From the sequence record MN445184: DNA of 64,000 bases; one strand, given 5' to 3'. How positions within the stretch are numbered: position 1 is the first letter of the stretch; each line of letters begins with the position of its first letter. Origin of the DNA: Escherichia phage vB_EcoA_4HA11. The notes below the pieces were generated by a model. The model ran no database searches. It worked only from the letters and a program-made list of their open reading frames with translations, and was not told where the DNA came from. A program made the position numbers and the translations under genes. Below, one piece after another: positions 1 to 64,000 of this stretch.

Positions 1-224
1 TGACATGGGCGCGGCTTACACCAGCATCCCAAGGTCTTTCCATCTAATTCAAGGAGTTCATCTTCGGTGATATCCCCTTCAATCAGGCGCACATACAAGT
101 CGTCTTCAAACAACTCAATACAGTTTCCCCGCCCGTGGTCTTTGACCTCGAACGGGTTTCCCCATTTGCCAGGACGGCCAATGTAGACGTCGTGTGGTTC
201 CTTCTTGAAGTGGACGACTTTCAT
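1..224 (-). CDS. DUF4326-like protein, N-terminal part (3' end of gene lies beyond the left window edge)
   Basis: ATG at 224..222, frame open to position 1; translation MKVVHFKKEPHDVYIGRPGKWGNPF...LGCWCKPRPCH carries the GNPF and CWC-x-P-x-x-CH signature of this family. Confidence 0.5.
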   Translation of the reverse strand, partial: MKVVHFKKEPHDVYIGRPGKWGNPFEVKDHGRGNCIELFEDDLYVRLIEGDITEDELLELDGKTLGCWCKPRPC

Positions 225-379
225 ATGATTGTATCAGCTAACCAGTATGCTGCCCAAACGCTTACACCACCGTACATAAAACCATAGATAATTTCTCCAG
301 AGTTTATGTGGCGTAAACACATATTCACAGAACAAATTGTGATTAAAATCAAAAATACCAAACAAATAGTAGCCATCAT
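221..379 (-). CDS. small hydrophobic protein (52 aa), below ORF-track cutoff
   Basis: ATG 379..377 overlaps the upstream stop (ATGA) and its own stop overlaps the next start; translation MMATICLVFLILITICSV... is membrane-like. Confidence 0.3.
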   Translation of the reverse strand: MMATICLVFLILITICSVNMCLRHINSGEIIYGFMYGGVSVWAAYWLADTII

Positions 380-690
380 GACATATCCTCATAATTAGAT
401 AGATTGATCAAGAAGGACAGGTTCCGGTCATATATGAGGTCAATGGCCTTGCGGCTACCCACAGCCTCACATGTCCAATAACTGTAATTCCCTGCGATCT
501 TCAATGCTAGTCGGACGACATGACGCCTCATATTGTACTGAGCCAACTGATATCGGGCGCGTGTCTTCTTGCGCCAGCATTGATTCTCCGCTTTGTACTT
601 GTAGAGGATCATCAGGCGAACGGCTTTGTACAGGCGCTTTTCAGCGCCCTTGGATTTCTTTGATACACGAATCAGGCTACCCATGATCAA
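376..690 (-). CDS. hypothetical basic protein
   Basis: 104-aa ORF, 4-bp overlap with the SbcC-like gene, same strand as neighbours. Confidence 0.4.
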   Translation of the reverse strand: MIMGSLIRVSKKSKGAEKRLYKAVRLMILYKYKAENQCWRKKTRARYQLAQYNMRRHVVRLALKIAGNYSYWTCEAVGSRKAIDLIYDRNLSFLINLSNYEDMS

Positions 691-3020
691 TCCTTCTTAA
701 TCACTTCGGTCATGCCATTACGCAGACCATAACGAATGTTATGTTGGAAATATTCTTGGAACTCCTGTTCACGCTGACTGATGACAAACAGATTGTTCCC
801 ACCAAATTTATGTTTCAGCATCTCAACCGATTCTTGTACGCCACGCTCGCTCATGTTCTCAAGGATTTCATCTAACACAAACAGGTTACATTGCACCGAC
901 GCCTTGAGGTTGGCCACGTCCCGTAGGGCTAATGTCACAGCCAGATTGAGTCGGCTGCGTTGTCCTGTAGACAGGGAGAATATGCTTTGCCCTTTACGAC
1001 CTGCAGCGCTCATGGTGATTTCAAATGTATCATCAACAGCAATATCCAAGAACATATTGAGTGCTTCAAGATACTCGTTTATTTTACTATTGAGGAAAGG
1101 CAAATACAGGCTGATAATTCGAGCCTTGGTCTGATCATCTTTTAGGAAGAACAGAAGATGGTTCAGGTCTTGCAATTTCTCATCCAACTCTACGCGCCGC
1201 GCATTCAGATCTTCCATTAATGCCGTGATGCGAGCGATCTCTCCTTCCAGGGCTTCAGTTGGTGTCGGCTTAACCGCCAATTTACGCTCTAAATCGGCAA
1301 TGGATGCCTCTAGAGGGGCACGGCGTGATTTCAGGCTGGTGAGTTTATCAGCCGTGTCGTTGATACTCTTAGAGAGCTGCTCACGCGCTTGACGGATTGA
1401 CGTCGTGATATCTTCGTAACGGGTGTCTACGGCCTTGAGGACGTCGTTAATTTTGGACTGTTGTTCCCGCTGTAAAGATGTTTTCTCAACAGCAGCGACA
1501 TCATAGAATCCTTGGATGTCGCGTTTTAATGTAGCGATCGCCGATTCCGCTTCTCGGATTTCATTGCGCAAAGCATCCAGTTCTTTGTCAATAACCGAAA
1601 TCTGAGAAGATAATTCTGAATCTCTGACATTGTAATTCTCAATCAGGGAATTCACTTCTTCTAGGGCTGTATCAACCTGAAGAATCTTGTCAGTCAGTTC
1701 ACTGATTTGTGGATAATATTGACTTTCAATGCGTGATTTGGTATCGTCCGACACTAATTGCGTACACGTAGGGCAAGTGCCCATATCGTGGAAACGTTTG
1801 ATGGCAGATTCATGTCCTTCCATTTCTGTTACGAATTTGATACGGAAGTTCTCACCCTGCTGACGCCGCGCTAATGCTTTGTTCAGTTCATCCAGGTTAG
1901 CATTCCGTTGGCTGACCAGATCATTTTTACGTTCCGCGACTACCGCCATTCTCTCCCGAATTTCTTGTAATGAACGTTCGCCATCAGACACCTCGATACG
2001 TTCATAGTCTTCAGCCTTGGTATCAGCATCATCCTGAACTGCTTGGATTTTGGCCGCATACTCTTCATTGATGGAATCGATATCCACCTTCATTTCAGCG
2101 TTCAGGCGATTACGGACTTCTGATAATTCAGTTTCTAATTTAGAATCTTGGGCACGGAATTCCGTCAGTTCGTCTTGAGAAGCACCAATATCTGAATTCA
2201 AACTATTCAGACGTTCCTTCTCTTGGACAAGGATATCAGCAGATTGTTGCTGGATCATCGCATTGGAATTATTGATCTGTTCCAACTGCGCTTGCTGGCC
2301 TTTTAAATTTACATCATGAAAGGCGTAATCATTGGTGACCGTCGTGAGTTCATTCGTTACTGTCTTGATAGATGCTTTTACATCTTCATTCATCAGACTG
2401 AAGAACCCCAAATCCCAGATTGTCTCTACCATAGCGCGACGGTCGGCAGTGTACATTTCCGTGAATGGGATGAACTTCTCTTTGCCCAGAACCAGGGAGT
2501 TCTCAAACATCTTCTGGTCCACGCCAATCAGGTTCACAATATATTTGTTCATGTCGGCTTTGGCCGCATCATTCACGACCTTCTTCCACTCACCGTCTAC
2601 CATCTGATAGACTTCTACGAAATCAGGTTTGATACCACGACGGACTTTCCATTCACTTCCTCGAGTGGAGAACTCAACTTCACCCACGCATTCCTTTTTG
2701 TTTTGGGAATTGACTAATCCGGCTTTCTTTTCTTTCTTGCTGTATGTGTCATTATACAGAACGAAGAACAGCAGCCAGACAAGCATGGTGGATTTACCAG
2801 CGCCATTGTCATCGGATGTAACCAAGGTTGCCGAATTGCGTTGGTAATCAATTTCCATGAATTCATTACCGATAGAACGGAAGTTTTTAGCGCGACCGCG
2901 ATGGAAAGTCAGTTTGTGGGTAATTTCCCCACGGATTTCAAATGGTGCTTCAACAGAAACAGGAGTGTCCGCTTCTTTCAGAAGGGAACCGAATTTAGAC
3001 AGTAGATCTACATTGCTCAT
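687..3020 (-). CDS. gp46: SbcC/Rad50-like recombination nuclease ATPase subunit (T4 gp46-like)
   Basis: 777 aa; Walker A NGAGKST near N-terminus, long coiled-coil middle, C-terminal ABC signature region; directly downstream of an SbcD-like gene as in T4 47-46. Confidence 0.85.
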   Translation of the reverse strand: MSNVDLLSKFGSLLKEADTPVSVEAPFEIRGEITHKLTFHRGRAKNFRSIGNEFMEIDYQRNSATLVTSDDNGAGKSTMLVWLLFFVLYNDTYSKKEKKAGLVNSQNKKECVGEVEFSTRGSEWKVRRGIKPDFVEVYQMVDGEWKKVVNDAAKADMNKYIVNLIGVDQKMFENSLVLGKEKFIPFTEMYTADRRAMVETIWDLGFFSLMNEDVKASIKTVTNELTTVTNDYAFHDVNLKGQQAQLEQINNSNAMIQQQSADILVQEKERLNSLNSDIGASQDELTEFRAQDSKLETELSEVRNRLNAEMKVDIDSINEEYAAKIQAVQDDADTKAEDYERIEVSDGERSLQEIRERMAVVAERKNDLVSQRNANLDELNKALARRQQGENFRIKFVTEMEGHESAIKRFHDMGTCPTCTQLVSDDTKSRIESQYYPQISELTDKILQVDTALEEVNSLIENYNVRDSELSSQISVIDKELDALRNEIREAESAIATLKRDIQGFYDVAAVEKTSLQREQQSKINDVLKAVDTRYEDITTSIRQAREQLSKSINDTADKLTSLKSRRAPLEASIADLERKLAVKPTPTEALEGEIARITALMEDLNARRVELDEKLQDLNHLLFFLKDDQTKARIISLYLPFLNSKINEYLEALNMFLDIAVDDTFEITMSAAGRKGQSIFSLSTGQRSRLNLAVTLALRDVANLKASVQCNLFVLDEILENMSERGVQESVEMLKHKFGGNNLFVISQREQEFQEYFQHNIRYGLRNGMTEVIKKD

Positions 3021-3022
3021 TA

Positions 3023-4138
3023 TTATGCATCCAATGTGTTCAGGCGTTGTTGGGCAGCATTATAGAATTGTTCTGCTAATTTGCAAACATTTTCAGGGCG
3101 CTGGATATTATTGGCGGCGCGGATATCTTTCTTCAAGACTTCCACCGCATCAGTAGCCACCATCTCTTCAGTGACTTCTACCTTCTCGGAAGCAACAGTA
3201 ATCGTCCGATCGATGAAGTTGTAATCGATGCATTTACAGCGCTTCAATGCGTCACAGAACTTTTCATAATGCTTGGCATTGTCACGGTTCTGTACAATCA
3301 CCTTAACGATTTGCCCTTCAATACCCAAAACATTGTTTAACCAATCGGGGTCGATCCAATTACCTTCAGTATCAGAAGACATTTGGGTGTAGTCGTATTC
3401 CACGAACCGGAACAACGTTTGTTGTTCGTTGTTGGGGATAAACAATTCCCCGCCATTCATGTCGTCTACATAGAATCCTCGGTTCGTCCCGTCTTTGTGG
3501 TCTTCCCAGGTAAGGTGATAAGGAGTCCCAATATACTGAATGTTACCTTCCATCGAACGGGTATGGAAATGTCCGGTATCCACGCGCTCGAATTTCGAAA
3601 GGAGCGCCAAGTCGATCTGACCTTTATCACATACAGAGGACTGGTACATTTTGAACCCTGCCAACTCCAGATGCGCAAAACAGTACTTGGCGTCTGTATC
3701 TTGTATCGCTTTAATGGACGCATCATAGTTCTCTTTGTTAATCCACGGCAGTAGGAGGGTCTTGACACCTTCAATCATTACTTCAGTTGGTTCGCTGTAA
3801 TAATGATAAACATCCGGTGCCAATTCATTAAGATAAGAAGGCCAGTTAATACGATTGGACTCTTCTAACGTGATATCATGGTTGCCGACGATGCCATTCC
3901 ATTTAATACCTGCTTTGCGCAGCGCTGGCGTCAATTCATCTTTCAACCAATCTTTATCGCGACCATACATGAATTTGCGAACATCAAACGTATCACCAAA
4001 TTGCCAAACTTCTTTAATATCGGCGTCAACCAATTCTGGAATAAAATAATTGATGAGATAATTCTTTATGAATTCTCGAACGTAACGGGAACCATTACGG
4101 CTCCCAATATGTAAATCGCCAATTTTAGCAATCGCCAT
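3023..4138 (-). CDS. gp47: SbcD/Mre11-like nuclease subunit (T4 gp47-like)
   Basis: 371 aa; calcineurin-like phosphoesterase motifs (GDLHIG, GNHD, GHFH); paired with SbcC-like gene. Confidence 0.85.
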   Translation of the reverse strand: MAIAKIGDLHIGSRNGSRYVREFIKNYLINYFIPELVDADIKEVWQFGDTFDVRKFMYGRDKDWLKDELTPALRKAGIKWNGIVGNHDITLEESNRINWPSYLNELAPDVYHYYSEPTEVMIEGVKTLLLPWINKENYDASIKAIQDTDAKYCFAHLELAGFKMYQSSVCDKGQIDLALLSKFERVDTGHFHTRSMEGNIQYIGTPYHLTWEDHKDGTNRGFYVDDMNGGELFIPNNEQQTLFRFVEYDYTQMSSDTEGNWIDPDWLNNVLGIEGQIVKVIVQNRDNAKHYEKFCDALKRCKCIDYNFIDRTITVASEKVEVTEEMVATDAVEVLKKDIRAANNIQRPENVCKLAEQFYNAAQQRLNTLDA

Positions 4139-4931
4139 TATTTTGTTGCTCCCGTTCTAATGCTCGTTTCTTTGCTTCTTCCCAATCTGGTTCCATAGAA
4201 CATATTTCGTCTTCCAGATTGAATTGAGTAGAGCCGAAGTCATAGTCTGAATTATCTTCGGCGTCGGCGGTAATGGTATTTTCACTCTTTGTGAGACATT
4301 GAAGTATACCGCGAGGAATTTTCTTATTCTTTTCCTCTTCTTTGATGGCGATTTGCTTTTGGCGTTCCTTTTCGCGCTGGGCTTCTTTCTTAGTTTCAAA
4401 ATTTCCGATACGCTCACGAAAGTCCATTGTTATACCAGTGCTGTCTACGAATGTCTGTTGCTGGAAGTCTGGGTCATCTGATAATGCAGCGAAACCACCT
4501 GCTTCTTCAAATGAACGCAACTTGATATAATTGTGTTCTTCTTCACTGGTGAGTTTCTTGGCGAATGAACGATCGGCGCACATCGTTACCCAAGAGAAGA
4601 AATTGATTTTTCCTTTCTTGCCGATATGACTGACGTCAAATGTATGGAGGTAACGAAGGATGTTGACAACGGCCTCACTGACCATGTCTTCGCGGTATGG
4701 ATAATCACGATAGTTGTAGCGCATACTCATGTTCTTAATAATCATCTGAACATTCATGGCCACATAATTGGGGATTCTTGGTAGGGGTGTTCCTTCGGCC
4801 AAAGCCTTTTTGCGAGCCGGAATCCAATCTCTCAATATTCCAACAACACGGTCATTATCTTCGTCTGTGAAATATTTGGTGACGTTATCACCCCTGTCTA
4901 CAAAATTCATACCCATCGTGATAATCCTCAA
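4125..4931 (-). CDS. gp55: late-transcription sigma factor, gp55-like, with extra charged C-terminal tail
   Basis: Central region (RDW..., MRYNYRDYP..., RYLHTFD, FAKKL) parallels T4 gp55; sits next to 47/46 as in T4. Track start is TTG; in-frame ATGs at 4916 and 4910 with GAGGA upstream are likelier. Confidence 0.55.
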   Translation of the reverse strand: MRIITMGMNFVDRGDNVTKYFTDEDNDRVVGILRDWIPARKKALAEGTPLPRIPNYVAMNVQMIIKNMSMRYNYRDYPYREDMVSEAVVNILRYLHTFDVSHIGKKGKINFFSWVTMCADRSFAKKLTSEEEHNYIKLRSFEEAGGFAALSDDPDFQQQTFVDSTGITMDFRERIGNFETKKEAQREKERQKQIAIKEEEKNKKIPRGILQCLTKSENTITADAEDNSDYDFGSTQFNLEDEICSMEPDWEEAKKRALEREQQNNGDC

Positions 4932-5470
4932 ATACCAATGAATTCATTGAAAGAACCAACGACTTTCTTGACCGAGAAACGGTTATTTTCAAGAACCATT
5001 GAACTATCTTCTTTGGCTCTAACGCTCCACTGATCCGCAATTTCGTTGCCCATCGTTCCTGCATGACCTTTCACCCATTTTAATTCAAGTTCACAAATTG
5101 AACAAACTTTGTCATAATAATCGAACAACTCGAGCAGAAGTTCTGTGTTCTTAGGCGGCATTCCTTCATATTCCCATTTACGACGCCACTCCAAAACGCT
5201 ATTGATAACATATTGGCTGTCGGATATAATGCGGGCTGGGGGAATGCAGCGTTCACCACAATTAGAGAATTTCCATAGGATCTTCATTGCGTTTATAACC
5301 CCGAGTAACTCAGCTATATTGTTCGTTGACGGCGGGGGTAAATACCCATAAAACACTTTCCATTGCTCTCCAGTGATTGGACTGATGGCAAATGCCCAAC
5401 CAGCGGCTCGTGTCTTCTGAGGGGACGATGCCCCGTCAGTGTATATTTCAATCATGTATAAGTATCCCAA
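4928..5470 (-). CDS. rnhA: ribonuclease HI
   Basis: Motifs YTDGAS, NNIAEL, SDSQYV, WVKGHAG..NE.AD match bacterial RNase HI; likely ATG at 5455. Confidence 0.85.
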   Translation of the reverse strand: MGYLYMIEIYTDGASSPQKTRAAGWAFAISPITGEQWKVFYGYLPPPSTNNIAELLGVINAMKILWKFSNCGERCIPPARIISDSQYVINSVLEWRRKWEYEGMPPKNTELLLELFDYYDKVCSICELELKWVKGHAGTMGNEIADQWSVRAKEDSSMVLENNRFSVKKVVGSFNEFIGI

Positions 5471-5497
5471 ACTGGTTTTATCGATGAGGAACGAATC

Positions 5498-6265
5498 ATG
5501 TCAGAACGCGCATATCGTTTCAGTCTGACCGCCCCAGAAATTGAGCGTTTGCTCTTGTCCATAAACGACTCCATCCAAAAGCTGGACATCGTATATGACT
5601 ACACGGCGGGTGGGACTGAAGGTCAGGTCGCAGCTGCGTCAGCTGTCAAAAACATGTGGCTAAAACTTAATGAGATGGTCACAGGTGAAGGTCTTAAAGA
5701 CGCAATCAATGCAGCTAACGACAGCAACGTATTCACCGATTATTATAAGTCTATTTTAGATCGCGAAACTTGGAAATTTATTGGTTCTCCGGCAGATTTA
5801 TTAGCAAGGGACGATATAGACACTTCCAATTTTGAAGGCGGTGAAGTAATCCTCCTACAAAAGAACGCTTCGGGCAACCCAGAATTCCAATACTGGAAAA
5901 GAACTCCTGTGGCAGGAGGTGATCCAATATTTGGTTGGGAATCTGTTTATGAAGGAAACTCCAACGACTCTTCTATTGATATTCCGGTTGTTGGGACCAG
6001 CATACTGAAGACAATCCCAAAAGCATTGTTTCATATGGTCGAATTCCGAGTACACGCTCGAGAGTCTACCCTCGGTCATTGGCAGGACACTGATGGCAAA
6101 ATCGGTTATCGTGGTGAAGATCTGATTTATAGCCTGTATAATCATGTTCAAACCAAACCGATCGCAAATATATCTTTCAGCCAAGATGTGGACAATATGA
6201 TTATCACGATAACGACACTTGAACCAAATATCAAGTGCCATTTATCGTTTATTGCGGGTTATTAA
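5498..6265 (+). CDS. hypothetical protein (plus-strand gene in a minus-strand block)
   Basis: 255-aa ORF with GAGGAA SD 7 nt upstream of ATG. Confidence 0.5.
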   Translation: MSERAYRFSLTAPEIERLLLSINDSIQKLDIVYDYTAGGTEGQVAAASAVKNMWLKLNEMVTGEGLKDAINAANDSNVFTDYYKSILDRETWKFIGSPADLLARDDIDTSNFEGGEVILLQKNASGNPEFQYWKRTPVAGGDPIFGWESVYEGNSNDSSIDIPVVGTSILKTIPKALFHMVEFRVHARESTLGHWQDTDGKIGYRGEDLIYSLYNHVQTKPIANISFSQDVDNMIITITTLEPNIKCHLSFIAGY

Positions 6266-7983
6266 ACCTCAAACACTGCATCGGTGAACCAGGTTGGGAA
6301 GAATTCTGGGTTGCGCATCATAAGAGATTCAAAAGATGAATCAATGATGTATGTCGCAGCCCAGTCATCAACACCCCTGACCGAACGCCCACACATTTGA
6401 ACAATGCGCAGTACTGCATTGCGGAAATATGCCGACGGATCCACTGAATTGATATGTGCTATCAGTGGATCGCCCAGATAATCATAAGGGACTTTGATCA
6501 GTATTTGGAAACGGCTGTAATCCCCTTTGAAATCATAACCTTCTTCCATAGCCGGACTGGCAATGACGCATGGGGACTTTGTTCTAAAAGCATTTTCCAT
6601 AATATCCATCAACGCCTTTCGGGTACGCGGAACATGGATAAAATTCTGATATTTGCTGAATTTTTGTATTGCCAAGGCGCGATCATAACTCACTGTATGG
6701 ATAATGCCGGACTGACCTGGGTGGAACGCGATTATTTCATCAATATATTCCGTCAACCTTTTCATTTCATAGTCGCCCATATTGTTAGTCATCTTCACTA
6801 TGGGCATATAGTTGACTTTTCTGTTTTCAATTGGGATAGGATTGCCGATCTGAATGGAATGATAATCCCCCTGTCGAATACCCAATGAACGAGCATACGA
6901 ATCTATACCACAGATCGTTGCTGACATATGAACGTGATAATCGGCTTTTCGGAATAACCCGAATTCACTTACATCAGAAGGCATAACGGGTTTAAACCGA
7001 ATAAAGTCATCTCCCTTTTCCTGTACGATAAAGGTGCTGGCCTTTGTCTGAGACATAATACCACAATAATCACTCAAGTTATGCAAGACATCTATAATGT
7101 CTGCGAGTTTCATCACTTGGCTTTCACTCAGGCGGTCATCTTCAACCAATTCTTCAAGAACTTCCAACAAAGACTCCACTTTAAGATGGAGGTCTTCAAA
7201 CATCGAATGCATTTCACCAGACAAAGAATACAACTTGCCCAAGACATAGTCCTTGGTGCGTTCTACGATATCGGCAATGATAGAGACTATCTCCTTCCCT
7301 TCGGGGATAGTTCGCAGTCCGTCCACAGCCTTTGTATTGTATTCCATTATCGTGTGCTCTAGGAGCGTAGAGGGCATCTTATGACACTCGTCTAAGATCA
7401 GCATATCGGAACGGTTTTCAGGCTTCATACAGATGGTGGTGCACATCTCAATCATCATAGCTGCATTAGTGCAACGCAATGACGAAATATCAGTCCATAA
7501 ATTGCGCGCCTGTACATAAGGACAACGGCGTTTGCTACAATGCCCGTCGCGGCATGCTATACGGCATTGGACAGCGTTGTAATACACATCTGGGTGTACG
7601 TGGCAACGATAGTTCTTCTTGCCTTTCAGGATGTCTATCGCCACCGCCTTTTCAGCAGCATACTGATCTTGTAGACCTTTGGTAGGCGTACTGATAGACG
7701 TGCGGAATTGTCCATAAGGATCGGCCTGTAAAACCAAATGACGAATCACTTTATGAATTGTTGTCCCAATCAAAGATTTCCCCACGCCAGTTGGGGCTTC
7801 AATGATTACGTGTTTGACCTTTTTGTTGATAAGCGCATCTATGGCTTCGACGATGCATTCCATCTGGCCTGGGTTCGCTTTGTCATATGGGAATTCATCT
7901 TTGGTAAGGCGTTGTATTTCTTCCACAGGAACCTTACGGCCTATGGCGTCAATCGCCTTTCGGTGTTGATTAAATGCTGTCAC
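6262..7983 (-). CDS. DinG/Rad3-family ATP-dependent DNA helicase with Fe-S cluster cysteines
   Basis: Walker A APTGVGKS, DEAH-type box LILDECH, Cys cluster CRIACRDGHCSKRRCPY; GTG start preceded by AGGAGG. Confidence 0.7.
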   Translation of the reverse strand: MTAFNQHRKAIDAIGRKVPVEEIQRLTKDEFPYDKANPGQMECIVEAIDALINKKVKHVIIEAPTGVGKSLIGTTIHKVIRHLVLQADPYGQFRTSISTPTKGLQDQYAAEKAVAIDILKGKKNYRCHVHPDVYYNAVQCRIACRDGHCSKRRCPYVQARNLWTDISSLRCTNAAMMIEMCTTICMKPENRSDMLILDECHKMPSTLLEHTIMEYNTKAVDGLRTIPEGKEIVSIIADIVERTKDYVLGKLYSLSGEMHSMFEDLHLKVESLLEVLEELVEDDRLSESQVMKLADIIDVLHNLSDYCGIMSQTKASTFIVQEKGDDFIRFKPVMPSDVSEFGLFRKADYHVHMSATICGIDSYARSLGIRQGDYHSIQIGNPIPIENRKVNYMPIVKMTNNMGDYEMKRLTEYIDEIIAFHPGQSGIIHTVSYDRALAIQKFSKYQNFIHVPRTRKALMDIMENAFRTKSPCVIASPAMEEGYDFKGDYSRFQILIKVPYDYLGDPLIAHINSVDPSAYFRNAVLRIVQMCGRSVRGVDDWAATYIIDSSFESLMMRNPEFFPTWFTDAVFEV

Positions 7984-8118
7984 GTTGTTCCTCCTTTGGA
8001 TTCTGTTATAGTTTACCCGAATCCCAACAACGAAAAAGCCGAGGCATTAACCTCGGCTTCTCCTTTTAGCCTTGCGCCGCTGCACTGCAGACATGCGCTG
8101 GGCCGACGCCTGGTGTGA

Positions 8119-8433
8119 TTACTGGCCGTTGGCAGCAGCTTTCAGACCTTCACCGACTTTGAATTTAACTACATTTTTCGCTTCGATCTGGATCTGTTGT
8201 CCGTTCAGCGGGTTGCGGCCAGTGCGCGCTTCCTGATGTTTAACTTCGAACGCGCCGAAGCCTACGAATTGGACAGATTGGCCAGCCGCGACTGCAGTTT
8301 TCACGCCATTGATAAAAGATGCAACGATTTTCTCAGCTTCGCCTTTGGTCATACCCTGGGTTTGAGCGATGTGGGCGATAAAATCAGTACGGTTCATTCG
8401 GATTACTCCAGTTGGTTGTTTACGATGTTTCAC
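8119..8433 (-). CDS. HU/IHF-family DNA-binding protein
   Basis: MNRTDFIAHIAQ...GFGAFEV...RTGRNPLNGQ matches the HU fold signature; probable true start ATG 8397 with GGAG SD (92 aa). Confidence 0.85.
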   Translation of the reverse strand: MKHRKQPTGVIRMNRTDFIAHIAQTQGMTKGEAEKIVASFINGVKTAVAAGQSVQFVGFGAFEVKHQEARTGRNPLNGQQIQIEAKNVVKFKVGEGLKAAANGQ

Positions 8434-8480
8434 TACAAGAGGACTACAGCTTACCTAACAAATATTATTGAATAAAGCGT

Positions 8481-9275
8481 TTATTTGCCGACGTTCAGCA
8501 TTTTACCTGAGCCGGATCCGTCAACGATTAGAGTACATTTCCCACTGTTGGCGCAAGATTGCAACACCATGTTATATTCGTGTTGTAAATATTCAGGTGT
8601 CAGAGATGTCGTCAGTTTCTGATTCGCCTTGGCTTCTTGGTCGCGAATTTCAACGTTCTTTCTTGCTGTATCCAAACGTTTGTCGGCCATGACATTATCA
8701 CGGATAGATTGCTCAATCGAAGGATCTGTCAGCGCCTTTTTCACCAACACACGTGTGATTGTGAACATGCCAGGCGCAGCAGTTTCCAATTGCTGCTGGG
8801 TGCGTTCCTTGATCATCTTTTCTAACTCAGCCCGTTGGGTGTGAATTGTCATAGAATCCAAAGAGGAAACGGCGTCCATCGTTGAGGATGCTGCGGCGGT
8901 TTTAACCAGGTTGAATCCCACCGCTATCGTGCCGTCACCGAGTTCAGCGCTCTGACCTGCAAATTTGGTATGGAACCAAGGAACCTTCGCGACGTTCGGT
9001 GTGTAATAAACGTCCACATCCAGATCTTCCAAGGTCAGGTTGTCTTTGGCCTTTGGCGTCATTTTCGTCAGACTCACGACGGCTTCTTTAGTCGTATAGA
9101 CATCTACACTTGAAACGAAACTGGTGTAGATACCTGCGGTTACAGGGTTCATGTCCACTTCACCCCATTGGGTTCGAACACCGACGTTTCCTTCATCGAT
9201 AACACCGCCGCAGCCCGAAAGAAGGCTTGCCGCTAGGACCATAATTGCGCCAAATACCAGTTTCTTGAACATCAA
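8481..9275 (-). CDS. lipoprotein, possibly SPFH/band-7-like
   Basis: Signal peptide plus lipobox MFKKLVFGAIMVLAASLLSGC; ATG at 9272; domain assignment is tentative. Confidence 0.55.
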   Translation of the reverse strand: MMFKKLVFGAIMVLAASLLSGCGGVIDEGNVGVRTQWGEVDMNPVTAGIYTSFVSSVDVYTTKEAVVSLTKMTPKAKDNLTLEDLDVDVYYTPNVAKVPWFHTKFAGQSAELGDGTIAVGFNLVKTAAASSTMDAVSSLDSMTIHTQRAELEKMIKERTQQQLETAAPGMFTITRVLVKKALTDPSIEQSIRDNVMADKRLDTARKNVEIRDQEAKANQKLTTSLTPEYLQHEYNMVLQSCANSGKCTLIVDGSGSGKMLNVGK

Positions 9276-9490
9276 TGTACTCCTTCAAAAATGTAAATAT
9301 AAGCACCCAATGTGAGTGCAGTTATTGTAACCGAAGAAATCAGCAGTAGGAAAGTTACTCTCACCCGTTTGCGCCAACGTTTACTTCGGTAGATTTTAGT
9401 CTCTTTCAAGTATTTGAAAAAGAAAAATAAAATGAATGTTGAAATTACGAATATGAACAGATAACGGATTAACCCGATCATATTTCCCAC
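9272..9490 (-). CDS. small membrane protein
   Basis: 72-aa ORF with two hydrophobic segments; stop overlaps the start of the lipoprotein gene. Confidence 0.4.
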   Translation of the reverse strand: MGNMIGLIRYLFIFVISTFILFFFFKYLKETKIYRSKRWRKRVRVTFLLLISSVTITALTLGAYIYIFEGVH

Positions 9491-9798
9491 CCTGTGCTAC
9501 GCAGATGATCAAAATAATCGTTGAGTTCGTCAATATCTTCGATATCAACCCAACGATCATCCAGTCCCATATCATTTAGATCTTCTTCAGTCAGATCATG
9601 TTGATAAATCTGAATGCCCGAAACATTACAATAATCCGGCTTGATATTGTTGTTGAACTGGAACAAATCATAATCAGCCAGAGTATTCTTCAGGCGCTGC
9701 GCTTCTTCAAATGTTGGAACCTCAACATGAAAAGCGATCCCAGGAACCTGGGGAATATGCCAAACACGAAATTTAAGTTCAAATGGTTTATTCGACAT
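9478..9798 (-). CDS. hypothetical acidic protein
   Basis: 106-aa ORF, Asp/Glu-rich C-terminus. Confidence 0.4.
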   Translation of the reverse strand: MSNKPFELKFRVWHIPQVPGIAFHVEVPTFEEAQRLKNTLADYDLFQFNNNIKPDYCNVSGIQIYQHDLTEEDLNDMGLDDRWVDIEDIDELNDYFDHLRSTGWEI

Positions 9799-10117
9799 GG
9801 GGTTCTCCCTGAGACAGTATGGTTTTCATCTGTTCACGCGTGATAATTGTTTCAACAAGATTCTCGTCAATCATCATTTCGTTTAACAGTTCACAACCCA
9901 GCACGTGTGGTCGTGCCATATACGGCATGGCGTTGAGTTTTTCTTCTATGTCAAGAACGCGCTTGACGGTCAGACCCATAGAAGAAAAGGGAACAGGATA
10001 AAAGAATGAAATAATCTGGTTATCCATCCCGTTTGAAAATCTTACCAACAATACATCACACCATACGCCGGACATATTACACCTCCAGACGGTTACAATG
10101 AGAAAGCGCGTTATCAA
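9788..10117 (-). CDS. hypothetical protein
   Basis: 109-aa ORF in operon-like tandem array. Confidence 0.4.
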   Translation of the reverse strand: MITRFLIVTVWRCNMSGVWCDVLLVRFSNGMDNQIISFFYPVPFSSMGLTVKRVLDIEEKLNAMPYMARPHVLGCELLNEMMIDENLVETIITREQMKTILSQGEPHVE

Positions 10118-10745
10118 TCTGTTCCCGAGACAGATATTCCAACGGGTTGCGAGAATACGCTTCTAACAGCAGCAGTTGGAGCACAGCGCGATTACGAGTT
10201 TCACTCTCCATCATGATACCGTTCATATGTGGTGAACGGGCTGTCCATACAACATACTGACCTAAATCGTCGTTGGCAGTCAGGCTAATGCGAAACTGAT
10301 TGCACAATTTGTCGATTAACACATAATCATGTGTGAACGTCCCTTCAGTTTTCCAGCTTGATTTCTTCACCTGAAGAGCTTCACCACGAGTTCTGAATTC
10401 TAACGTCACTCCATGAGTTTCATTGTCGAAATGAACAACTCTCTGAGTTTCATTTATTAGAGTCCGGTTCATATTATATGCGAAGAAACGGGCGTCGATC
10501 TCCCTATTGCTCATGGAATTAAAATCGATCGGCCAAAATCGTGCACGCATAATCGCGCCTTCTGGCAATACAATTAGTCCATTTTCACGGGAGACATAGC
10601 AAAGACGTTTAACTGCAGGGTCAGGATGTTCCACACAATAAACGGAAATTCCAGTGGGAAGGATAGCGTGGGCGACAACACCAGATCTTTCAAAATATAA
10701 ATTACCCTGGTCAGCCCCGATGATAATACGGCTCTTGTTGTTCAT
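10077..10745 (-). CDS. hypothetical protein
   Basis: 222-aa ORF. Confidence 0.45.
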   Translation of the reverse strand: MNNKSRIIIGADQGNLYFERSGVVAHAILPTGISVYCVEHPDPAVKRLCYVSRENGLIVLPEGAIMRARFWPIDFNSMSNREIDARFFAYNMNRTLINETQRVVHFDNETHGVTLEFRTRGEALQVKKSSWKTEGTFTHDYVLIDKLCNQFRISLTANDDLGQYVVWTARSPHMNGIMMESETRNRAVLQLLLLEAYSRNPLEYLSREQIDNALSHCNRLEV

Positions 10746-10801
10746 AATATAGATCTCTCAAATAAAGGCGGTTTAATAATAACCGCCCTTGTATTATAGA
10801 A

Positions 10802-11605
10802 TTATTTTATATCACCGACATACATGTTCAAACTTTCATCCCATTCTAAACGAACACGAATAGTGCCAGAATCGTTTGGGAAAGACAATTTGTCGCACAT
10901 ATGACGATTTGCATATGTTCCGCTCTTATTAACAGGATAATCTTTACCTTCACCGATTGCGAATCGTTTGAAGTTCCGACTCACCATCATATTGATGTTA
11001 GTCCACTGCAATTGTTCCCGTAGGGTTTTGCACAATATAATCTTCCCATTAGACCGGAAAGACACGAATAAATCATTTGGTGAAGAAAATCGTCTTTCTT
11101 GCGGACATAACTGCCTGATTGAAATAAATTCAGATTCTTCTTTATTCTCAACCGGAGACTTCACGGGTTCTTCTTTTCGTTTTTCTGCATATTGCTCAAC
11201 AGCCTTTTGGCTGACAGGCGGCAGATCAATAGAAGGGGAGATGACTGCTGGCTTAATGACTGGTGAAGTACGAGCAGCAACAAGTTTTTCCTGAGCTTCC
11301 AGAATTCTCTCTTGGCGAGATTTTGGTCGAGTATCAACCTTGGAGCTGAAATCACAAACCGTAACCCAGTCACCCTGGTCGTTGCGCTTGGCAACCAGAG
11401 TTAATTTGTAAATGATGCCCTGTAGCTTGCTTTCACGCATAGTGTCTGCAAACCAGAAAGCACACCCTTGCTCAAATTTTTCAGCGAAGACCACGCGACC
11501 ACCATCATGGATCAGAATAACCTTTGCTTTGCTAGGTGCGAACATTTTATTCTTTTCAACGATCGCCTCAGCGATCTTTTTGGTAATGATCATCACGAAA
11601 TACAC
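10802..11605 (-). CDS. hypothetical two-domain protein with Pro/Lys/Glu-rich linker
   Basis: 267-aa ORF. Confidence 0.45.
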   Translation of the reverse strand: MYFVMIITKKIAEAIVEKNKMFAPSKAKVILIHDGGRVVFAEKFEQGCAFWFADTMRESKLQGIIYKLTLVAKRNDQGDWVTVCDFSSKVDTRPKSRQERILEAQEKLVAARTSPVIKPAVISPSIDLPPVSQKAVEQYAEKRKEEPVKSPVENKEESEFISIRQLCPQERRFSSPNDLFVSFRSNGKIILCKTLREQLQWTNINMMVSRNFKRFAIGEGKDYPVNKSGTYANRHMCDKLSFPNDSGTIRVRLEWDESLNMYVGDIK

Positions 11606-11642
11606 CTTTCAGTTCAATGGGGAATAAAATTTTAACCTGAAA

Positions 11643-11963
11643 CTATCTTTGATTTCCAACGAAATTAGTTGCAATTTCACGGCACATAGTCAAATCTTTA
11701 ATAGTCTGTTTGCTGTTGTCTGCAGCAGATTCCATCATGGGTAAATCAAGCGCATTCTCTATCTGGTCCACACTATAGAGATCAAGGCGTTTCAATTCAC
11801 CTTCATAATCAGATAAAAGGATTGATGTGTCCTTATCATCCGGATGAAATTGTTGATATGTAGACAACCAAGCAGCACAAATATTCAACTTACTGGCCTG
11901 AGCTGCCAATACTTGGGAAGACATGAAAGCGTACAGGAATAACAATAAGATTTTGATTTTCAT
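11643..11963 (-). CDS. secreted hypothetical protein
   Basis: N-terminal signal peptide MKIKILLLFLYAFMSSQVLAAQA. Confidence 0.45.
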   Translation of the reverse strand: MKIKILLLFLYAFMSSQVLAAQASKLNICAAWLSTYQQFHPDDKDTSILLSDYEGELKRLDLYSVDQIENALDLPMMESAADNSKQTIKDLTMCREIATNFVGNQR

Positions 11964-12814
11964 CTTTCGTTCTCCTTCATCATATTATCGCAGTCAATTC
12001 TTGTTTGCTTGAGTTCACGCGAAAGCCTTGGGTCGTCTAGATTGACAGACAAATTAGTGGAAAGATCTTTCAAACCATTCTGAACACGGTCTTCATAATA
12101 ATGATCATTTTCCACTAGCCATGCTCTCAGGCCAAGGGCGCGAGTCCGCCATTCCTTTTTCAAACGTTGATCTGATTCTTGATCAGCACTATATTCAAAT
12201 ACTCGGATACATTGGTTGCCATCATTGATGAGATCCAGCTGACGTCGGCCAACCTGCACACCTTTTTGTAATGCTGGAGAAGGAAGAGAACGGCACTGTC
12301 TTACGGTCATTCGTCCTTGTGTGCCCATACGACCAGTCATAATAAGATCGCCAGCCTCCATGCCTCCTCGGTTAAATTCTTTGTCGTTCATATATCCTTT
12401 CAGGTTGAACGCGCCTTGCTTATATCGATTAAACTCAATACCAGCATTTACAACGGCATCTGTGACATTACCTGTGGCCCAGAGTTCAGCAAAGTTCTCT
12501 ATGGAACCAGTTTTGTCTATAGCGACGGCTTGGGAGAACCCAGCACAGTAGGAAAGATCAGACCACAGTTTTTCACCCGTGGAATTCAGCTTGGCGGTGG
12601 CAGGAAGTGCCAGACCAGCCAGCACAACCCCGATGATTAAACGTTTCATGGTGATTCTCCTTATTTCATTGGATAAAATGATAGGGCTGTCACCATGTTG
12701 AGTAAAGGGTTTCAATAAACTATCGTATTCAGAAACGGGTATCGCTGACCGTTCTGTATCGCACACCCTGAAACTGTTTAGCGAGTTTAACAAATTCCAT
12801 CGCTGGCAAATCAA
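11960..12814 (-). CDS. secreted hypothetical protein; probable true start ATG 12649
   Basis: Signal peptide MKRLIIGVVLAGLALPATA begins at internal Met (12649) with GGAGA SD; the track's N-terminal extension is probably not translated. Confidence 0.5.
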   Translation of the reverse strand: MICQRWNLLNSLNSFRVCDTERSAIPVSEYDSLLKPFTQHGDSPIILSNEIRRITMKRLIIGVVLAGLALPATAKLNSTGEKLWSDLSYCAGFSQAVAIDKTGSIENFAELWATGNVTDAVVNAGIEFNRYKQGAFNLKGYMNDKEFNRGGMEAGDLIMTGRMGTQGRMTVRQCRSLPSPALQKGVQVGRRQLDLINDGNQCIRVFEYSADQESDQRLKKEWRTRALGLRAWLVENDHYYEDRVQNGLKDLSTNLSVNLDDPRLSRELKQTRIDCDNMMKENER

Positions 12815-13178
12815 CTTTGTAGACCTTCATGCGCTGTTTGCCGTCCATGTTCAACGCAGCGACAAATCGGTGAGAACCGTCAACAACGTAATTGTCAGAA
12901 GATACCCAAACTCGACCCATAGGTTTCTTATTTCTGATCTGCTTCATGATCTTCCAGACCTTCATTTTATTGATTTCGTTCTGGGTAAGACGAAGCATTT
13001 TGATGGGCACTTGCGCAGCATCTATAGACACGCCGTTGTCTTCAAGATATTTGTGAAAATCTTCTTGTTTGTCGGCATCGATTTGCGGCATAGAAGAACG
13101 AGAAAGCCCGAGGTTCCCAACAGGGATCCTCAGGCCATTTATGATATTCATCCAGTCAATAAAGGATGTAAGGAACAT
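12729..13178 (-). CDS. ParB-like nuclease domain protein
   Basis: Motif YVVDGSHRFVAAL resembles the ParB/Srx DGxHR...AA core. Confidence 0.4.
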   Translation of the reverse strand: MFLTSFIDWMNIINGLRIPVGNLGLSRSSMPQIDADKQEDFHKYLEDNGVSIDAAQVPIKMLRLTQNEINKMKVWKIMKQIRNKKPMGRVWVSSDNYVVDGSHRFVAALNMDGKQRMKVYKVDLPAMEFVKLAKQFQGVRYRTVSDTRF

Positions 13179-13371
13179 GACACACCTCGGGATATAGGGT
13201 TATCCCTTAGTTAGTTCATCCACCTATCTTTTCTTCTCGATTCTTGTCGTTCCCTCCGCTTATGTTCAAACCGGAATAACAGATAGAAGAAATTACCACC
13301 CAATACGAAGATGACTCCGATTATCACCAGGATACCCTTTACAATTTCCCAAATTAATTCATTATCCAAAG

Positions 13372-13656
13372 TTACACCTCATCTTTATTAATTCCATCGA
13401 TTAAGACACGAGCGGAATCAAAATCTTCCCCGCTAGTATTCAGCATCTTAGTCAAATCATCAATTTCGTGAACTGGGCCAAGATCAGATTCTCGCAAAAT
13501 GAAACCCAGAATCCCATTCAACGCGGAAGTGATATCTCCCTTGTCGATATCATTTTTGATCACCATAAGTTTTACAACAGAATTAGTCTGACGGGAATCC
13601 AGATTTAATTTGTTTGACACCATGATGTTCAATTTGTTACGGATTATTCTTTGCAT
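13372..13656 (-). CDS. hypothetical protein
   Basis: 94-aa ORF. Confidence 0.4.
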   Translation of the reverse strand: MQRIIRNKLNIMVSNKLNLDSRQTNSVVKLMVIKNDIDKGDITSALNGILGFILRESDLGPVHEIDDLTKMLNTSGEDFDSARVLIDGINKDEV

Positions 13657-13668
13657 AATATAGCCTCT

Positions 13669-14172
13669 TCAAAATTGGAATGTTTGTTTCATAACGTTCA
13701 CCATGTAGGATGGATCTACTGGTGTTCTGTTATACGTGATCTTGCCCATGCCATTCAGACGTTCGACAATGCGCTCGGCATTCTCTTCTACTGCTGCCTG
13801 GGTCGGTTGGTAATCGTTCAAATAGATCGCGAGTTCCTGTCGATTGTCGGACGTCACCTGATTGCGGAGCGAAGGATAGTTGACAACATACCCACGAGAA
13901 ATCAGTTCGGCAACAAGCTGATCGTAACGCTCGATCAAATAAATGAGTTTGTCGCGGAAGAACAGCACATGACCTTCGTTGAGTTTGTACTGCTTTGGAG
14001 CGCCCTTGAGATTACGGCGTTTTCCATTCACCACGTTGAGGACAACAGGCGCAAGTTCTTTATACTCGGCAAGGAGGTGTTGGTCGCAAAGAGATTCAAC
14101 GGGAATAACATTGATGCGAGTCATGGTATAGTTCCTGCATTTCAAATCGACGGGGTAATCATACCCCGCCAT
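13669..14172 (-). CDS. denV: pyrimidine-dimer DNA glycosylase (endonuclease V, DenV)
   Basis: MTRINVIPVESLCDQHLLAEYKELAPV... closely parallels T4 endonuclease V N-terminus ([27 protein letters not shown]); likely start ATG 14124. Confidence 0.85.
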   Translation of the reverse strand: MAGYDYPVDLKCRNYTMTRINVIPVESLCDQHLLAEYKELAPVVLNVVNGKRRNLKGAPKQYKLNEGHVLFFRDKLIYLIERYDQLVAELISRGYVVNYPSLRNQVTSDNRQELAIYLNDYQPTQAAVEENAERIVERLNGMGKITYNRTPVDPSYMVNVMKQTFQF

Positions 14173-14183
14173 AATTTATAGAA

Positions 14184-14423
14184 TTAATTGATATGCTTCA
14201 AAAGAGCGAAAAGAATATTCGCCTTGGCTTTAACCTTACCGACGACACCCGTTTCGGCATCAACCTCTTCAGCAACCCATACTTTTCCTTTCTTGCTAAT
14301 GATAACATCTCGGCGCGAAGCATAGACTTCCTTGGTCATGTACACACGGCGGAATCCTTTAGCGCGGAGCAAGCCCCAATTGCGGTCTATTTCTACTGCC
14401 GTTTCTACTTTCTTGTTTGACAT
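14184..14423 (-). CDS. hypothetical basic protein
   Basis: 79-aa ORF. Confidence 0.4.
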   Translation of the reverse strand: MSNKKVETAVEIDRNWGLLRAKGFRRVYMTKEVYASRRDVIISKKGKVWVAEEVDAETGVVGKVKAKANILFALLKHIN

Positions 14424-14553
14424 GTTATAATCAACCTATTCAATTTCTGACCAACCCCACGTTAGCCAGTTATTGAATAATACGGCAAATGTTTATTCAA
14501 GTAAAGCCCTTGAAAGTAAAAATCCCCAATAATATTGGGGATTTCATGGATTA

Positions 14554-14871
14554 TTATTTGCAGAGAACAACGACGAGTTCAGCTAACTCTCCGAGGGTAG
14601 GATCATCTCCATGTTTACCCACCCACTCGTCACTAATTTCTACATCGTACTCTTCTTCGATTTCCATGACCAGCTCAATCATGTCAAGATCGTCACCACC
14701 GAGGTCATTCTTAACCCGTAACGGCGCTAATGCATCGATATTATCATCAATGTTATCAAACTTTTCCTTGTGATCCCCGTTGCGCCAAGTTTCCATGTTC
14801 AGGTTGTCACAAGCGTACTGAGCCAGAACACGCATTACTTCAACATAAGTTGGTTTGTTTGACATAAGCAT
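14554..14871 (-). CDS. acyl-carrier-protein-like protein with Asp replacing the phosphopantetheinylated Ser
   Basis: DLGGDDLDMIELVMEIEEEYDVEISDE aligns with E. coli ACP [27 protein letters not shown]; Ser position is Asp (codon 14691..14689). Confidence 0.6.
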   Translation of the reverse strand: MLMSNKPTYVEVMRVLAQYACDNLNMETWRNGDHKEKFDNIDDNIDALAPLRVKNDLGGDDLDMIELVMEIEEEYDVEISDEWVGKHGDDPTLGELAELVVVLCK

Positions 14872-14877
14872 ATCTCA

Positions 14878-14905
14878 AAATGAAGGCGGGTTTCCCCGCC
14901 AGTTG
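14878..14905 (-). terminator. rho-independent terminator-like hairpin downstream of the vWA gene
   Basis: GGCGGG-GAAA-CCCGCC on minus strand followed by UUCAUUUU. Confidence 0.45.
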
Positions 14906-14908
14906 AAT

Positions 14909-17323
14909 TTAGATTTTGACTTCTTTTTCAGCCAGTTCGGCAGTGACGGTGTATTTCACCCCATCAACTTCCACATCCATAGTGGATTCTTCCAAATCCA
15001 GGTCGGTAAACCAACCATGGCCTGCAACAATCCCATAAACTACCTTGGACAGCGTTTTGTTCAGGGCGCGGACTTCGTTGATAGCTGCTTTTGCTGCGTC
15101 TCCGATCCAACTTTCGATCAGCTTTTTCTGAGTCTCTTCCGGTACGCTGGTGATCATCGGTGATTTAACGAATGCATTGTATTCAGCCAGGGCATTAGCG
15201 ATCAGCTGATCAGCGACATTCAGTTTTTTACCGTCCGTCTGTTTTTTGATAACAGACGCGATGCTCGGCAGTGAAGATGCGCCTTTGATTTTCACATTCA
15301 ATTCACGACTCATATAGACATCGGTTGATTCTACAGAAGAAGTCTTCGGTGAAAATCCATAGTCGCGAATGCCGTTTGCTGACAGGAAATCAGCCGCTTC
15401 TTTGCCATATTTTGAAGCCAGACCAGTAGCGTTGCCTTTACCAACCAGTTCATCACGGTAGAATTTCAGAACTTTTTGCTTTGCCTTCAATGCTTCACGG
15501 CGCACATTGTCTGCAAAGAATTCAGCAGCACTGATATTCTTTGTCATGGCGCGGTTAACCATTGGGACACTTTCCAGATTTACAATGAAGACTTCCGGCC
15601 CACCAAACACATGAACACCCATGGCAGTCAAATCCTGTGCCACCTTAGCCCGAACAATCGGAGAATCTGCAGTGATAGGCATTGTTTTCAGGTTGATGAT
15701 ACCATCCTTGACAATAGTGTAATTGCGATAACGCCAGGTTCCCAGCTCTTCAGGAAGTTCATATTTCTTCTGTACAAACTCAGGCACAACAACCGTTCCG
15801 TGTTGAACTGTCTGCACACTGATGTTAGGACGTTCTGAATTGTAGACCAAATTGCTGATCGGGACAATCCCTTTATCATCTGCTGGATTGAATTCGGGGG
15901 TCCAATCTTCGTGCTCGGCCAGTTTGAGCGCCAGGGCTTTACGCTCTTCTTTAGAAGTCGCATTCGCAATCTCTTCGGCCAACTTGTCTTCGGTGTCATC
16001 AACTTTCTGTACAGTACCGCGCCCAATGCTCTTGTAAGAGAATAGCGGATGCTTGGTGACGATAGAGACATCGGCTTCGGCCAGGTAGGTCAAAACATCA
16101 ACAATGGTCGTTGCATCTTCAGCCGGAACCATATTATAATCGATGCCATCAACTCCTCGCAGAGATTCGTCTACGATAGCCTGAGTCAGATCGACTTTGA
16201 TGTTGGAATAGTCCTGCTTGGTGAAACAGTTGCTGTACTGTTTGATGAAGTGGACGTCACCCGTCTTCTTCAGCGCGGCCCAGACCAGATCGGCGTCCAT
16301 GGTATACACGCCGTAAAATGCCAGCACGTATGCCGCTTGGATGTCTGCCAGATTATCCAGCTGGTCGATCATGTTGGGGTTTACAACCCACAGCTGAGAA
16401 ACGCTTTCAGGGATGCTGACGTGGCCAATAGGGTGCTCTTCATCAGGATGCACAGCTAAAACAGTCGCCACGCCATTTTCAACATAAATGGCATGGGTAT
16501 AAACCAGAGGAACATCGACTACAACTTTCGGTGAAGAAGTTTTCAGCACGTTTTCCAATTCGGTCTGATATTCATTCTGGCCTTCGGCGAATACGTGGGT
16601 CGCACCAGAACGTTCTGCCATTAGCGCCAGCAGTTCGCGATTACAATACCAACCGTATTCGATGAAGGTAATGTTATCAAACGCTTTGGGCAGTACTTCA
16701 GCGGCATCCAGGATTTCATTAGAACGCCAGCAGTTGTCATATCCGTCGGTCATGAATGCCAGGTTGTTAACATAACCAGGTTTATTCAGGCTAATGGCAG
16801 TTTCCGCAGCCAGTTTCAGCGGCTCAACAAAACCAGTACAACCAGAAGGCTTCAGGAAACGGTCAATTAGATTATTGATCTCACTGAGGTCGGTTGCACT
16901 GTTAATCTGACGTCCGGCAAATACCGTTCCGAAATCACCGCGAGATGAAAAGTAAAGGATGCTCACAGTATCTTCCGGTTTCACCAGGGAAGGCAGGTTC
17001 TCCTTCAGATGCTTACGGACTTCTGGAAGTGAACGATACATGGAACCGGAGATATCCACAACGATTACATGGTTAGACGGCGCGACGGTCGCAACCGCAT
17101 TCTTAAATGTTAATGATTCAATCATCGTTTTGACCTTTTTGGGCTTTGGAGTGTGTTTGGAGTTCGCGTCGGCGTTCTCCAGCATAGTTTCAATGAAATC
17201 CCGGTTGTTTTCCATTTGGGCGACCAGAACATCACTGGGACGGAATGAATTGTCAAGACAATCAAGTCCGGCGCGTTTTAATTTGTTGTCGGTCATCAGG
17301 CTCTCGTGAGTTATATTTCCCAA
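14909..17323 (-). CDS. von Willebrand factor A (vWA) domain protein
   Basis: MIDAS-like VVVDISGSMY motif, downstream ...FMTDGYDN; track start is TTG, likelier ATG 17296 with GAGAG SD. Confidence 0.65.
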   Translation of the reverse strand: MGNITHESLMTDNKLKRAGLDCLDNSFRPSDVLVAQMENNRDFIETMLENADANSKHTPKPKKVKTMIESLTFKNAVATVAPSNHVIVVDISGSMYRSLPEVRKHLKENLPSLVKPEDTVSILYFSSRGDFGTVFAGRQINSATDLSEINNLIDRFLKPSGCTGFVEPLKLAAETAISLNKPGYVNNLAFMTDGYDNCWRSNEILDAAEVLPKAFDNITFIEYGWYCNRELLALMAERSGATHVFAEGQNEYQTELENVLKTSSPKVVVDVPLVYTHAIYVENGVATVLAVHPDEEHPIGHVSIPESVSQLWVVNPNMIDQLDNLADIQAAYVLAFYGVYTMDADLVWAALKKTGDVHFIKQYSNCFTKQDYSNIKVDLTQAIVDESLRGVDGIDYNMVPAEDATTIVDVLTYLAEADVSIVTKHPLFSYKSIGRGTVQKVDDTEDKLAEEIANATSKEERKALALKLAEHEDWTPEFNPADDKGIVPISNLVYNSERPNISVQTVQHGTVVVPEFVQKKYELPEELGTWRYRNYTIVKDGIINLKTMPITADSPIVRAKVAQDLTAMGVHVFGGPEVFIVNLESVPMVNRAMTKNISAAEFFADNVRREALKAKQKVLKFYRDELVGKGNATGLASKYGKEAADFLSANGIRDYGFSPKTSSVESTDVYMSRELNVKIKGASSLPSIASVIKKQTDGKKLNVADQLIANALAEYNAFVKSPMITSVPEETQKKLIESWIGDAAKAAINEVRALNKTLSKVVYGIVAGHGWFTDLDLEESTMDVEVDGVKYTVTAELAEKEVKI

Positions 17324-17379
17324 CTATTTCAACATGGGACTATTATATTACGACAGGCGGTATTGATGCCAATTAATAT

Positions 17380-17420
17380 AATAAAAATGCCCGATTGAAT
17401 ATAACCGGGCATTATATTAT
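17380..17420 (-). terminator. rho-independent terminator
   Basis: ATGCCCG...CGGGCAT stem (17387..17393 / 17406..17412) followed on minus strand by UUUUAUUAUAUU. Confidence 0.5.
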
Positions 17421-17446
17421 TGACAGGTTGAAATATTATTCAGAGC

Positions 17447-18319
17447 TTATTTAAAGGAGTCTACAATGGATTTGAAAATATAATCTTTGGAGCGTTGTTG
17501 TACCGGGAGTTCTCCATACGGAACCATGCAAGGGTGTTGCTTGGTCTGAGGGTCTTTGACTGGGCCATACACCCATCCCTCAGCCTCCTTCTCCGCCATC
17601 CAGCTCTCATGCGATTCGCTGGGCTTACGATCACCAGTGAGATGGAAGATAACACCTTTGCAAGCGCTCTCACGCTGCCAGGCCGGAGATTGTTCCCAAG
17701 GCAGTTGAGAGTCGTCACCAACAGACTTGCAGTATGCGCGGTTGGCTTCATGACAAATCTTGGCGATGCGCAGAACCAATGGCGAATAAGTGAGATCGAG
17801 TTTGGAGTTGGCGCGCAGGAAATCACTAACAGCCTTACGAGATTTGGCGTTGTGAGAGTCAACAACAAGTTCCATGTCATCCGGCCCACAAACGAAAGAC
17901 GCCAAGAAGCGCTCGCCATTTTCCGCTCTGAACATCACGTCCTGAATCATCACATTGAAGCCGAGGTGATAGGCCGGGCAGAGGGCGCTACGTTCAACAG
18001 CGTATTGATCGATCCGGATCTCTGCCGTTTCCGTGGCTTTGGCCAACAGATCTTGTTCAACAAGCGCCCGGTACGCCTCCAGCTGCCACAGCTGGTCGAA
18101 GGTGTTATTGTAGGAAATCTCTTTGCCCAGGGCTTCATCGAAGTTGGCCGGGTCTATGGATGTGCTGGGCTTGGTGCCGTGAACGACGAAGCCGTTATCC
18201 ATCTTGAAATGACAAGTGATAGCCCGGTGACCGCCGACTTCGCGGTCTTCGTAAATCACCTCAGCGATATGTGACTTCAGGACTTCAGGAGTGAGTTTGA
18301 TGCCAGTACGAGTTGTCAT
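17447..18319 (-). CDS. two-domain protein: N-terminal phage Gp49-like domain, C-terminal RyR-like domain
   Basis: N-term ITCHFKMDNGFVVHG...NFDEALGKEI...LEAYRAL; C-term HESWMAEKEAEGWVYGPVKD...PCMVPYGEL resembles RyR-domain signature. Confidence 0.5.
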   Translation of the reverse strand: MTTRTGIKLTPEVLKSHIAEVIYEDREVGGHRAITCHFKMDNGFVVHGTKPSTSIDPANFDEALGKEISYNNTFDQLWQLEAYRALVEQDLLAKATETAEIRIDQYAVERSALCPAYHLGFNVMIQDVMFRAENGERFLASFVCGPDDMELVVDSHNAKSRKAVSDFLRANSKLDLTYSPLVLRIAKICHEANRAYCKSVGDDSQLPWEQSPAWQRESACKGVIFHLTGDRKPSESHESWMAEKEAEGWVYGPVKDPQTKQHPCMVPYGELPVQQRSKDYIFKSIVDSFK

Positions 18320-18327
18320 GTGTTATC

Positions 18328-18702
18328 CTATGATATTTGTTTACAGACCTCCACTACTTTACGGCACATGACGATATCGAACAAGCCGATATGGCAATCG
18401 CGCTTCTTGATCCCCAGATTATGAGCCAGCCAGCTGTAAGCATCACTCCTGCTCCTCTGCCCACTTTTCCAGATAGGGTCAAACGACCTATGAGCTTCCT
18501 GCTTAGCAGCACGGAGAGCGGCATTCGCCATCCTTCCCAGAGGTTGTCTACCATCCCCATGGGTATGGCAACCCACACGAGCGTCGCATGGCGAGCATCC
18601 CCAGAACTTCAGTTTGTGTAGATCTGGGCGATGAGGGTAGAGTACATCACCACTGACGTATTTGGCAGGAAGACCGCAATAATCACAAATAACTTGTTTC
18701 AT
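18328..18702 (-). CDS. zinc-ribbon protein (DUF3268-like)
   Basis: CDYCG...CSPCDARVGCHTHGD cysteine pattern. Confidence 0.45.
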   Translation of the reverse strand: MKQVICDYCGLPAKYVSGDVLYPHRPDLHKLKFWGCSPCDARVGCHTHGDGRQPLGRMANAALRAAKQEAHRSFDPIWKSGQRSRSDAYSWLAHNLGIKKRDCHIGLFDIVMCRKVVEVCKQIS

Positions 18703-18714
18703 ATTCTTTACCTA

Positions 18715-18745
18715 AAAGAAACCCCGCACACGGCGGGGTTGCTCA
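18715..18745 (-). terminator. rho-independent terminator
   Basis: CCCCGC-CGUGU-GCGGGG hairpin followed by UUUCUUUU on minus strand, directly abutting the next gene's RBS. Confidence 0.5.
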
Positions 18746-18761
18746 GGCCGGAGCCGACAGA

Positions 18762-19133
18762 TTATTTCAGGAGTTTTTCCAGTTCTTCAACAGAGAGACC
18801 TTCCAGTTCCTGCTGTTTCTTACGCTGGATCAGTTCCATGATCGCCTGGTTATTCGCTTTACGTTCGGCGGCGGTTGCGCTTTCGTCACGTTCTTTCAGT
18901 TTAACACCGATGATCGCTTTCACGATATCGAAACGCAGTTGTAACTGAGAGTCGACTGCGCTTTTCACGCCGATGAAATCTTCTTCATCGCTGGCGGCTT
19001 CCTTCACCTGACGGCTGAGGTCTTTCGCCAGTTCGTTTAGGGCATTCAGGTTCAGATCCCAAACCTGCTCAACAGACAGCAGACCTTTGTTAGAGTTGAA
19101 ACGCAGTTTTAAACGGGTTGCTTGATCAAACAT
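18762..19133 (-). CDS. hypothetical coiled-coil protein
   Basis: 123-aa ORF. Confidence 0.45.
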   Translation of the reverse strand: MFDQATRLKLRFNSNKGLLSVEQVWDLNLNALNELAKDLSRQVKEAASDEEDFIGVKSAVDSQLQLRFDIVKAIIGVKLKERDESATAAERKANNQAIMELIQRKKQQELEGLSVEELEKLLK

Positions 19134-19170
19134 TTCATTGTTCCTTATTACGAATTTGTGGTCAAATCAA

Positions 19171-21189
19171 TTAGAAAATGACTTTTACAGTACGGTTAAA
19201 CGCGCCGGACACTTTGACGAACACGTGGTTGCGTTGCGTCGTCGAGAATCCCAGACCGGACAGTTGGTTTTCATTCGGCTGGACTTTCATTTTACTACCC
19301 AACATTTCAAAAACCTTACGATGTTTATCCAGTTCCGGCTTCAGATATTCGTTGTAGAAACCACGAGTACCTTCAGGATTAGCACAGCCTTCAAGAATGA
19401 AGAACACGTGCTTGTTGCCTGTCTGCTCGCCATCCCAATGGTTTGGTGAATTCAGGACCAGCTGTACTTTCTGGAAGGTCGCAGTCTTGATACCCCAAAC
19501 TTCTTTAGACTTATCAACATTAGCCAGTTCGGACTTAATGCCAACAACTTGTTTGTCTTTAACAGTCAGGATGACTGCAGTGATACGCCCCTGATCTTTC
19601 AGGCCAGGATGGCTGAAACGATGCGTTGCGCCTTTGTATTCTACTTCGACTTCAAACCCTTCGTCGATTTTTTCACGTTGATTGTAGTTGTGGATTTCGA
19701 AACGGTATTCACCATCGCGCAGCTTGCTTTCATCTGTAAAGATGATATTTTCCACCGGGGCGCGGTTTGGATCAATACCATCCATACCGTTCATATCGAT
19801 ATCCAGATGGGCACCTGTCATAGAGCGGCGATCACGGAAGTAAACGTGCTCCATGTTGTTGAACATATGCAGATCGAGGTCGTCGTTGTTGTGCCACGCC
19901 AAGGAAACGCGCAGATACCCGTCAACTTTACCACCAGCAGCCTTTACACGTTCTTTAATGGAATCGGTCACTTCACCGTTGTAAGACCAGGAGAAACCGT
20001 TGTTCCACTTGAACAGGTTAGGCGCATCTGGGTTCGCCGGAGCAACCAGGGACATCAGGTTGCTAGTATGAGAATTCTCTACAAGCACTTCCATTGAATG
20101 CGCTTTTGGCAGAACATTGCTCAGGAAATCATCAACGCTGATCTCTTCAACTTTTTCCAGGGATTTGGTCGGAGTTTTCACTTCGGCGGCCAGCTGTGCA
20201 AACGGATCCATCGCTTTCTGAGCGGCCAGATCTGCGAACAGAACGTTGTTGATTGTCAGATCATCGTAAACCGCATAACGACGCGCCAGTGAGTCTTCCA
20301 AACCCAGAGCAATAACTTCTTTCTGAGCGTTTTCGATCATGGATTTTGAAACCAGCGCTGTCGGACGTTTGTAGTTCGCCGGAGCAACTTTGGATTCAAA
20401 CGATTTAACAGCCTTTTCCAGTTCCACGCCTTCGCTGATATCTGTCAGCAGAGTGCCGATAACTGTGTTGCGGATGCCGTGTGGAACATGATTGTTTGAA
20501 CGGTATCCAGTATGCCACGCCCACAGAGAACGGGCTGATTCGGGGACTTGTTCATATGCCTTTTTGGTTTCAACAAATCCCTTCACTGCTGCTTTGTGTT
20601 CTGCGCCGCGATACAGAGAATTCTGGTCAATCAGTTCCAGAACGATTTCAGCTGATTCCAGAGTAATTTCACGCAGACCGCGTTCAAACAATTCAATAGC
20701 CTGGCGAATTTCACCTTTTTTCGAAGCGATTGCGTCCGGACGCAGAACATAGCTACCAAGTAATTGGGTATGGAAATGATTGTAAGTACGGATTTTGCCA
20801 TCTTCACCAGATTCGTGATTGTGAGACAGGCCGACTTTGGCAGAATCGTTAAAATAAACATCGACGATTGCGTGTTGTTTGACATACGCGGAAAGAGCCG
20901 CAGCCACCACGTCATATTCATTACCCAGATCAATGTTGTCCCAGATAGAAATTACGTTCAGTTCTGAATCGATGGTGACAACACCGCCGATGTTACGGAT
21001 GAATTGTTTACAGCAGGTGCAATCGTGTTCAGTACGTTCGCGGTACAGCGGGTTAGTACCAGCAGGGAAAGATGCCAGATACAGATCCCAAAGAGCATCT
21101 TTATCGATATTGGTCATGAACAGACCAGTTGCGGACATCGCCAGCACGTTGTTATTAACTGCCGTTGCGAAGGGTTTGAATTCTGCCAT
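19171..21189 (-). CDS. large hypothetical protein (672 aa)
   Basis: Long uninterrupted ORF; no motif I can assign by eye. Confidence 0.55.
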   Translation of the reverse strand: MAEFKPFATAVNNNVLAMSATGLFMTNIDKDALWDLYLASFPAGTNPLYRERTEHDCTCCKQFIRNIGGVVTIDSELNVISIWDNIDLGNEYDVVAAALSAYVKQHAIVDVYFNDSAKVGLSHNHESGEDGKIRTYNHFHTQLLGSYVLRPDAIASKKGEIRQAIELFERGLREITLESAEIVLELIDQNSLYRGAEHKAAVKGFVETKKAYEQVPESARSLWAWHTGYRSNNHVPHGIRNTVIGTLLTDISEGVELEKAVKSFESKVAPANYKRPTALVSKSMIENAQKEVIALGLEDSLARRYAVYDDLTINNVLFADLAAQKAMDPFAQLAAEVKTPTKSLEKVEEISVDDFLSNVLPKAHSMEVLVENSHTSNLMSLVAPANPDAPNLFKWNNGFSWSYNGEVTDSIKERVKAAGGKVDGYLRVSLAWHNNDDLDLHMFNNMEHVYFRDRRSMTGAHLDIDMNGMDGIDPNRAPVENIIFTDESKLRDGEYRFEIHNYNQREKIDEGFEVEVEYKGATHRFSHPGLKDQGRITAVILTVKDKQVVGIKSELANVDKSKEVWGIKTATFQKVQLVLNSPNHWDGEQTGNKHVFFILEGCANPEGTRGFYNEYLKPELDKHRKVFEMLGSKMKVQPNENQLSGLGFSTTQRNHVFVKVSGAFNRTVKVIF

Positions 21190-21285
21190 GGTATAGTCTT
21201 CCTGTTTCAGTTCAAAGTGAGCGCCCTTATCGGGGCGCGTCGTTAAAGTGAGGTCAATATACGCTGAAAAGATTTATTGAAAAGT

Positions 21286-21693
21286 TTAAACGGGAATCAT
21301 GTTTACTCGAATACTTCTGAACCGTTTCCCGTCATAACTGGTGTAACCAACAACCGTAACTGATCTTGTTCCCTTTGGATAACCCTTTGGAGTACTCACA
21401 ACGCGCACAGGGCGCTTGCTTTCTTTATCGTATTTCGAAATCAATTTCAAAAGATGTTTATCGATCTGGCTTAAACTATCACCATACACGGTATATTGAT
21501 ATTGCTCGCAATTACCCAACAAAATGATAAATTTATAAATTTTGTCGACCAAAGATCGACATTTTGGATCATCATAATGATGCCGACAGACTTGACATTC
21601 ATATTTCCCAGTATTCATGTTGAACAATTTTGTCGCCCGACTTGAACACGCTGGGCATACTTTCCATGAACGATGATGTTTTACGGGTTTCAT
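21286..21693 (-). CDS. zinc-ribbon hypothetical protein
   Basis: CPACS...CQVCRHH cysteine pairs. Confidence 0.4.
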   Translation of the reverse strand: MKPVKHHRSWKVCPACSSRATKLFNMNTGKYECQVCRHHYDDPKCRSLVDKIYKFIILLGNCEQYQYTVYGDSLSQIDKHLLKLISKYDKESKRPVRVVSTPKGYPKGTRSVTVVGYTSYDGKRFRSIRVNMIPV

Positions 21694-22916
21694 TTTTTCA
21701 TCTTCTCTAACAGATTAATAGAACGAACGGGAGTCTTCTGTAATGGCTGATTAACTTCACCACCATTATACCCCACCTTTCCTCGAGGTTTCTCCCCGCG
21801 CATCACCGCCTCAACGCAGCGGGTATATTTCTGAAGTTCACAGAACATGTTCTCCAACTGCATAACATTCATGCAACGGTCTTCCGGTTCTTCTGCCGAC
21901 CAAAATTCATTACGTTTATACCCGTACTGAGCGAACAATTGATCTTGATGATCACGAACCCAGAATATGCATTCTTCATGCGTCATGCCGTCCTTGTCCA
22001 AAAATAACAGATCGATACCAGCACGGCAACCTGGACCAGCGATAGTGAAGTGGTTTTCACTGAATGGATATTCATCGATGTATGTAAAATCAACCCAAAT
22101 CTGGTATGCCAAGAATGGTCCAAGCCCCTCAATGTCGTCATACATCGCCTGGTAAACAGAGTCGGGACGGCTAAATTCCCTGAGGCGATCAAAGTAATGA
22201 GGGTGTTTGTTGACGAATGCCTTCAAAGAGCGGATGACTCGCATCGGCATGTATGGTTCCCAGCCTTCTATTTTGTATTCACCAGGATTATCTTCGGCCA
22301 GCTTCTTGGCAACCTTGTAATCCATTTCATCTATAACACCGCCAACCCGATGGACTTTTACCTTCATGCCGCCAAAGCGTTGCTCCTTGTGGTTGACAAC
22401 TAGTTCAGGGAAAGCCAGGCATTGTTTCAGACCGCCTGTATTAAACGCATTGGTGAAAACTTTGCCACCTTTAGATTCGAATTCCTGAAGAACATCTCGA
22501 CACCATTCAAGATTTATGTTTCCGAATTCTTCGATCGTCCATGGACCACCCAAAGCCTGTATAGGTTCCCACATGTTGTACATTCGGAACAATACACAGT
22601 TGAACATTTTGTCAGATAGCGTGAGATCCTGATCGAGGATGATATTATTGATCAAATTTCGAGACTGCCTATCGTGCTCTCTCCGCACGTTACAAAACTT
22701 GACTTGGCGTAATACCGGATTATCCGTCCATGGCGCTGGAAGGCATTGCACGTCCTTCTTGACATGTATCGCATAACGATCCCTCATCCATTCATATGCC
22801 AGCTGGCGGTGGAATGAACTTAACATAGGATGGGCTGATTTGATTTTGGTTTCACGGACACCGCAATATGGGATGTCATGTGGTTTATCTTTCATGGTAT
22901 CCTCTCTAGAATACAA
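21690..22916 (-). CDS. hypothetical protein (408 aa), possibly enzymatic
   Basis: Long ORF, 4-bp overlap with downstream gene. Confidence 0.5.
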   Translation of the reverse strand: MYSREDTMKDKPHDIPYCGVRETKIKSAHPMLSSFHRQLAYEWMRDRYAIHVKKDVQCLPAPWTDNPVLRQVKFCNVRREHDRQSRNLINNIILDQDLTLSDKMFNCVLFRMYNMWEPIQALGGPWTIEEFGNINLEWCRDVLQEFESKGGKVFTNAFNTGGLKQCLAFPELVVNHKEQRFGGMKVKVHRVGGVIDEMDYKVAKKLAEDNPGEYKIEGWEPYMPMRVIRSLKAFVNKHPHYFDRLREFSRPDSVYQAMYDDIEGLGPFLAYQIWVDFTYIDEYPFSENHFTIAGPGCRAGIDLLFLDKDGMTHEECIFWVRDHQDQLFAQYGYKRNEFWSAEEPEDRCMNVMQLENMFCELQKYTRCVEAVMRGEKPRGKVGYNGGEVNQPLQKTPVRSINLLEKMKK

Positions 22917-22964
22917 AAACAGAGGCCATTATAGCCTCTGTTGTTTAGTGAATAACGGATTATA

Positions 22965-23915
22965 TTAATCGAAGCGAGAGAGGTGTGTCACAGTGTTTTG
23001 AACAGGTGCGCACGCGTATACACGAACATTAGCACCCCACACCCCACACAGCTTAGGCATATTGGTATCGTTAATGATATACGCTGGCACATAACTTTCA
23101 ATTTGGCCGTTAACATCTACGGGTCGAGAAGATTTTTCAACTGCCATAGAAAGAATTACTTCCAACGTTTTTGGAGATACCAACGCCACGCCGTTCATAT
23201 CATCAACAAATACCTGACCTTCTTCAATTGCCATGCTGGCAACGATGTCATTGATCTGACGGGAAGGGGTATTCGTCAGCATATCAGAGAAATCAGGCTC
23301 TTTGAACACAGCCATGTTTTTCAGGAATTTTCCTTTCGGATATTCTTTGCCATTCCACATCACAGTCTCATTCACTTTGATGCATGCCTGAGGGAATTCA
23401 CCTTCAACGCGTAACTGGCCATCTGGGAAACCGCGTGAATAATAATATTCCAGTGCCGGACCGACTTCATCTTCTGAGCGAATAAATTTGCTCATGTTAG
23501 AGGCAAACACACGTTGTAAACATTCATCACCATTAAAACCAGCGATATGGGCCACGCCGTCATTAACAGTTGTGATATCACCCTGAGCGTCCATGATGGC
23601 TTTCAGGATTTTATCCATATCAACATCATCGGTGTCTTCTTTTGGAGTTGCCACCAGCTCAAGTTTGATGTCATGATCGAAATAAGCCGCTTCCAGTAAT
23701 TCGCGGGTCTCTTCCAGAACCAGTTTGGCCTGATTGCGAATTTTACCGAAGTCAGGGGCTGTAATATATCCAGCCGCATTACCAAAAGCCAAATTCAATC
23801 TCACGTTTTTATTAAATGTAGTTGTCATAATATAGCGACTCCAGTTATTCGCTTTTTGCCCGACTTGGGCGAATAGTGTATTTTGGAACCAATTTCCACT
23901 CAGAAACTTGGTCAT
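22965..23915 (-). CDS. hypothetical protein
   Basis: 316-aa ORF; true start may be the internal Met at about 23828. Confidence 0.45.
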   Translation of the reverse strand: MTKFLSGNWFQNTLFAQVGQKANNWSRYIMTTTFNKNVRLNLAFGNAAGYITAPDFGKIRNQAKLVLEETRELLEAAYFDHDIKLELVATPKEDTDDVDMDKILKAIMDAQGDITTVNDGVAHIAGFNGDECLQRVFASNMSKFIRSEDEVGPALEYYYSRGFPDGQLRVEGEFPQACIKVNETVMWNGKEYPKGKFLKNMAVFKEPDFSDMLTNTPSRQINDIVASMAIEEGQVFVDDMNGVALVSPKTLEVILSMAVEKSSRPVDVNGQIESYVPAYIINDTNMPKLCGVWGANVRVYACAPVQNTVTHLSRFD

Positions 23916-24309
23916 GTTTTACAACTTTGATCCGAGACATGTCAGCCACTTCGGTTATTTGTTCCGGATGCAAGATCTTAACCATATTCCATTGCTCCAG
24001 AAGCCGTATAATCCGATTCATACGCAGGACATCTTCACGCGTAAAGCCGTTATAGTGCCCATCTAGCATGAACAAATGCTTGAAATGCACGATGTGATAT
24101 CTGCCAAATTTATGCAGGATATGACACGTTTGATACAAGGTGTTAGGCTCTTGACGAGTGTTAACCCCTATCCGACTCAGCGTTTCCTTGATACCCAGGA
24201 AAATCCCTGGTTTGTCTTGGTTCAATTGAACTTCAACCATACAGTCAACAATGCTGGCCTCATCGTTGACAGCTGAAAGTTTTAAGATGTCCAGCGTATT
24301 ACGCGCCAT
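23845..24309 (-). CDS. regA: RegA translational repressor
   Basis: LYQTCHILHKFGRYHIVHFKHLFMLDG and EWKLVPKYTI match T4 RegA; probable start ATG 24240 (131 aa). Confidence 0.8.
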   Translation of the reverse strand: MARNTLDILKLSAVNDEASIVDCMVEVQLNQDKPGIFLGIKETLSRIGVNTRQEPNTLYQTCHILHKFGRYHIVHFKHLFMLDGHYNGFTREDVLRMNRIIRLLEQWNMVKILHPEQITEVADMSRIKVVKHDQVSEWKLVPKYTIRPSRAKSE

Positions 24310-24338
24310 GACTCATACCCCTTTAACAATTATTTGAA

Positions 24339-24761
24339 TTACTTAGCCTTGCGCGGTTTGGCTTTTTCGTTGCTGTTGGAACGTTCGACCTTCGCCTTGA
24401 TTTCAGCCAGGACTTCTTTCGGCAGGAATCGAACATATTCTGAAGCCTTTTCAGGACTGATGTAATAATACTCAGAAATCAATTTCACATCAGGATCCAT
24501 AGCTCCCTTCTTAGACCACTTGTCATAGCGACGTTTTGCCGGAATGCTATGAAACGCCAGGTTCCATTGCATCCAAGGAGTAATGGCATGGAAGCGGTTC
24601 ATTTGTTCGGCAACCACAAGCGTGTCTTTACTCTGAGCAAGGCCGCGCCGAGTCATGAAAGGATCAAAAGCCTTTCTGATTTCGGGGTCTTCGGTCATCA
24701 ACAGATTCTCTTTGGTGCTATTCAACGCACCGAGGTAATCGAACAGTGACGGAGCGGCCAT
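24339..24761 (-). CDS. gp62: clamp loader small subunit (gp62-like)
   Basis: AKRRYDKWSKK parallels T4 gp62 RGKRYGKWAK; follows gp44 as in T4. Confidence 0.6.
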   Translation of the reverse strand: MAAPSLFDYLGALNSTKENLLMTEDPEIRKAFDPFMTRRGLAQSKDTLVVAEQMNRFHAITPWMQWNLAFHSIPAKRRYDKWSKKGAMDPDVKLISEYYYISPEKASEYVRFLPKEVLAEIKAKVERSNSNEKAKPRKAK

Positions 24762-24765
24762 AATA

Positions 24766-25755
24766 TTACTTCCATTTGATGTTGAGCATGACGTTAGTCA
24801 AGAAGTAAACGCCGTGCAACCAGACGTCGCCGACGGAACGATGTTCGATCTGAGACTGACCACAGACGCATACCAGATCAGGGATTGACTCGTTTTGAAT
24901 CAAAGGAGTCTTTTCCTTGTTCTGGGGAACGCAGAAATGGAAGAAACGGGAATAAAAATCTTCAGTGATGTAGTTTTGGTTGTCGGTCACCCACTGCTTC
25001 ATCCCAGCCCAATCATTGGTTTTTAGGAAATCCACCAACGCTTGGAATTCCCCTGCTTTAACCTGTGCCAGAGCGCGTTCATCGATTTTACCAAACGTGG
25101 TGGCATTATCCTGAAGAGTTCCCATAATTTTGCGATTATCTGGGAAATATGATTTCACAATGGAAGCAATTACACCAGCTTCATACGGAATGCCTTCCTC
25201 TGTCAGGATAGTTGCGCAACGACGCATGAATTGAAGTTTAACTTCATCTGCTTCCTTTTCAGACCAGATAAAATCAATTTCGCGACAGCGGGAACGCAGA
25301 GGTTCGTTAACGCGCTGTTTCGCATTAGTCGTCAGGATGAAGGAGCAGTTTTTGGAGACTTTCTCTACGATGCCTTTCAGGGATTCCTGTGCCGCCATAG
25401 AAAGTCGCTCAACTTCATCAAGGATAACGACTTTACGGCCACCGAAAACACTGACGCCAGTTGCGTATTGAATAACACGGTCACGGATGACATCAATGCT
25501 GTTATCCAGTGACGCATTGATCATCAACGGTTTGATACAACCGATTTCGTTGCAAACAGCCAGAGCAGAAGTAGTCTTGCCCGTACCAGGCTGAGGGGAA
25601 TAGAACAGCATTGAGGGGATGTTTCCATTGCCTGATGTAACATAGCCATGGATTTTTGCACGGACGTCTGAAGGGAGGACGATCTCATCCAGATTGTCAG
25701 GGCGATATTTGTTTTCCCACGCGTATTGATCTGTGACGATAGTGATGTTAGACAT
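24766..25755 (-). CDS. gp44: clamp loader large subunit, RFC-like AAA+ ATPase (gp44-like)
   Basis: Walker A PQPGTGKTT, Walker B VVILDEVE; SD AAAGAGG upstream of ATG. Confidence 0.85.
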   Translation of the reverse strand: MSNITIVTDQYAWENKYRPDNLDEIVLPSDVRAKIHGYVTSGNGNIPSMLFYSPQPGTGKTTSALAVCNEIGCIKPLMINASLDNSIDVIRDRVIQYATGVSVFGGRKVVILDEVERLSMAAQESLKGIVEKVSKNCSFILTTNAKQRVNEPLRSRCREIDFIWSEKEADEVKLQFMRRCATILTEEGIPYEAGVIASIVKSYFPDNRKIMGTLQDNATTFGKIDERALAQVKAGEFQALVDFLKTNDWAGMKQWVTDNQNYITEDFYSRFFHFCVPQNKEKTPLIQNESIPDLVCVCGQSQIEHRSVGDVWLHGVYFLTNVMLNIKWK

Positions 25756-25785
25756 TGCAGCCTCTTTAGATAAAACGTTTCAAAG

Positions 25786-25803
25786 GGCGGGGAAACCCCC
25801 GCC
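25786..25803 (-). promoter_or_regulatory. intercistronic hairpin between gp45 and gp44 genes
   Basis: GGCGGGG-loop-CCCCGCC stem about 20 nt upstream of the gp44 SD; weak U-tract. Confidence 0.35.
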
Positions 25804-25833
25804 ACCGATAATAAAGCGCCGAATCGTTATTGA

Positions 25834-26517
25834 TTAATCCAGCTGCATGCCGACGTAATAGTTGATGGTGCCGTCTGCGGATTGGAAGTTAACCAGTTGC
25901 ATTTCGGCACAGGCGCGGATCACGTAGTTGCCTTCGATCATTTTCAGGTTGACCACATCAACAGGCATAGCAAAATCACCCAGAGTTGTTTCACCCAACT
26001 CAACAGTGTAATCGTTGGAATTGTCGATAGTAGTGGTCGTGCCCACCAGACGAGTTTTACCGCCGCTGGCAACCAGACGTACAGTTTTGTGGCCCAGAGT
26101 AGAACAGGCGCGAGTCAGCTCTTTCATTTTTTCAGGAGTGACTGTTGCTTCAAATTCTACAGACGGAAGATCGATGCTGTCTGCCGGAACGACAGTCAGT
26201 TCTTTAGCGGAACGCCAGAATTGCAGTTGGGAGTTTTCACCTTTCAGCAAAATGTGGTCTTCCGACATTTCAATTTTACCGCCTTTAAAACTCGGCAGAC
26301 GCTGGATTGCCAGCAATTTGGTCAGATCCAGAATCGGGAATTCGAACGGGAAGTCTTCGTCAATGTCGGCAATAGCGATAACTGTACTGGAATCGTTAAC
26401 AGTGCGCAACTTTTTACCAGGTGCCAGAACGATAGAGGGGCAGATGGTTTCAAAGTTAGCCAGCAGTTGTAAAGTGCGTTCGGAGAGAGTGATCTCTTGC
26501 ATTAGTTGTATCCTCAA
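25834..26517 (-). CDS. gp45: sliding clamp (gp45-like)
   Basis: Length and N-terminal pattern (ITLSERTLQLLANFETI) parallel T4 gp45; track start is TTG, likelier ATG 26502 with GAGGA SD. Confidence 0.75.
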   Translation of the reverse strand: MRIQLMQEITLSERTLQLLANFETICPSIVLAPGKKLRTVNDSSTVIAIADIDEDFPFEFPILDLTKLLAIQRLPSFKGGKIEMSEDHILLKGENSQLQFWRSAKELTVVPADSIDLPSVEFEATVTPEKMKELTRACSTLGHKTVRLVASGGKTRLVGTTTTIDNSNDYTVELGETTLGDFAMPVDVVNLKMIEGNYVIRACAEMQLVNFQSADGTINYYVGMQLD

Positions 26518-26608
26518 AATATAGTGGGGTTCAAGTCATATTTGACGCAAATTAGTATCGCGTGTTTGTAGTTATAGAACAAGTGATAAATTGCCCTACG
26601 CGCGATAA

Positions 26609-26630
26609 ATAAATGCCTGACGGCATTTAT
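26609..26630. promoter_or_regulatory. perfect 9-4-9 palindrome ATAAATGCC-TGAC-GGCATTTAT in divergent intergenic region
   Basis: Read directly from sequence; sits in the 323-bp AT-rich gap between divergent genes. Confidence 0.35.
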
Positions 26631-26693
26631 AATATTCTGTTTTAATAAAACCTTTCTTTATCAGTCTACTCGCTTCGCTCGTGATAATACTCG

Positions 26694-26722
26694 TTGCTCG
26701 CAAAGCTCACAACTCGTATATT
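26694..26722 (+). promoter_or_regulatory. candidate sigma70-type promoter (TTGCTC-17-TATATT)
   Basis: Hexamers with 17-bp spacer about 120 bp upstream of the plus-strand gene at 26841. Confidence 0.25.
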
Positions 26723-26840
26723 ACGCACGGATTGTTCAACAAGAAAGCGATTTTTATTCAACAATTAAAATATTTTATTTGGTCTAAACAGAGCATGACA
26801 TTATTATGTAGCCAAGTTTGCTAACACGCGAGAAATACAT

Positions 26841-27206
26841 ATGAAGCAATTTGTTGGTTTATACGCAGTAGGGGAAGACCAAGAAGCAATTCTTTCCATA
26901 TCAGAACAACGTTCGTCATTAAAAGGCGTTTATTTACAAAGCCTTTTCTGTACATCGGGGTTTGTTGTGACACCGATGATGGTGATACCATTACTCCCAA
27001 ATAACAAAGGTCTGTATGTTGGCATTATTCAACAAGGCCAGGCGCGGGAAGTGAAAGTTGTTCCACTGCTGGCATCTAATGAAGAATTGTTTTCTCAGAT
27101 TCTTGAGCCGAAAGTGCTACAACAATGTATTGGCACGATCGACTGTTTATTTGGTTCCAACAAAGAAGGCGAGGCAACCCCCGCCTATGTGAACCAAGAT
27201 CTTTGA
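26841..27206 (+). CDS. hypothetical protein (plus strand)
   Basis: 121-aa ORF with ATG start after divergent intergenic region. Confidence 0.45.
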   Translation: MKQFVGLYAVGEDQEAILSISEQRSSLKGVYLQSLFCTSGFVVTPMMVIPLLPNNKGLYVGIIQQGQAREVKVVPLLASNEELFSQILEPKVLQQCIGTIDCLFGSNKEGEATPAYVNQDL

Positions 27207-27211
27207 AATAG

Positions 27212-28714
27212 TTAGAGCGCCACTTTTTTCATTTTAACAGGGTGGCGCTCCATAAGATAAAATTTATATCTCTCATGAGAATGCCTGAGAGCATGGTTGT
27301 AGGAACCGTTGTAGCGCAGGTTGTCTACCAGGTCCCAGATTCGCGCAACATCCTTAGAGGAATGCTGACGCATCAAACGCCCCAATGTCTGTATAACACG
27401 GATATAAGATTTGCTGGGATGGGCCAATATCAGATGATGGAGTTTTTTGATAGATACGCCCTGTTGCATAGTACCATATGATGCCAACAGTGTTATATCT
27501 TCCCCTTCTTCCATAGCAGCCTGAATCTGTTTACGAACTTCTGTCTTGACTTCCCCGTTGATGACGAATACGTTTTTCTTGACTGCCGATAGCATTTCAT
27601 AAACCAACATCATGTGTGCATCGATACGTTCGAACATGACCGCCACGTTCCCTTTCAAAGACAGAGCCATTCGGGCTATCAATTCATTGCGGCGTTCGTT
27701 AGCAATGAGAAATTCTATTTCCTTTTGATACTCAGCACCGTGCATTTCAATACAGTCTGCCATAGGATGTATGACTTCAATCATATTAACATTGATGTCT
27801 GCCGCATATCCTAGATCGATTAAATCGCGCGCTGTAATAATTTTATGATATGCGCCAAAGTGAGCAACGACTTGTAACCCTGCGACCTTTGTATTCGCCA
27901 GGGTTCCGGTTACTCCCAAACGTTGATCAGCGTTAATACAGTTGTTCAAGATGTAAGACAATTTATCTGATTTTGATGTATGTACTTCGTCGACGACGAT
28001 ATCTCCAAATTGATGGAACCACTCTTTGGGTTGGTTCTGGATACCTTGCCAAGTTGAAATAACTATGGGTTTGAAAATCTCTTTCGTTGCCCCTTCGTAT
28101 ATTGTCTGGACGTTCATCAATGGCTTCCATTCTGTCCCGTGGCTATATTCTTCGAAGTTGTCATACAACTGAGTCACCAAATGAATGGATGGTACAACGA
28201 TTAACGTCCTCAGATTACTTTCGAGGGCATCTCTGCGTTGCCTGTAGTAACGCGCCATGATGTACAAAATAAAGGATTTACCAGCACTCGTGGCAGCTTC
28301 GAGGACACATCTACTTTGCCGTATTGCTGTGGCAATAGAATCAAATTGATATTCGCGGACAAACGCTTTTTGATATTGTTTGTTTTCGTCTCGGTACACT
28401 GCATTCAATGTATCGATGAACGCATGAATTTCTTCATCCGGAATATCTTGAATATATTTTAAGGCCGGATCTAATTTGATGGTGTAACCGTTCATCTTAC
28501 AGAATTTGAACACCTCAAATAACAGGCCGATGTCGATAAGCCCAGAACTCTTTGTGAACAGCCGCACTACGCCGTCCCATTTACTGAACGGATTCGGTTG
28601 GAAATTAGGATCTTCAAATTTGAAGTAATCGTTGAGTTCTTCACGGATATAATCCTCGGTAAGGATCCGCATTCTAACTTCGTTCACTTTGACTATTTGG
28701 ATCTCAGACATCAC
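27212..28714 (-). CDS. uvsW: UvsW-like SF2 RNA-DNA/DNA helicase
   Basis: Walker A AATSAGKS, DEVH box VVDEVHTS, C-terminal HHLILAHPSKSYIRVIQTLGR..VARIWDLVD parallels T4 UvsW. Confidence 0.8.
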   Translation of the reverse strand: MMSEIQIVKVNEVRMRILTEDYIREELNDYFKFEDPNFQPNPFSKWDGVVRLFTKSSGLIDIGLLFEVFKFCKMNGYTIKLDPALKYIQDIPDEEIHAFIDTLNAVYRDENKQYQKAFVREYQFDSIATAIRQSRCVLEAATSAGKSFILYIMARYYRQRRDALESNLRTLIVVPSIHLVTQLYDNFEEYSHGTEWKPLMNVQTIYEGATKEIFKPIVISTWQGIQNQPKEWFHQFGDIVVDEVHTSKSDKLSYILNNCINADQRLGVTGTLANTKVAGLQVVAHFGAYHKIITARDLIDLGYAADINVNMIEVIHPMADCIEMHGAEYQKEIEFLIANERRNELIARMALSLKGNVAVMFERIDAHMMLVYEMLSAVKKNVFVINGEVKTEVRKQIQAAMEEGEDITLLASYGTMQQGVSIKKLHHLILAHPSKSYIRVIQTLGRLMRQHSSKDVARIWDLVDNLRYNGSYNHALRHSHERYKFYLMERHPVKMKKVAL

Positions 28715-28740
28715 TAATTTCCCCCAATATTATGGAGTAT

Positions 28741-29514
28741 TTAGCGATCCGCCCAGATTCCGTTCTGTTCTTTATCCATTTTGTGATACAGACGGACACG
28801 GTCAAACATTTTAGAAATAACGTCTTTGCGATCGAATTCGATTATGGTGGGAACAAGGGCATTTTCGTTGGATATAATATTGATTAAACGCTCTATCTTG
28901 ACATTAAACATTTGTTGAAACATGACGGAGTATAGACACAATTGAATACTATAATCTTCTATCATGCTTCGAGTTTTTAGGGTGTTAGATGTTTTGAAAT
29001 CGATTATGCTTGGAATTCCTTCGTAAACCCCGATGAGGTCAACACGACCAGCAAGACCCAGGACTTCGCTATATAATGGAATCTCTTGTGCATATATCTT
29101 GCTCATTTTGTTAAGGTAGGGGAAAACCTGTTTGAACATAAACACGTATTCCCCTGCAGCTTCCAGAACTTCCTTCATTGGTCTGTTTTTGAGATACAAC
29201 TCACAAGCCAAATGAAGTTTTTCCCCACGGTCTGCGCAACGATGTGTTTCTATATCAGCAGCTTCATGCCCCAACTTGTCCCGCCAGGCTTCTAACCATG
29301 TGTGGTCACCAGTACGCCCTAACATGGTCGTCACTGAAGTCAGTTTGACTCCAGTGGGAGAAACATAGTGACGACCATTTTCGGTAGTTACGCAAGTCAA
29401 TTCCTTAAAAGGCAAGGAATATTGCTGAAATGTATGATGACGATTTTCAAAGTCATTAAGTTTGCGCAAAGCCTGTAGAGAAACCATTACATCCCATCCA
29501 AATATTTTCGCCAA
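28741..29514 (-). CDS. possible PD-(D/E)xK nuclease-fold protein
   Basis: GRVDLIGV...IIDFKTS resembles a D...(D/E)xK core; sits between uvsW and uvsY-like genes. Confidence 0.35.
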   Translation of the reverse strand: MAKIFGWDVMVSLQALRKLNDFENRHHTFQQYSLPFKELTCVTTENGRHYVSPTGVKLTSVTTMLGRTGDHTWLEAWRDKLGHEAADIETHRCADRGEKLHLACELYLKNRPMKEVLEAAGEYVFMFKQVFPYLNKMSKIYAQEIPLYSEVLGLAGRVDLIGVYEGIPSIIDFKTSNTLKTRSMIEDYSIQLCLYSVMFQQMFNVKIERLINIISNENALVPTIIEFDRKDVISKMFDRVRLYHKMDKEQNGIWADR

Positions 29515-29942
29515 TCAATAGCATTCTTCACTTCATATCCGAGTTTGTTCAAACGATCTAAGCAACTTTCGATGAACTTGACTTTGGCTTTCTGCTCTTG
29601 AAGCATGCTAGACAATTCGATATAATCATCATCTGCTTTTACCCAAACATCTATATCAGATTTCAGGGGTCGAACTTTTAATGGGCGTTCAACATAAACG
29701 TTGGGCGGCAATTCCCCTGCATAAAATCGGCGTAAATAGAGATCTATTTGGCGAAATTTGCCAGTTAGATACTCCAGATATCTTCCTTCACGAATATAAT
29801 GGCGTTGCACAGTCATCCACGAACGACCAATTTTCAATGACATTTGGTCTAAGTTCATGTCTTCAGGATTTACCGAAATAAGAGGTTCCAATTCTGCCAT
29901 TATATCTTCGGTTTTCATCGTTTCAAGTTTTGTTTCGCTCAT
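29487..29942 (-). CDS. UvsY-like recombination mediator (tentative)
   Basis: Size and position next to uvsW as in T4; only weak sequence parallel. Confidence 0.4.
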   Translation of the reverse strand: MSETKLETMKTEDIMAELEPLISVNPEDMNLDQMSLKIGRSWMTVQRHYIREGRYLEYLTGKFRQIDLYLRRFYAGELPPNVYVERPLKVRPLKSDIDVWVKADDDYIELSSMLQEQKAKVKFIESCLDRLNKLGYEVKNAIDWRKYLDGM

Positions 29943-29980
29943 GATTTATTCCCTGCTGTTTCAACTCTCTGTATTATAAC

Positions 29981-30478
29981 TTATTGTTTATCAATTTCGC
30001 GGGTGACGCGAGTCGGAGTCAGTTTCAAATATTTGAACGTGACAGTCGTGACCAGTTGGGGAACCGCAGCATCCACATCCACCAATACGTTGTCCAAAGC
30101 TGTGGGACGGGCTTCTTCCAACAACAATTGTAGACCAACAGGGCGATTCATGTTATCAAGAAGGTCGATGGTGATGTCACGGCTAACAGCTAAATCAGAT
30201 CCAGCATTAGACGCAATCCAATTGTAAATCTGTTCCCAGTTGTACCAACTCTCATCGATAACGAACGTAAATACGATGGGGTCATACGTGAGACGTTCTG
30301 AAGGTATGGAGTTGAGCACATCGCCAGGGGATGGTCCCTCGATACCTTCAGAATACACTCCAGGAATACTGAAGTCATGTATTGAACGAGTAAGCAATAT
30401 CAGGTCTCCGATAGTTAAGCGCCATTTATCGGAAGCCGCGAAATTAGGATTTTCGTTTTTGAATTGTACACCTGTCAT
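29981..30478 (-). CDS. hypothetical protein
   Basis: 165-aa ORF with ATG start. Confidence 0.45.
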   Translation of the reverse strand: MTGVQFKNENPNFAASDKWRLTIGDLILLTRSIHDFSIPGVYSEGIEGPSPGDVLNSIPSERLTYDPIVFTFVIDESWYNWEQIYNWIASNAGSDLAVSRDITIDLLDNMNRPVGLQLLLEEARPTALDNVLVDVDAAVPQLVTTVTFKYLKLTPTRVTREIDKQ

Positions 30479-30541
30479 GTTAGCACCTTTGCTGTGGAGA
30501 ACGTTTTAGTGTTCCTGATACGCGGATTCAGAAAATGGATC

Positions 30542-31162
30542 ATGACGATGATAATGGTGCTTGCACTCACAAGTTGCCGTATCTTTGTCACGTCCGTCAT
30601 TTCTGTAACCGACCTCTGGGATCCTGAAATCAGAACCATACCTGTTAACATCTCAGCCGACATTGATAAATGCAATAAAAATATTCTGAATCAAGTAGTA
30701 TCTGATTTTCAGAACTTCCAGACTCTTCAAGCTGTTGGTTGTTTTGATGATAACAACCAGTCACTGAGACCATACTGGAAAACCACGATTCCCCTATTGA
30801 GGAAAGGTGACGAAGGAAAGATCCCATATCTATCCGCAAGTATTTATTACTCTCAGAATAATAGCATCATAGCGACTTTCAATCCTTCTTTCTTTGACAA
30901 ACTCAGAAGGAATACTCAAGCAAGGGACGTCGAAATCACCAGAGACGTTGCAATATCATTTCAGATAGTTAATAACACCAAATCTCCGATTCGAATTGCC
31001 ACTCAGGGTGTTTTCGTTAATGGATCTGCTGTGGGTAATGAAATGAACATCTATGAAATAAGACCAGGCGGTAAAGTATGGATTCGAATGAGTGATGTTG
31101 GGGTGAACTCCCTGGTGATGGAAGGTATCGAACCAGTGGGAGTTCTCCCCGCTAGACATTGA
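30542..31162 (+). CDS. putative lipoprotein (plus strand, divergent from neighbour)
   Basis: Lipobox-like LTSC after hydrophobic MTMIMVLA; track ORF begins at TTG 30464 which would give a longer signal with RGFRKW n-region. Confidence 0.4.
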   Translation: MTMIMVLALTSCRIFVTSVISVTDLWDPEIRTIPVNISADIDKCNKNILNQVVSDFQNFQTLQAVGCFDDNNQSLRPYWKTTIPLLRKGDEGKIPYLSASIYYSQNNSIIATFNPSFFDKLRRNTQARDVEITRDVAISFQIVNNTKSPIRIATQGVFVNGSAVGNEMNIYEIRPGGKVWIRMSDVGVNSLVMEGIEPVGVLPARH

Positions 31163-31891
31163 TTATTTCAGGGACTCTTTTAATTCTGGAGTCCCTATTT
31201 TATCAATAACGCCTCCAGCACAGAGATCTTTAGCCCATTCTCCAAGAACATTCGCAAAAGAGAAGTTTAGACATTCTTTGATCATACTTTCAATATGAGC
31301 AAGTTCTGCAGCTATCCCATCGGTGATATCGTTTATAACTCCATTGACGGCGGTTATTGCCTCATTGATATGTCCTGTTACTTCAGCAGCCAATTGCTGT
31401 AGTTTTGCCATCCCTTCTGAGGCACCTTCCATAATCATGTCATACAATTCCGATATCTTGTTTGTTACGGTCTGTAGAGCACCTTCCATAGCATTCAGCC
31501 ATTGGCGTCCTAAATCCTGAACAACACCAAAAGCCTTGTTGATCAAATCACAATTGTTTGGCTCTCGTGATATACCCTTCAGACCTGATTTGTATGACAC
31601 GGAAGTACCGATGCGAGAATACGCGTCATTGATACTTTGGTCTCCATATGTGTTCAGTGTCGTTATCCCCGTGTTGGCGGCGCTATACATGGTGGTGGCT
31701 GCTGTGAGTTTTTCTGGTGTTAGTCCACCAGCAACCATAGCCGCCTGCATCTCCGGAGTCGCGTTGGCAGTTATCAATGGTATATTGGTACTACCACTGG
31801 TGATTAAATCCTGTGAGGGACCGGAGAGGGACGGAAGCGGGTTGCTAAATGCATTACCAGAGGAAAGGACATCGTAGATTTGTGCGTTCAT
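31163..31891 (-). CDS. hypothetical protein, probably structural
   Basis: 242-aa ORF, Ala/Gly/Thr-rich. Confidence 0.45.
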   Translation of the reverse strand: MNAQIYDVLSSGNAFSNPLPSLSGPSQDLITSGSTNIPLITANATPEMQAAMVAGGLTPEKLTAATTMYSAANTGITTLNTYGDQSINDAYSRIGTSVSYKSGLKGISREPNNCDLINKAFGVVQDLGRQWLNAMEGALQTVTNKISELYDMIMEGASEGMAKLQQLAAEVTGHINEAITAVNGVINDITDGIAAELAHIESMIKECLNFSFANVLGEWAKDLCAGGVIDKIGTPELKESLK

Positions 31892-31922
31892 AAAATACCC
31901 CCAATTTTGGGGGTATTTATAA

Positions 31923-32183
31923 TCATGGAAGATGATAGATAAAATTCTCGCAGAACTTTTTGGTGTATTTCTTTAGAAATATAAATTTAGGTTCGCGTGG
32001 TGTATTTTTCAGATCATTTAGTGTGATATAACTGATTCGCGCCAGAAAGTACATGGTAAAAGCGACACAAAGAATCAAAATTAATTGCAGCATAGCTAAC
32101 TCCATATGGGTGTGAAGGCAAACATATTTATAACAATCGTTTGGTTTTGGGTTTGCCCATGAGAGTGATATTGACATTGACAC
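31923..32183 (-). CDS. small membrane protein
   Basis: 86-aa ORF with hydrophobic core LQLILILCVAFTMYFLA. Confidence 0.35.
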   Translation of the reverse strand: MSMSISLSWANPKPNDCYKYVCLHTHMELAMLQLILILCVAFTMYFLARISYITLNDLKNTPREPKFIFLKKYTKKFCENFIYHLP

Positions 32184-32595
32184 CTGCTTTTTTCATACGG
32201 GTAATCATGTCTTGCGTCCCAGTAGACGAACCATCCCATAATGCAATTCCAAAGACCTCAAGACCTTTTTGTTTGGCCAGGGTTGTAGCTTTGTCTAACA
32301 TATCTTTGTTACGTTGGTTTCCTGCGCCTTTCCCATATATCGTGTGATAATTCTTAGGGATCTCCATTGGTGTAACATGAACATAATTGATTTCACACCA
32401 ATCACGAGATATCAAGTCCACACCAACCGCTTCACCTTCTATAAAAGTTTCGATCTCGTGGGGATCTAACAGTTCATCCAGTTTGGCGAAGATTTTATCC
32501 CGCTCGGTTATTGAGCGGGAACCTGTAATGAGCACGACATATTTCTTCATAGAACTCACAGCGCCCCAAGATTGCTGATGACGTACAGGCTGCAC
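32128..32595 (-). CDS. SLOG/DUF2493-like Rossmann-fold protein
   Basis: MKKYVVLITGSR...GEAVGVD...YGKGAGNQRN..ML pattern; likely start ATG 32550. Confidence 0.5.
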   Translation of the reverse strand: MQPVRHQQSWGAVSSMKKYVVLITGSRSITERDKIFAKLDELLDPHEIETFIEGEAVGVDLISRDWCEINYVHVTPMEIPKNYHTIYGKGAGNQRNKDMLDKATTLAKQKGLEVFGIALWDGSSTGTQDMITRMKKAGVNVNITLMGKPKTKRLL

Positions 32596-32873
32596 AAGGG
32601 AGTCCCTGATGAACGAGGTTCTATGCTCATTCCCGAGAGGCGGATCAGTTCCAGCAAACCGTCGGTGGTCTGATACGCACGAGTCGAACCGTTTGGACGA
32701 TATAGCTCCAACTCGGTTCGCCCTTCCTTTAATGCGTTACGGATGCGTGTGAATACGCTGTGGGCTTGATATTTTTGACGTAGAATATCTAAACGGGTGA
32801 TGAGATTTCGACTGCGGCTGCGACGTCCCGTTGACGAAACAACTAATTTCATTTCTGGTGTTTTACAAGCCAT
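32556..32873 (-). CDS. hypothetical protein
   Basis: 105-aa ORF. Confidence 0.4.
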   Translation of the reverse strand: MACKTPEMKLVVSSTGRRSRSRNLITRLDILRQKYQAHSVFTRIRNALKEGRTELELYRPNGSTRAYQTTDGLLELIRLSGMSIEPRSSGTPLCSLYVISNLGAL

Positions 32874-32941
32874 GTTATAGTCCTCTATTTGTAGGGGTTG
32901 GGTATGATTTTAACATACCCGTTCAAATGGTTTAGAACAAA

Positions 32942-33406
32942 TTACAGATCTTGGCACTGATCGCAATATTCGTCGTATGTGAATGTCTCATCACACAGGC
33001 CGTCACGCATCATATCGGCCTTGGCTTCGCCAAACATTTTCAGGGTGATAACGTTGCCGTCTAAATCTTTACGAAGTTCGTTCGGCTTGGTTTCTATGAA
33101 GTCGAACACCACAAAGAACCCTTCGGTGACATATTTGATGGTTTTGTTGCTCAGCTTACGGATGCCACCATTCTTTTTGAAGATAGAGGTGCGGAGGTTT
33201 TCGAATTCGGCCAGATTGTCATCGTGATTCTTGATGGCGTTCAGCATTGCGTCAAGGTCGATTTCAGGACGAAGCATTTTGACCTGATCTTCGCGGTCAT
33301 AAGAAGTGAAAGATTCTATGTTGGTGATGCCCAGAGCGTTTTTAACAAACGCGTCAAATTTGGTGAAATTGTTGAATGCCCAGACGGAGATTTTTACGGT
33401 TGTCAT
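32942..33406 (-). CDS. hypothetical protein
   Basis: 154-aa ORF with ATG start. Confidence 0.45.
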   Translation of the reverse strand: MTTVKISVWAFNNFTKFDAFVKNALGITNIESFTSYDREDQVKMLRPEIDLDAMLNAIKNHDDNLAEFENLRTSIFKKNGGIRKLSNKTIKYVTEGFFVVFDFIETKPNELRKDLDGNVITLKMFGEAKADMMRDGLCDETFTYDEYCDQCQDL

Positions 33407-33460
33407 GATGTAGTTCCTTCATTTCAGAGTCAGTGTTGTGCTGCTTATGGAATGAAGTAT

Positions 33461-33489
33461 ACGGGGTTTATTGAAGAAGTAAACCCCGT
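33461..33489. terminator. 10-bp stem hairpin ACGGGGTTTA...TAAACCCCGT
   Basis: Perfect inverted repeat with 9-nt loop in intergenic gap. Confidence 0.4.
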
Positions 33490-33509
33490 TTATTGAATAA
33501 ATTTTAAAT

Positions 33510-33764
33510 TTATTTGAAGCGATCAGGAAGAGTGTCGTGAACCTCAGCGCTCAGCACCAGGAACTTGCCGTCTTTAGTAGGGAAGCAGTAGTCTTTCTTG
33601 ATGTGGCGCATGTGTTCAGCCGTAGCCGCTACACAGTCGTTAGTCACGTCGGTCTTCTCACCTACCCACATACTGGTTTTGGTATTCAATGTACCTTGGA
33701 AGATAGTGCCCGTCAATGGGCTTGCTCCAATCTTTTTGATTCTCATAATTTCTCCCAAGTCCAT
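33510..33764 (-). CDS. hypothetical protein
   Basis: 84-aa ORF. Confidence 0.4.
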   Translation of the reverse strand: MDLGEIMRIKKIGASPLTGTIFQGTLNTKTSMWVGEKTDVTNDCVAATAEHMRHIKKDYCFPTKDGKFLVLSAEVHDTLPDRFK

Positions 33765-34117
33765 GTTTGCGCCTTGGCTTTTCCGACTACTGGAACGTTA
33801 CGGTGCATGTTTCTGAAGCTGCCTGTCTGATAAAAACAGATCCTGATGCGTTCATTTTCGGTATGCTGTGCCCAAACATGATGACCGTCTGGGTATGGGT
33901 CGTGACCAGCGCTACCTCCTTGTAGGGCTGTTTTGGTAACGACATAATGCCCTTGCATGTAACCGAAGAATCCCTCAGGGGTGATATAACCAGAGTCCGT
34001 TTGCCAATCTCCCTTGCAATTAGAATACAAGAAATGCTTTGGCACCTGAGTTTCAACGGTCATTTCTTCTGTGAGGACGAACACATCGCCGACTTGAAGC
34101 AGTGGTAAATTGTTCAT
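33743..34117 (-). CDS. hypothetical protein
   Basis: 124-aa ORF. Confidence 0.4.
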   Translation of the reverse strand: MNNLPLLQVGDVFVLTEEMTVETQVPKHFLYSNCKGDWQTDSGYITPEGFFGYMQGHYVVTKTALQGGSAGHDPYPDGHHVWAQHTENERIRICFYQTGSFRNMHRNVPVVGKAKAQTWTWEKL

Positions 34118-34125
34118 AGTGGACC

Positions 34126-34566
34126 TCAGTTAATACGGAACAAATGTGGATAGCCACCAGGATGACCCTGGCCAGTAACGAACACGTCGAATTTTGAACC
34201 CTTGATCAGGCCAGGCAGATTGCCGGAGTCCAGCAATTCACGGATCTGCTCCATCGCCAACATCCAGGTTTTGGCAGGTTCGGCTTCTGCTTCTCCTCGA
34301 TTGAGTACGAGTTCACCTTCGGAATAGAACTTCCCGCTGTCCTTCATATAGTACAACGTGATATGAATGTACTGAGGGGACGGAACTAAACGCCAACCGT
34401 CGTCGATCAGATCTTGGCGATCATTGTCCAGTGACTGATAATCAATATCACCAGATGGCAAACCATAGCTGCGCATGTAGCGGAACTTCTCAACACGATC
34501 TTTCACGTCGGAGATGAAGAACTCTTTCGTGGCAGGGCTGATGAATATGTATTTTCCTTTTGACAT
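34126..34566 (-). CDS. hypothetical protein
   Basis: 146-aa ORF. Confidence 0.4.
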   Translation of the reverse strand: MSKGKYIFISPATKEFFISDVKDRVEKFRYMRSYGLPSGDIDYQSLDNDRQDLIDDGWRLVPSPQYIHITLYYMKDSGKFYSEGELVLNRGEAEAEPAKTWMLAMEQIRELLDSGNLPGLIKGSKFDVFVTGQGHPGGYPHLFRIN

Positions 34567-34626
34567 GATGTAGTTCTCTCAGTGATAGACCATATCATAA
34601 TAGCACTGAGGACTGATAAAGAAAAA

Positions 34627-35274
34627 CTACATGAAATCTTTTACCCATTCAGGGTCTTCCATAGGAACCCAATTTTCGTATTTGAACATTTTGTACATGT
34701 TATAGAACACTCGAATATTATTCCCGTCGTTCATCCGGTTACAAAATCGTTCATGCCCCCAACCTTCATTCTTCCATAATTGATAGAATTGGTCAGCCAT
34801 AGCCCAAACGTGTTGGCATTTAGTTGCCCTTGGACGCTTCCATATCCTGATTTCATTCTGCCATTTGATCTGGGCTTGCCGTGATGTTTCCGAAAATCCA
34901 ATTGGTTTGTTCTTTCCTCTTGTTACGTTAGACAAATGCGCCTTTGCTTCTTCGCTGAGTGGCCCAGTCCTTCCAAAATAAACGAGGGAACCATCTTTCT
35001 TAACATGGAAACGATTTAAACAAAGAGGATTGGTGTGAACGGATTCGATCAATTGCGCTTCAACTTGGAGGGCTTCCTCTCCATCCCGACATAGCATTAT
35101 CACTTCATGGGTGAAGTAATCTGGTCCATGTTGTGATATAAGGGATTGGACAACTTTCGAGGACGTAAAATATTTTACCCAAAGTTCTTTGGGGTGACAG
35201 TTCTTTGCGTGACGACATCCATAATAGATGTGTCCATCTTTTGATTCTATTTTGTAAACGTATGGTTGGTTCAT
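34627..35274 (-). mobile_element. GIY-YIG-type homing-endonuclease-like gene (Seg-like)
   Basis: N-terminus PYVYKIESKDGHIYYG matches the GIY...YIG spacing; freestanding gene between terminator and downstream genes. Confidence 0.55.
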
Positions 35275-35311
35275 AATTCCCCCTTTCAGGACATTATAAC
35301 CCCATACTTCT

Positions 35312-35340
35312 GAAATAAAAACCCCGCCGAAGCGGGGTTT
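35312..35340 (-). terminator. rho-independent terminator after the major capsid gene
   Basis: CCCCGC-UUCG-GCGGGG (35322..35337) followed by UUUUUAUUU on minus strand. Confidence 0.65.
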
Positions 35341-35355
35341 GTAAGTCGTTGTTAA

Positions 35356-36678
35356 TTAAAACAAACTTTTGATTAAGCCCTTCCTGAAATACGGGTTGCT
35401 GTCTTGAGCAATACCGTCAGCAGTCACGTAAACCTGCGGGTCTTGGTTAGCCGGAATCTGTACGAACGGGTTAGCACAGATGCCGTAACGGGTTTTGAAC
35501 GCCATACGCGGAGCGAAGGTGGTTTCACCCTGGGTGCGGTACATTTCCAGCGGCACATACGGCGCGAAGAAGATACCGGCATCCAGCGCAGTTGCGCCTT
35601 TGTATGCCAGAGTGATATATTCTGCTACAGCATACGGGTCAACATAGACGCGCATACCGTTGGACAGAACACCAGCGAAGGTCTGGCCAGTCGGGTCAAC
35701 AGCCAGTTTAGTGTTTTCCTGCAGAACCGGAGCATAGTCCAGCATGCCAGACATCGCCAGAGCGGATGCCACGTTCGGAGAACACAGAACACGGTTGCCT
35801 TTACCACGACGGGTGTCAACACCGATACCGTTCGCTTCAACTTCCAGCATGAAAGTCAGGAACTTCCATTTTTCCAGCGCCCAACGACCAGAGATGTCCT
35901 GCGCGATATCAACAACACCGTTGGTGCCGAATTTTTTGAAGCGAACAGCACTGAAGTTCATGGTGCGGATGAATTCACGGTTCATTTCCGCCTGAATTTC
36001 AGTTACCATCACGTCAGACAGGATATTATCCACGTCTTCGCCGTGAATTGCCATCATGTCCTGACGCAGTTCATGGCTGTAATCAGCATACAGGCCGCGA
36101 GACTTGGCAGTAACGGTCGCTTTCTGAACAGTAATACCAACACGCGCCCAAGGGTTGGTGGTAGTACCCAGCAGTTCAGCGTCACTTGACGGCATACCTT
36201 TACCGATAGTGGTCACGACAGAGCCGGAACCTTCGATTTCAGCCTGACTAAAGCCTGACGGGTCGCCAGCCTGTACAGTACCATCACCGGAATAGCCGGA
36301 ATCGGCTTCCTGCATGAACAGTTCTTTACGAGACTGTGCGGTGTTGGAACTGTCACCAACACCCTGGCGAGCGCGCAGTGCAAAGATCTGACCGTCAGGA
36401 CCAGACAGCGGCTGAACACCGAAGAAGTCCATCGCGATGTTGATCGGCGCCAGACGTTTTGCCATGTCGATCAGAACTGGCTGCCATTTACCGACAGTGC
36501 TGTTCACAGAACCAGGTGCGTCAGATTCGCCCAGGTTTTTTGCGTTCCATTCAGCCTGGTTCTGCATCAGACGGATGGTTACGTTTTCGGCAGACAGAGG
36601 TTGAATAGCTTCAGATTCTTTTTGGAGAACTGGCAGCCACTGTTTGCGCATTTCTTCGGTTACAAGTTTCTTAGTCAT
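35356..36678 (-). CDS. gp23: major capsid protein (gp23-like)
   Basis: 440 aa, last gene of the 20-...-21-22-23 order; HK97-fold-sized; highly expressed-gene context with terminator. Confidence 0.75.
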   Translation of the reverse strand: MTKKLVTEEMRKQWLPVLQKESEAIQPLSAENVTIRLMQNQAEWNAKNLGESDAPGSVNSTVGKWQPVLIDMAKRLAPINIAMDFFGVQPLSGPDGQIFALRARQGVGDSSNTAQSRKELFMQEADSGYSGDGTVQAGDPSGFSQAEIEGSGSVVTTIGKGMPSSDAELLGTTTNPWARVGITVQKATVTAKSRGLYADYSHELRQDMMAIHGEDVDNILSDVMVTEIQAEMNREFIRTMNFSAVRFKKFGTNGVVDIAQDISGRWALEKWKFLTFMLEVEANGIGVDTRRGKGNRVLCSPNVASALAMSGMLDYAPVLQENTKLAVDPTGQTFAGVLSNGMRVYVDPYAVAEYITLAYKGATALDAGIFFAPYVPLEMYRTQGETTFAPRMAFKTRYGICANPFVQIPANQDPQVYVTADGIAQDSNPYFRKGLIKSLF

Positions 36679-36718
36679 GATGCTCGTTCCTTACATTGAT
36701 ATTCAGTTAAGTTGAAAT

Positions 36719-36726
36719 TACTTAGT
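36719..36726 (-). promoter_or_regulatory. late-promoter-like motif variant ACTAAGTA upstream of capsid gene
   Basis: One mismatch from the recurring ACTAAATA motif. Confidence 0.25.
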
Positions 36727-36769
36727 AGTTCAAAATCAAGCCCCCTTTCGAGGGCTGTGGCTGCTAAAA

Positions 36770-37609
36770 TTAGCCGTTCAGCAAAGCACTGATCTGGCGA
36801 CGGACGGCTTCGTTGACTTCTTTGCCAACTTCGTCTTTGTCATCATCGTCATCGTCATCATCGTCGGCTTCACCTTCTTTCTTCGGTTTTTTACCTTCTT
36901 TGATGTCTTTTTCAGACTTGTCGCCATCCGGCTTGCCTTTTTCATTGTCTTTGCCGACTTTATCAGAGAAGTCATCTTTGCCTTCTACCAGGTTACGGAA
37001 GGTGCGCACACGGGATTCAAATTCAGACTCGGTCTGGAATTCAATACCTTCCAGCAGGTTGACAACAGTGTCTTTCTTGGTGTCAACCATACCTTCACAA
37101 ATACGATCAATGACATCATTGCGCTGGCGTTTGGTTTCACTTTCTTTGAGCTGAGCCAATTCAGTATTGGCAATGCTGGCGCGTTTCTCTGCTTCAGCCA
37201 GGCGGTTGGTGAGAGCTGCAATCTGACCGTCTGGGTCAGTGGCGAAACTAACACCTGCTTCTTTCAGAACATTAGAGAAACCAGTGAGGAAGCGTTCAGC
37301 AGCTTCGGTTTTGATCTGAGCGTCAATGGCCGGAGCATTTTTGTTAGCCCATTCTTCAACAACCGCGTTGAGGAACGAATCAACTTTTTCCGCCAACTGA
37401 AGAGTGAAATTTTCTTTAAGGTCTGCGACTTCTTTCTGGTGGGCTTCTACCAGAGTCAGGCGCTCAACGTTACCAGCCGCTTCAGTTTCTTGAATAGCTT
37501 GCAGACGGGCGGCTTCAACTTTAGATTCCAGCAGACCAGATACTTTGTCCAAGAAATCGGTGCTGAGGCCATTAACGCCTTCAAACAGTTTTTGCAATTC
37601 AGGTTTCAT
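36770..37609 (-). CDS. gp22: prohead scaffolding/core protein (gp22-like)
   Basis: Coiled-coil-rich acidic protein with poly-Asp tract, between protease and capsid genes. Confidence 0.65.
   Translation of the reverse strand: MKPELQKLFEGVNGLSTDFLDKVSGLLESKVEAARLQAIQETEAAGNVERLTLVEAHQKEVADLKENFTLQLAEKVDSFLNAVVEEWANKNAPAIDAQIKTEAAERFLTGFSNVLKEAGVSFATDPDGQIAALTNRLAEAEKRASIANTELAQLKESETKRQRNDVIDRICEGMVDTKKDTVVNLLEGIEFQTESEFESRVRTFRNLVEGKDDFSDKVGKDNEKGKPDGDKSEKDIKEGKKPKKEGEADDDDDDDDDKDEVGKEVNEAVRRQISALLNG
36839..36865 (-). repeat. nine consecutive Asp codons (poly-Asp tract in scaffold protein)
   Basis: GTC/ATC triplet run on plus strand. Confidence 0.8.
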
Positions 37610-37637
37610 GATAGTTTCCTTCTGAACGATTTTTCAG

Positions 37638-37645
37638 TATTTAGT
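37638..37645 (-). promoter_or_regulatory. late-promoter-like motif ACTAAATA
   Basis: About 28 nt upstream of scaffold gene ATG. Confidence 0.35.
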
Positions 37646-37655
37646 GAGCTGAATT

Positions 37656-38324
37656 TCAGCCCAGATGATTCAATGCTGCATCAAGGCGGCGCAGGAAGTC
37701 GTCTTCTACTTGAATATTGGTTTTCACCAACTGGTCTACAACTTTCCCTTTAACATCACGAGGCATCCAAATACCCGAAGCCTCATCAAGCTGCCATTCA
37801 ACAGATTCACTCACAGCCTTAACATAACAAACTTGTCCAGAAGGACGGTCGACTGCATCAACAGCGGTGAGCATAAAGCCAGGTTGAACGTCGTCATAAC
37901 CGTTTACCGACTTGGTCTCACCCAGACCACGTGTAGACACGGCCAGATTGAAGTCTGCTTCAGCCAATGCACGTATGATTTGGCCTTTTGGTGTATTTAA
38001 AATTCGCGCCCGACCGATGGCATTAGTGCCTTCCCAGAGAAGGGATTCGGTTTTGAGCGCTGCTTCCACCAGATTAGGGAAAGGATAGTCAGGATGTGTG
38101 ACTTCACCGATTGCGCGACGATCTTGGATATACTCTTTGTCGTATGCTTCGACAGCAGGAATACCCACTTTCTGCAGATCATAGTTACGCCCGTTACGGT
38201 TGACTTGGTTACACATCACAAACGGACCTTCGATGAACATGGCCTTCCCACCAGTTGAGGTTGTGACCTCACCGATTTGAAGATCCTTCCCTATCGCTGT
38301 GATCTCACGCAACAGTTTCATCAT
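37656..38324 (-). CDS. gp21: prohead core protease (gp21-like)
   Basis: MCNQVNRNGRNY, GEVTHP, STRGLG, VQPGF parallel T4 gp21 motifs. Confidence 0.85.
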   Translation of the reverse strand: MMKLLREITAIGKDLQIGEVTTSTGGKAMFIEGPFVMCNQVNRNGRNYDLQKVGIPAVEAYDKEYIQDRRAIGEVTHPDYPFPNLVEAALKTESLLWEGTNAIGRARILNTPKGQIIRALAEADFNLAVSTRGLGETKSVNGYDDVQPGFMLTAVDAVDRPSGQVCYVKAVSESVEWQLDEASGIWMPRDVKGKVVDQLVKTNIQVEDDFLRRLDAALNHLG

Positions 38325-38331
38325 AAACTCC

Positions 38332-38649
38332 TTACTTGTTCTTACTCAGTCCCATCATTTTGCGGAACTTCATAGCCTTTTTCTTGCGGCGCTCGATTTT
38401 ACGTTGATAGCCCATTCCCATACGCTTTTTAGAGCGGAGGGCTTTGCGGTTGCCGATCTTGCGAACACGACGTTCGCTGGCGTCCATAACTTCACAACGT
38501 GAACCATCAGCCGACAATTTGAACCCAGGGGCACATTTCAAGCGGCGGCGGCGTTTACCACGAGCGTTCACTTTATCGATGACTCGCTGCTCGTCCATAC
38601 GAGAGGCCAGGAAATCAGCGAACGTGGCGATCTCTGTGATTTCCATCAT
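38332..38649 (-). CDS. basic prohead core/internal protein (gp68-like position)
   Basis: Arg/Lys-rich 105-aa protein between portal and protease genes. Confidence 0.45.
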   Translation of the reverse strand: MMEITEIATFADFLASRMDEQRVIDKVNARGKRRRRLKCAPGFKLSADGSRCEVMDASERRVRKIGNRKALRSKKRMGMGYQRKIERRKKKAMKFRKMMGLSKNK

Positions 38650-38657
38650 GCATCTCC

Positions 38658-38828
38658 TTACTGGCCGTTGTTGTTTGAATTCATATCAGCTGCGATAGAA
38701 TCCAGAACATATGCTGTGCCTTGGTTTAATAGTTCTTGACTACGTGCATCAAGTTCCATGTTGCATTCTGCAACAGCAGTTTCAGTGTCACCGTCAATTA
38801 CTGCACGAACGATATCAATTGCGCTCAT
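38658..38828 (-). CDS. small acidic protein (56 aa; gp67-like position), below ORF-track cutoff
   Basis: ATG 38828..38826 MSAIDIVRAVIDGDTE...; stop followed by GGAGATGC and the next ATG. Confidence 0.35.
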   Translation of the reverse strand: MSAIDIVRAVIDGDTETAVAECNMELDARSQELLNQGTAYVLDSIAADMNSNNNGQ

Positions 38829-38855
38829 GATTTTGATCTCCGAATTAATTTTCTA

Positions 38856-38863
38856 TATTTAGT
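38856..38863 (-). promoter_or_regulatory. late-promoter-like motif ACTAAATA
   Basis: About 28 nt upstream of small ORF ATG, just past portal stop. Confidence 0.35.
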
Positions 38864-38869
38864 TGAACT

Positions 38870-40552
38870 TTAAATACTATCGTCTGTTGAACCAGAGAAT
38901 GGGATAGTCTCAGGTTTAAACTTCAACGGACTAACATCTGAACCGCTATAATTGCCAGTTTCATCTGCTTGAACCTTCGGATAGAGACCTTTCTTCTTCT
39001 CTTCCGCGATCTTCGTTTGTTGTTCTTTAACTTCTTCATCAGACATACGCAATACATTTCTCATGACGTAGTCTATGGAGAAAATGGAACCAACAAATGG
39101 CTCAACAGTGTTCAATGAAGCCAGACGATCATTCAAGATAGCGTTTTCTTGTTGTTCACGAATGTAACTATCGGATGTGAATTCAAACTTTATAAACGGT
39201 TTGATCTTCTCATTCCAATCCTTTTCATCCGTAACGCCTTTCAAAATTAACTGGCGGCGCAAGAATTCCATAAAGAAATGGGAGTAACGACGACGTAACC
39301 CAGCACAGAACTTGCTGAAACGCAGCTCTTCCTGTGTAATCTCCGCGAGGTTGGAACCCCCAATGTTAATAGATCCTTCCTCTTGGAGGCGGCTCTTAGG
39401 GATCATTAGAGCATCATAGAGTTTTTCACGGAAATAGTTCACGTGATCCATTTCGCCCAATTGATTCCCACCCCCAACAGTCGCAATCTCTGTAGCATTC
39501 TGACCTTCGCGGCGCGGCAACCAATAATCCTCTGCAATACCCATAAGATGGGCATTACCTGTTATCTTACCAGTGGTGCGGTCATATGCGTTGCGGTTTT
39601 TGAATTTACCCATCATCATGGTCATGTATTCTTCAGCAGATTTCTTACCGAGAGTACCGACGTCAAGATAGAATGCGCGTTTCTCAGGGGCGCGAGTGAT
39701 GGCATAAATTACAGTCGCATCTTCAGTCGTAACCAGGTTGTTCAACGGACGGATAGCAGGATTTAAAAGGCCTGGGACAATACCATTGGCCAATGGCTCT
39801 TCACCACTATCGATGTAAACAATGCTTTCGTCATCGAATACGAGTTCTTGTTGTGAAGGTTGGAAGTTTTGAGAAGTACCTGATTGACCAGTGAATTGGT
39901 TTCGATTATAATTCGGATTGTAATAGTATTTCAGCGTTACAGATTCGATCGCTTCTATACCACCTTCACGCATTGCCTTTTCAACGATGTACACAGGACG
40001 AATACAACGAGAATCCAGCATGACCAATTTCTTGATCCCGCCCTTCTTATTCGTTGGGTCAACAATCACATGATACGCTTGTCGACCATCTACATACCAT
40101 TTCCGAATCTTTTGATACGCCGTATTTTCAAAATCCATCAAATGAATCACTTCTTTGAAACATTCGGTGATAGATTCTTTGACTGATTCAGAAATACCAT
40201 CAACTTTGTCAAGATTGACTGTCACCGGAGTTTCGTCTTCCTCACATGTGACAACGTCATTAACAATGATGTCCACAGCTTTGCGGATTTCTGGCTGCTG
40301 GGCCATGGACTGATATTCTTCCACAACTGTTTTAACGCTGAGAAGTTCACTCTCAACGCCAACATAGTTGTAGGTGTTTGCACCGCCCTGAAGGATTATA
40401 GAACCGTCTTGAGCATCGTCCAGAGCAACAACTGTCGCCTTGGTGAGCAACAATTCATCTTGTTTTTGGGCTAACTTATCGGTGTCGACTTTGGCATTGA
40501 CTAAACCGCCGCCACCAAACAAACCGAAGAACCCCATGCCGTATCCAGCCAT
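38870..40552 (-). CDS. gp20: portal protein (gp20-like)
   Basis: DATVIYAITRAPEKRAFYLDVG...AEDYWLPRREGQNATEI... closely parallels T4 gp20 ([22 protein letters not shown]...TEDYWLQRRDGKAVTEV). Confidence 0.9.
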   Translation of the reverse strand: MAGYGMGFFGLFGGGGLVNAKVDTDKLAQKQDELLLTKATVVALDDAQDGSIILQGGANTYNYVGVESELLSVKTVVEEYQSMAQQPEIRKAVDIIVNDVVTCEEDETPVTVNLDKVDGISESVKESITECFKEVIHLMDFENTAYQKIRKWYVDGRQAYHVIVDPTNKKGGIKKLVMLDSRCIRPVYIVEKAMREGGIEAIESVTLKYYYNPNYNRNQFTGQSGTSQNFQPSQQELVFDDESIVYIDSGEEPLANGIVPGLLNPAIRPLNNLVTTEDATVIYAITRAPEKRAFYLDVGTLGKKSAEEYMTMMMGKFKNRNAYDRTTGKITGNAHLMGIAEDYWLPRREGQNATEIATVGGGNQLGEMDHVNYFREKLYDALMIPKSRLQEEGSINIGGSNLAEITQEELRFSKFCAGLRRRYSHFFMEFLRRQLILKGVTDEKDWNEKIKPFIKFEFTSDSYIREQQENAILNDRLASLNTVEPFVGSIFSIDYVMRNVLRMSDEEVKEQQTKIAEEKKKGLYPKVQADETGNYSGSDVSPLKFKPETIPFSGSTDDSI

Positions 40553-40576
40553 GATCTAAGTCCTCAACGTTTTCTT

Positions 40577-40605
40577 GTAATTAGTGAGGGGGAATAACAT
40601 TCCCC
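40577..40605 (-). promoter_or_regulatory. hairpin GGGGGAAT-GUU-AUUCCCCC followed by ACTAATTA motif variant upstream of portal gene
   Basis: 8-bp stem 40587..40605 plus motif 40577..40584. Confidence 0.35.
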
Positions 40606-40619
40606 CAGCACCGAGGACA

Positions 40620-41153
40620 TTACAATGACTTGTCAGAAACGGCTTGGAAATAACGCAAGTCGACAGTGAACTGTGTGTAAGAGTCCATTGCCGACATATC
40701 GAGTTCCAGTTGGCCGAGGTTTTGAGGCCAGCCGCCCTGTAAAGTCCATGTCTTAGTCACGTTGTCATTCGCGTCCAGAAGTTCCATGATGATATCACGG
40801 AAATAATCATCTGGATTCGCGCTGGCGCGGTTGTTTTCACTACCGTTGATGAATTGCTGCCACACTTCAAAAGCATTGTATGGAGCGTTGTTCACCACGT
40901 TAATGAACGTCACAGGAAGCGCTTCGAAACGACGATCCCCTGGGAACGGAAGTTCACGACCACCCCAGGGCACCAGAATTTCGCCCAGCTGACCTGTTGG
41001 GGTGTTGGTGGTTACAGCCAGCAAGGACACGTCACGAATTGTGTCGGAACCAGCAACAAAAGAAGGAAAGTTTACAGTCACACGCCAGCGGTGTTGGCGT
41101 TGTACGCCGCCCCCTCGTGACATGGCTGCGCGAAACTCATTGACTGTCGCCAT
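40620..41153 (-). CDS. gp19: tail tube protein (gp19-like)
   Basis: 177 aa, between sheath and portal genes as in T4. Confidence 0.65.
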   Translation of the reverse strand: MATVNEFRAAMSRGGGVQRQHRWRVTVNFPSFVAGSDTIRDVSLLAVTTNTPTGQLGEILVPWGGRELPFPGDRRFEALPVTFINVVNNAPYNAFEVWQQFINGSENNRASANPDDYFRDIIMELLDANDNVTKTWTLQGGWPQNLGQLELDMSAMDSYTQFTVDLRYFQAVSDKSL

Positions 41154-41183
41154 TTTTATATCTCCAAATAAGAGTACACAATT

Positions 41184-41642
41184 CTAATTAGTCGTCAATC
41201 TTTTAATCTTCATGGAAGAAAAATCAAATCCGTGGTCAACATTGCTTAAAACGGGTTCGATTTCACACAATTCCCAACGGGGATCTATGAGAGAAACAAG
41301 ACCAATGTGTTCACCTGTGGATGTCAATTTTGCTGCAGTTTTACCCAGCATATGACTTCCATCATTACCGCCTTTATTCATGTTGTAACCCATCTCATAA
41401 GAATTATATTGAGAGATGAGTTGCTTCTCTAATTCCCATTTATGGACTTCATCGGTCTGAGCAATTACAACGAAAGTAAATCCAGATGTTCCATACTTAC
41501 GCATGGCATCATACAATTCACTTTGGACTCCATGATGAAAAGCATTCGCAAAATGCTGATCATATCTTCGTTGTGGGTCATTGGTCACACCGATGTAGAC
41601 CTTTCCATTAGTTATCGTTTCAATTTTGTATGCGTATATCAT
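41184..41642 (-). mobile_element. GIY-YIG homing endonuclease (I-TevI-like catalytic domain)
   Basis: IYAYKIETITNGKVYIGVTNDPQRRYDQH...E...GYNMNKGG parallels I-TevI GIYQIKN..NNKVYVGSA...RWKRH...GYNI; inserted between sheath and tube genes. Confidence 0.75.
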
Positions 41643-41664
41643 TCAATAACTCAAATCAATAAGA

Positions 41665-41692
41665 CAAAGGAAAACCCCGCCGAAGCGGGGTT
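41665..41692 (-). terminator. rho-independent terminator after the tail sheath gene
   Basis: CCCCGC-UUCG-GCGGGG (41675..41690) then UUUUCCUUUGUCUUAUUG. Confidence 0.6.
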
Positions 41693-41698
41693 GGTCAT

Positions 41699-43627
41699 TT
41701 ATGAAGCAGCAACGATGCCGCCACCGGATTCGATTTCGCTGAACTCCATATCTGGTCGAACTGCAGCAAAATCCAAATAAATCCAGTTAATGCTGTACTC
41801 AGGCTTCAACCAAATACCAGCAACCATTTGGTTTGCCGCAATGATATCAGCAGTGTTGTTGTCTTCATCACATTTGACTTTACCATCGTAAATCGCGCCC
41901 ATATTTGCCAGCTGGCGAATATATGGACGAACCGCATTGCTGAACAGACCACGTGTAAACGCGTCATTGTTCTCACCAAGATAGTATTTGGCGATTGCGG
42001 CGATGTTCTGCTCAGCCATGATGAACAGGCCACGAACGTTGATACGGTCAAACGCCGACGGGCGGGTCAGGCCAGTTTTGTCACCATACAGGACGATGCC
42101 TTCATTGGAGAAGGTTACGATGCTGTTGATCTGGTTGCGGTACAACACAGCACGTTCATCAGAAGATGCAGACCACGCCATTCGATTATAGTTGTTGTAT
42201 TTACCACGGTTGTGGAACGCCGGAGATTTGTAGATACCCGCGATTTCAATGCTTCGCGCCCAAACACCTGCGGTGCCACCACAAGCCGGAATCCAACGCA
42301 TTTTGTCGTTGTACTTGTCGTACACATATGCCCAGTTATCATCCATGAAGAAATAAGAAGAGTCGCGAACAAGGCTTTCACGCCAAGCAACGACATCATC
42401 CATTTCACGACCACGGTTGCCAACAACCGTATCACGGAGCGGGGATACGAAAGATACGGTATCTTTTCGCTCAGTAGATAAGTCGATCAATGCTTGTTGC
42501 TCAATCAGTTCTTCACAGTACGCAAATACTGGCTTCGCATCATATGCTTCAGCATTGTTCAAGACTTGGATAGCTGCCACGCGGTTGATGTTATAATCGT
42601 CTACGCCGCCTTCTAATTCAACGACACCTGCAACCAGTTCGCTCGCGAAGGTATACACCCAATTTGAAGTATCGTTGATCACGTCTTTGAAGTACGCATT
42701 CGCGCCATCGGATTTTTTAGAACCCTGGGTGTTCTGCATCAGTTCGTATTTTTCAATGATGGAACCAGAAGCGCCAACAGTAGTGATTACGGCTGTTGCA
42801 GTCAGTCCTTTATCATCAGGAACGATAGCTGTAACGGCCTGAGGACCGATAGCTTTATGGGTCACGATGACAGTGTTGGACTTCACGACAACAGAAGAAT
42901 AAACACTTGTCAGGGAAGTTAGCGCTGTACCGATTTTGGTTGCCAAAGTGGCTGGAGTATCAGTATCCAGATATGCGATATCTTCACCTGCCACACTGAT
43001 GGTGCCAGCAGCAGTAGCCGTACCAGAAACGGAGATACGGTCAACCTGACCGACTGCGCCAGCAGAGTCGGTAATGCGGCCAACTTTGTCTACGACAACT
43101 ACATGGAATTCACCAGACTGAGGTGCGTATGCAAAGTTATTACGGAATTCCCAAGTCGAGAACCCAGCAGCATCACAAACATTGATAGCAATATCATTAC
43201 CCAGGGAACCTGGATAACGACCAGTCCAAGTGATGGACGCCGAAGGACTTGCTGTTTCAAAATCCAGTTTGTTTTTGATCGCAATCGCTGTCTGACCTTT
43301 GGTAACAGAGTTCTTGGCTAGAGGACCAACAACACGGGTCACCCATGCCATAGAGCTGTAAGACAAAAAGTCCGCGATTACGAGAAAATCGGTCGCAGTA
43401 CTGTCGTTGGGTTTGAAGAATTTCTTCACCAAACCTGTCTCACCACCAGTCACCAGCACTGGAAGTTCAACTTCACCCCATTGAAATTTGCCGACGGTCG
43501 CGCCCTGAACAACAACGGACGGAGACGTCTGAAGCGTGGCATCACGCTCAGTCCACTGAACGGACGGCGCAACGCTGAAGCTTTGAGTTGCCATAATATC
43601 ATTCCTTCTCGGTAGAGTTTCGCTCAA
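41699..43627 (-). CDS. gp18: tail sheath protein (gp18-like)
   Basis: About 630-640 aa between terminase and tube genes; track start is TTG, likelier ATG 43594 with AAGGAA SD. Confidence 0.8.
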   Translation of the reverse strand: MSETLPRRNDIMATQSFSVAPSVQWTERDATLQTSPSVVVQGATVGKFQWGEVELPVLVTGGETGLVKKFFKPNDSTATDFLVIADFLSYSSMAWVTRVVGPLAKNSVTKGQTAIAIKNKLDFETASPSASITWTGRYPGSLGNDIAINVCDAAGFSTWEFRNNFAYAPQSGEFHVVVVDKVGRITDSAGAVGQVDRISVSGTATAAGTISVAGEDIAYLDTDTPATLATKIGTALTSLTSVYSSVVVKSNTVIVTHKAIGPQAVTAIVPDDKGLTATAVITTVGASGSIIEKYELMQNTQGSKKSDGANAYFKDVINDTSNWVYTFASELVAGVVELEGGVDDYNINRVAAIQVLNNAEAYDAKPVFAYCEELIEQQALIDLSTERKDTVSFVSPLRDTVVGNRGREMDDVVAWRESLVRDSSYFFMDDNWAYVYDKYNDKMRWIPACGGTAGVWARSIEIAGIYKSPAFHNRGKYNNYNRMAWSASSDERAVLYRNQINSIVTFSNEGIVLYGDKTGLTRPSAFDRINVRGLFIMAEQNIAAIAKYYLGENNDAFTRGLFSNAVRPYIRQLANMGAIYDGKVKCDEDNNTADIIAANQMVAGIWLKPEYSINWIYLDFAAVRPDMEFSEIESGGGIVAAS

Positions 43628-43636
43628 TTTGAAAGA

Positions 43637-43644
43637 TATTTAGT
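43637..43644 (-). promoter_or_regulatory. late-promoter-like motif ACTAAATA
   Basis: About 43 nt upstream of sheath ATG. Confidence 0.35.
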
Positions 43645-43646
43645 GA

Positions 43647-45857
43647 TCAATTCTTAAACCACTCATCCATGGTCATCCCTGACATTTCGTTGAAAACTTG
43701 AATACCCCCGAAACCAGGCAAATGCTCAGTTTCGGATGGGGTGTCTCCAACGACTAAACCGCCAAATGGGAATACCTGCTGAGATTCAGTTGAAGACATT
43801 CGGTTTCTCATGTCCTGAGAAATACTTGTAGATGTCAAATCACTGAACCATTCTTGTTTTACCGCCCATGAATATAAGACCAACGGCATGACACAGTCAT
43901 CGTGACAACCGTCATCGGCTTCATACCGAGCGCCTTTGAACACAAATGTACTGAGTTCATCTATCGTGTCCTGGTCTTCTATCACCAACATTTCTTTCTC
44001 AATGAGCGCTTTCAGGTTAGCACAACCGATAGATCGGACTTTTCTGTTGGTATTGATACCAGGTTCCGGTTTACGCCCACCAATCCGTTTCCCCGTCCCT
44101 TTGTTATCTGTTGATGTGAATATGATTTCTGGATATTCTATCTCTTGATAAAGAATTGTAATAACCTGACCGCCGACGTCGTTGTTTGTTTCAACAAGGA
44201 CAGGACATTCCCCGTATTCGGTGCACATATCAGCTATCGTGTATGCATACATCATAGGAGGTATCGTATTATTCCTGTACTTGGCTGCTATGACATGCGG
44301 ATATTCAGTTATATCCAGAATTGTTAAGACGGAATAATCTCCTTCCACCCCCTTCCCAGTGTCCGCAATCCCAAAGTAGAGACGTTGTGGGTCGTATTCC
44401 TTATAAATCTTGGTGAATTCATTAGGTTCCCGATACAACTTGGACGTCATTTTATCTAAGCATTTGGCCGGAATCAATGAACCCACGGAACCACGGAACT
44501 TAATGCCAAATTCTTGATCGAAACGAGCATCCCCCAGACGGGCACGTTGTTTGGTTTCCCAATCTGGATCTTTGGTATATGCCGGAACCTTATACCATGG
44601 GACTTCAGTTAGGTGGAAGTCGTTGTATTGTGGATGGCGCGGATCTGCTTTGGTGACAATATCATAGAACAACCCTCGCTGGCCTTTCGGAGTACTTGTC
44701 AAAATACAGCGTGATGTATCGGCAGATGCAATGGCTGGGAAAGTTGATTCCCAAAATTCAAAGTCGTTTTCGATAAACGCGACTTCGTCAACGTACAAGA
44801 GCGATACAGAACGACCACGGATGGAGTCCGAAGACGTGGCATAAGCGTATATCTTAGAACCATTTTCAAACTCTATCAGGGTAGAACCAAACTTCTCACA
44901 ACCCTGCTGAAGGAAGAATGGAAGGTCTTGGTATGCCTTTCTGATACGGTCAAGAATTTCTATCGCTTGTTTCTCTTTGTTTGCCAGTACTGCGATTTCC
45001 TTATCAGAATGGAACATCGCATACCAAAGAAGAAACGCCGCCACCACGGTCGTGTTATGACTGAGAAAGCCATTCGTGTAATAACGTTGATCACTAGATT
45101 TGACCTGCAGATCGTACATATGGTGATATTCACCAGTCTGCCAAATCTCACGGATTTCTTCTGGACCTTCTGTCGTCATGATGTATGACCCAGCATTCAG
45201 GTCTTTGGCAAATGTCTCCTTCATGTCCGGAGTGAAGAACATATGTTCATCGGCCACGTTAATTCGCCTTCCGGTAACTGTGACAATAACGAATTCCGCA
45301 TATTTCTTCGTCTTATGCGCTGCGATAACCGGAACCCAGCCACTATCGGATTGTACAAAGTAACGTTTGCCGAAGCGGCTGTCCACGAACTTGTCATGGT
45401 TGCCAATGGTATTCAGCGGCACAGCGTGGTTGACGTCCTCGAATCGGCTGTGAAGCTCCCCTATGGTCAGGAGCAACTCCTCTTGGCTGAGAGTATCGTA
45501 AACTGTGACAAGCGTGTCGCCTTTTACACATTTTCCAGACTGACGAGCCTGGATGACCGCATTGAATCGATAGTCCTGAAAGTCATGGAACAACTGTTTC
45601 TGATAATCATGCATATCGAAAAGGATAAAGCCTTTATCGATCGTGGTTATCTTGTAATAGTTGGCGGCGAAGTAGTGTGCATCCATAGAACATTCAACGA
45701 ATTCGTCTTCTTGTTCATCTGTCAGCATTAACTCGACTCGAGGAGCACGCACAGAAGGTTTGCGCATAAACGTTTGGTCCATACGCAATTTCACATCGTC
45801 TATTTTGAACCCCGTTTTAATTGGGGCATATTCTATATCACGCTTCTGATACGCCAT
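43647..45857 (-). CDS. gp17: terminase large subunit (gp17-like) interrupted by an intein
   Basis: Extein flanks ARQSGK / TTVVAAFLLWYAMF match T4 gp17 P-loop SRQLGKTTVVAIFLAHF; nuclease-domain region downstream. Confidence 0.9.
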   Translation of the reverse strand: MAYQKRDIEYAPIKTGFKIDDVKLRMDQTFMRKPSVRAPRVELMLTDEQEDEFVECSMDAHYFAANYYKITTIDKGFILFDMHDYQKQLFHDFQDYRFNAVIQARQSGKCVKGDTLVTVYDTLSQEELLLTIGELHSRFEDVNHAVPLNTIGNHDKFVDSRFGKRYFVQSDSGWVPVIAAHKTKKYAEFVIVTVTGRRINVADEHMFFTPDMKETFAKDLNAGSYIMTTEGPEEIREIWQTGEYHHMYDLQVKSSDQRYYTNGFLSHNTTVVAAFLLWYAMFHSDKEIAVLANKEKQAIEILDRIRKAYQDLPFFLQQGCEKFGSTLIEFENGSKIYAYATSSDSIRGRSVSLLYVDEVAFIENDFEFWESTFPAIASADTSRCILTSTPKGQRGLFYDIVTKADPRHPQYNDFHLTEVPWYKVPAYTKDPDWETKQRARLGDARFDQEFGIKFRGSVGSLIPAKCLDKMTSKLYREPNEFTKIYKEYDPQRLYFGIADTGKGVEGDYSVLTILDITEYPHVIAAKYRNNTIPPMMYAYTIADMCTEYGECPVLVETNNDVGGQVITILYQEIEYPEIIFTSTDNKGTGKRIGGRKPEPGINTNRKVRSIGCANLKALIEKEMLVIEDQDTIDELSTFVFKGARYEADDGCHDDCVMPLVLYSWAVKQEWFSDLTSTSISQDMRNRMSSTESQQVFPFGGLVVGDTPSETEHLPGFGGIQVFNEMSGMTMDEWFKN
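45054..45530 (-). mobile_element. mini-intein (159 aa) within terminase large subunit
   Basis: Insert begins CVKGDTLVTV, ends GFLSHN, followed by Thr; splits the Walker A motif between GK and T. Confidence 0.75.
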
Positions 45858-46524
45858 CGTCTTCTTCCTTCACATCAACTGTTTCACCATCAATGATTTC
45901 ATCTTCTGGTTGTTGTGCGGCCTTTGCTTGTGCTCTTTCTTCAGCGCGACGGCGGGCATCTTCAATCGTCTTCAATAAATCGCGAGAAGATCGCGCCTTT
46001 TTCCCAACCGATACTGTTGTTGTTCCGTCTGGTGAAGTTGTAACATCCACTGTCGTGTCATCAACAGGTGGTTCTTTATCACCTGTTACTGCCTTGATGG
46101 TTTTCTGGTTTTCCATCAAGTCTTTATTCAGACCGCGCATGAGTTCACCCAATTCACGGAAAACAGAAAATGCTCGCGGAGCTTCTGTGGATGCAGCCAA
46201 TTTAGCGGCTTGTCCCATCATGAACATTGTGGCTTCTTGCATGGCATATGTTGTGTCGCGTATCCGTTTGTAATCCGTTGTAGCATCAGTGTCCGCAAAC
46301 TCAGGTACTTTGGATTCCTTGGAAGCAATATCCTCCAATGAAGGAGGTTCAGGAATCGGCTGATACCCTTCCGGACGTTCACCAAACCATTCACCTGTAT
46401 TTTCATCGAAGTCAATACCTGGACGAGGGGCGACAGCCTCCATCGCCTCCTTCCCAACTTCGTCTCGGGCGGTCACTGCATCAAGTGTGGCGAGTAACCT
46501 TTCTGACATATTGCTCATGATCAA
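45838..46524 (-). CDS. terminase small subunit (gp16-like, by position)
   Basis: Immediately upstream of and overlapping the large subunit; likely ATG 46518 with GGAGG SD. Confidence 0.5.
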   Translation of the reverse strand: MIMSNMSERLLATLDAVTARDEVGKEAMEAVAPRPGIDFDENTGEWFGERPEGYQPIPEPPSLEDIASKESKVPEFADTDATTDYKRIRDTTYAMQEATMFMMGQAAKLAASTEAPRAFSVFRELGELMRGLNKDLMENQKTIKAVTGDKEPPVDDTTVDVTTSPDGTTTVSVGKKARSSRDLLKTIEDARRRAEERAQAKAAQQPEDEIIDGETVDVKEEDDGVSEA

Positions 46525-47219
46525 TCCTCCGGATGATGTATGCCGTCTTTATCAACTCGGAACCACTCAGGAAGTTCCGACCATGGCATGTTCAAATCAT
46601 TAGACATTTCAATAATTATCTCTTTGATGACGTTTGGATCCCCACCGCCCGAACCATCATCAACCCAATAATCTTCTCCATAGATGTGACCATGTAATTG
46701 AAAATTGAATGAACAATCTATGTGTGGTGATTCTGTTGCGTCCCCTTCCCAGTTGTCAGAAATCGTGTGATTTACCAACATTATCTTCACGTTCTGATCT
46801 TGAGATAAAGTATCGTTGTCCTTTATCTGACAGTCAACAGAAGGAGTGAACACAGAATAAATTTGTTCTAATACTTGCAACATTTCGACCAATTTTTTAG
46901 TTCTGATATTGTATTCAAAATCTATAATGATCGGAATGCGTTGTTTGGACCGTGCCGTAGCGGTCGATATTTGGTTGTGGTATGACTTCGTCACCTGTTT
47001 ATTGATTTCGAACTGACCAAAGGACATTGTTGCAAATGGCAGCATATTGGCTGGCACGTTCCTGTTGAGGTCATTACGGCGGCCAATGGCCATATGCAGC
47101 GGAATTTCCATCAAGCCACGTTCGGTTTTGACTTTTAAATCTGACATGATAGCGTTGAACACATGTATGTATTTCAACAATGATTCATGATAGAAATATT
47201 TTTCAAATGGTCTGGCCAT
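46521..47219 (-). CDS. neck/tail-completion protein (gp15-like by synteny)
   Basis: 232-aa ORF upstream of terminase genes. Confidence 0.4.
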   Translation of the reverse strand: MARPFEKYFYHESLLKYIHVFNAIMSDLKVKTERGLMEIPLHMAIGRRNDLNRNVPANMLPFATMSFGQFEINKQVTKSYHNQISTATARSKQRIPIIIDFEYNIRTKKLVEMLQVLEQIYSVFTPSVDCQIKDNDTLSQDQNVKIMLVNHTISDNWEGDATESPHIDCSFNFQLHGHIYGEDYWVDDGSGGGDPNVIKEIIIEMSNDLNMPWSELPEWFRVDKDGIHHPED

Positions 47220-47221
47220 GA

Positions 47222-47863
47222 TTATTCCCCGAAGTCGATCTTCATTTTATTGGGCGAAAGATCTTTCTCTATTTCGTCCGCAAATTGGTTATCCGTTTGC
47301 AGGCTGGCGTCTTTGTACACACCGTCTCCTTCCAGATCCTGCAATCGTTTATCAATATCGTCTATTTCAGATACACCTGTATCGAAATCTTCGTTACCGT
47401 ATTGGAACAACGTACATGGTAGGGAATATGTGTACCATTTCCCAAATTGCATGAATTCTTCATCGTTATTCGGGTTATTCACTTTAAATATTTTGTTAGC
47501 CATAGGCAGATATATCAAATCACCTTCTTGAGGCATTTGTTCAAGGCCTGGACCATTACCAATAACTTCTGAAAAACGACGACGAGCAATAGTGAATGTC
47601 ACTTCATCTTGTAATTGGATACCGCCGAACTTTTCCCACATCTGTGTGTTGAAGCCTTGATAATCCTGCATGTACACTTCGATGTCAAACGCTTGGTCGA
47701 ATTTGTGTTCGGCCTCGTTTAAAATTGGGTATTTTTCAACAATAGAACGTGGAATATACTTGACATCAATCCCACGCAATTGTATCATCTCGACCACCAA
47801 GTCATCAATTAATTTTTGAGTCCCTTGGTGTGCAGTGTAATTGAAGTATCGAGAAGTAGCCAT
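47222..47863 (-). CDS. neck protein (gp14-like by synteny)
   Basis: 213-aa ORF; ACTAAATA motif 25 nt upstream. Confidence 0.4.
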   Translation of the reverse strand: MATSRYFNYTAHQGTQKLIDDLVVEMIQLRGIDVKYIPRSIVEKYPILNEAEHKFDQAFDIEVYMQDYQGFNTQMWEKFGGIQLQDEVTFTIARRRFSEVIGNGPGLEQMPQEGDLIYLPMANKIFKVNNPNNDEEFMQFGKWYTYSLPCTLFQYGNEDFDTGVSEIDDIDKRLQDLEGDGVYKDASLQTDNQFADEIEKDLSPNKMKIDFGE

Positions 47864-47887
47864 AATATTTTCCTCAAGATTTAAATA

Positions 47888-47895
47888 TATTTAGT
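47888..47895 (-). promoter_or_regulatory. late-promoter-like motif ACTAAATA
   Basis: 25 nt upstream of ATG 47863. Confidence 0.35.
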
Positions 47896-47921
47896 TGAAT
47901 TTGTTTTTAAGGTGAATCAAT

Positions 47922-48632
47922 ATGATCGTCCTGACAGAAGGAATTGCTTCTAAAAGAATCAAATCATATGCTTCTTCTAGAGGTGGAATATTTCACGGAT
48001 TTGTCGGTGGTAAATTTGTCACCAACCAAACTAAGTGTATTTTGTCTTGCGAATTTGGTCATGAATGGAACTCAGCAACTTATGCGAATTTGATAAATAA
48101 AGGAAGTTGGTGTCCTTCGTGTCGTGGAAACAAGAAGATCTCAAATGAAGAAGCTAAAATCAGGATATCGGAGTACGCCGTAAGCAACGGTGGTAAATTC
48201 ATAAATTTCATTGGCGGGAAGTACAAAGACAACGTGACAATTTGTGTCATGGAATGTTCTGAAACACACAGGTGGGAATCCAGGTACGGTAATTTAGTCA
48301 ACAGCCGAAGTTGGTGTCCGTATTGCGCAGAATCGGGTTACAATTATTCTAAGGAAGGTTTCTTATATATTCTAGTCAACGACGAAGGTTGTATGAAAGT
48401 GGGAATAACCAACTCACCTAAGAAACGCATAAATTGTTTAAGAAGCAGCACCCCGTTTGACTTCAACGTTCTAGAAATATTCAATTCAACCGACGGATTA
48501 TTTGTTTCCAGGTTGGAAAGAATTGCCCATAGAATGTGTAAGAGCGCGGGATATAAGGATTTTGACGGTGCTACCGAATGGTTTGTATATGACGGGTCAG
48601 TCGTAGATTTTATCAGAAATATTTTGAAGTAG
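47922..48632 (+). mobile_element. T5orf172/GIY-YIG-superfamily endonuclease-like gene with two N-terminal zinc-finger repeats
   Basis: Two repeats of C..C..H.W...WCP.C; C-terminal GFLYILVNDEGCMKVGIT...ATEWF; plus strand inside minus-strand structural block; AAGGTG SD. Confidence 0.55.
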
Positions 48633-48659
48633 CCATGACTTTACCCTCAATTTTGAAGG

Positions 48660-48667
48660 TATTTAGT
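48660..48667 (-). promoter_or_regulatory. extra copy of ACTAAATA motif on the 3' side of the plus-strand insertion
   Basis: Same 8-mer; no minus-strand start codon within 50 nt. Confidence 0.2.
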
Positions 48668-48697
48668 CAATCATTAATTCTTTTGAGGAATTGATAA

Positions 48698-48910
48698 ATG
48701 AAGGTTGAAGATATTAAAGAAACTCGTGACGGAAGGCGTGTGAGAATTATCTGTGTAGATGCTAAAATCGCCGATGGTTCATATAACATTGTGGGTCTTA
48801 TCAAAGGCGAAAAGGGAAATGATTTTATTGAATGGTGGGACGAAAAGAACGTGGTTGATGGTTATATTCTAGCAAATTCAGATCCTTCCGGACGCGACAT
48901 CAAGTTATAA
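48698..48910 (+). CDS. small hypothetical protein co-oriented with the endonuclease-like gene
   Basis: 70-aa ORF with GAGGAA SD. Confidence 0.4.
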   Translation: MKVEDIKETRDGRRVRIICVDAKIADGSYNIVGLIKGEKGNDFIEWWDEKNVVDGYILANSDPSGRDIKL

Positions 48911-48937
48911 AAAGAAAGGCGGGTTATCCCGCCTTCT
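48911..48937. terminator. bidirectional terminator hairpin
   Basis: AAGGCGGG-TTAT-CCCGCCTT stem between convergent genes. Confidence 0.55.
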
Positions 48938-48938
48938 C

Positions 48939-49748
48939 TTATCCCATCATGAAATCAATGGGGTATTGCTGACCAGTACGCAATTCTTCCTCCAACCGCT
49001 CTATCTCGGTCTCGGCCTCACTGAACATACTATCACCATCCAGTTCGATACCACCAGGGAGACGGATGCCTCTTGCCTTCTTAAGCACCTCTGCCCAACG
49101 GCGCTTGACCAATGCAGTCGCATACGCTTTCAACCACATATCATTCCATGCTTCAGCGTTTTCTTCCGATTCGGGGTCGATATTTTGATAACAACGAAAA
49201 GCCAGGGTTTCATCAACAATGGCAGCAAACTGCGGGTAAAGGCGTCGCTGGAACTTCTTGTACACAAAATTACGGCGAACATTTAAGACGCTTGTGATAT
49301 CCGACAGGCGTTGTTGCATGGAAACATAATCAATGAGACGAATAGAAACCAGCGCTGCTTTGGGGACAAGCATTGCTTGAGCCATTTGCCATTGAGGAGT
49401 TGCCCAGTTTCCGATTGACTCAATAGGAGGTCCAGGGATAACTTCAATCACATCGTCAATATCATCGGGAAATTCTATATACCCCTTGTCAATATCTTCT
49501 TGTTTAACTTGGTACAGGAAGAACGCATCTTGGCTACCATCACGATGATATTCCCAAAATTTCTGCAGAGCATCATCGACTGCATCTTCGACTTGTGAAC
49601 TGTCAAGGTTAATTTGGATCACAGGAGCGCCCAATTTACGCAAGACATAATTCATAAAAGATTTTTTGTCTCGAATCTTATTGACGGCCATTGTTATTCC
49701 CCTTTTGCTGCAAATCAGATACAGTAATCCGCAGTGTGCGAACATCAT
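48939..49748 (-). CDS. neck/head-completion protein (gp13-like by synteny)
   Basis: Likely start ATG 49691 with AAGGGG SD. Confidence 0.4.
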   Translation of the reverse strand: MMFAHCGLLYLICSKRGITMAVNKIRDKKSFMNYVLRKLGAPVIQINLDSSQVEDAVDDALQKFWEYHRDGSQDAFFLYQVKQEDIDKGYIEFPDDIDDVIEVIPGPPIESIGNWATPQWQMAQAMLVPKAALVSIRLIDYVSMQQRLSDITSVLNVRRNFVYKKFQRRLYPQFAAIVDETLAFRCYQNIDPESEENAEAWNDMWLKAYATALVKRRWAEVLKKARGIRLPGGIELDGDSMFSEAETEIERLEEELRTGQQYPIDFMMG

Positions 49749-50019
49749 CTGAAAGACTGCTGCTATTGAGTTTTAACTCAGCCATGTTTTGTTTGACATA
49801 TGCGAGGTCAGTATTCATGATCGCCATACGTTCACTCATGTCATTCACTTTCTGAAGAACTTGATCCATCTTGTTGGAATCTCGTTCCAATACATTCACG
49901 CGCGTTTCCATCCCGCCCATGAACCAAAGGAACGATGCTGCCGAGACCAATGCAGAAGCCACGACAGCGGTTAAGATACCACGGATGTCAAGCCCCGTTC
50001 TTTCAGCTTGCGTCGCCAT
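49678..50019 (-). CDS. membrane-anchored coiled-coil protein
   Basis: AGGAGG SD; N-terminal TM segment ILTAVVASALVSAASFLWF then coiled coil. Confidence 0.45.
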   Translation of the reverse strand: MATQAERTGLDIRGILTAVVASALVSAASFLWFMGGMETRVNVLERDSNKMDQVLQKVNDMSERMAIMNTDLAYVKQNMAELKLNSSSLSDDVRTLRITVSDLQQKGNNNGRQ

Positions 50020-50290
50020 TCTGACCTCCTTCGGGGATTTCGATCCCCAACTTTTCGGCCATCATTTTGATTGTCGCCTCCAGATTAGATATCTGGTTTG
50101 ATTGTTCAACAATGGTGGCTTCACGGGTTTCATTGCGTTGACGGGCTTGCAATGCAGCCATGCCAGCGGCGTGATCGGTGCAAATAATCGCGCCAGGGCA
50201 AGAACTGCTTCTCAACATGGATGCGTGCCCCTGTACTTTCACTCCACGCATATCTTTATCCTCTATTGGTTTGGTGGGCTTTACGCCCAC
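50003..50290 (-). CDS. small hypothetical protein
   Basis: Track start is GTG; likelier ATG 50251 with GAGGA SD. Confidence 0.35.
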   Translation of the reverse strand: MGVKPTKPIEDKDMRGVKVQGHASMLRSSSCPGAIICTDHAAGMAALQARQRNETREATIVEQSNQISNLEATIKMMAEKLGIEIPEGGQNGDAS

Positions 50291-50303
50291 CTTTCAACAT
50301 TAT

Positions 50304-53300
50304 TTATGCCAGAGCAATAAGACGGAAGTCTTTGAATGATGGAGGAGCAACGCGGTTCCCCCGTACAAGCGCTCGGACTTTCAGGCCAACAAACGGGTTA
50401 TTGCTCGCCACAGTCTTGTCATACTCATATTCAAAGAATGTGGAACCGTCGTTAACCAGAGGCGAAGTTGGGGTGACGTCTTCCCAAGCCACACTATCCA
50501 TCTCTTGCCCTGCTCGTAGAAGTTTCACCTGCACCTTCATCGAAGACTGAGATGGGAGCATTGCACCAAAGAACAACTTCACAGTAGAACACGGATTATC
50601 AAATCCGATGTCCTTTGTCACGTATTTGAAGACATCTTCAAATGGATCCACACCGTATGAGTTGAAGATTACGCTCAGGTCATCGCCATCAATCATTGGA
50701 GCAGTGTACACGTTGTTTTCACTACGCGTCATGGTGGCTCGGATTTGGAAATCCCCGACCTGACGATAGATACCTTCAGTCGGCAATGCCACGTCAGTGT
50801 CAGTTTCAAACTCAGCCCAATCAGACATAGAATTTGAAGTGGCATCGCGATAACGGTATTCCAATTTCAGAATTGAACCTTCCAGAGCCGAATTGGTAAC
50901 GCTGGCATAGAACATATCAACCAGATAATTGCCCAAGAAAGAAGCATTATCTCCACCGATTTGTCCATTGCTGTCTGCTGCCGTACCGACGTCAATCTTG
51001 AATGAAGTATAGCTCGCATCTGTCACAGTAAACGTTTTGTTAAGTTGTTCAGGAGTAAAGCCACAACCGCCTGTCAATTCAGAAAGAGTGACATTGTTCC
51101 CAGCAACCAAACCATGACCAGGTGCAAACACAGTCACAACAGAAGACCCGCTTACGCAGTTCAGAGTGTTCAATCCCAACGGACGTTGTTTTGGCCCGAG
51201 CTTCGGATCAAATGTTACAACGTTCTGTCCCGCAGCGAAGTTACAACGATATATGCGGAATTTCATATCAGCCATTTGGTTTGGAGACCATGTAGAACCG
51301 TTTGAAGAAGTGAAGAACACCCCTGTATACGGTTGTTTGGCGATATATTCGTTGGACAGAAGGTTTTTCTTGCCCATTTCCGCGATATACGCGTTGTAAT
51401 CCTGAGTATTCGCCAACAAAACGATAGCAAACTCAGTCGATGCTTGCAGATACACCGGATAATCAAAGGTGAACTTCGTACCGCCGGAAGAGTCTGTAGA
51501 GATCGTCACTTCAGACGGGTTCAAAGTTTTACGAGTAATGACTGTATGAGAAGGTAAGCCATTCTCCATCTCGCGAATTTCCAGAGTGATCGGAACATCA
51601 CGTGACTTGGTAGAGAAGAATACTTCCACGCCTTCAATATACTCGCCGCCATTCTTAGTCGCTACCATAAACGATTGGGCAATCGGATCACGCCATTGGT
51701 CGACCACAACTTCAGAAGTGCTGGTTTCGGTGCGAGTACTAGCAGTGTAACCCAGGACACGAGTGTTGACAAAGGTCTTTTGAATACCTTGTTTCTTACC
51801 GAAAGATTTATGAACAATTTCTGCATTGGTCAGTGTATCATCCGCAGATTTACTGTCAACAGGGCTATCCGTTAAGCGGAACACGTTATCGCCTGTGTTG
51901 AACTTGATTGTATCGTTCTGTGGAACGCGGAATATACCTTTAACAGCACCATTGGCATCAGTGGTGATTGGGTCACCGAAATTACCACCATTCGGTTTGC
52001 AATACAGATTGACGTCACGACCAGAGAAGAACGCATACATACGAGTGAAAGGTCGCAGCCCAGATGCGTCGAAAGAAATATCGATCTCGCGCATGTATGG
52101 GATAACTTGCGTCTCCACAATCTGTTCACCAGTCATGGTCGTGGTTGTTTTGTCCGTGTATGTATATGTGGTGACATCACGGGCAGAAACAGTCGTGCGG
52201 TAACGATATCCCCACCACACACCACCAGCGCCATGCGGTTCCCAAACACGATCAGAAACAGAAACAGTACGCCATGTTCCGTACACTGAACCTTCTTGTA
52301 CAGTACCACGGGTGTTGATCGTTTCATTGATAATACGCGGCGCAACATAATAGTTTTCGAACCAGTAGTCTGTGGTCGGGTTAATCTTCAAGAAACCTTC
52401 CCAATTGAATACTGCATACGGGTTAACGTTGATCGTCGTCGTCGCATATTCTTGGTTCACTGAGATTTCAGGCGTGTAATTACAAACCACCATCCCATCC
52501 ATCACTTTGTTCCAGCCAACAGGAGTCATGTCAACAACGTTCTGTTGTACAAACGGGCGTAGACGTCCGTTTTCGGTATCGATAGAACCCATCCAATCTT
52601 CAGACAAGTCATCAATCAACCGGAAGTCTTTGAACGGATCAGCTGCAATACCATTTTTGAAACGGGGATTGCCCGTGATGGGGTCGAACACTTGCTGTGT
52701 CATCGCTGAAGATTCCAACTGTGACAGAGAGGTATAGTATTCAACATTGGAAATACGGGTTTCCAGTTTACCGATATCGCGCATCGTATAACGACGATTG
52801 TCAATAGTGCGAATTTGGATATCATCAATATTCGGCGTATACGGTGGGATCAACAATTCATACAAACGCATGGCGTTCGCTGGGATTGCTGGAGAAGCCA
52901 GATTGTTCGAACTGATGCCACGAGCCACACCAAACACACCGTTATCTGCCAGATAAATCGCGTCAATACGCGGCAGATAATATTCTGTGTCCAGAATAAC
53001 TGCAGTGTTTGGACGAACCATATCTGTGTCAGAAGTTCCGTTGGTGATTTTCGGACGGAAATCCAAACTATCTGCCAGGCCGTACACCGCGCCTGATGTA
53101 GAAGATGTATAATTCGGGATATCTTTATAATCCATCGAAGTATACGAATCAGCAGAGAAGAAATCACCGGAACTGTGGGCGAAGTATTGATACACCACTG
53201 TATACGTCCCTGAGATTGCTCCAGCGCTGGATAACAAGTTAGACTTGTAATACCCTGCATCACGCTGTCCGCCATCTAGGACGAAGCTGGAGGTCACGTC

Positions 53301-55142
53301 TGCGCCAGTATCGTTTTTGACCGACACCAATTTCCAACCATCGTGATTCGCCAAAGGGCGGCTAGTCTGCGAGGTGAACGTCACTGTTTCAGTTGTTTCA
53401 GTGATGGTCTTCGTTTTGATTGTGGCCGTGGTACGAATCATCAGCGCCAGCAAATTGATTGACTGGTTAGCATTACCACTGCCCAGAGAAATCTGCAACG
53501 CCGAACCGACCGGAGAACCAGTCAAAGACAAAGAACCAGAGATATCGAACTGCGCTTCGGAACCATCAGATTTCGCTGCAGAGTACAACGAAAATTCTGG
53601 GGAAAAACTATATCCCAATGGAGCAGAAATAGAACCCGCGCCGCTGTTGTCCAACGTCACTTTATACGTTCTGAGAACAGTGTAGTTGATATCCACGGAG
53701 CCAGTTGGTGCTAAAGTCTTGACACCGAATACCGGAAGAGAGAAGATCAGATCTATCATAGAACTCTGGTTAAACTGATTGGATTCCAGTTCAGCAGAGA
53801 ACATGGTGATACCGCTTTCTTCGTAAGACACTTTGGTGATAGTGGATGCATCGCCAGTAACGACCAGGTCGCGCATATACAGACGAAATTCTGTTGAATT
53901 ACGTTCAGCTGATATACAAAGTGCTGTAGCCTGGGTAACGCCTGAAGCATTCAGTAATTTGTATCGAACGGTGCGGGATATCACTGGCACACCTTTAGAA
54001 TTCTTAGTGACCAGATAATTGCCTGTGGCCACCGCAACAGGGGTGTTGTTCAGGACATCGGTATCCCGCGCCTTATCAACGATCACCAACTCTTCCCCGA
54101 CGTTTTCGATACGGCGACCGCGAACATAGGAAATACCTGGTTTCATTACAGACACGAATTTACTTTCGTCGCCGCCATCAGCAGCATTGAATACACCACC
54201 ATTGTTATTGACTTTCAGGTGTTCGCGGATGTCGATCTGGTGCGTTGAAACGTTGTAATCGCCGTTGGTTTCATACGTCCGTTGGGCCAACGTGTCTTCC
54301 AGAATATTATAGGTGGACTGAGTCACCATAGACTGGATTTTACCATCACGAACTTTGGCCAGTTCAACAAAGTCTTCAACCACAGCATCATAATCAAATC
54401 GAGATAAGACCAGATCTATTCGAAGACGATGAGCGCCTGGGGCTTTGGAGTTAATCGTTCCCTGAGCATTTGAATAAAGGGATTCATCTTCTGTTTCAGT
54501 GACAATGGTTTCGGTGACTTTAAATCCGATGCGGTGGGAAGTGATGTTAGAAGTTTTGTCAACGATAAGAGTTGCGTCATCAACGTCTAGGAACATCCCA
54601 CGAATGAAGTAAACGCCTTTCGTCATACGAGCGACGATAGAACCAGTCACTGCAGCTGCGATACCATAACCAATACGAATGAAATTATCATTCACGTCGT
54701 AAGTCTGGAAATACAGATTATCGTTAACATGGAATCCGTCAGCATTACCCGCTTCAGTCATCTCAAGGATAGCCAGCATCGTATCAGGAGCAGACAGATC
54801 ACGTTCAAGAGACAACACACGCGCTTTGGCATTATTGTCCTTCCCCAAAACGTAGAGTTCAGAAATACCTTCCAGATCAGTGAATTCAGTACCACCAGCC
54901 AAAGTGAATTTCAAAGAAACTGCGGCATTGGTGATCGTCAGACCGCCAGGGATAACCATAGAACCATCTTTGAACAAATGGTTGCCTAATTTTTCAATTT
55001 GATCCTGAAGAATAGTCTGCATCTGGTTCAGTTCGCGAGTCTGAACCTTGATAGGCATCGGACGAAAAAGAATCCGTGAAAAACGTTTCCCAGGATTCCA
55101 GTCATCCCAATACGGGCGACGGTTTAAATTTGTAGATTGCAT
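50304..55142 (-). CDS. very large virion structural protein (1612 aa), function unassigned
   Basis: Single uninterrupted ORF with ATG start, own ACTAAATA motif and upstream terminator; Gly/Thr/Ser/Asn-rich. Confidence 0.7.
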   Translation of the reverse strand: MQSTNLNRRPYWDDWNPGKRFSRILFRPMPIKVQTRELNQMQTILQDQIEKLGNHLFKDGSMVIPGGLTITNAAVSLKFTLAGGTEFTDLEGISELYVLGKDNNAKARVLSLERDLSAPDTMLAILEMTEAGNADGFHVNDNLYFQTYDVNDNFIRIGYGIAAAVTGSIVARMTKGVYFIRGMFLDVDDATLIVDKTSNITSHRIGFKVTETIVTETEDESLYSNAQGTINSKAPGAHRLRIDLVLSRFDYDAVVEDFVELAKVRDGKIQSMVTQSTYNILEDTLAQRTYETNGDYNVSTHQIDIREHLKVNNNGGVFNAADGGDESKFVSVMKPGISYVRGRRIENVGEELVIVDKARDTDVLNNTPVAVATGNYLVTKNSKGVPVISRTVRYKLLNASGVTQATALCISAERNSTEFRLYMRDLVVTGDASTITKVSYEESGITMFSAELESNQFNQSSMIDLIFSLPVFGVKTLAPTGSVDINYTVLRTYKVTLDNSGAGSISAPLGYSFSPEFSLYSAAKSDGSEAQFDISGSLSLTGSPVGSALQISLGSGNANQSINLLALMIRTTATIKTKTITETTETVTFTSQTSRPLANHDGWKLVSVKNDTGADVTSSFVLDGGQRDAGYYKSNLLSSAGAISGTYTVVYQYFAHSSGDFFSADSYTSMDYKDIPNYTSSTSGAVYGLADSLDFRPKITNGTSDTDMVRPNTAVILDTEYYLPRIDAIYLADNGVFGVARGISSNNLASPAIPANAMRLYELLIPPYTPNIDDIQIRTIDNRRYTMRDIGKLETRISNVEYYTSLSQLESSAMTQQVFDPITGNPRFKNGIAADPFKDFRLIDDLSEDWMGSIDTENGRLRPFVQQNVVDMTPVGWNKVMDGMVVCNYTPEISVNQEYATTTINVNPYAVFNWEGFLKINPTTDYWFENYYVAPRIINETINTRGTVQEGSVYGTWRTVSVSDRVWEPHGAGGVWWGYRYRTTVSARDVTTYTYTDKTTTTMTGEQIVETQVIPYMREIDISFDASGLRPFTRMYAFFSGRDVNLYCKPNGGNFGDPITTDANGAVKGIFRVPQNDTIKFNTGDNVFRLTDSPVDSKSADDTLTNAEIVHKSFGKKQGIQKTFVNTRVLGYTASTRTETSTSEVVVDQWRDPIAQSFMVATKNGGEYIEGVEVFFSTKSRDVPITLEIREMENGLPSHTVITRKTLNPSEVTISTDSSGGTKFTFDYPVYLQASTEFAIVLLANTQDYNAYIAEMGKKNLLSNEYIAKQPYTGVFFTSSNGSTWSPNQMADMKFRIYRCNFAAGQNVVTFDPKLGPKQRPLGLNTLNCVSGSSVVTVFAPGHGLVAGNNVTLSELTGGCGFTPEQLNKTFTVTDASYTSFKIDVGTAADSNGQIGGDNASFLGNYLVDMFYASVTNSALEGSILKLEYRYRDATSNSMSDWAEFETDTDVALPTEGIYRQVGDFQIRATMTRSENNVYTAPMIDGDDLSVIFNSYGVDPFEDVFKYVTKDIGFDNPCSTVKLFFGAMLPSQSSMKVQVKLLRAGQEMDSVAWEDVTPTSPLVNDGSTFFEYEYDKTVASNNPFVGLKVRALVRGNRVAPPSFKDFRLIALA

Positions 55143-55174
55143 TTTGATGCTCCATAGAGTGCCATTTATAGAGA

Positions 55175-55182
55175 TATTTAGT
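55175..55182 (-). promoter_or_regulatory. late-promoter-like motif ACTAAATA
   Basis: About 33 nt upstream of ATG 55142, just downstream of a terminator. Confidence 0.35.
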
Positions 55183-55204
55183 ATACAGCCAACAAACAGG
55201 ATAG

Positions 55205-55233
55205 AAATAAAACCCCCGCCGAAGCGGGGTTTT
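55205..55233 (-). terminator. rho-independent terminator after the 770-aa tailspike gene
   Basis: CCCCGC-UUCG-GCGGGG (55214..55229) then UUUUAUUUCU. Confidence 0.65.
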
Positions 55234-55235
55234 TA

Positions 55236-57548
55236 CTATGATCCTATAATTTTATAGGTTAGAGAAGTATTACCATCAACTGGATCAGCATCTATTCCTG
55301 TCGGTCTTGACGCTGTCTTAACCATGACACCAGCGATAGTTTGTCCAGCTGTTGCACCTACATACTTAGAACAATTTACAGAATAGAATAATTGCCTGTA
55401 TTCAATATTACCCTGAATCTCACTTAGTACAACATAGGCCGCACCAGAATCCACTGGGCAGTTAGTATGTATGTTTACTTTTTCCGTGGTGGAGACTCTA
55501 AACATATGGCCGCCATCTGTAGATATACCAGCAAGCCCAATTAATGATAATGTCCCACCGGTTTTGATAAGGAAGCTACTACCAGAATTTGCCTTCAAGC
55601 TACCAGTACCTTCAAAATTAACCATCGGCAACTCCGTGTTAGAGGTAATGGCTATCTCACCTGGGTTAAGATAAACTCTTTTGCACTTGAATAGCTGGCA
55701 TAACTTTGAAATATTAAGTAGCTCTCTTATAGGTTTGGTTCCGTTAAATCCCCAGTTGTAGTTATTACCATTTACAGGATCTATGTATAGAGTGTCTGCT
55801 TTTACACCAACAACATCTTTGATATAGAAAATGTCACCAACTTCCCCAAATTGGAATTGACTTCCCATATTTGTACAGTCGAGTACCAATGTAGGGTAGT
55901 TACCAGTACCTCTAACGAGTTTTAAACCACCTACTGGCATTTGTCCTCTGACAACATTTCGAGCAGTTTCTGGGCAGTTTTTAAGGAAGTACATACTATC
56001 TAGATCAGGGTCTTGTCCGGAAAGACCTACCCCTGACAACGTAACATCTGAACTGGTATTGATCAGGTAGAAACTATGTTTTTTCTTCCCACCAGATGAT
56101 TCAATGTGGGGTTTATCAACCATAAATAAACCGTAGGAATCAGTATCCCGGCCAGCGTGAACAAAGTCGAATGATGCTTGTTCGATGATTGGGCTATTAA
56201 ACTTAACCTCTGAACCTGCAAACTGAGTGATGGCAACATCACCTACCTCAGTAAACCCTGCTGGTTTATACACCGCTTGTTCTAGCTCACCATTGGTATT
56301 ACCAAGGCGGGAAATGTAAGCATTGTTTACAGTAGCACCGCCATTAGAGTCAATGAACACTGCGCCCTGAGTTTTATACAGGATGCGTAGATTTTCATGA
56401 ACAGAACCCCATGATGCTGACTGCAACAATCCTACTCTTGGCAGTCTTGCTGTTGTAATATCGCTCCCTGTATTCTCCCCAATAGATAACCCTTTTGTAG
56501 TGCAACCTGCCCCACCTATCCATTTAACACCAACCTTTACACCTGGTGCTGTAATCAGGTTAAGGTTACTAATATCAATTTTTCTGGCACATGTTACAGC
56601 GTACCCATTATCAATATCTAACCCAGTAGGATAATAATCTACATCTTTATTGAGTTTGTATGAACCATCGGGTTGTTTACGGTACACCATTAAGCTGATT
56701 GCTGCTGTATTCTTATCTACTGGGTCATAAAACAATCCTTGCTTACACTCACGAGTAAAAAAGTTTGGTGCTGGCATTTCAATTGAAACACCTGGGGGTA
56801 TGTATAGCGTCTCTGTGAAACGGTATAACTTGGTCAGGTTAATTTTTACTGCTACTTTCTCCATGTACGAGTTTACAGCCGCAGCATCAGGAAGTGTTTC
56901 AGGAACGTTGTTTATGTCTGAAAGCATTTCTTTTAATTTTGAAGTATCGTCAGCTATTCCGTCGCCTACCGCATTGTACTGTTCAGGTGTGCGTACAGTT
57001 AATACATTATTTAGCGTCCCGTGCGGATGAACTCCAATCAACGAGCCATTGCCGTTTGCCAGTTGTGTTCTCAAAGAAGCATCACCAACACTAACCCACG
57101 CGCCAAGACCAATACCACCAGTTGATGCAGGAGTTGAACCGGCAGGGACAGCTTTAGGTAATGCTCCATCCCAGCGATACTTACCATCTGTATAAGTGAG
57201 TAATTCATTTTTAACGTTAAGCGTAGAACCAGAATCAAACGAACCAGGTAAGGTTACGTATTCTTCACGAGATACAGCTAATGCGCCTAAGTCTACAGAA
57301 CCTGCTGAATGTACAAGTACAGCAGCAGTATTAAGACTGACGGCAGTAGTACCAGAAGCAATACCAGCAGGTAAGGAATAAGCTCTTTGCGTTTCCTTGT
57401 CATAGATAACTTTATACCCCCCTAAATCTACACCAACCGAAAAGTAAACAATCTCAGATTGCTTAACCCCAAAGTGTCTAGCTACTGCTTGTTTGTTGGT
57501 TAGGATTCCAGTTGAACCCTTACCACCTTGACTAAACATCTCGTTCAT
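55236..57548 (-). CDS. tailspike protein (770 aa)
   Basis: N-terminal module shared with the 698-aa tailspike; C-terminal region Gly/Asn/Thr-rich beta-helix-like; AAAGAGG SD. Confidence 0.7.
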   Translation of the reverse strand: MNEMFSQGGKGSTGILTNKQAVARHFGVKQSEIVYFSVGVDLGGYKVIYDKETQRAYSLPAGIASGTTAVSLNTAAVLVHSAGSVDLGALAVSREEYVTLPGSFDSGSTLNVKNELLTYTDGKYRWDGALPKAVPAGSTPASTGGIGLGAWVSVGDASLRTQLANGNGSLIGVHPHGTLNNVLTVRTPEQYNAVGDGIADDTSKLKEMLSDINNVPETLPDAAAVNSYMEKVAVKINLTKLYRFTETLYIPPGVSIEMPAPNFFTRECKQGLFYDPVDKNTAAISLMVYRKQPDGSYKLNKDVDYYPTGLDIDNGYAVTCARKIDISNLNLITAPGVKVGVKWIGGAGCTTKGLSIGENTGSDITTARLPRVGLLQSASWGSVHENLRILYKTQGAVFIDSNGGATVNNAYISRLGNTNGELEQAVYKPAGFTEVGDVAITQFAGSEVKFNSPIIEQASFDFVHAGRDTDSYGLFMVDKPHIESSGGKKKHSFYLINTSSDVTLSGVGLSGQDPDLDSMYFLKNCPETARNVVRGQMPVGGLKLVRGTGNYPTLVLDCTNMGSQFQFGEVGDIFYIKDVVGVKADTLYIDPVNGNNYNWGFNGTKPIRELLNISKLCQLFKCKRVYLNPGEIAITSNTELPMVNFEGTGSLKANSGSSFLIKTGGTLSLIGLAGISTDGGHMFRVSTTEKVNIHTNCPVDSGAAYVVLSEIQGNIEYRQLFYSVNCSKYVGATAGQTIAGVMVKTASRPTGIDADPVDGNTSLTYKIIGS
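57069..57548 (-). repeat. N-terminal tailspike module, paralogous copy A
   Basis: About 160 codons similar at protein and DNA level to 62098..62577. Confidence 0.7.
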
Positions 57549-57574
57549 ACATACCTCTTTGTTTTTCTAGTAAG

Positions 57575-57590
57575 CCCCTCCTAAGAGGGG
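57575..57590. promoter_or_regulatory. hairpin CCCCTC-CTAA-GAGGGG in the 51-nt gap between two tailspike genes
   Basis: T-run follows on plus strand only. Confidence 0.35.
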
Positions 57591-57599
57591 TGTATTTTT

Positions 57600-60380
57600 T
57601 TAAATAGAAGAATCCAATATACGGTAACTAATTAACTTAGTAGGGTCTACCGGATTAATCAGATTGTAGTATCGTGAGGCTACATAATCGTTCTCGGAAG
57701 AGAACATACCAACATACACTTTAGCGCCCACCCCAGAACAAGCATCCCCACCAGCATTGCTATCTGAGAAGAACGTTAATGGGGAAGTTAATCCGAATAT
57801 AGAATTAAATGGTACGGCTAAATAAGCGCCTCGGAATGACCGTCTGATTCTCTTACCCGTCTGAATATTAAGAATACTCCACCAGAAATATCCTGGTTTA
57901 GCACCAATAGCTATATGATATGGTACACCACTTTGTAGTTTAAGGTCGTTAGGTAAATCCCCAGATAAAATTTGGGTTGTACCATCGCCCCCCAATAGCA
58001 AAGCAATTGTTTGTTTTCCAGAAGCGTCTATAACTAATTGAAGATGAAGACTGTTGGATGTATCACTAAACCCTGAACCAATGGCCATGAAGTTAAATAC
58101 TTCAGCTCCAGATATGGTGGGTACTACAACAGCAGCCATGGTAATACCTTCTGGACCTGCTGTTCTTGAATACAGTAATTTATCTTTGTTGGCTTGTGAT
58201 AGTCTCAGACCATTTACTTGCCCTACAGAAGATGGGACACTTACATAAACAGGTGTAGTGCTAACACCATCAAATGTAGGGGTCTCGTTCATGGTTTGCA
58301 AACCAGTCTTGGAATAATTAACCAATCCGTTAATGCTCAGGTCGGAATTGGTGGGGTTGATAATATTGTTATCACCAATAAAGTTAATGCCCATATAACC
58401 AGTCTCAACCACACCATTAATGGTGACACTACAATCATTAGACAGGAACTGAAAATTGCCTGCACTAGAGTTAGCACCTGAACCACTATTCGCGGCATAA
58501 TTGAGTCCTACGAATCCGTTGATAACTGCATCACTTTTGTTAAATACGATGTTGTAGAAAGTGTTGTTAGCATTGATGCCGTTACGATTGGTGTTCAATC
58601 CGTTCATGGAAATTGAATATGAATCGCTAATCTCAATGCCATTCCCGCCACAATCTTGTACCTCAATACCATTAATAACCATATTCTGGCTGTTATTAAT
58701 AGTAATGCCTGGAAACTGTCCTACTGTACCATAAGGTTGCCAGTTAGCCCAAATGAATTTACCGCCAATAATACGACCATTACCACAACCATCAAGAACT
58801 AGACATTGTTTACCGCAGGTATTAACCTGGATATTTGTCCAAGTCCAATCAGTAGTAGCACAACGGACACCCACCTGATTGATGTGGTTGACTAAAAGAG
58901 AATCTGTAGTAACACTAAAGTTACCACTATCAATATTTAACCCATATTCATCAAAACCTGCTATATGGACCTTAGAAATACACAAGTCCCGTCTTGGGTC
59001 TGCGGTAGTGTGGAACGGATAATCGGCTGAGAGACCTGAAGGAGTTTCTACATAGATACCTGTTGTGCCCGCAGTAAATGACGTGCCTTGTTGTGCACCT
59101 GTGCCATATACCCCAAAGGCGTCTAATACAATAAGGGAGCATGTATCTTTTATGGTAATACAATTCCCAGTAGCAGAAGGCAACTGATGCAACCTTGAGT
59201 AATGTAATCCAGACCCATAAATAGACGACGTATTATATTTTAACTGGATATTGCTAACGTAATGTACACCAGTTAATTGTGTGGCCTTACCACTATCCAC
59301 ACAAGATTGTACTGGAATAGTATCATCATTAGAACCACCCAAAGCACCAAACATGAATGGGTTAACTCTATCAGCATTAACACGTAACCATGCTGCGCCG
59401 CCAACAGTTTTGATCACAGTACCGTTATTATCAGTCTTTCCTGTACCATCAATTAACGCACGGAATACCCCTCCACCAAGAAGAGTACCCGCAGTGTGTT
59501 GCTTAAGAATAATGCGTTGTCCATCCATAGTGGGTTCAGTATTCCTGAGATCAGCAACAGAATGGCATTCTCCAATATACTTGGCACCATCATTGCGCCC
59601 CAGAGTGTTTATCACATTAATAAATGAATCTTCTAAAGGCAACAAATCAACCTGCACATCACCTGGGTTGTAATTCAATTTCCCAGCAGATACAGAAGAA
59701 ATGACAGAACCATCAGGAATGGTTGGTAAACCATAACTGGTTTGCGTCGCTATATCATAAACAACTTTCTTCCCATCCAACAAAGATATGGTGTCCGTAC
59801 TAACGATGACTTCAGAGTCTTTTACATTAGCAGAACGGGCGATTTCTTGAATACTTCGGTCAAACGCCGGACTGATATTCGGTTGTTTAACAGACATTTC
59901 AGCGACTACCCAAACGCCTGCAGTCAGTGCAGTTTGCAAAGACACTTTCCCTGTCGTGCTGTTATAGGAATATTCAATTTCGGGTGTTTTGTACTCGCCA
60001 CCGATATAAAGAGATTGGACACCATAGGATGTGAAATCAGGAGTGAACTCGGTTTCACCCCCTACGGCTTGAAATTTGTATATGCGGATACCTTTGGCTG
60101 TATCTTCTGGCGAAAGAATTTTATCGAATAAGCAATACACAACATCGCCTTTGGACAATGCGCGCCCGAGATTCAACGTATTTCCTTCGATTTCAAAGTT
60201 GTCTAAGGGAACTTGCATACCACCGTTGATTGTGACTACGCCAGTGACAGGATAGAACGGCAAGGAAAGGAAAGTTTCTCCACCAACATTTGATTTATAC
60301 GTGAAAGGAATCTGGTGGGGAGCTGTGATTACGCCGCCGAATAATTCTTCTACATTTCTGGTCATTTGAAAATACCCCAT
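57600..60380 (-). CDS. tailspike protein (926 aa)
   Basis: Long ORF with repetitive beta-helix-like Gly/Asn-rich C-terminal half; alternative in-frame ATG at 60365. Confidence 0.7.
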   Translation of the reverse strand: MGYFQMTRNVEELFGGVITAPHQIPFTYKSNVGGETFLSLPFYPVTGVVTINGGMQVPLDNFEIEGNTLNLGRALSKGDVVYCLFDKILSPEDTAKGIRIYKFQAVGGETEFTPDFTSYGVQSLYIGGEYKTPEIEYSYNSTTGKVSLQTALTAGVWVVAEMSVKQPNISPAFDRSIQEIARSANVKDSEVIVSTDTISLLDGKKVVYDIATQTSYGLPTIPDGSVISSVSAGKLNYNPGDVQVDLLPLEDSFINVINTLGRNDGAKYIGECHSVADLRNTEPTMDGQRIILKQHTAGTLLGGGVFRALIDGTGKTDNNGTVIKTVGGAAWLRVNADRVNPFMFGALGGSNDDTIPVQSCVDSGKATQLTGVHYVSNIQLKYNTSSIYGSGLHYSRLHQLPSATGNCITIKDTCSLIVLDAFGVYGTGAQQGTSFTAGTTGIYVETPSGLSADYPFHTTADPRRDLCISKVHIAGFDEYGLNIDSGNFSVTTDSLLVNHINQVGVRCATTDWTWTNIQVNTCGKQCLVLDGCGNGRIIGGKFIWANWQPYGTVGQFPGITINNSQNMVINGIEVQDCGGNGIEISDSYSISMNGLNTNRNGINANNTFYNIVFNKSDAVINGFVGLNYAANSGSGANSSAGNFQFLSNDCSVTINGVVETGYMGINFIGDNNIINPTNSDLSINGLVNYSKTGLQTMNETPTFDGVSTTPVYVSVPSSVGQVNGLRLSQANKDKLLYSRTAGPEGITMAAVVVPTISGAEVFNFMAIGSGFSDTSNSLHLQLVIDASGKQTIALLLGGDGTTQILSGDLPNDLKLQSGVPYHIAIGAKPGYFWWSILNIQTGKRIRRSFRGAYLAVPFNSIFGLTSPLTFFSDSNAGGDACSGVGAKVYVGMFSSENDYVASRYYNLINPVDPTKLISYRILDSSI

Positions 60381-60403
60381 AAGGATTTGCCAATATGGGG
60401 TAT
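60372..60403 (-). promoter_or_regulatory. 10-bp inverted repeat ATACCCCATA...TATGGGGTAT overlapping the ACTAAATA motif and first ATG
   Basis: Arms 60372..60381 and 60394..60403. Confidence 0.4.
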
Positions 60404-60408
60404 TTAGT
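60401..60408 (-). promoter_or_regulatory. late-promoter-like motif ACTAAATA
   Basis: Upstream of the 926-aa tailspike gene. Confidence 0.35.
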
Positions 60409-60439
60409 CTGAACTAATAAAATTTATGAACAAAGGTAT

Positions 60440-60470
60440 AATAAGAACCCCGCCAAAGCGGGGTTTTTGC
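60440..60470. terminator. terminator hairpin CCCCGC-loop-GCGGGG
   Basis: Stem 60448..60463, T-run on plus side, U-rich on minus side. Confidence 0.55.
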
Positions 60471-60480
60471 TCAAGATAAA

Positions 60481-62577
60481 TTAAAGTGTGTATGTTACAT
60501 AACTTCCATCTGGTTTTTTAGCAAGCAACCTCAATGCTCCGTCACTTCCGAAGAAGAATCCTATAGATGAATTATGTTCCAGAGCGCTCTCTGGTAATTG
60601 TAAAGGGGCAGCAGGTATACTCATATGCTTAAAGCCTAAGCGGTTAAGCTGAAACTCACCTACACGTACACCCTCCTGAATTGCCGAAAGCTTGACAATA
60701 CTTGCCTCACCCCCTGGTGTAGCAACCTGGCAATCTGCCGTCATAAGCAAAGATGGGTTTGTAGTACCACCCATAGCAGGTTGCATTGCAAGTGTCATTT
60801 GGTTGGCACTATGCTGAACATTGATATTACCTCCCTGAATATCGCTTATATAGGTACATAGTAATTTCTTAGTACCGGAACCAGCACAGGAAACATTACT
60901 TACTTCTGAAGACGGAGCGTATATAGCGTAACCTTGTGTAGTATATGCATGGATGTTAATACCACGAAGTCTACTACCTCCCTCACAGGTAAGCTGATTT
61001 AGGTTAGTTAAATCCTTATTCGCACCTACTACAGTAATGTTAGTAATATCATTGTTAGTACCCCTATCGAAGACGCCTTCCTTATGGGCCTCATAAGTAA
61101 CAACATTATCAATAATATTTTTCTGACCATCCCACCAAGCACCAATCCCCATACAATCACGAGTAATAATATTACGGATGATATGTTGAGTAGGTAGGTG
61201 GAACCATGGATACTCTGCGAGTGAGTAGTCATCCACACGTTCAGTTGGCGACCCTGTGTCAGCATTAACATCAATACCATCATAGTAACACTGGATTGTA
61301 GTTATATTGTCGAACACTAAACGGTAGTTCCTGGCTGAACGACCTCCAATTTCGTTCTGATAGGTTTTAATACCTGATTCTCCAACACGGTATGAGATTA
61401 AATCCCTTACTCCACCATCATGGTCTGTACCACCATCATTGCGAATGAACAGTACAGCGGAACCAGAGCCATATTTTATCTCACCCCCAACAACCCAGTT
61501 GCCAGTACCCCATGCAGTTGTATGATGGTTCTCAAATGTAATGCCCGATTCCAAAGCAATAAAATTGCGTGGATTCTTAACAAGAATCCTATTACATAAA
61601 GTAAATAGATAACCACCAAATGTAGCTTCTGGGTTCTCTACGATGATATTATCGCCGCTCATTATTCGCAAAGTAGCACCAGCAACCTGATTTTTTACAT
61701 TATCAGGAAGGTCGTCCCAAATATCTAAATCGTTAATATTTGGCTTATATCCAACATCCAAACGCTGCTGAACAGATGCCAGAACTTGTGTTGGGTCTGT
61801 AACCCAATTACCGTTTGCATCGAATCGGTAAACAGTATACGGCGTAGTTTTAGTATGCATGTGCGGTTTCTTAATTACTGAACCCGCACCCAAACCATTC
61901 CAAACCAACATACCATCGCCAATGAATTTTCCTTTGCATTCAATGATTAAAACTTTACCGCTAAAATCTACATTCTCATCTGCAGTAAAAGTGTAGTCAA
62001 CATCAATAAGCAATCCATCTACGGCTGCTGTCGCTGCATCCTGTAATGTAGAATAATCAGATAACTTTACTGAATATTTGAATTTCTTATTAGCTTCCTG
62101 CCTAAATGCAGCATCACCAACACTAACCCAAGCACCTAAACCAACGCCACCAGTTGATGCTGGAGTTGAACCAGCAGGAACAACTTTAGGTAATGCACCA
62201 TCCCATCGATATTTTTCATCATCGTGAACAAGAAGTTCATTTTTCACATTAATAGTATGGCCGAAATTAAAAGAACCAGGTAAAGTCACATATTCTTCGC
62301 GGCTTACTGCTAATTCCCCGAGATCAACAGAGCCAGAAGAATGAGTAAGGATGGCTTGTTCGTTCAGACTTATCGCAGTCGTTCCTGAAACAATACCTGA
62401 AGGAAGAGAATAAGCCCGTTGGGTAGACTCATCATAAATTACTTTAAATCCGCTGAGATCAATACCGACAGTGAAATAAATGACTTCGTCTTCTTTGACA
62501 CCGAAATTTCGAGCGATAGATTGTTTGTTAACTTCTATGGAAGTGGAGCCGCGTGGTTGATTGAATTGAGAAATCAT
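60481..62577 (-). CDS. tailspike protein (698 aa)
   Basis: N-terminal module shared with the 770-aa tailspike; remainder divergent. Confidence 0.7.
   Translation of the reverse strand: [698 protein letters not shown]
62098..62577 (-). repeat. N-terminal tailspike module, paralogous copy B
   Basis: Similar to 57069..57548. Confidence 0.7.
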
Positions 62578-62581
62578 GATA

Positions 62582-62613
62582 ATACCCCATAAAGGATGAC
62601 CAATATGGGGTAT
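62582..62613 (-). promoter_or_regulatory. 10-bp inverted repeat ATACCCCATA...TATGGGGTAT overlapping ACTAAATA motif
   Basis: Arms 62582..62591 and 62604..62613; GGGG of the 3' arm is the only SD-like element before ATG 62577. Confidence 0.4.
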
Positions 62614-62618
62614 TTAGT
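62611..62618 (-). promoter_or_regulatory. late-promoter-like motif ACTAAATA
   Basis: Upstream of the 698-aa tailspike gene. Confidence 0.35.
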
Positions 62619-62651
62619 CTGAATTAACAAAATTTTATAAACATGGATATA

Positions 62652-62680
62652 ATAAGAACCCCGCCGAAGCGGGGTTTTTA
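62652..62680. terminator. terminator hairpin CCCCGC-UUCG-GCGGGG
   Basis: Stem 62659..62674; sequence nearly identical to the one at 55205..55233. Confidence 0.6.
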
Positions 62681-64000
62681 CTATGATGTAAATTTCATTG
62701 CATCCCATGTTGTACCATTATGTCGATACCCGAAAATATTTGATGCCCCAGCAATAACATCATATCTGTCACCAGACGCATTACCAAAAGGCCTGTCAGG
62801 AACAGAAGTTGTGTCAGTTGCTAAAATGCCTTTAAACCACCATCCATTCTGGGTGTTTGGTTTGTATTTGTAAAATTGTTTAACATATGGTTGAGTTGGC
62901 GAGTCAACATTAATTTGCCCATGAATACCAGCGTATCCGTATAAAGGTTCACTGGTATTCACATCACTGTATACATCAATGTTGAAGTAGTAATCCTGTA
63001 CGGATAGTGGAGCTATCCCAAGCGCTGGATGCATCCATCTATCTGTTTTAATATCAGCAGTGAATTGCACAACACCAACAGTCACTCCTGCTGCTTGTTG
63101 CAATAAACCCAGGACACCACCAAACTGACATTTTGTCATATTCCATTTAATATGCATTTCATCAAGGTGAACAAGATAATCGTTGGCAAATTTATTGGTA
63201 AACCTTATGGCTGTGTTGTCTGATAATTGAGGTGAACCGTTGGTCCCGCAAGAGACAAAAGAGTCATTGCTGTTGAAAGTAGCACCTGTTTTTTGTTTAC
63301 CCAAGCGAACACACCCCCAAAAACCTGAGAAAGTGTTATTTTCACTAACAACTTCTTTGAAATAGTCCAGGTCATAAGCAACGTTTGCAGCTTTTTGTTC
63401 AGTTGTCCAATCTGCGGCTCTGTTTTTTTGCAATATGTTATTATTTGCAGAGTAAATAATTGCATTAATAGTGGTTGGGTCAGATGACAAAACAGACGGC
63501 TGCTGTGTTGTGAATGCCGCAGTATTAGGATACCCGATAACTTGCTTTTCTGATCGTAGCGTTACAGTATTACCAATAAATCTGGCAACAGTTGTAACGT
63601 TAGGTACGGTATCCAGAACCAAAGCACTACCTGCGTCCTCACAGACGTTATTTGTGAAGGTGACTATAGATGTCGATGTAGCACCGTCGTTAGCCTTCAG
63701 GAATGGGTAGCGAGCTTTTTTGGTGATGCATCCATCAACGATCCCATTACCATGACACTCAAATACCGTACACATGTCTGACATGGTTGGCTGGATACAT
63801 TTAACGTTATTTATAACGTAGCCATCGGAATGAATTCTTATTGATGAGTGGTCTATTAGGTTACTGTTTCCAGTCACAGCGTCAGCAACGCGATAGAAGT
63901 TGCAATTCTCTACACGCGTATTGTAGCTGTTGAACGCTGCCTGAGCTTCCTGGAATACCATTACGTTTGCACCAGGAGCATTCTTGACGTTAACTCCAGA
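62681..64000 (-). CDS. tailspike protein, C-terminal part (5' end probably beyond right window edge)
   Basis: Frame open to window end; Asn/Thr/Gly-rich beta-helix-like sequence. Confidence 0.6.
   Translation of the reverse strand, partial: SGVNVKNAPGANVMVFQEAQAAFNSYNTRVENCNFYRVADAVTGNSNLIDHSSIRIHSDGYVINNVKCIQPTMSDMCTVFECHGNGIVDGCITKKARYPFLKANDGATSTSIVTFTNNVCEDAGSALVLDTVPNVTTVARFIGNTVTLRSEKQVIGYPNTAAFTTQQPSVLSSDPTTINAIIYSANNNILQKNRAADWTTEQKAANVAYDLDYFKEVVSENNTFSGFWGCVRLGKQKTGATFNSNDSFVSCGTNGSPQLSDNTAIRFTNKFANDYLVHLDEMHIKWNMTKCQFGGVLGLLQQAAGVTVGVVQFTADIKTDRWMHPALGIAPLSVQDYYFNIDVYSDVNTSEPLYGYAGIHGQINVDSPTQPYVKQFYKYKPNTQNGWWFKGILATDTTSVPDRPFGNASGDRYDVIAGASNIFGYRHNGTTWDAMKFTS

What the first reader, a model, noticed from the sequence alone, without database searches (positions are those of the whole stretch)
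17447..18319. Fusion of a phage Gp49-like domain with a RyR-like domain
The N-terminal part (ITCHFKMDNGFVVHG...NFDEALGKEI...QLEAYRAL) resembles the phage Gp49 family and the C-terminal part (HESWMAEKEAEGWVYGPVKD...PCMVPYGELP) resembles the ryanodine-receptor (RyR) repeat domain. RyR domains in phages have no established function.
Basis: partly seen in the sequence, partly recalled or inferred. Interest (0 to 1): 0.4.

Follow-up and report, generated by a model that had tools for sequence, protein, structure and literature searches.

The report
Two-sponge anti-defence fusion protein (Acb4–RyR)
This Salmonella-phage gene joins two domains that recent work showed soak up bacterial alarm molecules (an anti-CBASS Acb4 domain and an anti-Thoeris RyR domain), so it is a real but largely already-explained counter-defence gene.

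Summary
Window 17447..18319 (minus strand) is a 290-aa ORF. It matches Pfam PF13876 (Phage_gp49_66, residues 9-84) and PF02026 (RyR, residues 235-279), both above the curated cut-offs.

- PF13876 is the Acb4 family of anti-CBASS cyclic-dinucleotide sponges (2024 preprint).
- Viral PF02026 proteins are RyDEP/"RyR Tad" anti-Thoeris proteins that bind or cleave 2'/3' cADPR (two 2026 preprints).

This protein is 289/290 identical to "homolog H6" (UniProt A0A0C5PQF8) of the RyDEP preprint. The RyR construct purified there (residues 179-290) is 100% identical to the window. All six ligand residues of RyR Tad are conserved.

The most likely function is a bifunctional sponge that blocks CBASS and type I Thoeris signalling, like the known Acb4-Tad2 and Acb4-Sequestin fusions.

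Acb4-RyR fusions are common: 54 of the 120 listed homologue clusters carry both domains.

Open points:
- A fast-evolving middle domain (about residues 100-172), restricted to Ackermannviridae, with no informative fold match.
- A second Kuttervirus allele (ViI/PhiSH19 type) whose RyR domain has lost its ligand-binding core.
- The full-length protein has never been tested.

The parts
17447..18319 (-). Complete ORF, 290 aa plus the TAA stop. It encodes an Acb4 domain, a middle domain and a RyR domain.
   Evidence: ORF list. It is 289/290 identical to UniProt A0A0C5PQF8, which is homolog H6 of the RyDEP preprint. It is 100% identical to proteins of Salmonella phages GG32, BPS5 and 3384-D8.
18032..18319 (-). 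N-terminal Acb4-family domain (residues 1-96; the Pfam match covers residues 9-84). This is the predicted cyclic-dinucleotide sponge module.
   Evidence: PF13876 at E=1.5e-11, above the gathering score. The AF2 model gives helix 11-16, strands 18-28, 31-40, 45-47 and 52-54, and a long helix 62-96. It is 36% identical to the phage N4 Acb4 homologue and 23% to SPO1-type Acb4. Residue mapping is in alignment A4.
17804..18022 (-). Middle domain (about residues 100-172): four beta strands followed by a long helix. It is fast-evolving, found only in Ackermannviridae, and of unknown function.
17450..17785 (-). C-terminal RyR (Repeat12-like) domain, residues 179-290. This is the predicted 2'/3' cADPR-binding module, with ligand residues H237, W240, K255, H262, K278 and D279.
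   Evidence: PF02026 at E=1.9e-10. It is identical to the construct cloned as H6. It is 60% identical to RyR Tad/H7, 42% to H4 and 34% to RyDEP. The ligand residues are invariant or nearly invariant in alignment A1 and align with RyDEP H75/W78/H100/D117. Foldseek hits RyR structures.
18326..18329 (-). Shine-Dalgarno-like AGGA, 6 nt upstream of the ATG. It overlaps the TAG stop of the upstream DUF3268 gene.
   Evidence: Read directly from the sequence.
17386..17413 (-). Intrinsic-terminator-like hairpin (11-bp stem followed by TTTATTATAT), 34 nt downstream of the stop codon.
   Evidence: Terminator scan.
18328..18702 (-). Upstream neighbour: a DUF3268 zinc-finger protein (124 aa). Its stop lies 8 nt from the ATG, so it is probably co-transcribed. 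The synteny is conserved in Kuttervirus and in Klebsiella Taipeivirus-like phages.
   Evidence: PF11672 at E=1.3e-36. tblastn matches to the PhiSH19 and Klebsiella phage neighbours. A second terminator-like site at 18740-18720 lies upstream of it.

Best explanation
The gene encodes a bifunctional anti-defence 'sponge'. The N-terminal Acb4-family domain is inferred to assemble into a tetramer whose inter-subunit pockets sequester CBASS cyclic dinucleotides, such as 3'3'-cGAMP. The C-terminal RyR (Repeat12-like) domain is inferred to pair back-to-back through its first and last helices. Each protomer would then bind one molecule of the Thoeris signal 1''-3'/1''-2' (g)cADPR in a pocket lined by H237, W240, K255, H262, K278 and D279, holding it without cleaving it. 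One polypeptide would thus silence two nucleotide-signalling immune systems (CBASS and type I Thoeris), as shown for Acb4-Tad2 and Acb4-Sequestin fusions.

What is shown: the domain identities, the conservation of the binding residues, and identity to a protein whose RyR domain was already purified and assayed.

What is inferred: ligand binding by this particular protein, the oligomeric state (probably a tetramer carrying two RyR dimers), and activity in vivo.

The middle domain is unexplained. It may be a spacer or assembly adaptor.
For: Domain and family evidence:
- Both Pfam domains score above their curated cut-offs.
- PF13876 is the Acb4 family. All eight tested homologues bound 3'3'-cGAMP, and the family is predicted to be tetrameric.
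- Kuttervirus orthologues appear in that paper's family table.

Evidence on the RyR domain:
- Viral PF02026 proteins bind or cleave 2'/3' cADPR and defeat Thoeris.
- The window protein is homolog H6 of that study apart from one substitution (R169 versus C169). The purified RyR construct is 100% identical to the window.
- None of H1-H8 cleaved cADPR, and six of the eight bound it.
- The window RyR domain is 60% identical to RyR Tad/H7, a 43 nM gcADPR sponge that is active in vivo.
- All six mutationally validated RyR Tad binding residues are conserved.
- The AF2 model is confident, and its C-terminal module matches RyR R12 structures.

Evidence on the fusion architecture:
- Sponge-sponge fusions are an established architecture (Acb4-Tad2, Acb4-Sequestin).
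- Acb4+RyR fusions recur: 54 of the 120 listed clusters carry both domains, some without any middle domain.
- The RyR domain is also found fused to the Acb2/Tad1 hairpin domain.
Against: - The full-length protein has never been assayed.
- The accessible text of the preprint does not say whether H6 was among the six binders or the two non-binders.
- Several SPO1 Acb4 contact residues differ here: E49 is V45, Y57 is I55, T70 is I68 and K81 is Q79. The pocket-forming beta3-alpha4 loop carries a 2-residue insertion. CDN binding and specificity therefore cannot be read from the sequence.
- In RyR Tad, the fused N-terminal domain had no detectable activity, so a fused domain need not be functional.
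- The supporting papers are preprints.
Confidence: 0.6

Rival explanations
1. This is a single-function anti-Thoeris sponge. Only the RyR domain binds an immune signal. The Acb4-like N-domain and the middle domain would serve merely as an oligomerisation or solubility scaffold and would not sequester CBASS signals.
For: In RyR Tad (Pectobacterium phage CB1 gp68) the N-terminal domain had no detectable activity, and the RyR domain alone gave the phenotype. Four of the SPO1 Acb4 ligand-contact positions are substituted, and the pocket loop carries an insertion.
Against: The N-domain scores above the PF13876 gathering threshold. All eight diverse Acb4 homologues tested bound 3'3'-cGAMP. The Acb4 domain is the best-conserved part of the locus across Ackermannviridae. 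It is kept even in alleles that have lost the RyR pocket and in Limestonevirus phages, where the gene lacks both the middle and RyR domains. That pattern argues for an independent function.
Confidence: 0.2
2. The RyR domain is a RyDEP-type inverting glycosidase. It would hydrolyse 2'/3' cADPR to linear ADPR rather than sequester it, possibly only in the full-length or oligomeric context.
For: The catalytic dyad of RyDEP (H75/D117) aligns with H237/D279, and W78 and H100 align with W240 and H262. Only the isolated domain was assayed, not the full-length protein.
Against: The preprint reports that none of the eight homologues, including this exact domain, degraded 2'/3' cADPR. The domain is much closer to the sponge-type H7 and H4 (60% and 42% identity) than to RyDEP (34%). 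RyDEP Q54, a residue the authors mutated, aligns with the invariant S218 here and with Ser in four of the six other panel homologues aligned, including H4 and H7. No NARP genes that could use ADPR were found next to it, and there is no Nampt hit anywhere in the window.
Confidence: 0.1
3. One or both domains bind a different nucleotide from the canonical CBASS and type I Thoeris signals. Candidates are His-ADPR, canonical cADPR, ADPR, ATP/ADP or cyclic trinucleotides. The protein would then target another defence system or manipulate host metabolism.
For: RyR R12 domains bind ATP/ADP, and RyR Tad bound several ADPR-derived molecules below 1 uM. Acb4 specificity varies with the host. The Acb4-Sequestin fusion also binds 2'3'-cAA.
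Against: All characterised viral members of both families target CBASS or Thoeris signals. The binding residues for gcADPR are fully conserved.
Confidence: 0.1

Closest known systems
RyDEP homolog H6 (UniProt A0A0C5PQF8, Salmonella phage) in Lopez Rivera et al. 2026 preprint (PMC13232231)
   Same: It is essentially the same protein: 289/290 residues are identical, and the RyR construct purified for EMSA and cleavage assays (residues 179-290) is 100% identical.
   Different: There is a single substitution, R169 in the window versus C169, in the middle domain. The paper used only the RyR domain and does not discuss the Acb4 fusion or the middle domain.
RyR Tad (Pectobacterium phage vB_PatP_CB1 gp68; H7 of the RyDEP preprint)
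   Same: The C-terminal RyR domains are 60% identical. All six binding residues are conserved: H129/W132/K147/H154/K170/D171 correspond to H237/W240/K255/H262/K278/D279. RyR Tad is a dimeric sponge for 1''-3' gcADPR with a Kd of 43 nM.
   Different: RyR Tad has a different N-terminal domain, a small domain-swapped beta-sheet fold with no detected activity. It is not an Acb4 domain, and there is no middle domain. It is encoded in the N4-like anti-signalling hotspot rather than in an Ackermannviridae genome.
RyDEP (mycobacteriophage DyoEdafos gp78; PDB 35tm)
   Same: It shares the PF02026 fold. The catalytic and ligand residues H75, W78, H100 and D117 align with H237, W240, H262 and D279.
   Different: RyDEP is a stand-alone 138-aa glycosidase embedded in a NARP1 operon. 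The window domain is only 34% identical to it and was reported not to cleave cADPR.
Acb4 (Bacillus phage SPO1; PDB 9E4W) and the PF13876 family, including the phage N4 homologue
   Same: The N-terminal domain matches PF13876 above threshold. It carries the family motif NGF-x-V-x-G ... P-x-NFD ... G ... W-x-LE-x-Y.
   Different: It is only 23% identical to SPO1-type Acb4. Four SPO1 contact residues are substituted, and there is a 2-residue insertion in the pocket loop. It is fused to two further domains.
Acb4-Tad2 (Pasteurella phage Pm86) and Acb4-Sequestin (Pseudomonas phages YH6/Ab09 gp59) fusions
   Same: They have the same design: an N-terminal Acb4 joined to an anti-Thoeris sponge domain in one polypeptide. 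For both, activity against CBASS as well as type I Thoeris was shown. Ab09 gp59 is a tetramer whose Sequestin part dimerises.
   Different: The anti-Thoeris module here is a RyR domain rather than Tad2 or Sequestin. An extra folded domain of about 75 aa sits between the two modules.

Membership tests
Acb4 (PF13876, anti-CBASS sponge) | Significant match to the PF13876 profile above the curated gathering score | tested here: met
   45.1 bits against a cut-off of 27, E=1.5e-11, residues 9-84. Close Kuttervirus orthologues are listed in the Acb4 paper's family table.
Acb4 (PF13876, anti-CBASS sponge) | Core of antiparallel beta strands flanked by N-terminal helix or helices and a long C-terminal helical region (dsRBD-like alpha-beta-beta-beta-alpha) | tested here: inconclusive
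   The order of secondary-structure elements in the AF2 model fits: H11-16, E18-28, E31-40, E45-47, E52-54, H62-96. No direct superposition on 9E4W was obtained, because the listed Foldseek matches (top 50) were almost all RyR structures and did not include 9E4W.
Acb4 (PF13876, anti-CBASS sponge) | Conservation of the SPO1 Acb4 ligand-contact residues (K36, F48, E49, V56, Y57, F62, N63, I66, T70, K81) | tested here: inconclusive
   Conserved or conservative: R32, F44, F60, D61 and L64. Changed: V45, S54, I55, I68 and Q79, plus a 2-residue loop insertion. Homologues from Gram-negative phages share many of these changes and still bound cGAMP.
Acb4 (PF13876, anti-CBASS sponge) | Homotetramer that binds 3'3'-cGAMP or related CBASS signals and rescues phage from CBASS | not testable with these tools
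   This needs SEC-MALS, EMSA and plaque assays. No multimer modelling was available.
Viral RyR-domain anti-Thoeris proteins (RyDEP / RyR Tad, PF02026) | PF02026 match above the gathering score and a Repeat12-like four-helix fold | tested here: met
   41.3 bits against a cut-off of 27.4. The AF2 model has helices 180-199, 213-227, 233-246 and 273-289. Foldseek probability is 1.0 to 6uhi, 3nrt and 9l90. phmmer hits 35tm (RyDEP) at E=4e-11.
Viral RyR-domain anti-Thoeris proteins (RyDEP / RyR Tad, PF02026) | Ligand-binding residues validated by mutagenesis (RyR Tad H129, W132, K147, H154, K170, D171; RyDEP H75, W78, H100, D117) | tested here: met
   H237, W240, K255, H262, K278 and D279 are present and are invariant or >=90% conserved among 18 full-length homologues.
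Viral RyR-domain anti-Thoeris proteins (RyDEP / RyR Tad, PF02026) | Binding of 2'/3' cADPR and evasion of Thoeris in vivo | not testable with these tools
   The identical domain (H6) was assayed by EMSA in PMC13232231. Six of the eight homologues bound, but the accessible text does not name them. No in vivo test of H6 is reported.
RyDEP-type cADPR glycosidase (enzymatic subclass) | Hydrolysis of the ribose-ribose bond of 2'/3' cADPR | not testable with these tools
   The literature reports that none of H1-H8 (H6 is this domain) degraded cADPR. The dyad residues are present, but the aligned position of RyDEP Q54 is Ser218. The protein is therefore not filed as an enzyme.
Multi-sponge fusion proteins (Acb4-Tad2, Acb4-Sequestin type) | Two recognised signal-sequestering domains in one ORF | tested here: met
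   There is a single uninterrupted ORF with both domains. The architecture recurs in 54 of the 120 listed homologue clusters.
Multi-sponge fusion proteins (Acb4-Tad2, Acb4-Sequestin type) | The full-length protein neutralises both target systems | not testable with these tools
   This requires co-expression plaque assays.

The most novel reading that the evidence does not exclude
The middle domain (about residues 100-172) may be a third, so far unrecognised functional module: a new signal-binding or anti-defence domain, or an adaptor that reconciles a tetrameric Acb4 with a dimeric RyR. It is confined to Ackermannviridae and evolves fast, yet it is retained even in the ViI/PhiSH19-type allele, whose RyR pocket has been excised. 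The two Kuttervirus alleles (intact versus gutted RyR) may be kept by opposing selection: Thoeris favours the sponge, while sponge-sensing guard systems such as Panoptes penalise it.
Probability: 0.15. Interest if true: 0.55.

Novelty: new member of a known kind. Interest (0 to 1): 0.3.

Why it matters
The gene gives a concrete function to a 'hypothetical protein' present in well over a hundred sequenced Kuttervirus and other Ackermannviridae phages, a genus from which phages have been proposed for Salmonella biocontrol. It predicts that these phages resist both CBASS and type I Thoeris.

It adds a third anti-Thoeris partner (RyR) to the known Acb4 fusion repertoire. This supports the 'guilt by fusion' rule for finding sponges.

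The natural pair of alleles, with an intact and a gutted RyR pocket, offers a ready-made comparison. It could be used to measure the benefit and cost of carrying a cADPR sponge.

None of this changes current concepts. The mechanism is already published for close homologues.

Tried and rejected
1. Another known sponge domain (Sequestin PF21825, Tad2 PF11195, Acb2/Tad1) in the middle region. A Pfam scan of the whole protein at E<=1 returns only PF13876 and PF02026.
2. PDB sequence search with residues 1-178. There were no hits even at E<=10, so SPO1 Acb4 is too distant for phmmer.
3. Middle domain as a duplicated Acb4 or RyR module. hhalign probability is <=0.5%.
4. Fold of the middle domain.
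   - BFVD finds only orthologues.
   - The AFDB50 library was unavailable.
   - phmmer against 1.8 billion representatives finds only its own cluster plus one spurious repeat hit.
5. A NAD-reconstitution (NARP) neighbourhood, as for RyDEP. A Nampt query from the Klebsiella phage neighbour finds nothing in the 64-kb window.
6. A hidden RyR core in the ViI-type allele, in another frame or a downstream ORF. tblastn finds none in the PhiSH19, Dickeya or Klebsiella loci.
7. The per-homologue EMSA result for H6. It is given only in a figure and is not in the accessible text.
8. Literature linking Acb4 or Thoeris with Kuttervirus or Ackermannviridae. Nothing relevant was found.

Full report
**Observation.** Window 17447..18319 on the minus strand is a 290-aa ORF with an ATG start and a TAA stop. 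An AGGA Shine-Dalgarno-like motif lies 6 nt upstream of the ATG and overlaps the stop codon of the preceding DUF3268 gene (18328..18702). A strong terminator-like hairpin follows at 17413-17386.

Pfam hmmscan recovers both proposed domains above their curated cut-offs:
- PF13876 Phage_gp49_66, residues 9-84, E=1.5e-11, 45.1 bits against a cut-off of 27.
- PF02026 RyR, residues 235-279, E=1.9e-10, 41.3 bits against a cut-off of 27.4.

PHROG 4435 covers the whole protein. A PDB sequence search hits RyR Repeat12 domains and entry 35tm.

**Where it comes from.** The window is about 99.9% identical to Salmonella phages S117, PLL1 and GG32, which are Kuttervirus members of the Ackermannviridae. The protein is 100% identical in GG32, BPS5 and 3384-D8. 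It is usually annotated 'hypothetical protein', occasionally 'RyR domain-containing protein'.

**What the domains are now known to be.** Three recent preprints cover both families.
- PF13876 is the Acb4 family (10.1101/2024.12.30.630793). SPO1 Acb4 is a tetrameric sponge that sequesters 3'3'-cGAMP and related CBASS signals, and eight out of eight diverse homologues bound 3'3'-cGAMP. Kuttervirus orthologues (ViI, S8, heyday, allotria) are in that paper's list of 1,331 family members.
- Viral PF02026 proteins are anti-Thoeris factors. RyDEP from mycobacteriophage DyoEdafos is an inverting glycosidase that cleaves 2'/3' cADPR using the dyad H75/D117. Other homologues are non-catalytic, nanomolar sponges (PMC13232231).
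- An independent preprint describes 'RyR Tad' (Pectobacterium phage CB1 gp68). It is a dimeric sponge for 1''-3' gcADPR with a Kd of 43 nM. Its binding residues are H129/W132, K147/H154 and K170/D171 (10.64898/2026.06.04.730250).
- PDB entry 35tm is RyDEP.

**This very protein was already in a published panel.** Supplementary Table 1 of the RyDEP preprint lists 'H6', UniProt A0A0C5PQF8, from a Salmonella phage. It differs from the window protein at one position, R169 in the window versus C169. The construct purified for assays (Met plus residues 179-290) is 100% identical to the window. The paper states that six of eight homologues bound 2'/3' cADPR and that none of the eight cleaved it. Which six bound is shown only in a figure, so I could not establish the result for H6. 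'H8', from Erwinia phage phiEa2809, has the same three-part architecture. Neither RyR preprint mentions the Acb4 fusion.

**Anatomy.** AlphaFold2 on an 18-sequence alignment gives mean pLDDT 88.5 and three modules.

(i) *Residues about 9-96, the Acb4 domain.* It has a short helix, antiparallel strands and a long helix. It is 36% identical to the N4 Acb4 homologue and 23% to SPO1-type Acb4. SPO1 contact residues are partly kept (R32, F44, F60, D61, L64) and partly changed (V45, I55, I68, Q79). There is also a 2-residue insertion in the pocket loop. Membership of the family is solid, but ligand specificity cannot be read from the sequence.

(ii) *Residues about 100-172, the middle domain.* It has four strands plus a long helix. 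It is recognisably homologous but highly divergent across Ackermannviridae. I found no informative relative:
- BFVD returns only orthologues.
- phmmer against 1.8 billion representatives returns only its own cluster.
- hhalign shows no similarity to the flanking domains.

(iii) *Residues 179-290, the RyR domain.* It is a four-helix Repeat12-like domain matched by Foldseek to RyR3 R12 and B. thetaiotaomicron RyR structures. It is 60% identical to RyR Tad/H7, 42% to H4 and 34% to RyDEP. H237, W240, K255, H262, K278 and D279 correspond to all six validated RyR Tad residues and to RyDEP H75/W78/H100/D117.

**How common the architecture is.** Among the 120 best homologue clusters, 54 carry PF13876 plus PF02026. 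These include direct fusions of about 195-225 aa without a middle domain, for example in a Kluyvera ascorbata contig. Six clusters carry RyR fused to the Acb2/Tad1 hairpin domain PF24729. Fusion of sponges is a documented theme (Acb4-Tad2, Acb4-Sequestin). Such fusions block both CBASS and type I Thoeris, and Ab09 gp59 is a tetramer whose Sequestin part dimerises.

**Best explanation.** The protein is most likely a bifunctional sponge (confidence 0.6). The Acb4 tetramer would sequester CBASS cyclic dinucleotides. The RyR domains, paired through helices alpha1 and alpha4, would sequester 1''-3'/1''-2' gcADPR without cleaving it. By analogy with Ab09 gp59, the holo-protein should be a tetramer with two RyR dimers. 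Domain identity, residue conservation and identity with H6 are shown. Ligand binding, stoichiometry and in vivo activity are inferred.

The rivals are:
- Only the RyR part is active and the rest is a scaffold (0.2).
- The RyR domain is a RyDEP-like glycosidase (0.1). This is disfavoured by the reported lack of cleavage by this domain and by its closer similarity to the sponge-type homologues.
- One or both domains bind other ligands (0.1).

**Locus variation.** Kutterviruses carry two alleles at this locus.
- The window type, with an intact RyR, is in about 75 phage records at >=80% identity.
- A 241-aa ViI/PhiSH19 type is in about 94 records at >=90% identity.

The ViI/PhiSH19 type keeps the Acb4 domain and a homologous middle domain. 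Its C-terminus retains only the equivalents of RyR helices alpha1, alpha2 and alpha4. It lacks alpha3 and the hairpin, and with them all six ligand residues. No RyR core is hidden nearby. The retained helices alpha1 and alpha4 are those that form the RyDEP and RyR Tad dimer interface, so the remnant may survive as a dimerisation element. That is an inference.

Other signs of modular exchange:
- Phage allotria is a mosaic. Its N-domain is of the window type and the rest is of the PhiSH19 type.
- At the DNA level the upstream DUF3268 gene is about 97% identical between the window and PhiSH19. The Acb4 part is about 80% identical, and the remainder cannot be aligned.
- Limestonevirus (Dickeya) phages have an Acb4 gene lacking the middle and RyR domains.
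- In a Klebsiella Ackermannviridae-like phage, the orthologue and its DUF3268 neighbour lie directly downstream of Nampt and ribose-phosphate pyrophosphokinase genes, a NARP2-like pair. This fits an anti-defence neighbourhood.
- The window itself has no Nampt.

**Verdict.** The finding is real and the domain calls are right, but the function is no longer unknown. The protein is a new combination within the established class of fused anti-signalling sponges, and its RyR domain has already been handled experimentally. The remaining novelty lies in the untested full-length dual activity, the orphan middle domain, and the intact-versus-gutted allele pair. I score interest at 0.3 and rate novelty as a new member of a known kind.

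Noticed in passing
L001 2501-3226 (Salmonella phage PhiSH19 gp099); the same allele is in about 94 phage records: The alternative Kuttervirus allele (241 aa) keeps Acb4 and the middle domain. Its RyR domain lacks helix alpha3 and the hairpin, and with them all six ligand-binding residues. Only the equivalents of alpha1, alpha2 and alpha4 remain, and alpha1 and alpha4 are the dimer-interface helices. Phage allotria is a recombinant between the two alleles.
   Followed up: partly
window 18328-18702 (-): A DUF3268 zinc-finger protein (124 aa) lies immediately upstream. Its stop codon overlaps the RBS of the fusion gene. It is syntenic in PhiSH19 (91% aa identity) and in a Klebsiella phage (59%). 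No function is known, so it is a candidate co-functioning gene.
   Followed up: partly
L003 1-2036 (Klebsiella phage phi1_146021): In this related phage the DUF3268 gene and the Acb4-type orthologue lie directly downstream of ribose-phosphate pyrophosphokinase and nicotinamide phosphoribosyltransferase genes, a NARP2-like NAD+ reconstitution pair. The orthologue is annotated 'anti-CRISPR protein', probably an automatic label. Dickeya phage Ds16CZ (L002 3161-3493) has a 111-aa ORF that matches only the Nampt C-terminus.
   Followed up: no
proteins P0061, P0086, P0092, P0099, P0102, P0118: RyR domains are also fused C-terminally to the Acb2/Tad1 hairpin domain (PF24729). This is another sponge-sponge architecture, and I did not see it mentioned in the papers I read.
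   Followed up: partly
[not shown]
   Followed up: no
window 17495-18274 (+): A 259-aa ORF lies antisense to the fusion gene. There is no evidence that it is a gene, and it is most likely a shadow ORF of the GC-richer coding region (GC 0.52-0.56 against 0.44-0.50 in the flanks).
   Followed up: no
window 22965-23915 (-) and 14554-14871 (-): Nearby genes include a MazG-like nucleotide pyrophosphatase (phrog_2144) and an acyl carrier protein (phrog_4154). The large neighbours at 19171-21189 (672 aa) and 14909-17323 (804 aa, vWA domain) have no assigned function.
   Followed up: no
PMC13232231 Supplementary Table 1: The 'cloned sequence' listed for H3 starts after the RyR ligand-binding core. The one listed for H4 ends with a 15-residue tail identical to the C-terminus of H1. 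These look like table or construct irregularities, and they could bear on which two homologues failed to bind.
   Followed up: no

What the first reader, a model, noticed from the sequence alone, without database searches (positions are those of the whole stretch)
19171..22916. Two large ORFs of unknown function between the replication block and the RyR gene
The 672-aa and 408-aa proteins (plus a zinc-ribbon protein between them) have no motifs I can assign, yet are long, uninterrupted and tightly packed. If the phage is Ackermannviridae-like, that family is known to hypermodify thymidine, so these are worth testing as DNA-modification enzyme candidates. This link is speculative.
Basis: inference. 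Interest (0 to 1): 0.45.

Follow-up and report, generated by a model that had tools for sequence, protein, structure and literature searches.

The report
Known thymine-modification gene beside unrelated orphan pair
The shorter ORF is the already-published ViI gp160-type protein of the thymidine hypermodification gene set, while the longer ORF has nothing to do with that pathway and instead forms, with a small gene just outside the flagged interval, a very widespread two-gene phage module whose function nobody has described.

Summary
The window is a Kuttervirus (Ackermannviridae), 99.9% identical to Salmonella phage S117 and 99.4% to CBA120. All three ORFs are real, conserved genes.

- **408-aa ORF.** The true start is the ATG at 22895, giving 401 aa. 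It matches Pfam PF18723 (HMUDK_hel, formerly aGPT-Pplase1; E 1.7e-83). It is the syntenic ortholog (78% identity) of ViI gp160, one of five proteins whose mixed lysates made 5-NeOmdU. Its own reaction is still unassigned.
- **672-aa ORF.** It belongs to Pfam DUF8224: about 4,500 50%-identity clusters, found in phages of many families. It is always followed by a ~130-aa helical partner (window 18762-19133) in 69 of 69 divergent loci. gp160, MazG and the clamp genes accompany it in only 1 of 69. A Dickeya phage deleted DUF8224 and its partner together while keeping gp160. So it is not a hypermodification gene, and its function remains unknown. Only one domain has a recognisable fold, which is TerD-like.
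- **Zinc-ribbon ORF.** It is an accessory gene found only in Ackermannviridae and is absent from ViI.

Overall the finding is ordinary. Its interesting residue is the uncharacterised DUF8224-partner module.

The parts
21690..22895 (-). Ortholog of ViI gp160 (401 aa). HMUDK_hel / aGPT-Pplase1 family, a helix-hairpin-helix (HhH) glycosylase-like protein of the 5-hmdU thymidine hypermodification gene set.
22918..22942 (-). Terminator-like hairpin (11 bp stem plus T-run) between the MazG-like gene and the gp160-ortholog gene. It marks the upstream edge of the local transcription unit.
   Evidence: Consensus scan; sequence read directly.
21286..21693 (-). 135-aa CxxC...CxxC zinc-ribbon protein (phrog_16119). 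An Ackermannviridae-only accessory gene, overlapping the stop of the gp160-ortholog gene by 4 bp.
   Evidence: ORF. Sub-threshold Pfam zinc-ribbon hits and phrog_16119. Found in 80 phage records, all Ackermannviridae, in the same position wherever inspected. Window 21282-21759 is replaced by 105 bp in ViI.
19171..21189 (-). DUF8224 protein (672 aa). Multidomain: N-terminal alpha/beta domain, helical domain, small alpha/beta domain, inserted TerD-like beta-sandwich (about residues 420-560), and C-terminal alpha/beta domain.
18762..19133 (-). Obligate ~130-aa helical partner of DUF8224 (123 aa here; phrog_2018; no Pfam family).
   Evidence: Found by tblastn next to DUF8224 in 63 of 69 divergent loci, mostly directly downstream, and in 69 of 69 loci by clustering. 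Also paired in bacterial genomes. Alignments A3 and A4.
18720..18740 (-). GC-rich terminator-like hairpin directly after the partner gene; the downstream edge of the unit.
   Evidence: A terminator is annotated at the same relative position after the partner gene in phiCbK.

Best explanation
The flagged interval is not one functional block. It holds three unrelated items that share a transcription unit in this phage lineage.

(1) 21690-22895 encodes the ortholog of ViI gp160, a member of the HMUDK_hel / aGPT-Pplase1 family. This is an all-helical, DNA-glycosylase-like (helix-hairpin-helix, HhH) protein that travels with the 5-hmdU DNA kinases and the amino-acid:DNA transferase (ADDT, i.e. Pplase2) of thymidine hypermodification. 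Shown: family membership, orthology, fold and genomic association. Inferred: it flips 5-hmdU or 5-phosphomethyl-dU out of duplex DNA and uses an invariant Glu-x3-Cys-Glu motif like the transferase. It would then be a second, accessory reaction on the phosphorylated intermediate rather than a required step in making 5-NeOmdU. My preferred guess is that it resolves the intermediate to a different product, for example thymine. I give about 0.5 that it is catalytic, and about 0.2 for the thymine-forming version.

(2) 19171-21189 together with 18762-19133 is a self-contained two-gene module, DUF8224 plus a ~130-aa helical partner. It moves between unrelated phages and a few bacterial genomes and is independent of hypermodification. 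Shown: the strict pairing, the breadth of distribution, the joint loss, and a TerD-like beta-sandwich inserted into an otherwise unrecognisable core. Inferred, weakly (about 0.25): it is a nucleic-acid-binding or end-processing accessory factor working alongside ligases and RNA-repair enzymes, acting as a heteromer with its partner. The residues shared with the short relatives are mostly Arg, His and aromatics, with no universal acidic triad.

(3) 21286-21693 is an Ackermannviridae-specific zinc-ribbon accessory gene, translationally coupled to the gp160 ortholog and dispensable for the modification.
For: Identity of the phage.

gp160 ortholog:
- Pfam hit; ViI orthology and the gp numbering via the orf00xxx notes; literature (PMC5889632, PMC8989533).
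- Fold.
- Clustering with kinase and ADDT in Vibrio phage D504 and in Ab18.
- Per-genus record counts for gp160 and gp247 relatives are identical or nearly so: Salmonella 164/164, Vibrio 62/62, Klebsiella 45/45, Serratia 10/10.
- E348, C352, E353 and K356 are invariant down to 26% identity. The transferase has invariant E243, T244 and C247, which the literature shows are metal ligands and the catalytic Cys. The best hhalign path puts the two motifs in register.

DUF8224 module:
- Family size; host range.
- Partner linkage 63/69 and 69/69, against 1/69 for gp160, MazG and the clamp genes.
- Joint deletion in Dickeya phage XF4.
- Bacterial pairs.
- TerD-like domain and its absence from the short relatives.
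- Repair-type neighbours: RtcB...HD_4-RlaP in Bradyrhizobium; HD_4-RlaP again in L069; polynucleotide kinase plus ligase in Bosa; a ligase of some kind within 8 kb in roughly 20 of 76 loci.

Transcription unit.

Zinc ribbon.
Against: gp160 ortholog:
- Purified kinase, gp247 and gp226 suffice for 5-NeOmdU in vitro, so gp160 has no demonstrated reaction (PMC8989533).
- Pfam now calls the family a kinase 'helical domain', which fits a non-catalytic role equally well.
- The thymine-forming idea rests on my recollection of phiW-14 biochemistry, not on a tool result.

DUF8224:
- No neighbour other than the partner is conserved. RlaP, RtcB and HD occur in only 3-4 lineages, and no background rate was measured for the ligase proximity, which may just reflect the general clustering of accessory genes in large phages.
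- The CxxC motif and the acidic residues near it are not universal.
- There is no hit in Pfam, NCBIfam, PADLOC or the PDB by sequence, and only unnamed proteins in BFVD.
Confidence: 0.75

Rival explanations
1. One reading: the 672-aa and 408-aa proteins, with the zinc-ribbon protein, together form a thymidine-hypermodification gene cluster.
For: They lie in one terminator-bounded unit in Kuttervirus, next to a MazG-like pyrophosphatase. The 408-aa member really does belong to the pathway's gene set.
Against: DUF8224 is abundant in phage groups with no gp160-family hit among the leading genera. gp160 is near DUF8224 in 1 of 69 divergent loci. Dickeya phage XF4 keeps gp160 and MazG but has deleted DUF8224 and its partner. 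The Vibrio D504 and Ab18 hypermodification clusters contain no DUF8224. ViI lacks the zinc-ribbon gene.
Confidence: 0.05
2. The gp160 ortholog is a non-catalytic DNA-binding or targeting subunit of the 5-hmdU DNA kinases (the sense of Pfam's name 'kinase helical domain'). It would set which 5-hmdU residues are phosphorylated, and so produce the roughly 40% partial modification.
For: The domain is fused to the kinase in SP10 gp186 and lies directly after the kinase gene, with a 1-nt overlap, in Ab18. It does not appear among the purified enzymes with which PMC8989533 reconstituted the 5-NeOmdU steps.
Against: The SP10 kinase domain alone is active. The family keeps an invariant Glu-x3-Cys-Glu-x2-Lys motif and an RREHDR motif over wide divergence, which looks like an active site.
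Confidence: 0.3
3. DUF8224 is a DNA-directed RNA polymerase, as annotated in GenBank for Klebsiella phage BIS47 and Salmonella phage FrontPhageNews.
For: Two GenBank records carry that product name.
Confidence: 0.03
4. DUF8224 and its partner form a Ter-like stress or superinfection-exclusion device: a Ca2+-binding TerD-type sensor domain working with the nearby vWA protein, as TerD does with TerY/TerF in bacterial Ter systems.
For: A TerD-like beta-sandwich is the only recognisable domain. A vWA protein lies 1.8 kb away in the window. PP2C or vWA genes occur near the module in L005 and in Armatimonas. Ter components are known in large phages (PMC7824862).
Against: The vWA gene accompanies DUF8224 in only 1 of 69 divergent loci. 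There is no Pfam TerD hit. The short relatives lack the sandwich altogether, so it is an accessory insert and not the core.
Confidence: 0.1

Closest known systems
Salmonella phage ViI gp160 (Vi01_130c, YP_004327501; 'aG/PT-PPlase1', Pfam PF18723 HMUDK_hel)
   Same: 78% identity over the full length and the same genomic position between the MazG-like gene and DUF8224. Same Pfam family. The host genome is 99.4% identical in this region to CBA120, a phage reported to carry 5-NeOmdU.
   Different: Divergent C-terminal tail. In this window it is followed by a zinc-ribbon gene that ViI lacks. No biochemical role is known for either protein.
Amino acid:DNA transferases (ADDT, i.e. aGPT-Pplase2, PUGT, DADT; PF18724): ViI gp247, M6 gp51, PaMx11 gp46 (PDB 8z2m)
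   Different: No significant sequence or profile similarity. It is not needed for serine or glycine transfer in vitro (PMC8989533). It carries a roughly 100-residue insert with a beta-hairpin (residues about 150-215). It is not a member of PF18724.
QNG1 / DUF2419 queuosine-salvage N-glycosylase and HhH DNA glycosylases (AlkA, Nth, OGG)
   Different: 8-12% identity; no evidence of glycosylase chemistry; no catalytic Asp/Lys signature was tested.
TerD / SCO6318 tellurite-resistance Ca2+-binding beta-sandwich (PDB 2kxt, 2qz7), and weakly Pfam DUF2135
   Different: 9-13% identity and no Pfam TerD hit. It is one inserted domain of a 672-aa protein whose other four domains match nothing solved, and it is absent from the short relatives.

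Membership tests
HMUDK_hel / aGPT-Pplase1 (Pfam PF18723) | Match to the family HMM above the curated threshold | tested here: met
   280.7 bits against a cut-off of 25, E 1.7e-83, covering profile positions 5-278 of 281.
HMUDK_hel / aGPT-Pplase1 (Pfam PF18723) | All-helical, helix-hairpin-helix DNA-glycosylase-like fold | tested here: met
HMUDK_hel / aGPT-Pplase1 (Pfam PF18723) | Co-occurrence with 5-hmdU DNA kinase and ADDT in the same genome | tested here: met
   Within the 64-kb window the other four ViI genes are absent, because they map outside it. ViI carries HMUD2 kinase, ADDT and the PLP enzyme. The genus counts for gp160 and gp247 relatives coincide. Clusters are seen in Vibrio D504 and Ab18.
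HMUDK_hel / aGPT-Pplase1 (Pfam PF18723) | A defined biochemical activity on 5-hmdU or 5-PmdU DNA | not testable with these tools
   None is reported in the papers read. It needs enzymology.
Amino acid:DNA transferase, ADDT (Pfam PF18724) | Match to the family HMM, or significant profile similarity | tested here: not met
   No PF18724 hit even at E<=10. BLASTP E 0.17. hhalign probability 0.1% and 0.8%.
Amino acid:DNA transferase, ADDT (Pfam PF18724) | Metal-binding Glu-Thr plus catalytic Cys (E243/T244/C247 in PaMx11 gp46) | tested here: inconclusive
   The gp160 family has invariant E348-x3-C352 with the same spacing on the last long helix. It aligns in register only in a non-significant hhalign path. 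No coordinate superposition was available.
DUF8224 (Pfam PF26675) | Family HMM match | tested here: met
   The model is missing from the local Pfam copy, so the test is indirect. The 97%-identical cluster representative, all 119 other listed homologs but one, and the relatives on contigs carry precomputed PF26675.
TerD family (tellurium resistance) | Sequence membership (Pfam TerD) and the paired Ca2+-binding motifs | tested here: not met
DNA-directed RNA polymerase (GenBank label on DUF8224 orthologs) | A polymerase catalytic domain or fold | tested here: not met
Zinc ribbon (135-aa ORF) | Two CxxC knuckles; match to a zinc-ribbon family | tested here: inconclusive
   C13-x2-C16 and C33-x2-C36 are present in the translation. 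The Pfam Zn_ribbon_SprT and IS1595 hits score 18 bits against cut-offs of 25-28.

The most novel reading that the evidence does not exclude
DUF8224 plus its ~130-aa partner is a previously undescribed, self-contained two-component phage system. It spans about 4,500 50%-identity clusters, in myo-, sipho- and podoviruses of Proteobacteria, Firmicutes, Cyanobacteria and Bacteroidetes, and in a few bacterial chromosomes. Its core fold is not represented in the PDB, and its function would be new, for example an RNA/DNA-end-handling or counter-defence activity. Separately, the gp160/Pplase1 family may be a second Cys-dependent enzyme acting on 5-phosphomethyl-dU in DNA, for example the unidentified activity that yields ordinary thymine and so sets partial modification.
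Probability: 0.35. Interest if true: 0.65.

Novelty: already known. Interest (0 to 1): 0.38.

Why it matters
For the finding as posed it matters little. The link between this gene and thymidine hypermodification was published in 2018, and the phage is nearly identical in this region to ones whose DNA was analysed.

Two residues are worth keeping:
- The Pplase1/HMUDK_hel family still has no assigned reaction eight years on. It is co-inherited with the transferase and keeps what looks like the same Glu/Cys catalytic pair. Knowing its reaction could explain why only about 40% of thymines are modified.
- DUF8224 and its partner form one of the larger conserved phage gene pairs with no literature. 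A strict 2-gene linkage across unrelated phage families gives a clear handle for experiments.

Tried and rejected
- Sequence searches that returned nothing useful for the 672-aa protein: Pfam, NCBIfam, PADLOC, PDB by sequence and by profile.
- BFVD Foldseek gave only unnamed viral proteins. The afdb50 fold library was not available.
- No paper mentions DUF8224, PF26675 or PF18723.
- For the partner protein, Pfam and PDB profile searches gave only noise: tRNA ligase E 0.1, KTI12, RPA_C.
- I tested whether the small ORFs following the short DUF8224 relatives (PaBG, Bosa, Moabite) are partner homologs. They are not.
- I tested for consistent RNA-repair or NAD neighbours (RtcB, RlaP, HD_4, RNA ligase, ADP-ribosylglycohydrolase, NAMPT, PP2C). 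Each occurs in at most 1-10 of 76 loci, so there is no firm association.
- I considered a tRNA or structured RNA inside the region, because two GenBank records show only 'tRNA-Thr' under the match. ARAGORN and Rfam found nothing.
- I considered the zinc-ribbon ORF as a remnant of the homing endonuclease that sits at the same spot in Dickeya phage XF4. There is no similarity.
- I tried to show homology between gp160 and gp247 by BLASTP and hhalign. It was not significant.
- The supplement of PMC8989533, which holds the lysate drop-out figures, and two reviews (PMC5062991, PMC11163837) were not held.
Full report
**Origin of the window.** Megablast of 19171-22916 finds 215 phage records. The best are Salmonella phage S117 (99.9%) and Escherichia phage CBA120 (99.4%), genus Kuttervirus, family Ackermannviridae. 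Lee et al. 2018 report that ViI and its relatives, including CBA120, carry 5-(2-aminoethoxy)methyl-dU (5-NeOmdU) (PMC5889632).

**Checking the observation.** The ORF table reproduces the three ORFs at the stated coordinates.
- The 408-aa ORF begins at a TTG that sits in the T-run of an 11-bp terminator hairpin (22942-22918).
- Twenty-one bases downstream there is an ATG (22895) preceded by AGAGAGGA.
- CBA120 annotates the 401-aa form, and ViI starts at the same Met. The gene is therefore 21690-22895.
- All three ORFs have many homologs, so none is a chance ORF.

**The 401/408-aa protein: identity.**
- It matches Pfam PF18723, 'HMUDK_hel, 5-hmdU DNA kinase helical domain', at E 1.7e-83. GenBank annotators still call the same family aGPT-Pplase1.
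- It is 78% identical over its whole length to ViI Vi01_130c, which lies at the same position between the MazG-like gene and the DUF8224 gene.
- The ViI record's notes (orf00160, orf00226, orf00243, orf00247) match the 'gp' numbers and accession numbers used by Lee et al.. So Vi01_130c is gp160.
[quoted passage not shown] It was one of the five lysates (gp67, gp160, gp226, gp243, gp247) that together converted 5-hmdU DNA to 5-NeOmdU.

**The 401/408-aa protein: what is known of its role.**
- In the 2021 follow-up, the steps were reconstituted with purified enzymes: the kinase (gp67/gp243), the serine:DNA transferase (gp247) and the PLP-dependent decarboxylase (gp226).
- gp160 appears only in the recap of the five-lysate mix and is not in that paper's table of characterised proteins.
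- A 2026 paper still assigns a function only to 'Pplase2'.
- The gene is thus a known member of the pathway's gene set with an unknown reaction.

**New evidence gathered here on the gp160 family.**
- *Sequence relation to the transferase.* None is detectable between the gp160 family and the transferase family. The published 'paralog' relation is therefore remote.
- *Genomic association.* This is strong.
  - tblastn with gp160 and with gp247 gives identical or nearly identical per-genus record counts: Salmonella 164/164, Vibrio 62/62, Klebsiella 45/45, Serratia 10/10, Shigella 6/6, Erwinia 4/4.
  - In Vibrio phage D504 the order is HMUD2 kinase, ADDT, two small ORFs, HMUDK_hel.
  - In Pseudomonas phage Ab18 the order is ADDT, FAD oxidoreductase, GNAT acetyltransferase, P-loop kinase, HMUDK_hel, thymidylate-synthase-like.
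- *Possible active site.*
  - The family keeps invariant E348, C352, E353 and K356 on its last long helix, even in the 26%-identical Ab18 protein.
  - The transferases keep E243, T244 and C247. These are the metal ligands and the essential cysteine.
  - The top, non-significant hhalign path places the two motifs in register.

I therefore think the protein is more likely catalytic than not (about 0.5). It would act on flipped-out 5-hmdU or 5-phosphomethyl-dU.

One concrete possibility is that it resolves the phosphorylated intermediate to a product other than O-serinyl-thymine, for example thymine. That would explain three things:
- two related enzymes co-occur;
- modification is partial, about 40%;
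- gp160 is not needed to make the hypermodified base.

The precedent, that thymine in phiW-14 DNA arises post-replicatively from hydroxymethyluracil, is from my memory of the older literature and was not checked here. The rival view, a non-catalytic targeting domain for the kinase, fits the SP10 fusion and the Pfam name. It remains plausible (about 0.3).

**The 672-aa protein: family and structure.**
- Local Pfam, NCBIfam, PADLOC and PDB-sequence searches are empty. PHROGs places it in phrog_1735, of unknown function.
- Homologs in the large protein database carry precomputed PF26675, which the contig look-ups name DUF8224. No paper in the library mentions it.
- The family is large and uniform: 4,493 50%-identity representatives at E<=1e-3 and 1,237 at E<=1e-30, almost all about 670 aa.
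- In the annotated phage collection it occurs in 558 records. These span Ackermannviridae, Vequintavirinae, phiCbK-like Caulobacter phages, Bacillus myoviruses, N4-like podoviruses, Microcystis LMM01 and Cellulophaga phages. Shortened relatives occur in several jumbo phages and Xanthomonas siphoviruses.
- The AF2 model (pLDDT 84) has five domains.
- Four members weakly hit DUF2135, which shares the DLDLH-type acidic motif.
- The shortened relatives (PaBG gp013, Bosa gp06, Moabite 254) lack exactly this sandwich. It is therefore an inserted accessory domain.
- The residues invariant across both long and short forms include Arg, His, Tyr and Trp residues alongside hydrophobic, Gly and Pro positions.
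- The CxxC and the neighbouring acidic residues are not universal. This argues mildly for a binding protein rather than a metal-dependent enzyme.

**The key result for the 672-aa protein is its context.** I collected 80 viral contigs plus other loci and asked which window genes accompany DUF8224 where its identity to the window protein is below 60%.
- The 123-aa ORF just downstream (18762-19133, phrog_2018) is found by tblastn in 63 of 69 such loci, usually 9-80 bp after the DUF8224 stop on the same strand.
- gp160, MazG, RegA, the clamp loader, vWA, RyR and DUF3268 each appear in at most 2 of 69, and the zinc ribbon in none.
- All-against-all clustering of every ORF in these loci recovers the partner in 69 of 69.
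- No other real gene family exceeds 12 loci. The intermediate clusters are antisense shadow ORFs inside the DUF8224 gene.
- The pair also occurs in bacterial assemblies.
  - In Bradyrhizobium sp. Tv2a-2 the order is RtcB, DUF8224, partner, HD_4, RlaP.
  - In Armatimonas rosea the order is ADP-ribosylglycohydrolase, DUF8224, partner.
- In Dickeya phage XF4, a Limestonevirus in the Ackermannviridae, a single deletion removed three things:
  - DUF8224 residues 90-672;
  - the whole partner gene;
  - the start of the next gene.

  gp160, MazG, RegA and the clamp loader remain intact there.

Together these results separate DUF8224 from hypermodification. They show that DUF8224 and its partner are gained and lost as a unit.

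**What the DUF8224 module does is not established.**
- Neighbours beyond the partner vary. Repair-type genes recur:
  - RtcB, HD and RlaP in Bradyrhizobium;
  - HD and RlaP again in the diverged contig L069;
  - polynucleotide kinase plus ligase after the short form in Bosa;
  - a LigD-phosphoesterase-like ligase in three lineages;
  - ATP- or NAD-dependent ligases in others.
- Some kind of ligase lies within 8 kb in roughly 20 of 76 loci. I did not measure a background rate, and the loci are not phylogenetically independent.
- I therefore put only about 0.25 on a nucleic-acid end-handling or repair-accessory role.
- The GenBank label 'DNA-directed RNA polymerase' on two orthologs has no support.
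- A Ter-like role with the nearby vWA protein is unlikely, because the vWA gene is not co-inherited.

**The zinc-ribbon ORF.**
- It is a CxxC-x16-CxxC protein.
- It is found in 80 records, all Ackermannviridae (Salmonella, Klebsiella, Escherichia, Serratia and Dickeya phages), at 68-100% identity. Where inspected, it sits in the same position, adjacent to the gp160 ortholog.
- In ViI, the 478 bp carrying it are replaced by 105 bp. In XF4, a homing endonuclease occupies the spot.
- It is therefore a lineage-variable accessory gene at an insertion hot spot and is not needed for 5-NeOmdU.

**Local organisation.** Terminator-like hairpins at 22942-22918 and 18740-18720 bracket the run gp160-ortholog, zinc ribbon, DUF8224, partner. 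A terminator is also annotated right after the partner gene in phiCbK. The shared transcription unit is a Kuttervirus arrangement and not evidence of shared function.

**Verdict.**
- The novelty of the finding as posed is nil.
- The worthwhile leftovers are the unassigned chemistry of the Pplase1 family and the strictly paired, very widespread, uncharacterised DUF8224 module.

Noticed in passing
This implies a frameshift or a sequencing error in the reference genome.
   Followed up: no
L098:3600-4920 (Dickeya phage XF4): A deletion fuses DUF8224 codon ~89 to the middle of the DUF3268 gene, removing the partner gene. A homing endonuclease (F-LimVI) sits between the gp160 ortholog and the DUF8224 remnant, at the spot where this window has the zinc-ribbon ORF.
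   Followed up: partly
window 22965-23915 (-): MazG-like pyrophosphatase (phrog_2144) directly upstream of the gp160 ortholog. The mechanical 316-aa ORF overlaps the RegA ORF, and CBA120 annotates a shorter 289-aa form. It could be the dTTP/dUTP-clearing enzyme that 5-hmdU phages need, but this was not tested.
   Followed up: no
window 21190-21285 (-): The 96-bp spacer between the zinc-ribbon gene and DUF8224 contains a GC-rich hairpin (GCGCCC-CGATAA-GGGCGC) followed by a weak T-run. It was not called by the terminator scan. It may be an attenuator or an RNA processing site.
   Followed up: no
window 14909-17323 (-) and 17447-18319 (-): A large vWA-domain protein (804-aa mechanical ORF; 738 aa in CBA120) and a fusion of an N4-gp49-like domain with an RyR domain lie just downstream. 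The RyR gene region is poorly conserved with ViI: only 249 bp align, at 73%.
   Followed up: no
L092:6543-11939 (Bradyrhizobium sp. Tv2a-2, AXAI01000008) and L094:6622-11105 (Armatimonas rosea): The DUF8224-partner pair occurs in bacterial assemblies. In one it sits inside RtcB ... HD_4 - RlaP (an RNA-repair-type set, probably a prophage). In the other it follows an ADP-ribosylglycohydrolase among ordinary chromosomal genes.
   Followed up: partly
L102:2693-6730 (Vibrio phage D504) and L103:2251-6917 (Pseudomonas phage Ab18): In these phages HMUDK_hel genes are clustered with the kinase and ADDT, unlike the dispersed arrangement in Kuttervirus. In Ab18 the kinase and HMUDK_hel genes overlap by one base, echoing the SP10 gp186 fusion.
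   Followed up: yes
GenBank records MW021754, KY652726, PP889490, PP889479, and protein P0326: Likely misannotations are propagating. DUF8224 is labelled 'DNA-directed RNA polymerase'. The feature lists under the gp160-ortholog match in two Klebsiella phage records include 'terminase small subunit' (the ortholog has a weak phrog_800 hit). A gp160 homolog of Klebsiella virus vB_KpnM-20 (P0326) is named 'phospholipid-lipopolysaccharide ABC transporter'.
   Followed up: partly

What the first reader, a model, noticed from the sequence alone, without database searches (positions are those of the whole stretch)
30464..31162. Plus-strand putative lipoprotein gene divergent from its minus-strand neighbour
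The ORF contains MTMIMVLALTSC, a hydrophobic stretch ending in a lipobox-like LTSC; read from the upstream TTG it gains a positively charged n-region (RGFRKW). It is one of only five plus-strand genes in the window. Small phage lipoproteins are known to block the phage's own receptor (for example T5 Llp), which would be relevant to a phage carrying four tailspikes.
Basis: inference. Interest (0 to 1): 0.45.

Follow-up and report, generated by a model that had tools for sequence, protein, structure and literature searches.

The report
Conserved phage lipoprotein gene (DUF7424)
This is a real phage gene for a secreted, lipid-anchored envelope protein, already catalogued as DUF7424 and as "putative lipoprotein"; its function is untested, but relatives sit in prophage repressor operons, so blocking re-infection at the cell envelope is the best guess.

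Summary
The window is a Kuttervirus (Ackermannviridae) that is 100% identical to Salmonella phage S117 across this locus. The plus-strand ORF is a genuine gene in Pfam family DUF7424 (E 1.4e-60).

**Start and signal.** It is a GTG at 30509, preceded by GGAG, and both are conserved across five genera. From that start the product is MFLIRGFRKWIMTMIMVLALTS|C, a rule-compliant lipoprotein signal. The lipobox is present in 204 of 212 full-length family members, down to about 15% identity. Two further cysteines are invariant wherever they were checked.

**Fold.** The mature 195-residue domain models confidently (pLDDT 89.5). It has no solved or viral structural relative outside its own family.

**Gene organisation.** The gene is a single-gene unit with its own terminator hairpin. 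It is syntenic in 348 phage records.

**Relatives.** Distant relatives occur in bacterial chromosomes. In three independent cases they lie directly downstream of a prophage repressor.

**Verdict.** The lipoprotein call is supported, and it is already annotated as such in sister phages. The comparison with T5 Llp holds only as a functional analogy. The link to tailspike receptors is not supported, because the protein is conserved across phages with unrelated tailspikes.

The parts
30509..31162 (+). Coding sequence of the DUF7424 lipoprotein precursor (217 aa, GTG start, TGA stop at 31160-31162)
   Evidence: Pfam PF24199 scores 204.8 bits against a cut-off of 27. The most populous homologue cluster, P0001 (67 members, 217 aa), starts at this codon. 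The GTG is conserved in 18 of 18 checked loci from enterobacterial Ackermannviridae. In two further loci (L043, L044) my start offset was wrong, and one search shows the same GGAG-spacer-GTG there. In-frame stops lie just upstream in other genera.
30496..30499 (+). Shine-Dalgarno GGAG, 9 nt before the GTG
   Evidence: Read directly from the sequence. The motif TGGAGA with a 7-9 nt spacer is conserved in all enterobacterial relatives.
30509..30574 (+). Signal peptide of 22 aa, MFLIRGFRKWIMTMIMVLALTS. It has an n-region with R5/R8/K9 and a hydrophobic core. The lipobox L-T-S-C occupies 30566-30577.
   Evidence: The PS51257-type rule is met only from this start. The pattern is conserved in close and distant homologues.
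30575..30577 (+). Cys23 codon (TGC). This is the predicted lipid-modified N-terminal residue of the mature protein. It is followed by Arg at +2.
   Evidence: Cys23 is invariant in alignment A3 (33 sequences, 15-57% identity). The +2 residue is K or R in 177 of 204 members and D in 15.
30575..31159 (+). Mature domain, 195 aa, mixed beta/alpha. Conserved motifs are NDT/NNT, VFVN and LSDV. Cys55 (30671-30673) and Cys78 (30740-30742) are invariant.
31170..31203 (+). Terminator-like hairpin for the plus-strand transcript: a 9-bp stem and 9-nt loop followed by AUUUUAU. It lies inside the 3' end of the convergent minus-strand gene.
   Evidence: Predicted energy is -18.3 kcal/mol with z -4.5, and 0 of 200 shuffles fold as well. 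The same hairpin occurs in Kuttervirus Sa157lw. Canonical GC-stem plus T-run terminators follow the gene in Miltonvirus 3M and Vibrio phages K476 and D506.
30479..30508 (.). Divergent spacer of 30 nt between the start codons of the gp3-like gene (ATG at 30478-30476 on the minus strand) and the lipoprotein gene. It carries both ribosome-binding sites back to back (AAGGTG for the minus gene, GGAG for the plus gene).
   Evidence: Read directly from the sequence. The spacer is 26-32 nt in all enterobacterial relatives.
30267..30274 (+). GTAAATAC motif, 241 nt upstream of the GTG, inside the gp3-like gene at codons V69-F70-T71. It is a candidate, unproven, promoter element for the plus-strand gene.
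   Evidence: Codons V69 (GTA), F70 (TTT) and F72 (TTC) are invariant at synonymous sites in 18 sequences from five or more genera. By contrast, 78 of the 83 columns with an invariant degenerate amino acid vary. The motif resembles the phage's intergenic (A)CTAAATA / TATAAATA late-promoter motif but has G where C or A is usual. Vibrio relatives carry CTCCTAAATA about 40 nt upstream of the ATG.
29981..30478 (-). Neighbouring gene: gp3-like tail completion / sheath stabiliser, divergent from the lipoprotein gene.
   Evidence: Annotation in S117, kage, SFP10 and LIMEstone1, where it is a confirmed structural protein. It also hits phrog_45.
31163..31891 (-). Neighbouring gene: DUF7217 structural protein, convergent, with its stop codon abutting the lipoprotein stop.
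   Evidence: Pfam DUF7217 E 1.9e-101. It is a confirmed structural protein in LIMEstone1.

Best explanation
**What the gene makes (shown or strongly inferred from sequence)**
- The gene encodes a 217-aa lipoprotein precursor, translated from a conserved GTG at 30509.
- By the established bacterial lipoprotein pathway (Sec export, Lgt, signal peptidase II, Lnt), the precursor would be cut before Cys23 and lipid-modified there.
- The +2 residue is Arg, not Asp. [quoted passage not shown]
- That places a 195-residue beta-rich domain in the periplasm. The domain probably holds a Cys55-Cys78 disulfide.
- The gene is a self-contained, single-gene transcription unit. It is inverted relative to its structural and replication neighbours and is conserved in that arrangement in all Ackermannviridae-like phages.

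**What it most likely does (inferred, not shown)**
- It is most likely an envelope-level 'lytic conversion' or superinfection-exclusion factor.
- From the periplasmic side it would bind a conserved component of the entry route. Candidates are a conserved outer-membrane or periplasmic host protein, or the incoming phage's own conserved tail tip.
- Later-arriving particles, or progeny meeting cell debris, would then fail to inject productively.
- The target is not the variable O-antigen or capsule receptors read by the tailspikes.
For: **Gene, start and signal**
- Pfam DUF7424 hit.
- Conserved GTG plus GGAG, with upstream in-frame stops in other genera.
- The PS51257-type rule is met only from 30509, and only four ORFs in the whole six-frame scan pass it.
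- A lipobox is present in 204 of 212 full-length family members.
- SignalP-based 'putative signal peptide' annotation in LIMEstone1, and 'putative lipoprotein' in kage, STP55 and LPST94.

**Extracytoplasmic location**
- Two further cysteines are invariant from 99% down to 15% identity.
- The product is absent from the 'confirmed structural protein' labels in LIMEstone1, although both neighbours carry them.

**Own transcription unit**
- Terminator hairpin with z -4.5. Canonical terminators follow the gene in Miltonvirus and Vibrio relatives.

**Core gene with a conserved target**
- 348 phage records carry it, across Salmonella, Vibrio, Klebsiella, Escherichia, Dickeya, Serratia, Shigella, Erwinia, Enterobacter and Aeromonas phages.
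- Synteny is the same in every locus examined.
- It diverges at the rate of the neighbouring structural gene DUF7217.

**Exclusion-type role: three independent prophage contexts**
- Paracandidimonas prophage: the gene directly follows a 129-aa protein with only a weak HTH match, a putative repressor that lies divergent from a Cro/YdaS-like gene.
- A Pseudomonadota genome: it lies between an S24-peptidase fragment and a protein with a sub-threshold SieB match, E 1.7e-4.
- Haemophilus P2-like prophages: it lies in the cI (HTH_3 + Peptidase_S24) operon, 13 nt after cI or overlapping the preceding gene by 4 nt.
Against: - No experiment bears on function.
- There is no sequence or fold similarity to any known exclusion protein.
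- Several family members sit in ordinary bacterial chromosomal contexts, for example next to TctABC, peptidase M3 or BON/LysM genes. The family is therefore not exclusively a mobile-element function.
- No sigma-70-like promoter lies upstream. The only promoter-like motifs resemble late promoters. Late expression would fit protecting progeny from debris better than early exclusion.
- The gene is not next to receptor-binding genes, unlike llp and cor.
- The phage already carries a GP17-family 'superinfection exclusion' gene and a second lipoprotein.
Confidence: 0.4

Rival explanations
1. It is an envelope lipoprotein with a phage-intrinsic job unrelated to exclusion. Examples are control or assistance of lysis and egress, envelope stabilisation during the long late phase, or handling of periplasmic polysaccharide fragments. 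It would be expressed late, together with the structural genes around it.
For: It is a core gene with fixed synteny next to late structural genes in every relative. The only promoter-like motifs upstream are of the late type: CTCCTAAATA about 40 nt upstream in Vibrio phages, and the synonymously constrained GTAAATAC in enterobacterial phages. It diverges like a structural gene.
Against: It is not a spanin. The mature protein is 195 aa, there is no partner i-spanin nearby, and spanins are annotated elsewhere in Vi01-like genomes (PMC10892097 gene table). No lysis gene is adjacent. The prophage homologues lie in repressor operons, which are expressed in the lysogen and not at lysis.
Confidence: 0.3
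2. It is a captured bacterial periplasmic lipoprotein whose biochemical role (binding a small ligand, metal or envelope polymer) is the same in bacteria and phages. It would be carried as an accessory fitness gene rather than as an anti-phage device.
For: DUF7424 proteins are encoded in Photorhabdus, Alcaligenaceae, Pasteurellaceae and other chromosomes. Some lie among housekeeping genes. The whole family shares the same three cysteines and the NDT / VFVN / LSDV motifs, which suggests one conserved biochemical activity.
Against: The distribution across Proteobacteria is patchy, and the repeated placement in prophages and islands points to a mobile accessory gene. No ligand-binding family or fold match was found.
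Confidence: 0.2
3. It is a virion or assembly protein, as its position between two structural genes might suggest.
For: The flanking genes, gp3-like and DUF7217, are confirmed virion proteins in LIMEstone1.
Against: It is on the opposite strand with its own terminator. A cleavable lipoprotein signal sends it out of the cytoplasm, where tails and heads assemble. It is not flagged as structural in LIMEstone1 although both neighbours are.
Confidence: 0.05
4. The lipobox is fortuitous. Translation starts at ATG 30542 or 30548, as annotated in SFP10 and kage, and the product is cytoplasmic or membrane-tethered without lipidation.
For: GenBank records use ATG 30542 (SFP10), ATG 30548 (kage) and a CTG at 30515 (S117).
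Against: The n-region, the GTG and the GGAG are conserved across genera. Vibrio phage D506 has an unambiguous ATG at the equivalent position, with a stop 6 nt upstream. The lipobox Cys is essentially invariant in 200+ proteins.
Confidence: 0.03

Closest known systems
Pfam DUF7424 (PF24199) / PHROG 3832, an uncharacterised family annotated 'putative lipoprotein' or 'membrane lipoprotein' in several phage records
   Same: It is a full-length member. Pfam scores 204.8 bits against a cut-off of 27, and phrog_3832 gives E 4.3e-113. Sister phages kage, STP55, LPST94, heyday, barely and pertopsoe already call it a putative lipoprotein.
   Different: Nothing differs; this is the family it belongs to. 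The family has no assigned function, and no paper in the searchable library mentions it.
T5 Llp, the lytic-conversion lipoprotein that blocks FhuA from the periplasmic face (PMC9586334)
   Same: Both are made by a virulent phage. Both are lipoproteins predicted to face the periplasm from the outer membrane. Both contain a conserved cysteine pair; Llp has a Cys11-Cys58 disulfide.
   Different: There is no sequence similarity and no fold similarity. The mature protein is 195 aa, against a small Llp. The gene lies about 24 kb from the tailspike cluster, whereas llp lies just downstream of the receptor-binding gene pb5. Llp is expressed early, while here only late-type motifs are seen. This protein is conserved across phages with different receptors, whereas Llp- and Cor-type proteins track the receptor.
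Cor lipoproteins of T1, phi80 and N15
   Same: Both are phage-encoded outer-membrane lipoproteins. Like the distant DUF7424 members found in cI operons, Cor proteins can be expressed from prophages.
   Different: No Pfam or PHROG relationship was found. The size and fold class are different, and the gene is not in the tail-fibre locus.
Outer-membrane spanin subunits (Rz1-type)
   Same: Both are phage lipoproteins sorted to the outer membrane.
   Different: The mature protein is a 195-aa globular domain, not a short proline-rich peptide. There is no adjacent or embedding i-spanin gene. Vi01-like genomes annotate spanins elsewhere.
Prophage repressor-operon exclusion genes (lambda rexAB and P22 sieA/sieB type arrangement)
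   Same: Distant DUF7424 genes sit immediately downstream of cI-like repressors. In one case the gene lies next to a weak SieB-like protein.
   Different: This similarity is one of genomic context only. In this virulent phage there is no repressor. None of those exclusion proteins is a lipoprotein of this fold.

Membership tests
Bacterial lipoprotein precursors (signal peptidase II substrates; PROSITE PS51257 rule) | Lipobox [LVI][ASTVI][GAS]C preceded by an uncharged hydrophobic stretch | tested here: met
   The sequence is TMIMVL-AL-T-S-C, and the pattern matches. A lipobox is present in 204 of 212 family members.
Bacterial lipoprotein precursors (signal peptidase II substrates; PROSITE PS51257 rule) | Cys between positions 15 and 35, and at least one K/R in the first seven residues | tested here: met
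   This is met only from GTG 30509 (Cys23, Arg5). It is not met from TTG 30464 (Cys38) or ATG 30542 (Cys12, no K/R). The GTG start is supported by conservation.
Bacterial lipoprotein precursors (signal peptidase II substrates; PROSITE PS51257 rule) | Actual diacylglyceryl modification and globomycin-sensitive cleavage | not testable with these tools
   This needs labelling and processing experiments.
Pfam DUF7424 (PF24199) | Whole-protein HMM score above the gathering threshold, covering the full domain | tested here: met
   The score is 204.8 bits against 27. Profile positions 2-195 of 196 are covered.
T5 Llp / Cor-type receptor-blocking lipoproteins | Sequence or fold homology to Llp or Cor | tested here: not met
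T5 Llp / Cor-type receptor-blocking lipoproteins | Gene adjacent to the receptor-binding protein gene | tested here: not met
   The neighbours are the gp3-like tail completion gene and the DUF7217 gene. The tailspike cluster begins about 24 kb away.
T5 Llp / Cor-type receptor-blocking lipoproteins | Early expression during infection | tested here: inconclusive
   There is no sigma-70-like site upstream on the plus strand. Only late-type motifs were found. No transcriptome data were found.
T5 Llp / Cor-type receptor-blocking lipoproteins | Binds and inactivates the phage's own receptor | not testable with these tools
   This needs adsorption, EOP and pull-down assays.
Outer-membrane spanin (Rz1-type) | Short lipoprotein encoded within, overlapping or next to an i-spanin gene in a lysis cassette | tested here: not met
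   The mature protein is 195 aa and globular. The flanking genes are structural or recombination genes.
Known anti-phage defence system proteins (PADLOC-DB) | Match to any defence-system HMM | tested here: not met
   There were no hits at E up to 1 for the window protein or for two distant relatives.

The most novel reading that the evidence does not exclude
DUF7424 is a previously unrecognised and structurally unprecedented family of periplasm-facing lipoproteins. Both virulent Ackermannviridae (as a core gene) and temperate phages (from the repressor operon) would use it to exclude superinfecting phages. It would do so by jamming a conserved step of envelope penetration, rather than a specific surface receptor.
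Probability: 0.3. Interest if true: 0.6.

Novelty: new variant of a known kind. Interest (0 to 1): 0.35.

Why it matters
Ackermannviridae (Vi01, CBA120 and Kuttervirus phages) are widely used for biocontrol and therapy. Their entry steps after tailspike binding, and any exclusion mechanisms, are essentially unknown.

This lipoprotein is core to the family and sent to the envelope. It has relatives in prophage repressor operons. That makes it a concrete and cheap handle:
- Expressing it in the host would show directly whether it blocks infection.
- Finding its partner could reveal the conserved secondary receptor or penetration step.

If it has no exclusion activity, it is simply one more catalogued phage lipoprotein of unknown function.

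In practical terms, the gene start is mis-annotated in many GenBank records, which hides the signal peptide.

Tried and rejected
- **Virion proteomics of Vi01-like phage Sajous1 (PMC10892097).** The paper's gp214-217 'tail completion operon' looked as if gp215 might be this gene. The GenBank numbering of MW021757 does not correspond: Sajous1_214 is a 795-aa protein and all four genes are on one strand. I could not map the data, so I dropped this line.
- **The search for related loci on bacterial genomes.** Alignments A3 and A4 have no stretch conserved enough to search with.
- **AFDB Foldseek library.** It was not available.
- **IMG/VR scan.** It returned only the same isolate lineages and no new diversity.
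- **Literature searches.** Searches for DUF7424 and for Ackermannviridae or Kuttervirus transcriptomes found nothing usable.
- **Sigma-70 promoter.** The scan found none on the plus strand upstream. My manual TTGAAT-N16-TAGCAC candidate scores only 8 of 12 and lies in sequence constrained by the gp3 N-terminus, so I rejected it as evidence.
- **Gene coordinates transferred from S117.** I initially assumed the window equals S117 throughout. It does not; there are offsets and a 765-bp insertion. I therefore redid the promoter-motif survey on the window's own ORFs.
- **Disulfide geometry.** It could not be checked, because model coordinates are not exposed.
Full report
**What the window is.** The 2-kb stretch around the finding is 100% identical to Salmonella phage S117 (MH370370; Kuttervirus, Ackermannviridae). 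It is 99% or more identical to dozens of sister phages. Outside roughly 17-37 kb the window differs from S117 by SNPs, by small offsets and by one 765-bp insertion. It is therefore a very close relative rather than S117 itself. In S117 the finding corresponds to orf134, 'hypothetical protein'. In kage, STP55, LPST94, heyday, barely and pertopsoe the same gene is already called 'putative lipoprotein'.

**Is it a gene?** Yes. The ORF matches Pfam DUF7424 (PF24199) over the whole domain, with E 1.4e-60 and 204.8 bits against a cut-off of 27. It also matches PHROG 3832, function unknown. tblastn finds it in 348 phage records. These come from Salmonella, Vibrio, Klebsiella, Escherichia, Dickeya, Serratia, Shigella, Erwinia, Enterobacter and Aeromonas phages, at 99% down to about 21% identity.

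**Where does it start?**
- The maximal ORF begins at TTG 30464, which overlaps the divergent neighbour's start codon by 15 nt.
- GenBank records use three other starts: CTG 30515 in S117, ATG 30542 in SFP10 and ATG 30548 in kage.
- None of these is conserved. What is conserved is a GTG at 30509, preceded by GGAG at 30496-30499. Both occur at the same position in Kuttervirus, Taipeivirus, Limestonevirus, an unclassified Aglimvirinae phage and Miltonvirus.
- In Serratia phages IME250 and 3M an in-frame stop lies 27 and 57 nt upstream, with no other start codon in between. In Vibrio phage D506 the equivalent codon is an ATG with a stop 6 nt upstream.
- The largest homologue cluster (P0001, 67 members, 217 aa) also starts there.
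- The CDS is therefore 30509-31162.

**Is it a lipoprotein?**
- Read from 30509 the N-terminus is MFLIRGFRKWIMTMIMVLALTS|CRIF. It has positive charges at positions 5, 8 and 9, a 12-residue uncharged core, the lipobox L-T-S-C and Cys at position 23.
- I applied a PROSITE PS51257-type rule to every possible start of every ORF with at least 50 aa remaining, in all six frames. Only four ORFs pass: this gene (from 30509 only), two short antisense or spurious ORFs, and a second real lipoprotein at 8481-9272.
- The signal is conserved well beyond what sequence identity would carry. Miltonvirus has MSPTKFIGVLIVLASLLIGG|C. Vibrio phage D506 has MRFRLWKVAMLLLFCVLISS|C.
- An exhaustive profile search of 1.84 billion representative proteins found 85 clusters, nearly all about 200-230 aa and beginning MKK...L(A/T/S)GC.
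- Across 212 full-length members, 192 meet the strict core pattern and 204 meet a relaxed one. Most of the eight exceptions are mis-called starts.
- The residue after the Cys is K or R in 177 members and D in 15. By the enterobacterial +2 rule (established knowledge), Arg at +2 predicts Lol-dependent sorting to the outer membrane.

**The mature domain.**
- Only three residues are invariant in a 33-sequence alignment spanning 15-57% identity: the lipobox Cys and two further cysteines, Cys55 and Cys78 of the precursor.
- A conserved cysteine pair in an exported protein most simply means a disulfide. This is an inference, because I could not read coordinates from the model.
- With a 128-sequence alignment AlphaFold2 gives a confident model of the mature domain (pLDDT 89.5, pTM 0.86). 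It has mixed beta strands and four helices.
- Foldseek against predicted viral structures returns only other DUF7424 proteins.
- A profile search of all PDB sequences, NCBIfam and PADLOC give nothing.
- The fold therefore has no characterised relative.

**Gene organisation.**
- The gene is divergent from the gp3-like tail completion gene, across a 30-nt spacer. That spacer consists essentially of the two ribosome-binding sites back to back.
- It is convergent with the DUF7217 structural gene, and the two stop codons abut.
- Just past the stop, inside the 3' end of the convergent gene, is a 9-bp hairpin followed by AUUUUAU. Its energy is -18.3 kcal/mol with z -4.5, and none of 200 shuffles folds as well.
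- Miltonvirus 3M and Vibrio phages K476 and D506 have textbook GC-stem plus T-run terminators at the same place.
- The gene therefore looks monocistronic.

**The promoter was not found with confidence.**
- There is no sigma-70-like site on the plus strand upstream.
- The phage's late-type motif, (A)CTAAATA or TATAAATA, lies 10-35 nt upstream of eight minus-strand genes in intergenic DNA. Two more intergenic copies lie farther from a called start, and two further copies at 11 and 24 nt lie inside the preceding gene. It is absent from the 120 nt before this gene.
- A plus-strand GTAAATAC lies 241 nt upstream, inside the gp3-like gene. There the synonymous positions of V69 (GTA), F70 (TTT) and F72 (TTC) are invariant in 18 sequences from at least five genera. 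By contrast, 78 of the 83 columns with an invariant degenerate amino acid vary.
- In the Vibrio relatives a canonical CTCCTAAATA lies about 40 nt upstream of the ATG, in the spacer.
- I treat this as a candidate late promoter. It is not shown.

**Evolutionary behaviour.**
- The arrangement helicase - exonuclease - UvsY - gp3-like (all minus strand), then the lipoprotein (plus strand), is kept in every locus examined. That includes Vibrio phages at 21-24% identity and a metagenomic phage.
- Against the window, the lipoprotein is 69% identical in Klebsiella phage, 63% in Dickeya phage, 60% in E. coli phage PH4, 35% in Miltonvirus and 21% in Vibrio phage.
- That tracks the neighbouring DUF7217 structural protein (68, 63, 60 and 48%). 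It is somewhat faster than gp3 and UvsY.
- The gene thus behaves as a core gene, not as a host-specific accessory that co-varies with the tailspikes.

**Relatives outside these phages.** The distant members are named only 'DUF7424 family protein'. They occur patchily in Photorhabdus, Alcaligenaceae, Pasteurellaceae, Comamonas and others. Contexts are mixed.
- Some lie among ordinary chromosomal genes, such as TctABC, peptidase M3 and BON/LysM.
- One is in an integrase, HTH, ankyrin and resolvase island.
- One lies near a Mu-like prophage end.
- Three independent cases lie directly behind a prophage repressor:
  - In a Paracandidimonas prophage the gene follows a small protein with only a weak HTH match, a putative repressor, that is divergent from a Cro/YdaS-like gene.
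  - In a Pseudomonadota genome it lies between a Peptidase_S24 fragment and a protein with a sub-threshold SieB match, E 1.7e-4.
  - In Haemophilus P2-like prophages it lies in the cI (HTH_3 + Peptidase_S24) operon. It sits 13 nt after cI, or overlaps an interposed BRCT/WYL gene by 4 nt, and is followed by an overlapping Excalibur-domain gene.
- Genes co-transcribed with the repressor are expressed in the lysogen. By established knowledge of lambda rexAB and the P22 sie genes, this is the classic place for exclusion or conversion functions.

**Most likely mechanism.**
- Shown or strongly inferred: the gene makes an exported, lipid-anchored, disulfide-containing protein. [quoted passage not shown] It comes from its own small transcription unit. 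It is not a virion component: LIMEstone1's two flanking genes are 'confirmed structural' and this one is not.
- Inferred from context only: it acts as an envelope-level exclusion or lytic-conversion factor.
- Because it is conserved across phages with unrelated tailspikes, its target should be conserved. Candidates are a conserved envelope protein used after glycan binding, or the incoming tail tip. The O-antigen or capsule receptors are not candidates.
- I give the lipoprotein claim about 0.9 and the exclusion claim about 0.4.
- The main rival (0.3) is a late, phage-intrinsic envelope function unrelated to exclusion. A generic captured bacterial lipoprotein function gets 0.2. Virion-protein and no-signal readings are unlikely.

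**Comparison with known systems.**
- It is a member of DUF7424.
- It may work like T5 Llp or Cor. [quoted passage not shown]
- It is not a member of those families. Homology was tested and not met. Adjacency to the receptor-binding gene was tested and not met. Early expression is inconclusive.
- It is not a spanin.

**Novelty.** The observation itself is already in the databases, as the 'putative lipoprotein' annotation and the Pfam DUF entry. Four points are not, as far as the searchable literature shows:
- the conserved GTG start, which many records miss;
- the family-wide lipobox and cysteine pair;
- the orphan fold;
- the recurrent placement of distant members in prophage repressor operons.

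This makes a reasonable, testable lead rather than a surprise.

Noticed in passing
window 8481-9272 (-) and 9478-9798 (-): A second rule-compliant lipoprotein, MFKKLVFGAIMVLAASLLSG|C, 263 aa, with an SPFH/Band 7 domain (E 1.2e-12). Two genes away lies a Pfam GP17 'superinfection exclusion gene product 17' homologue (E 1.2e-49). The phage therefore encodes at least two lipoproteins and one annotated exclusion-family gene.
   Followed up: partly
window ~47900-48650 (ORF 47922-48632, +): The window carries a 765-bp insertion relative to S117. The insertion holds a plus-strand ORF with CapR-homology and T5orf172/MUG113 (GIY-YIG-like) domains, probably a mobile nuclease gene. The window also differs from S117 by many SNPs and by small offsets outside about 17-37 kb.
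   Followed up: partly
window 30509-30548; GenBank MH370370, NC_016073, MT074476: Near-identical genomes annotate three different starts for this gene: CTG 30515, ATG 30542 and ATG 30548. All three truncate or remove the signal peptide, and none is the conserved GTG 30509.
   Followed up: yes
window 30264-30275 (gp3-like gene codons 69-72): There is a cluster of synonymously invariant codons (GTA TTT ACN TTC on the minus strand, which reads GAANGTAAATAC on the plus strand) in 18 sequences from five or more genera. Only five of 83 comparable columns are invariant, and three of those are here. This implies a DNA or RNA element embedded in the tail completion gene.
   Followed up: partly
window, eight intergenic sites on the minus strand 10-35 nt from a start (e.g. 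31920, 37644, 43643, 47894, 55181, 60407, 62617): The T4-like late-promoter motif of this phage is (A)CTAAATA(C/T) or TATAAATA, 10-35 nt upstream of late gene starts. A GTAAATAC variant on the plus strand lies 154 nt upstream of another plus-strand gene (5498-6265) as well as 241 nt upstream of the lipoprotein gene.
   Followed up: partly
L054-L057 (Haemophilus P2-like prophages), 5435-7902: The operon order is cI repressor, then an optional BRCT/WYL gene, then DUF7424 lipoprotein, then a 74-aa Excalibur-domain protein. The genes have overlapping starts and are divergent from a Cro/YdaS-like gene. The operon lies between the replication genes and the tail genes.
   Followed up: partly
L016/L017 (metagenomic island), 5294-7241: A DUF7424 lipoprotein is flanked by an ankyrin-repeat protein and a 209-aa unknown protein. 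They lie in an island with an integrase, an HTH regulator, a resolvase and a bundlin/PilS-like pilin gene.
   Followed up: no
PMC10892097 versus GenBank MW021757: The gene-product numbers used in the Sajous1 virion proteomics paper (gp214 'tail completion protein' and so on) do not match the locus tags of the deposited genome. In the deposited genome Sajous1_214 is a 795-aa hypothetical protein. The published 'ferrojan horse operon' therefore cannot be mapped without the supplement.
   Followed up: partly
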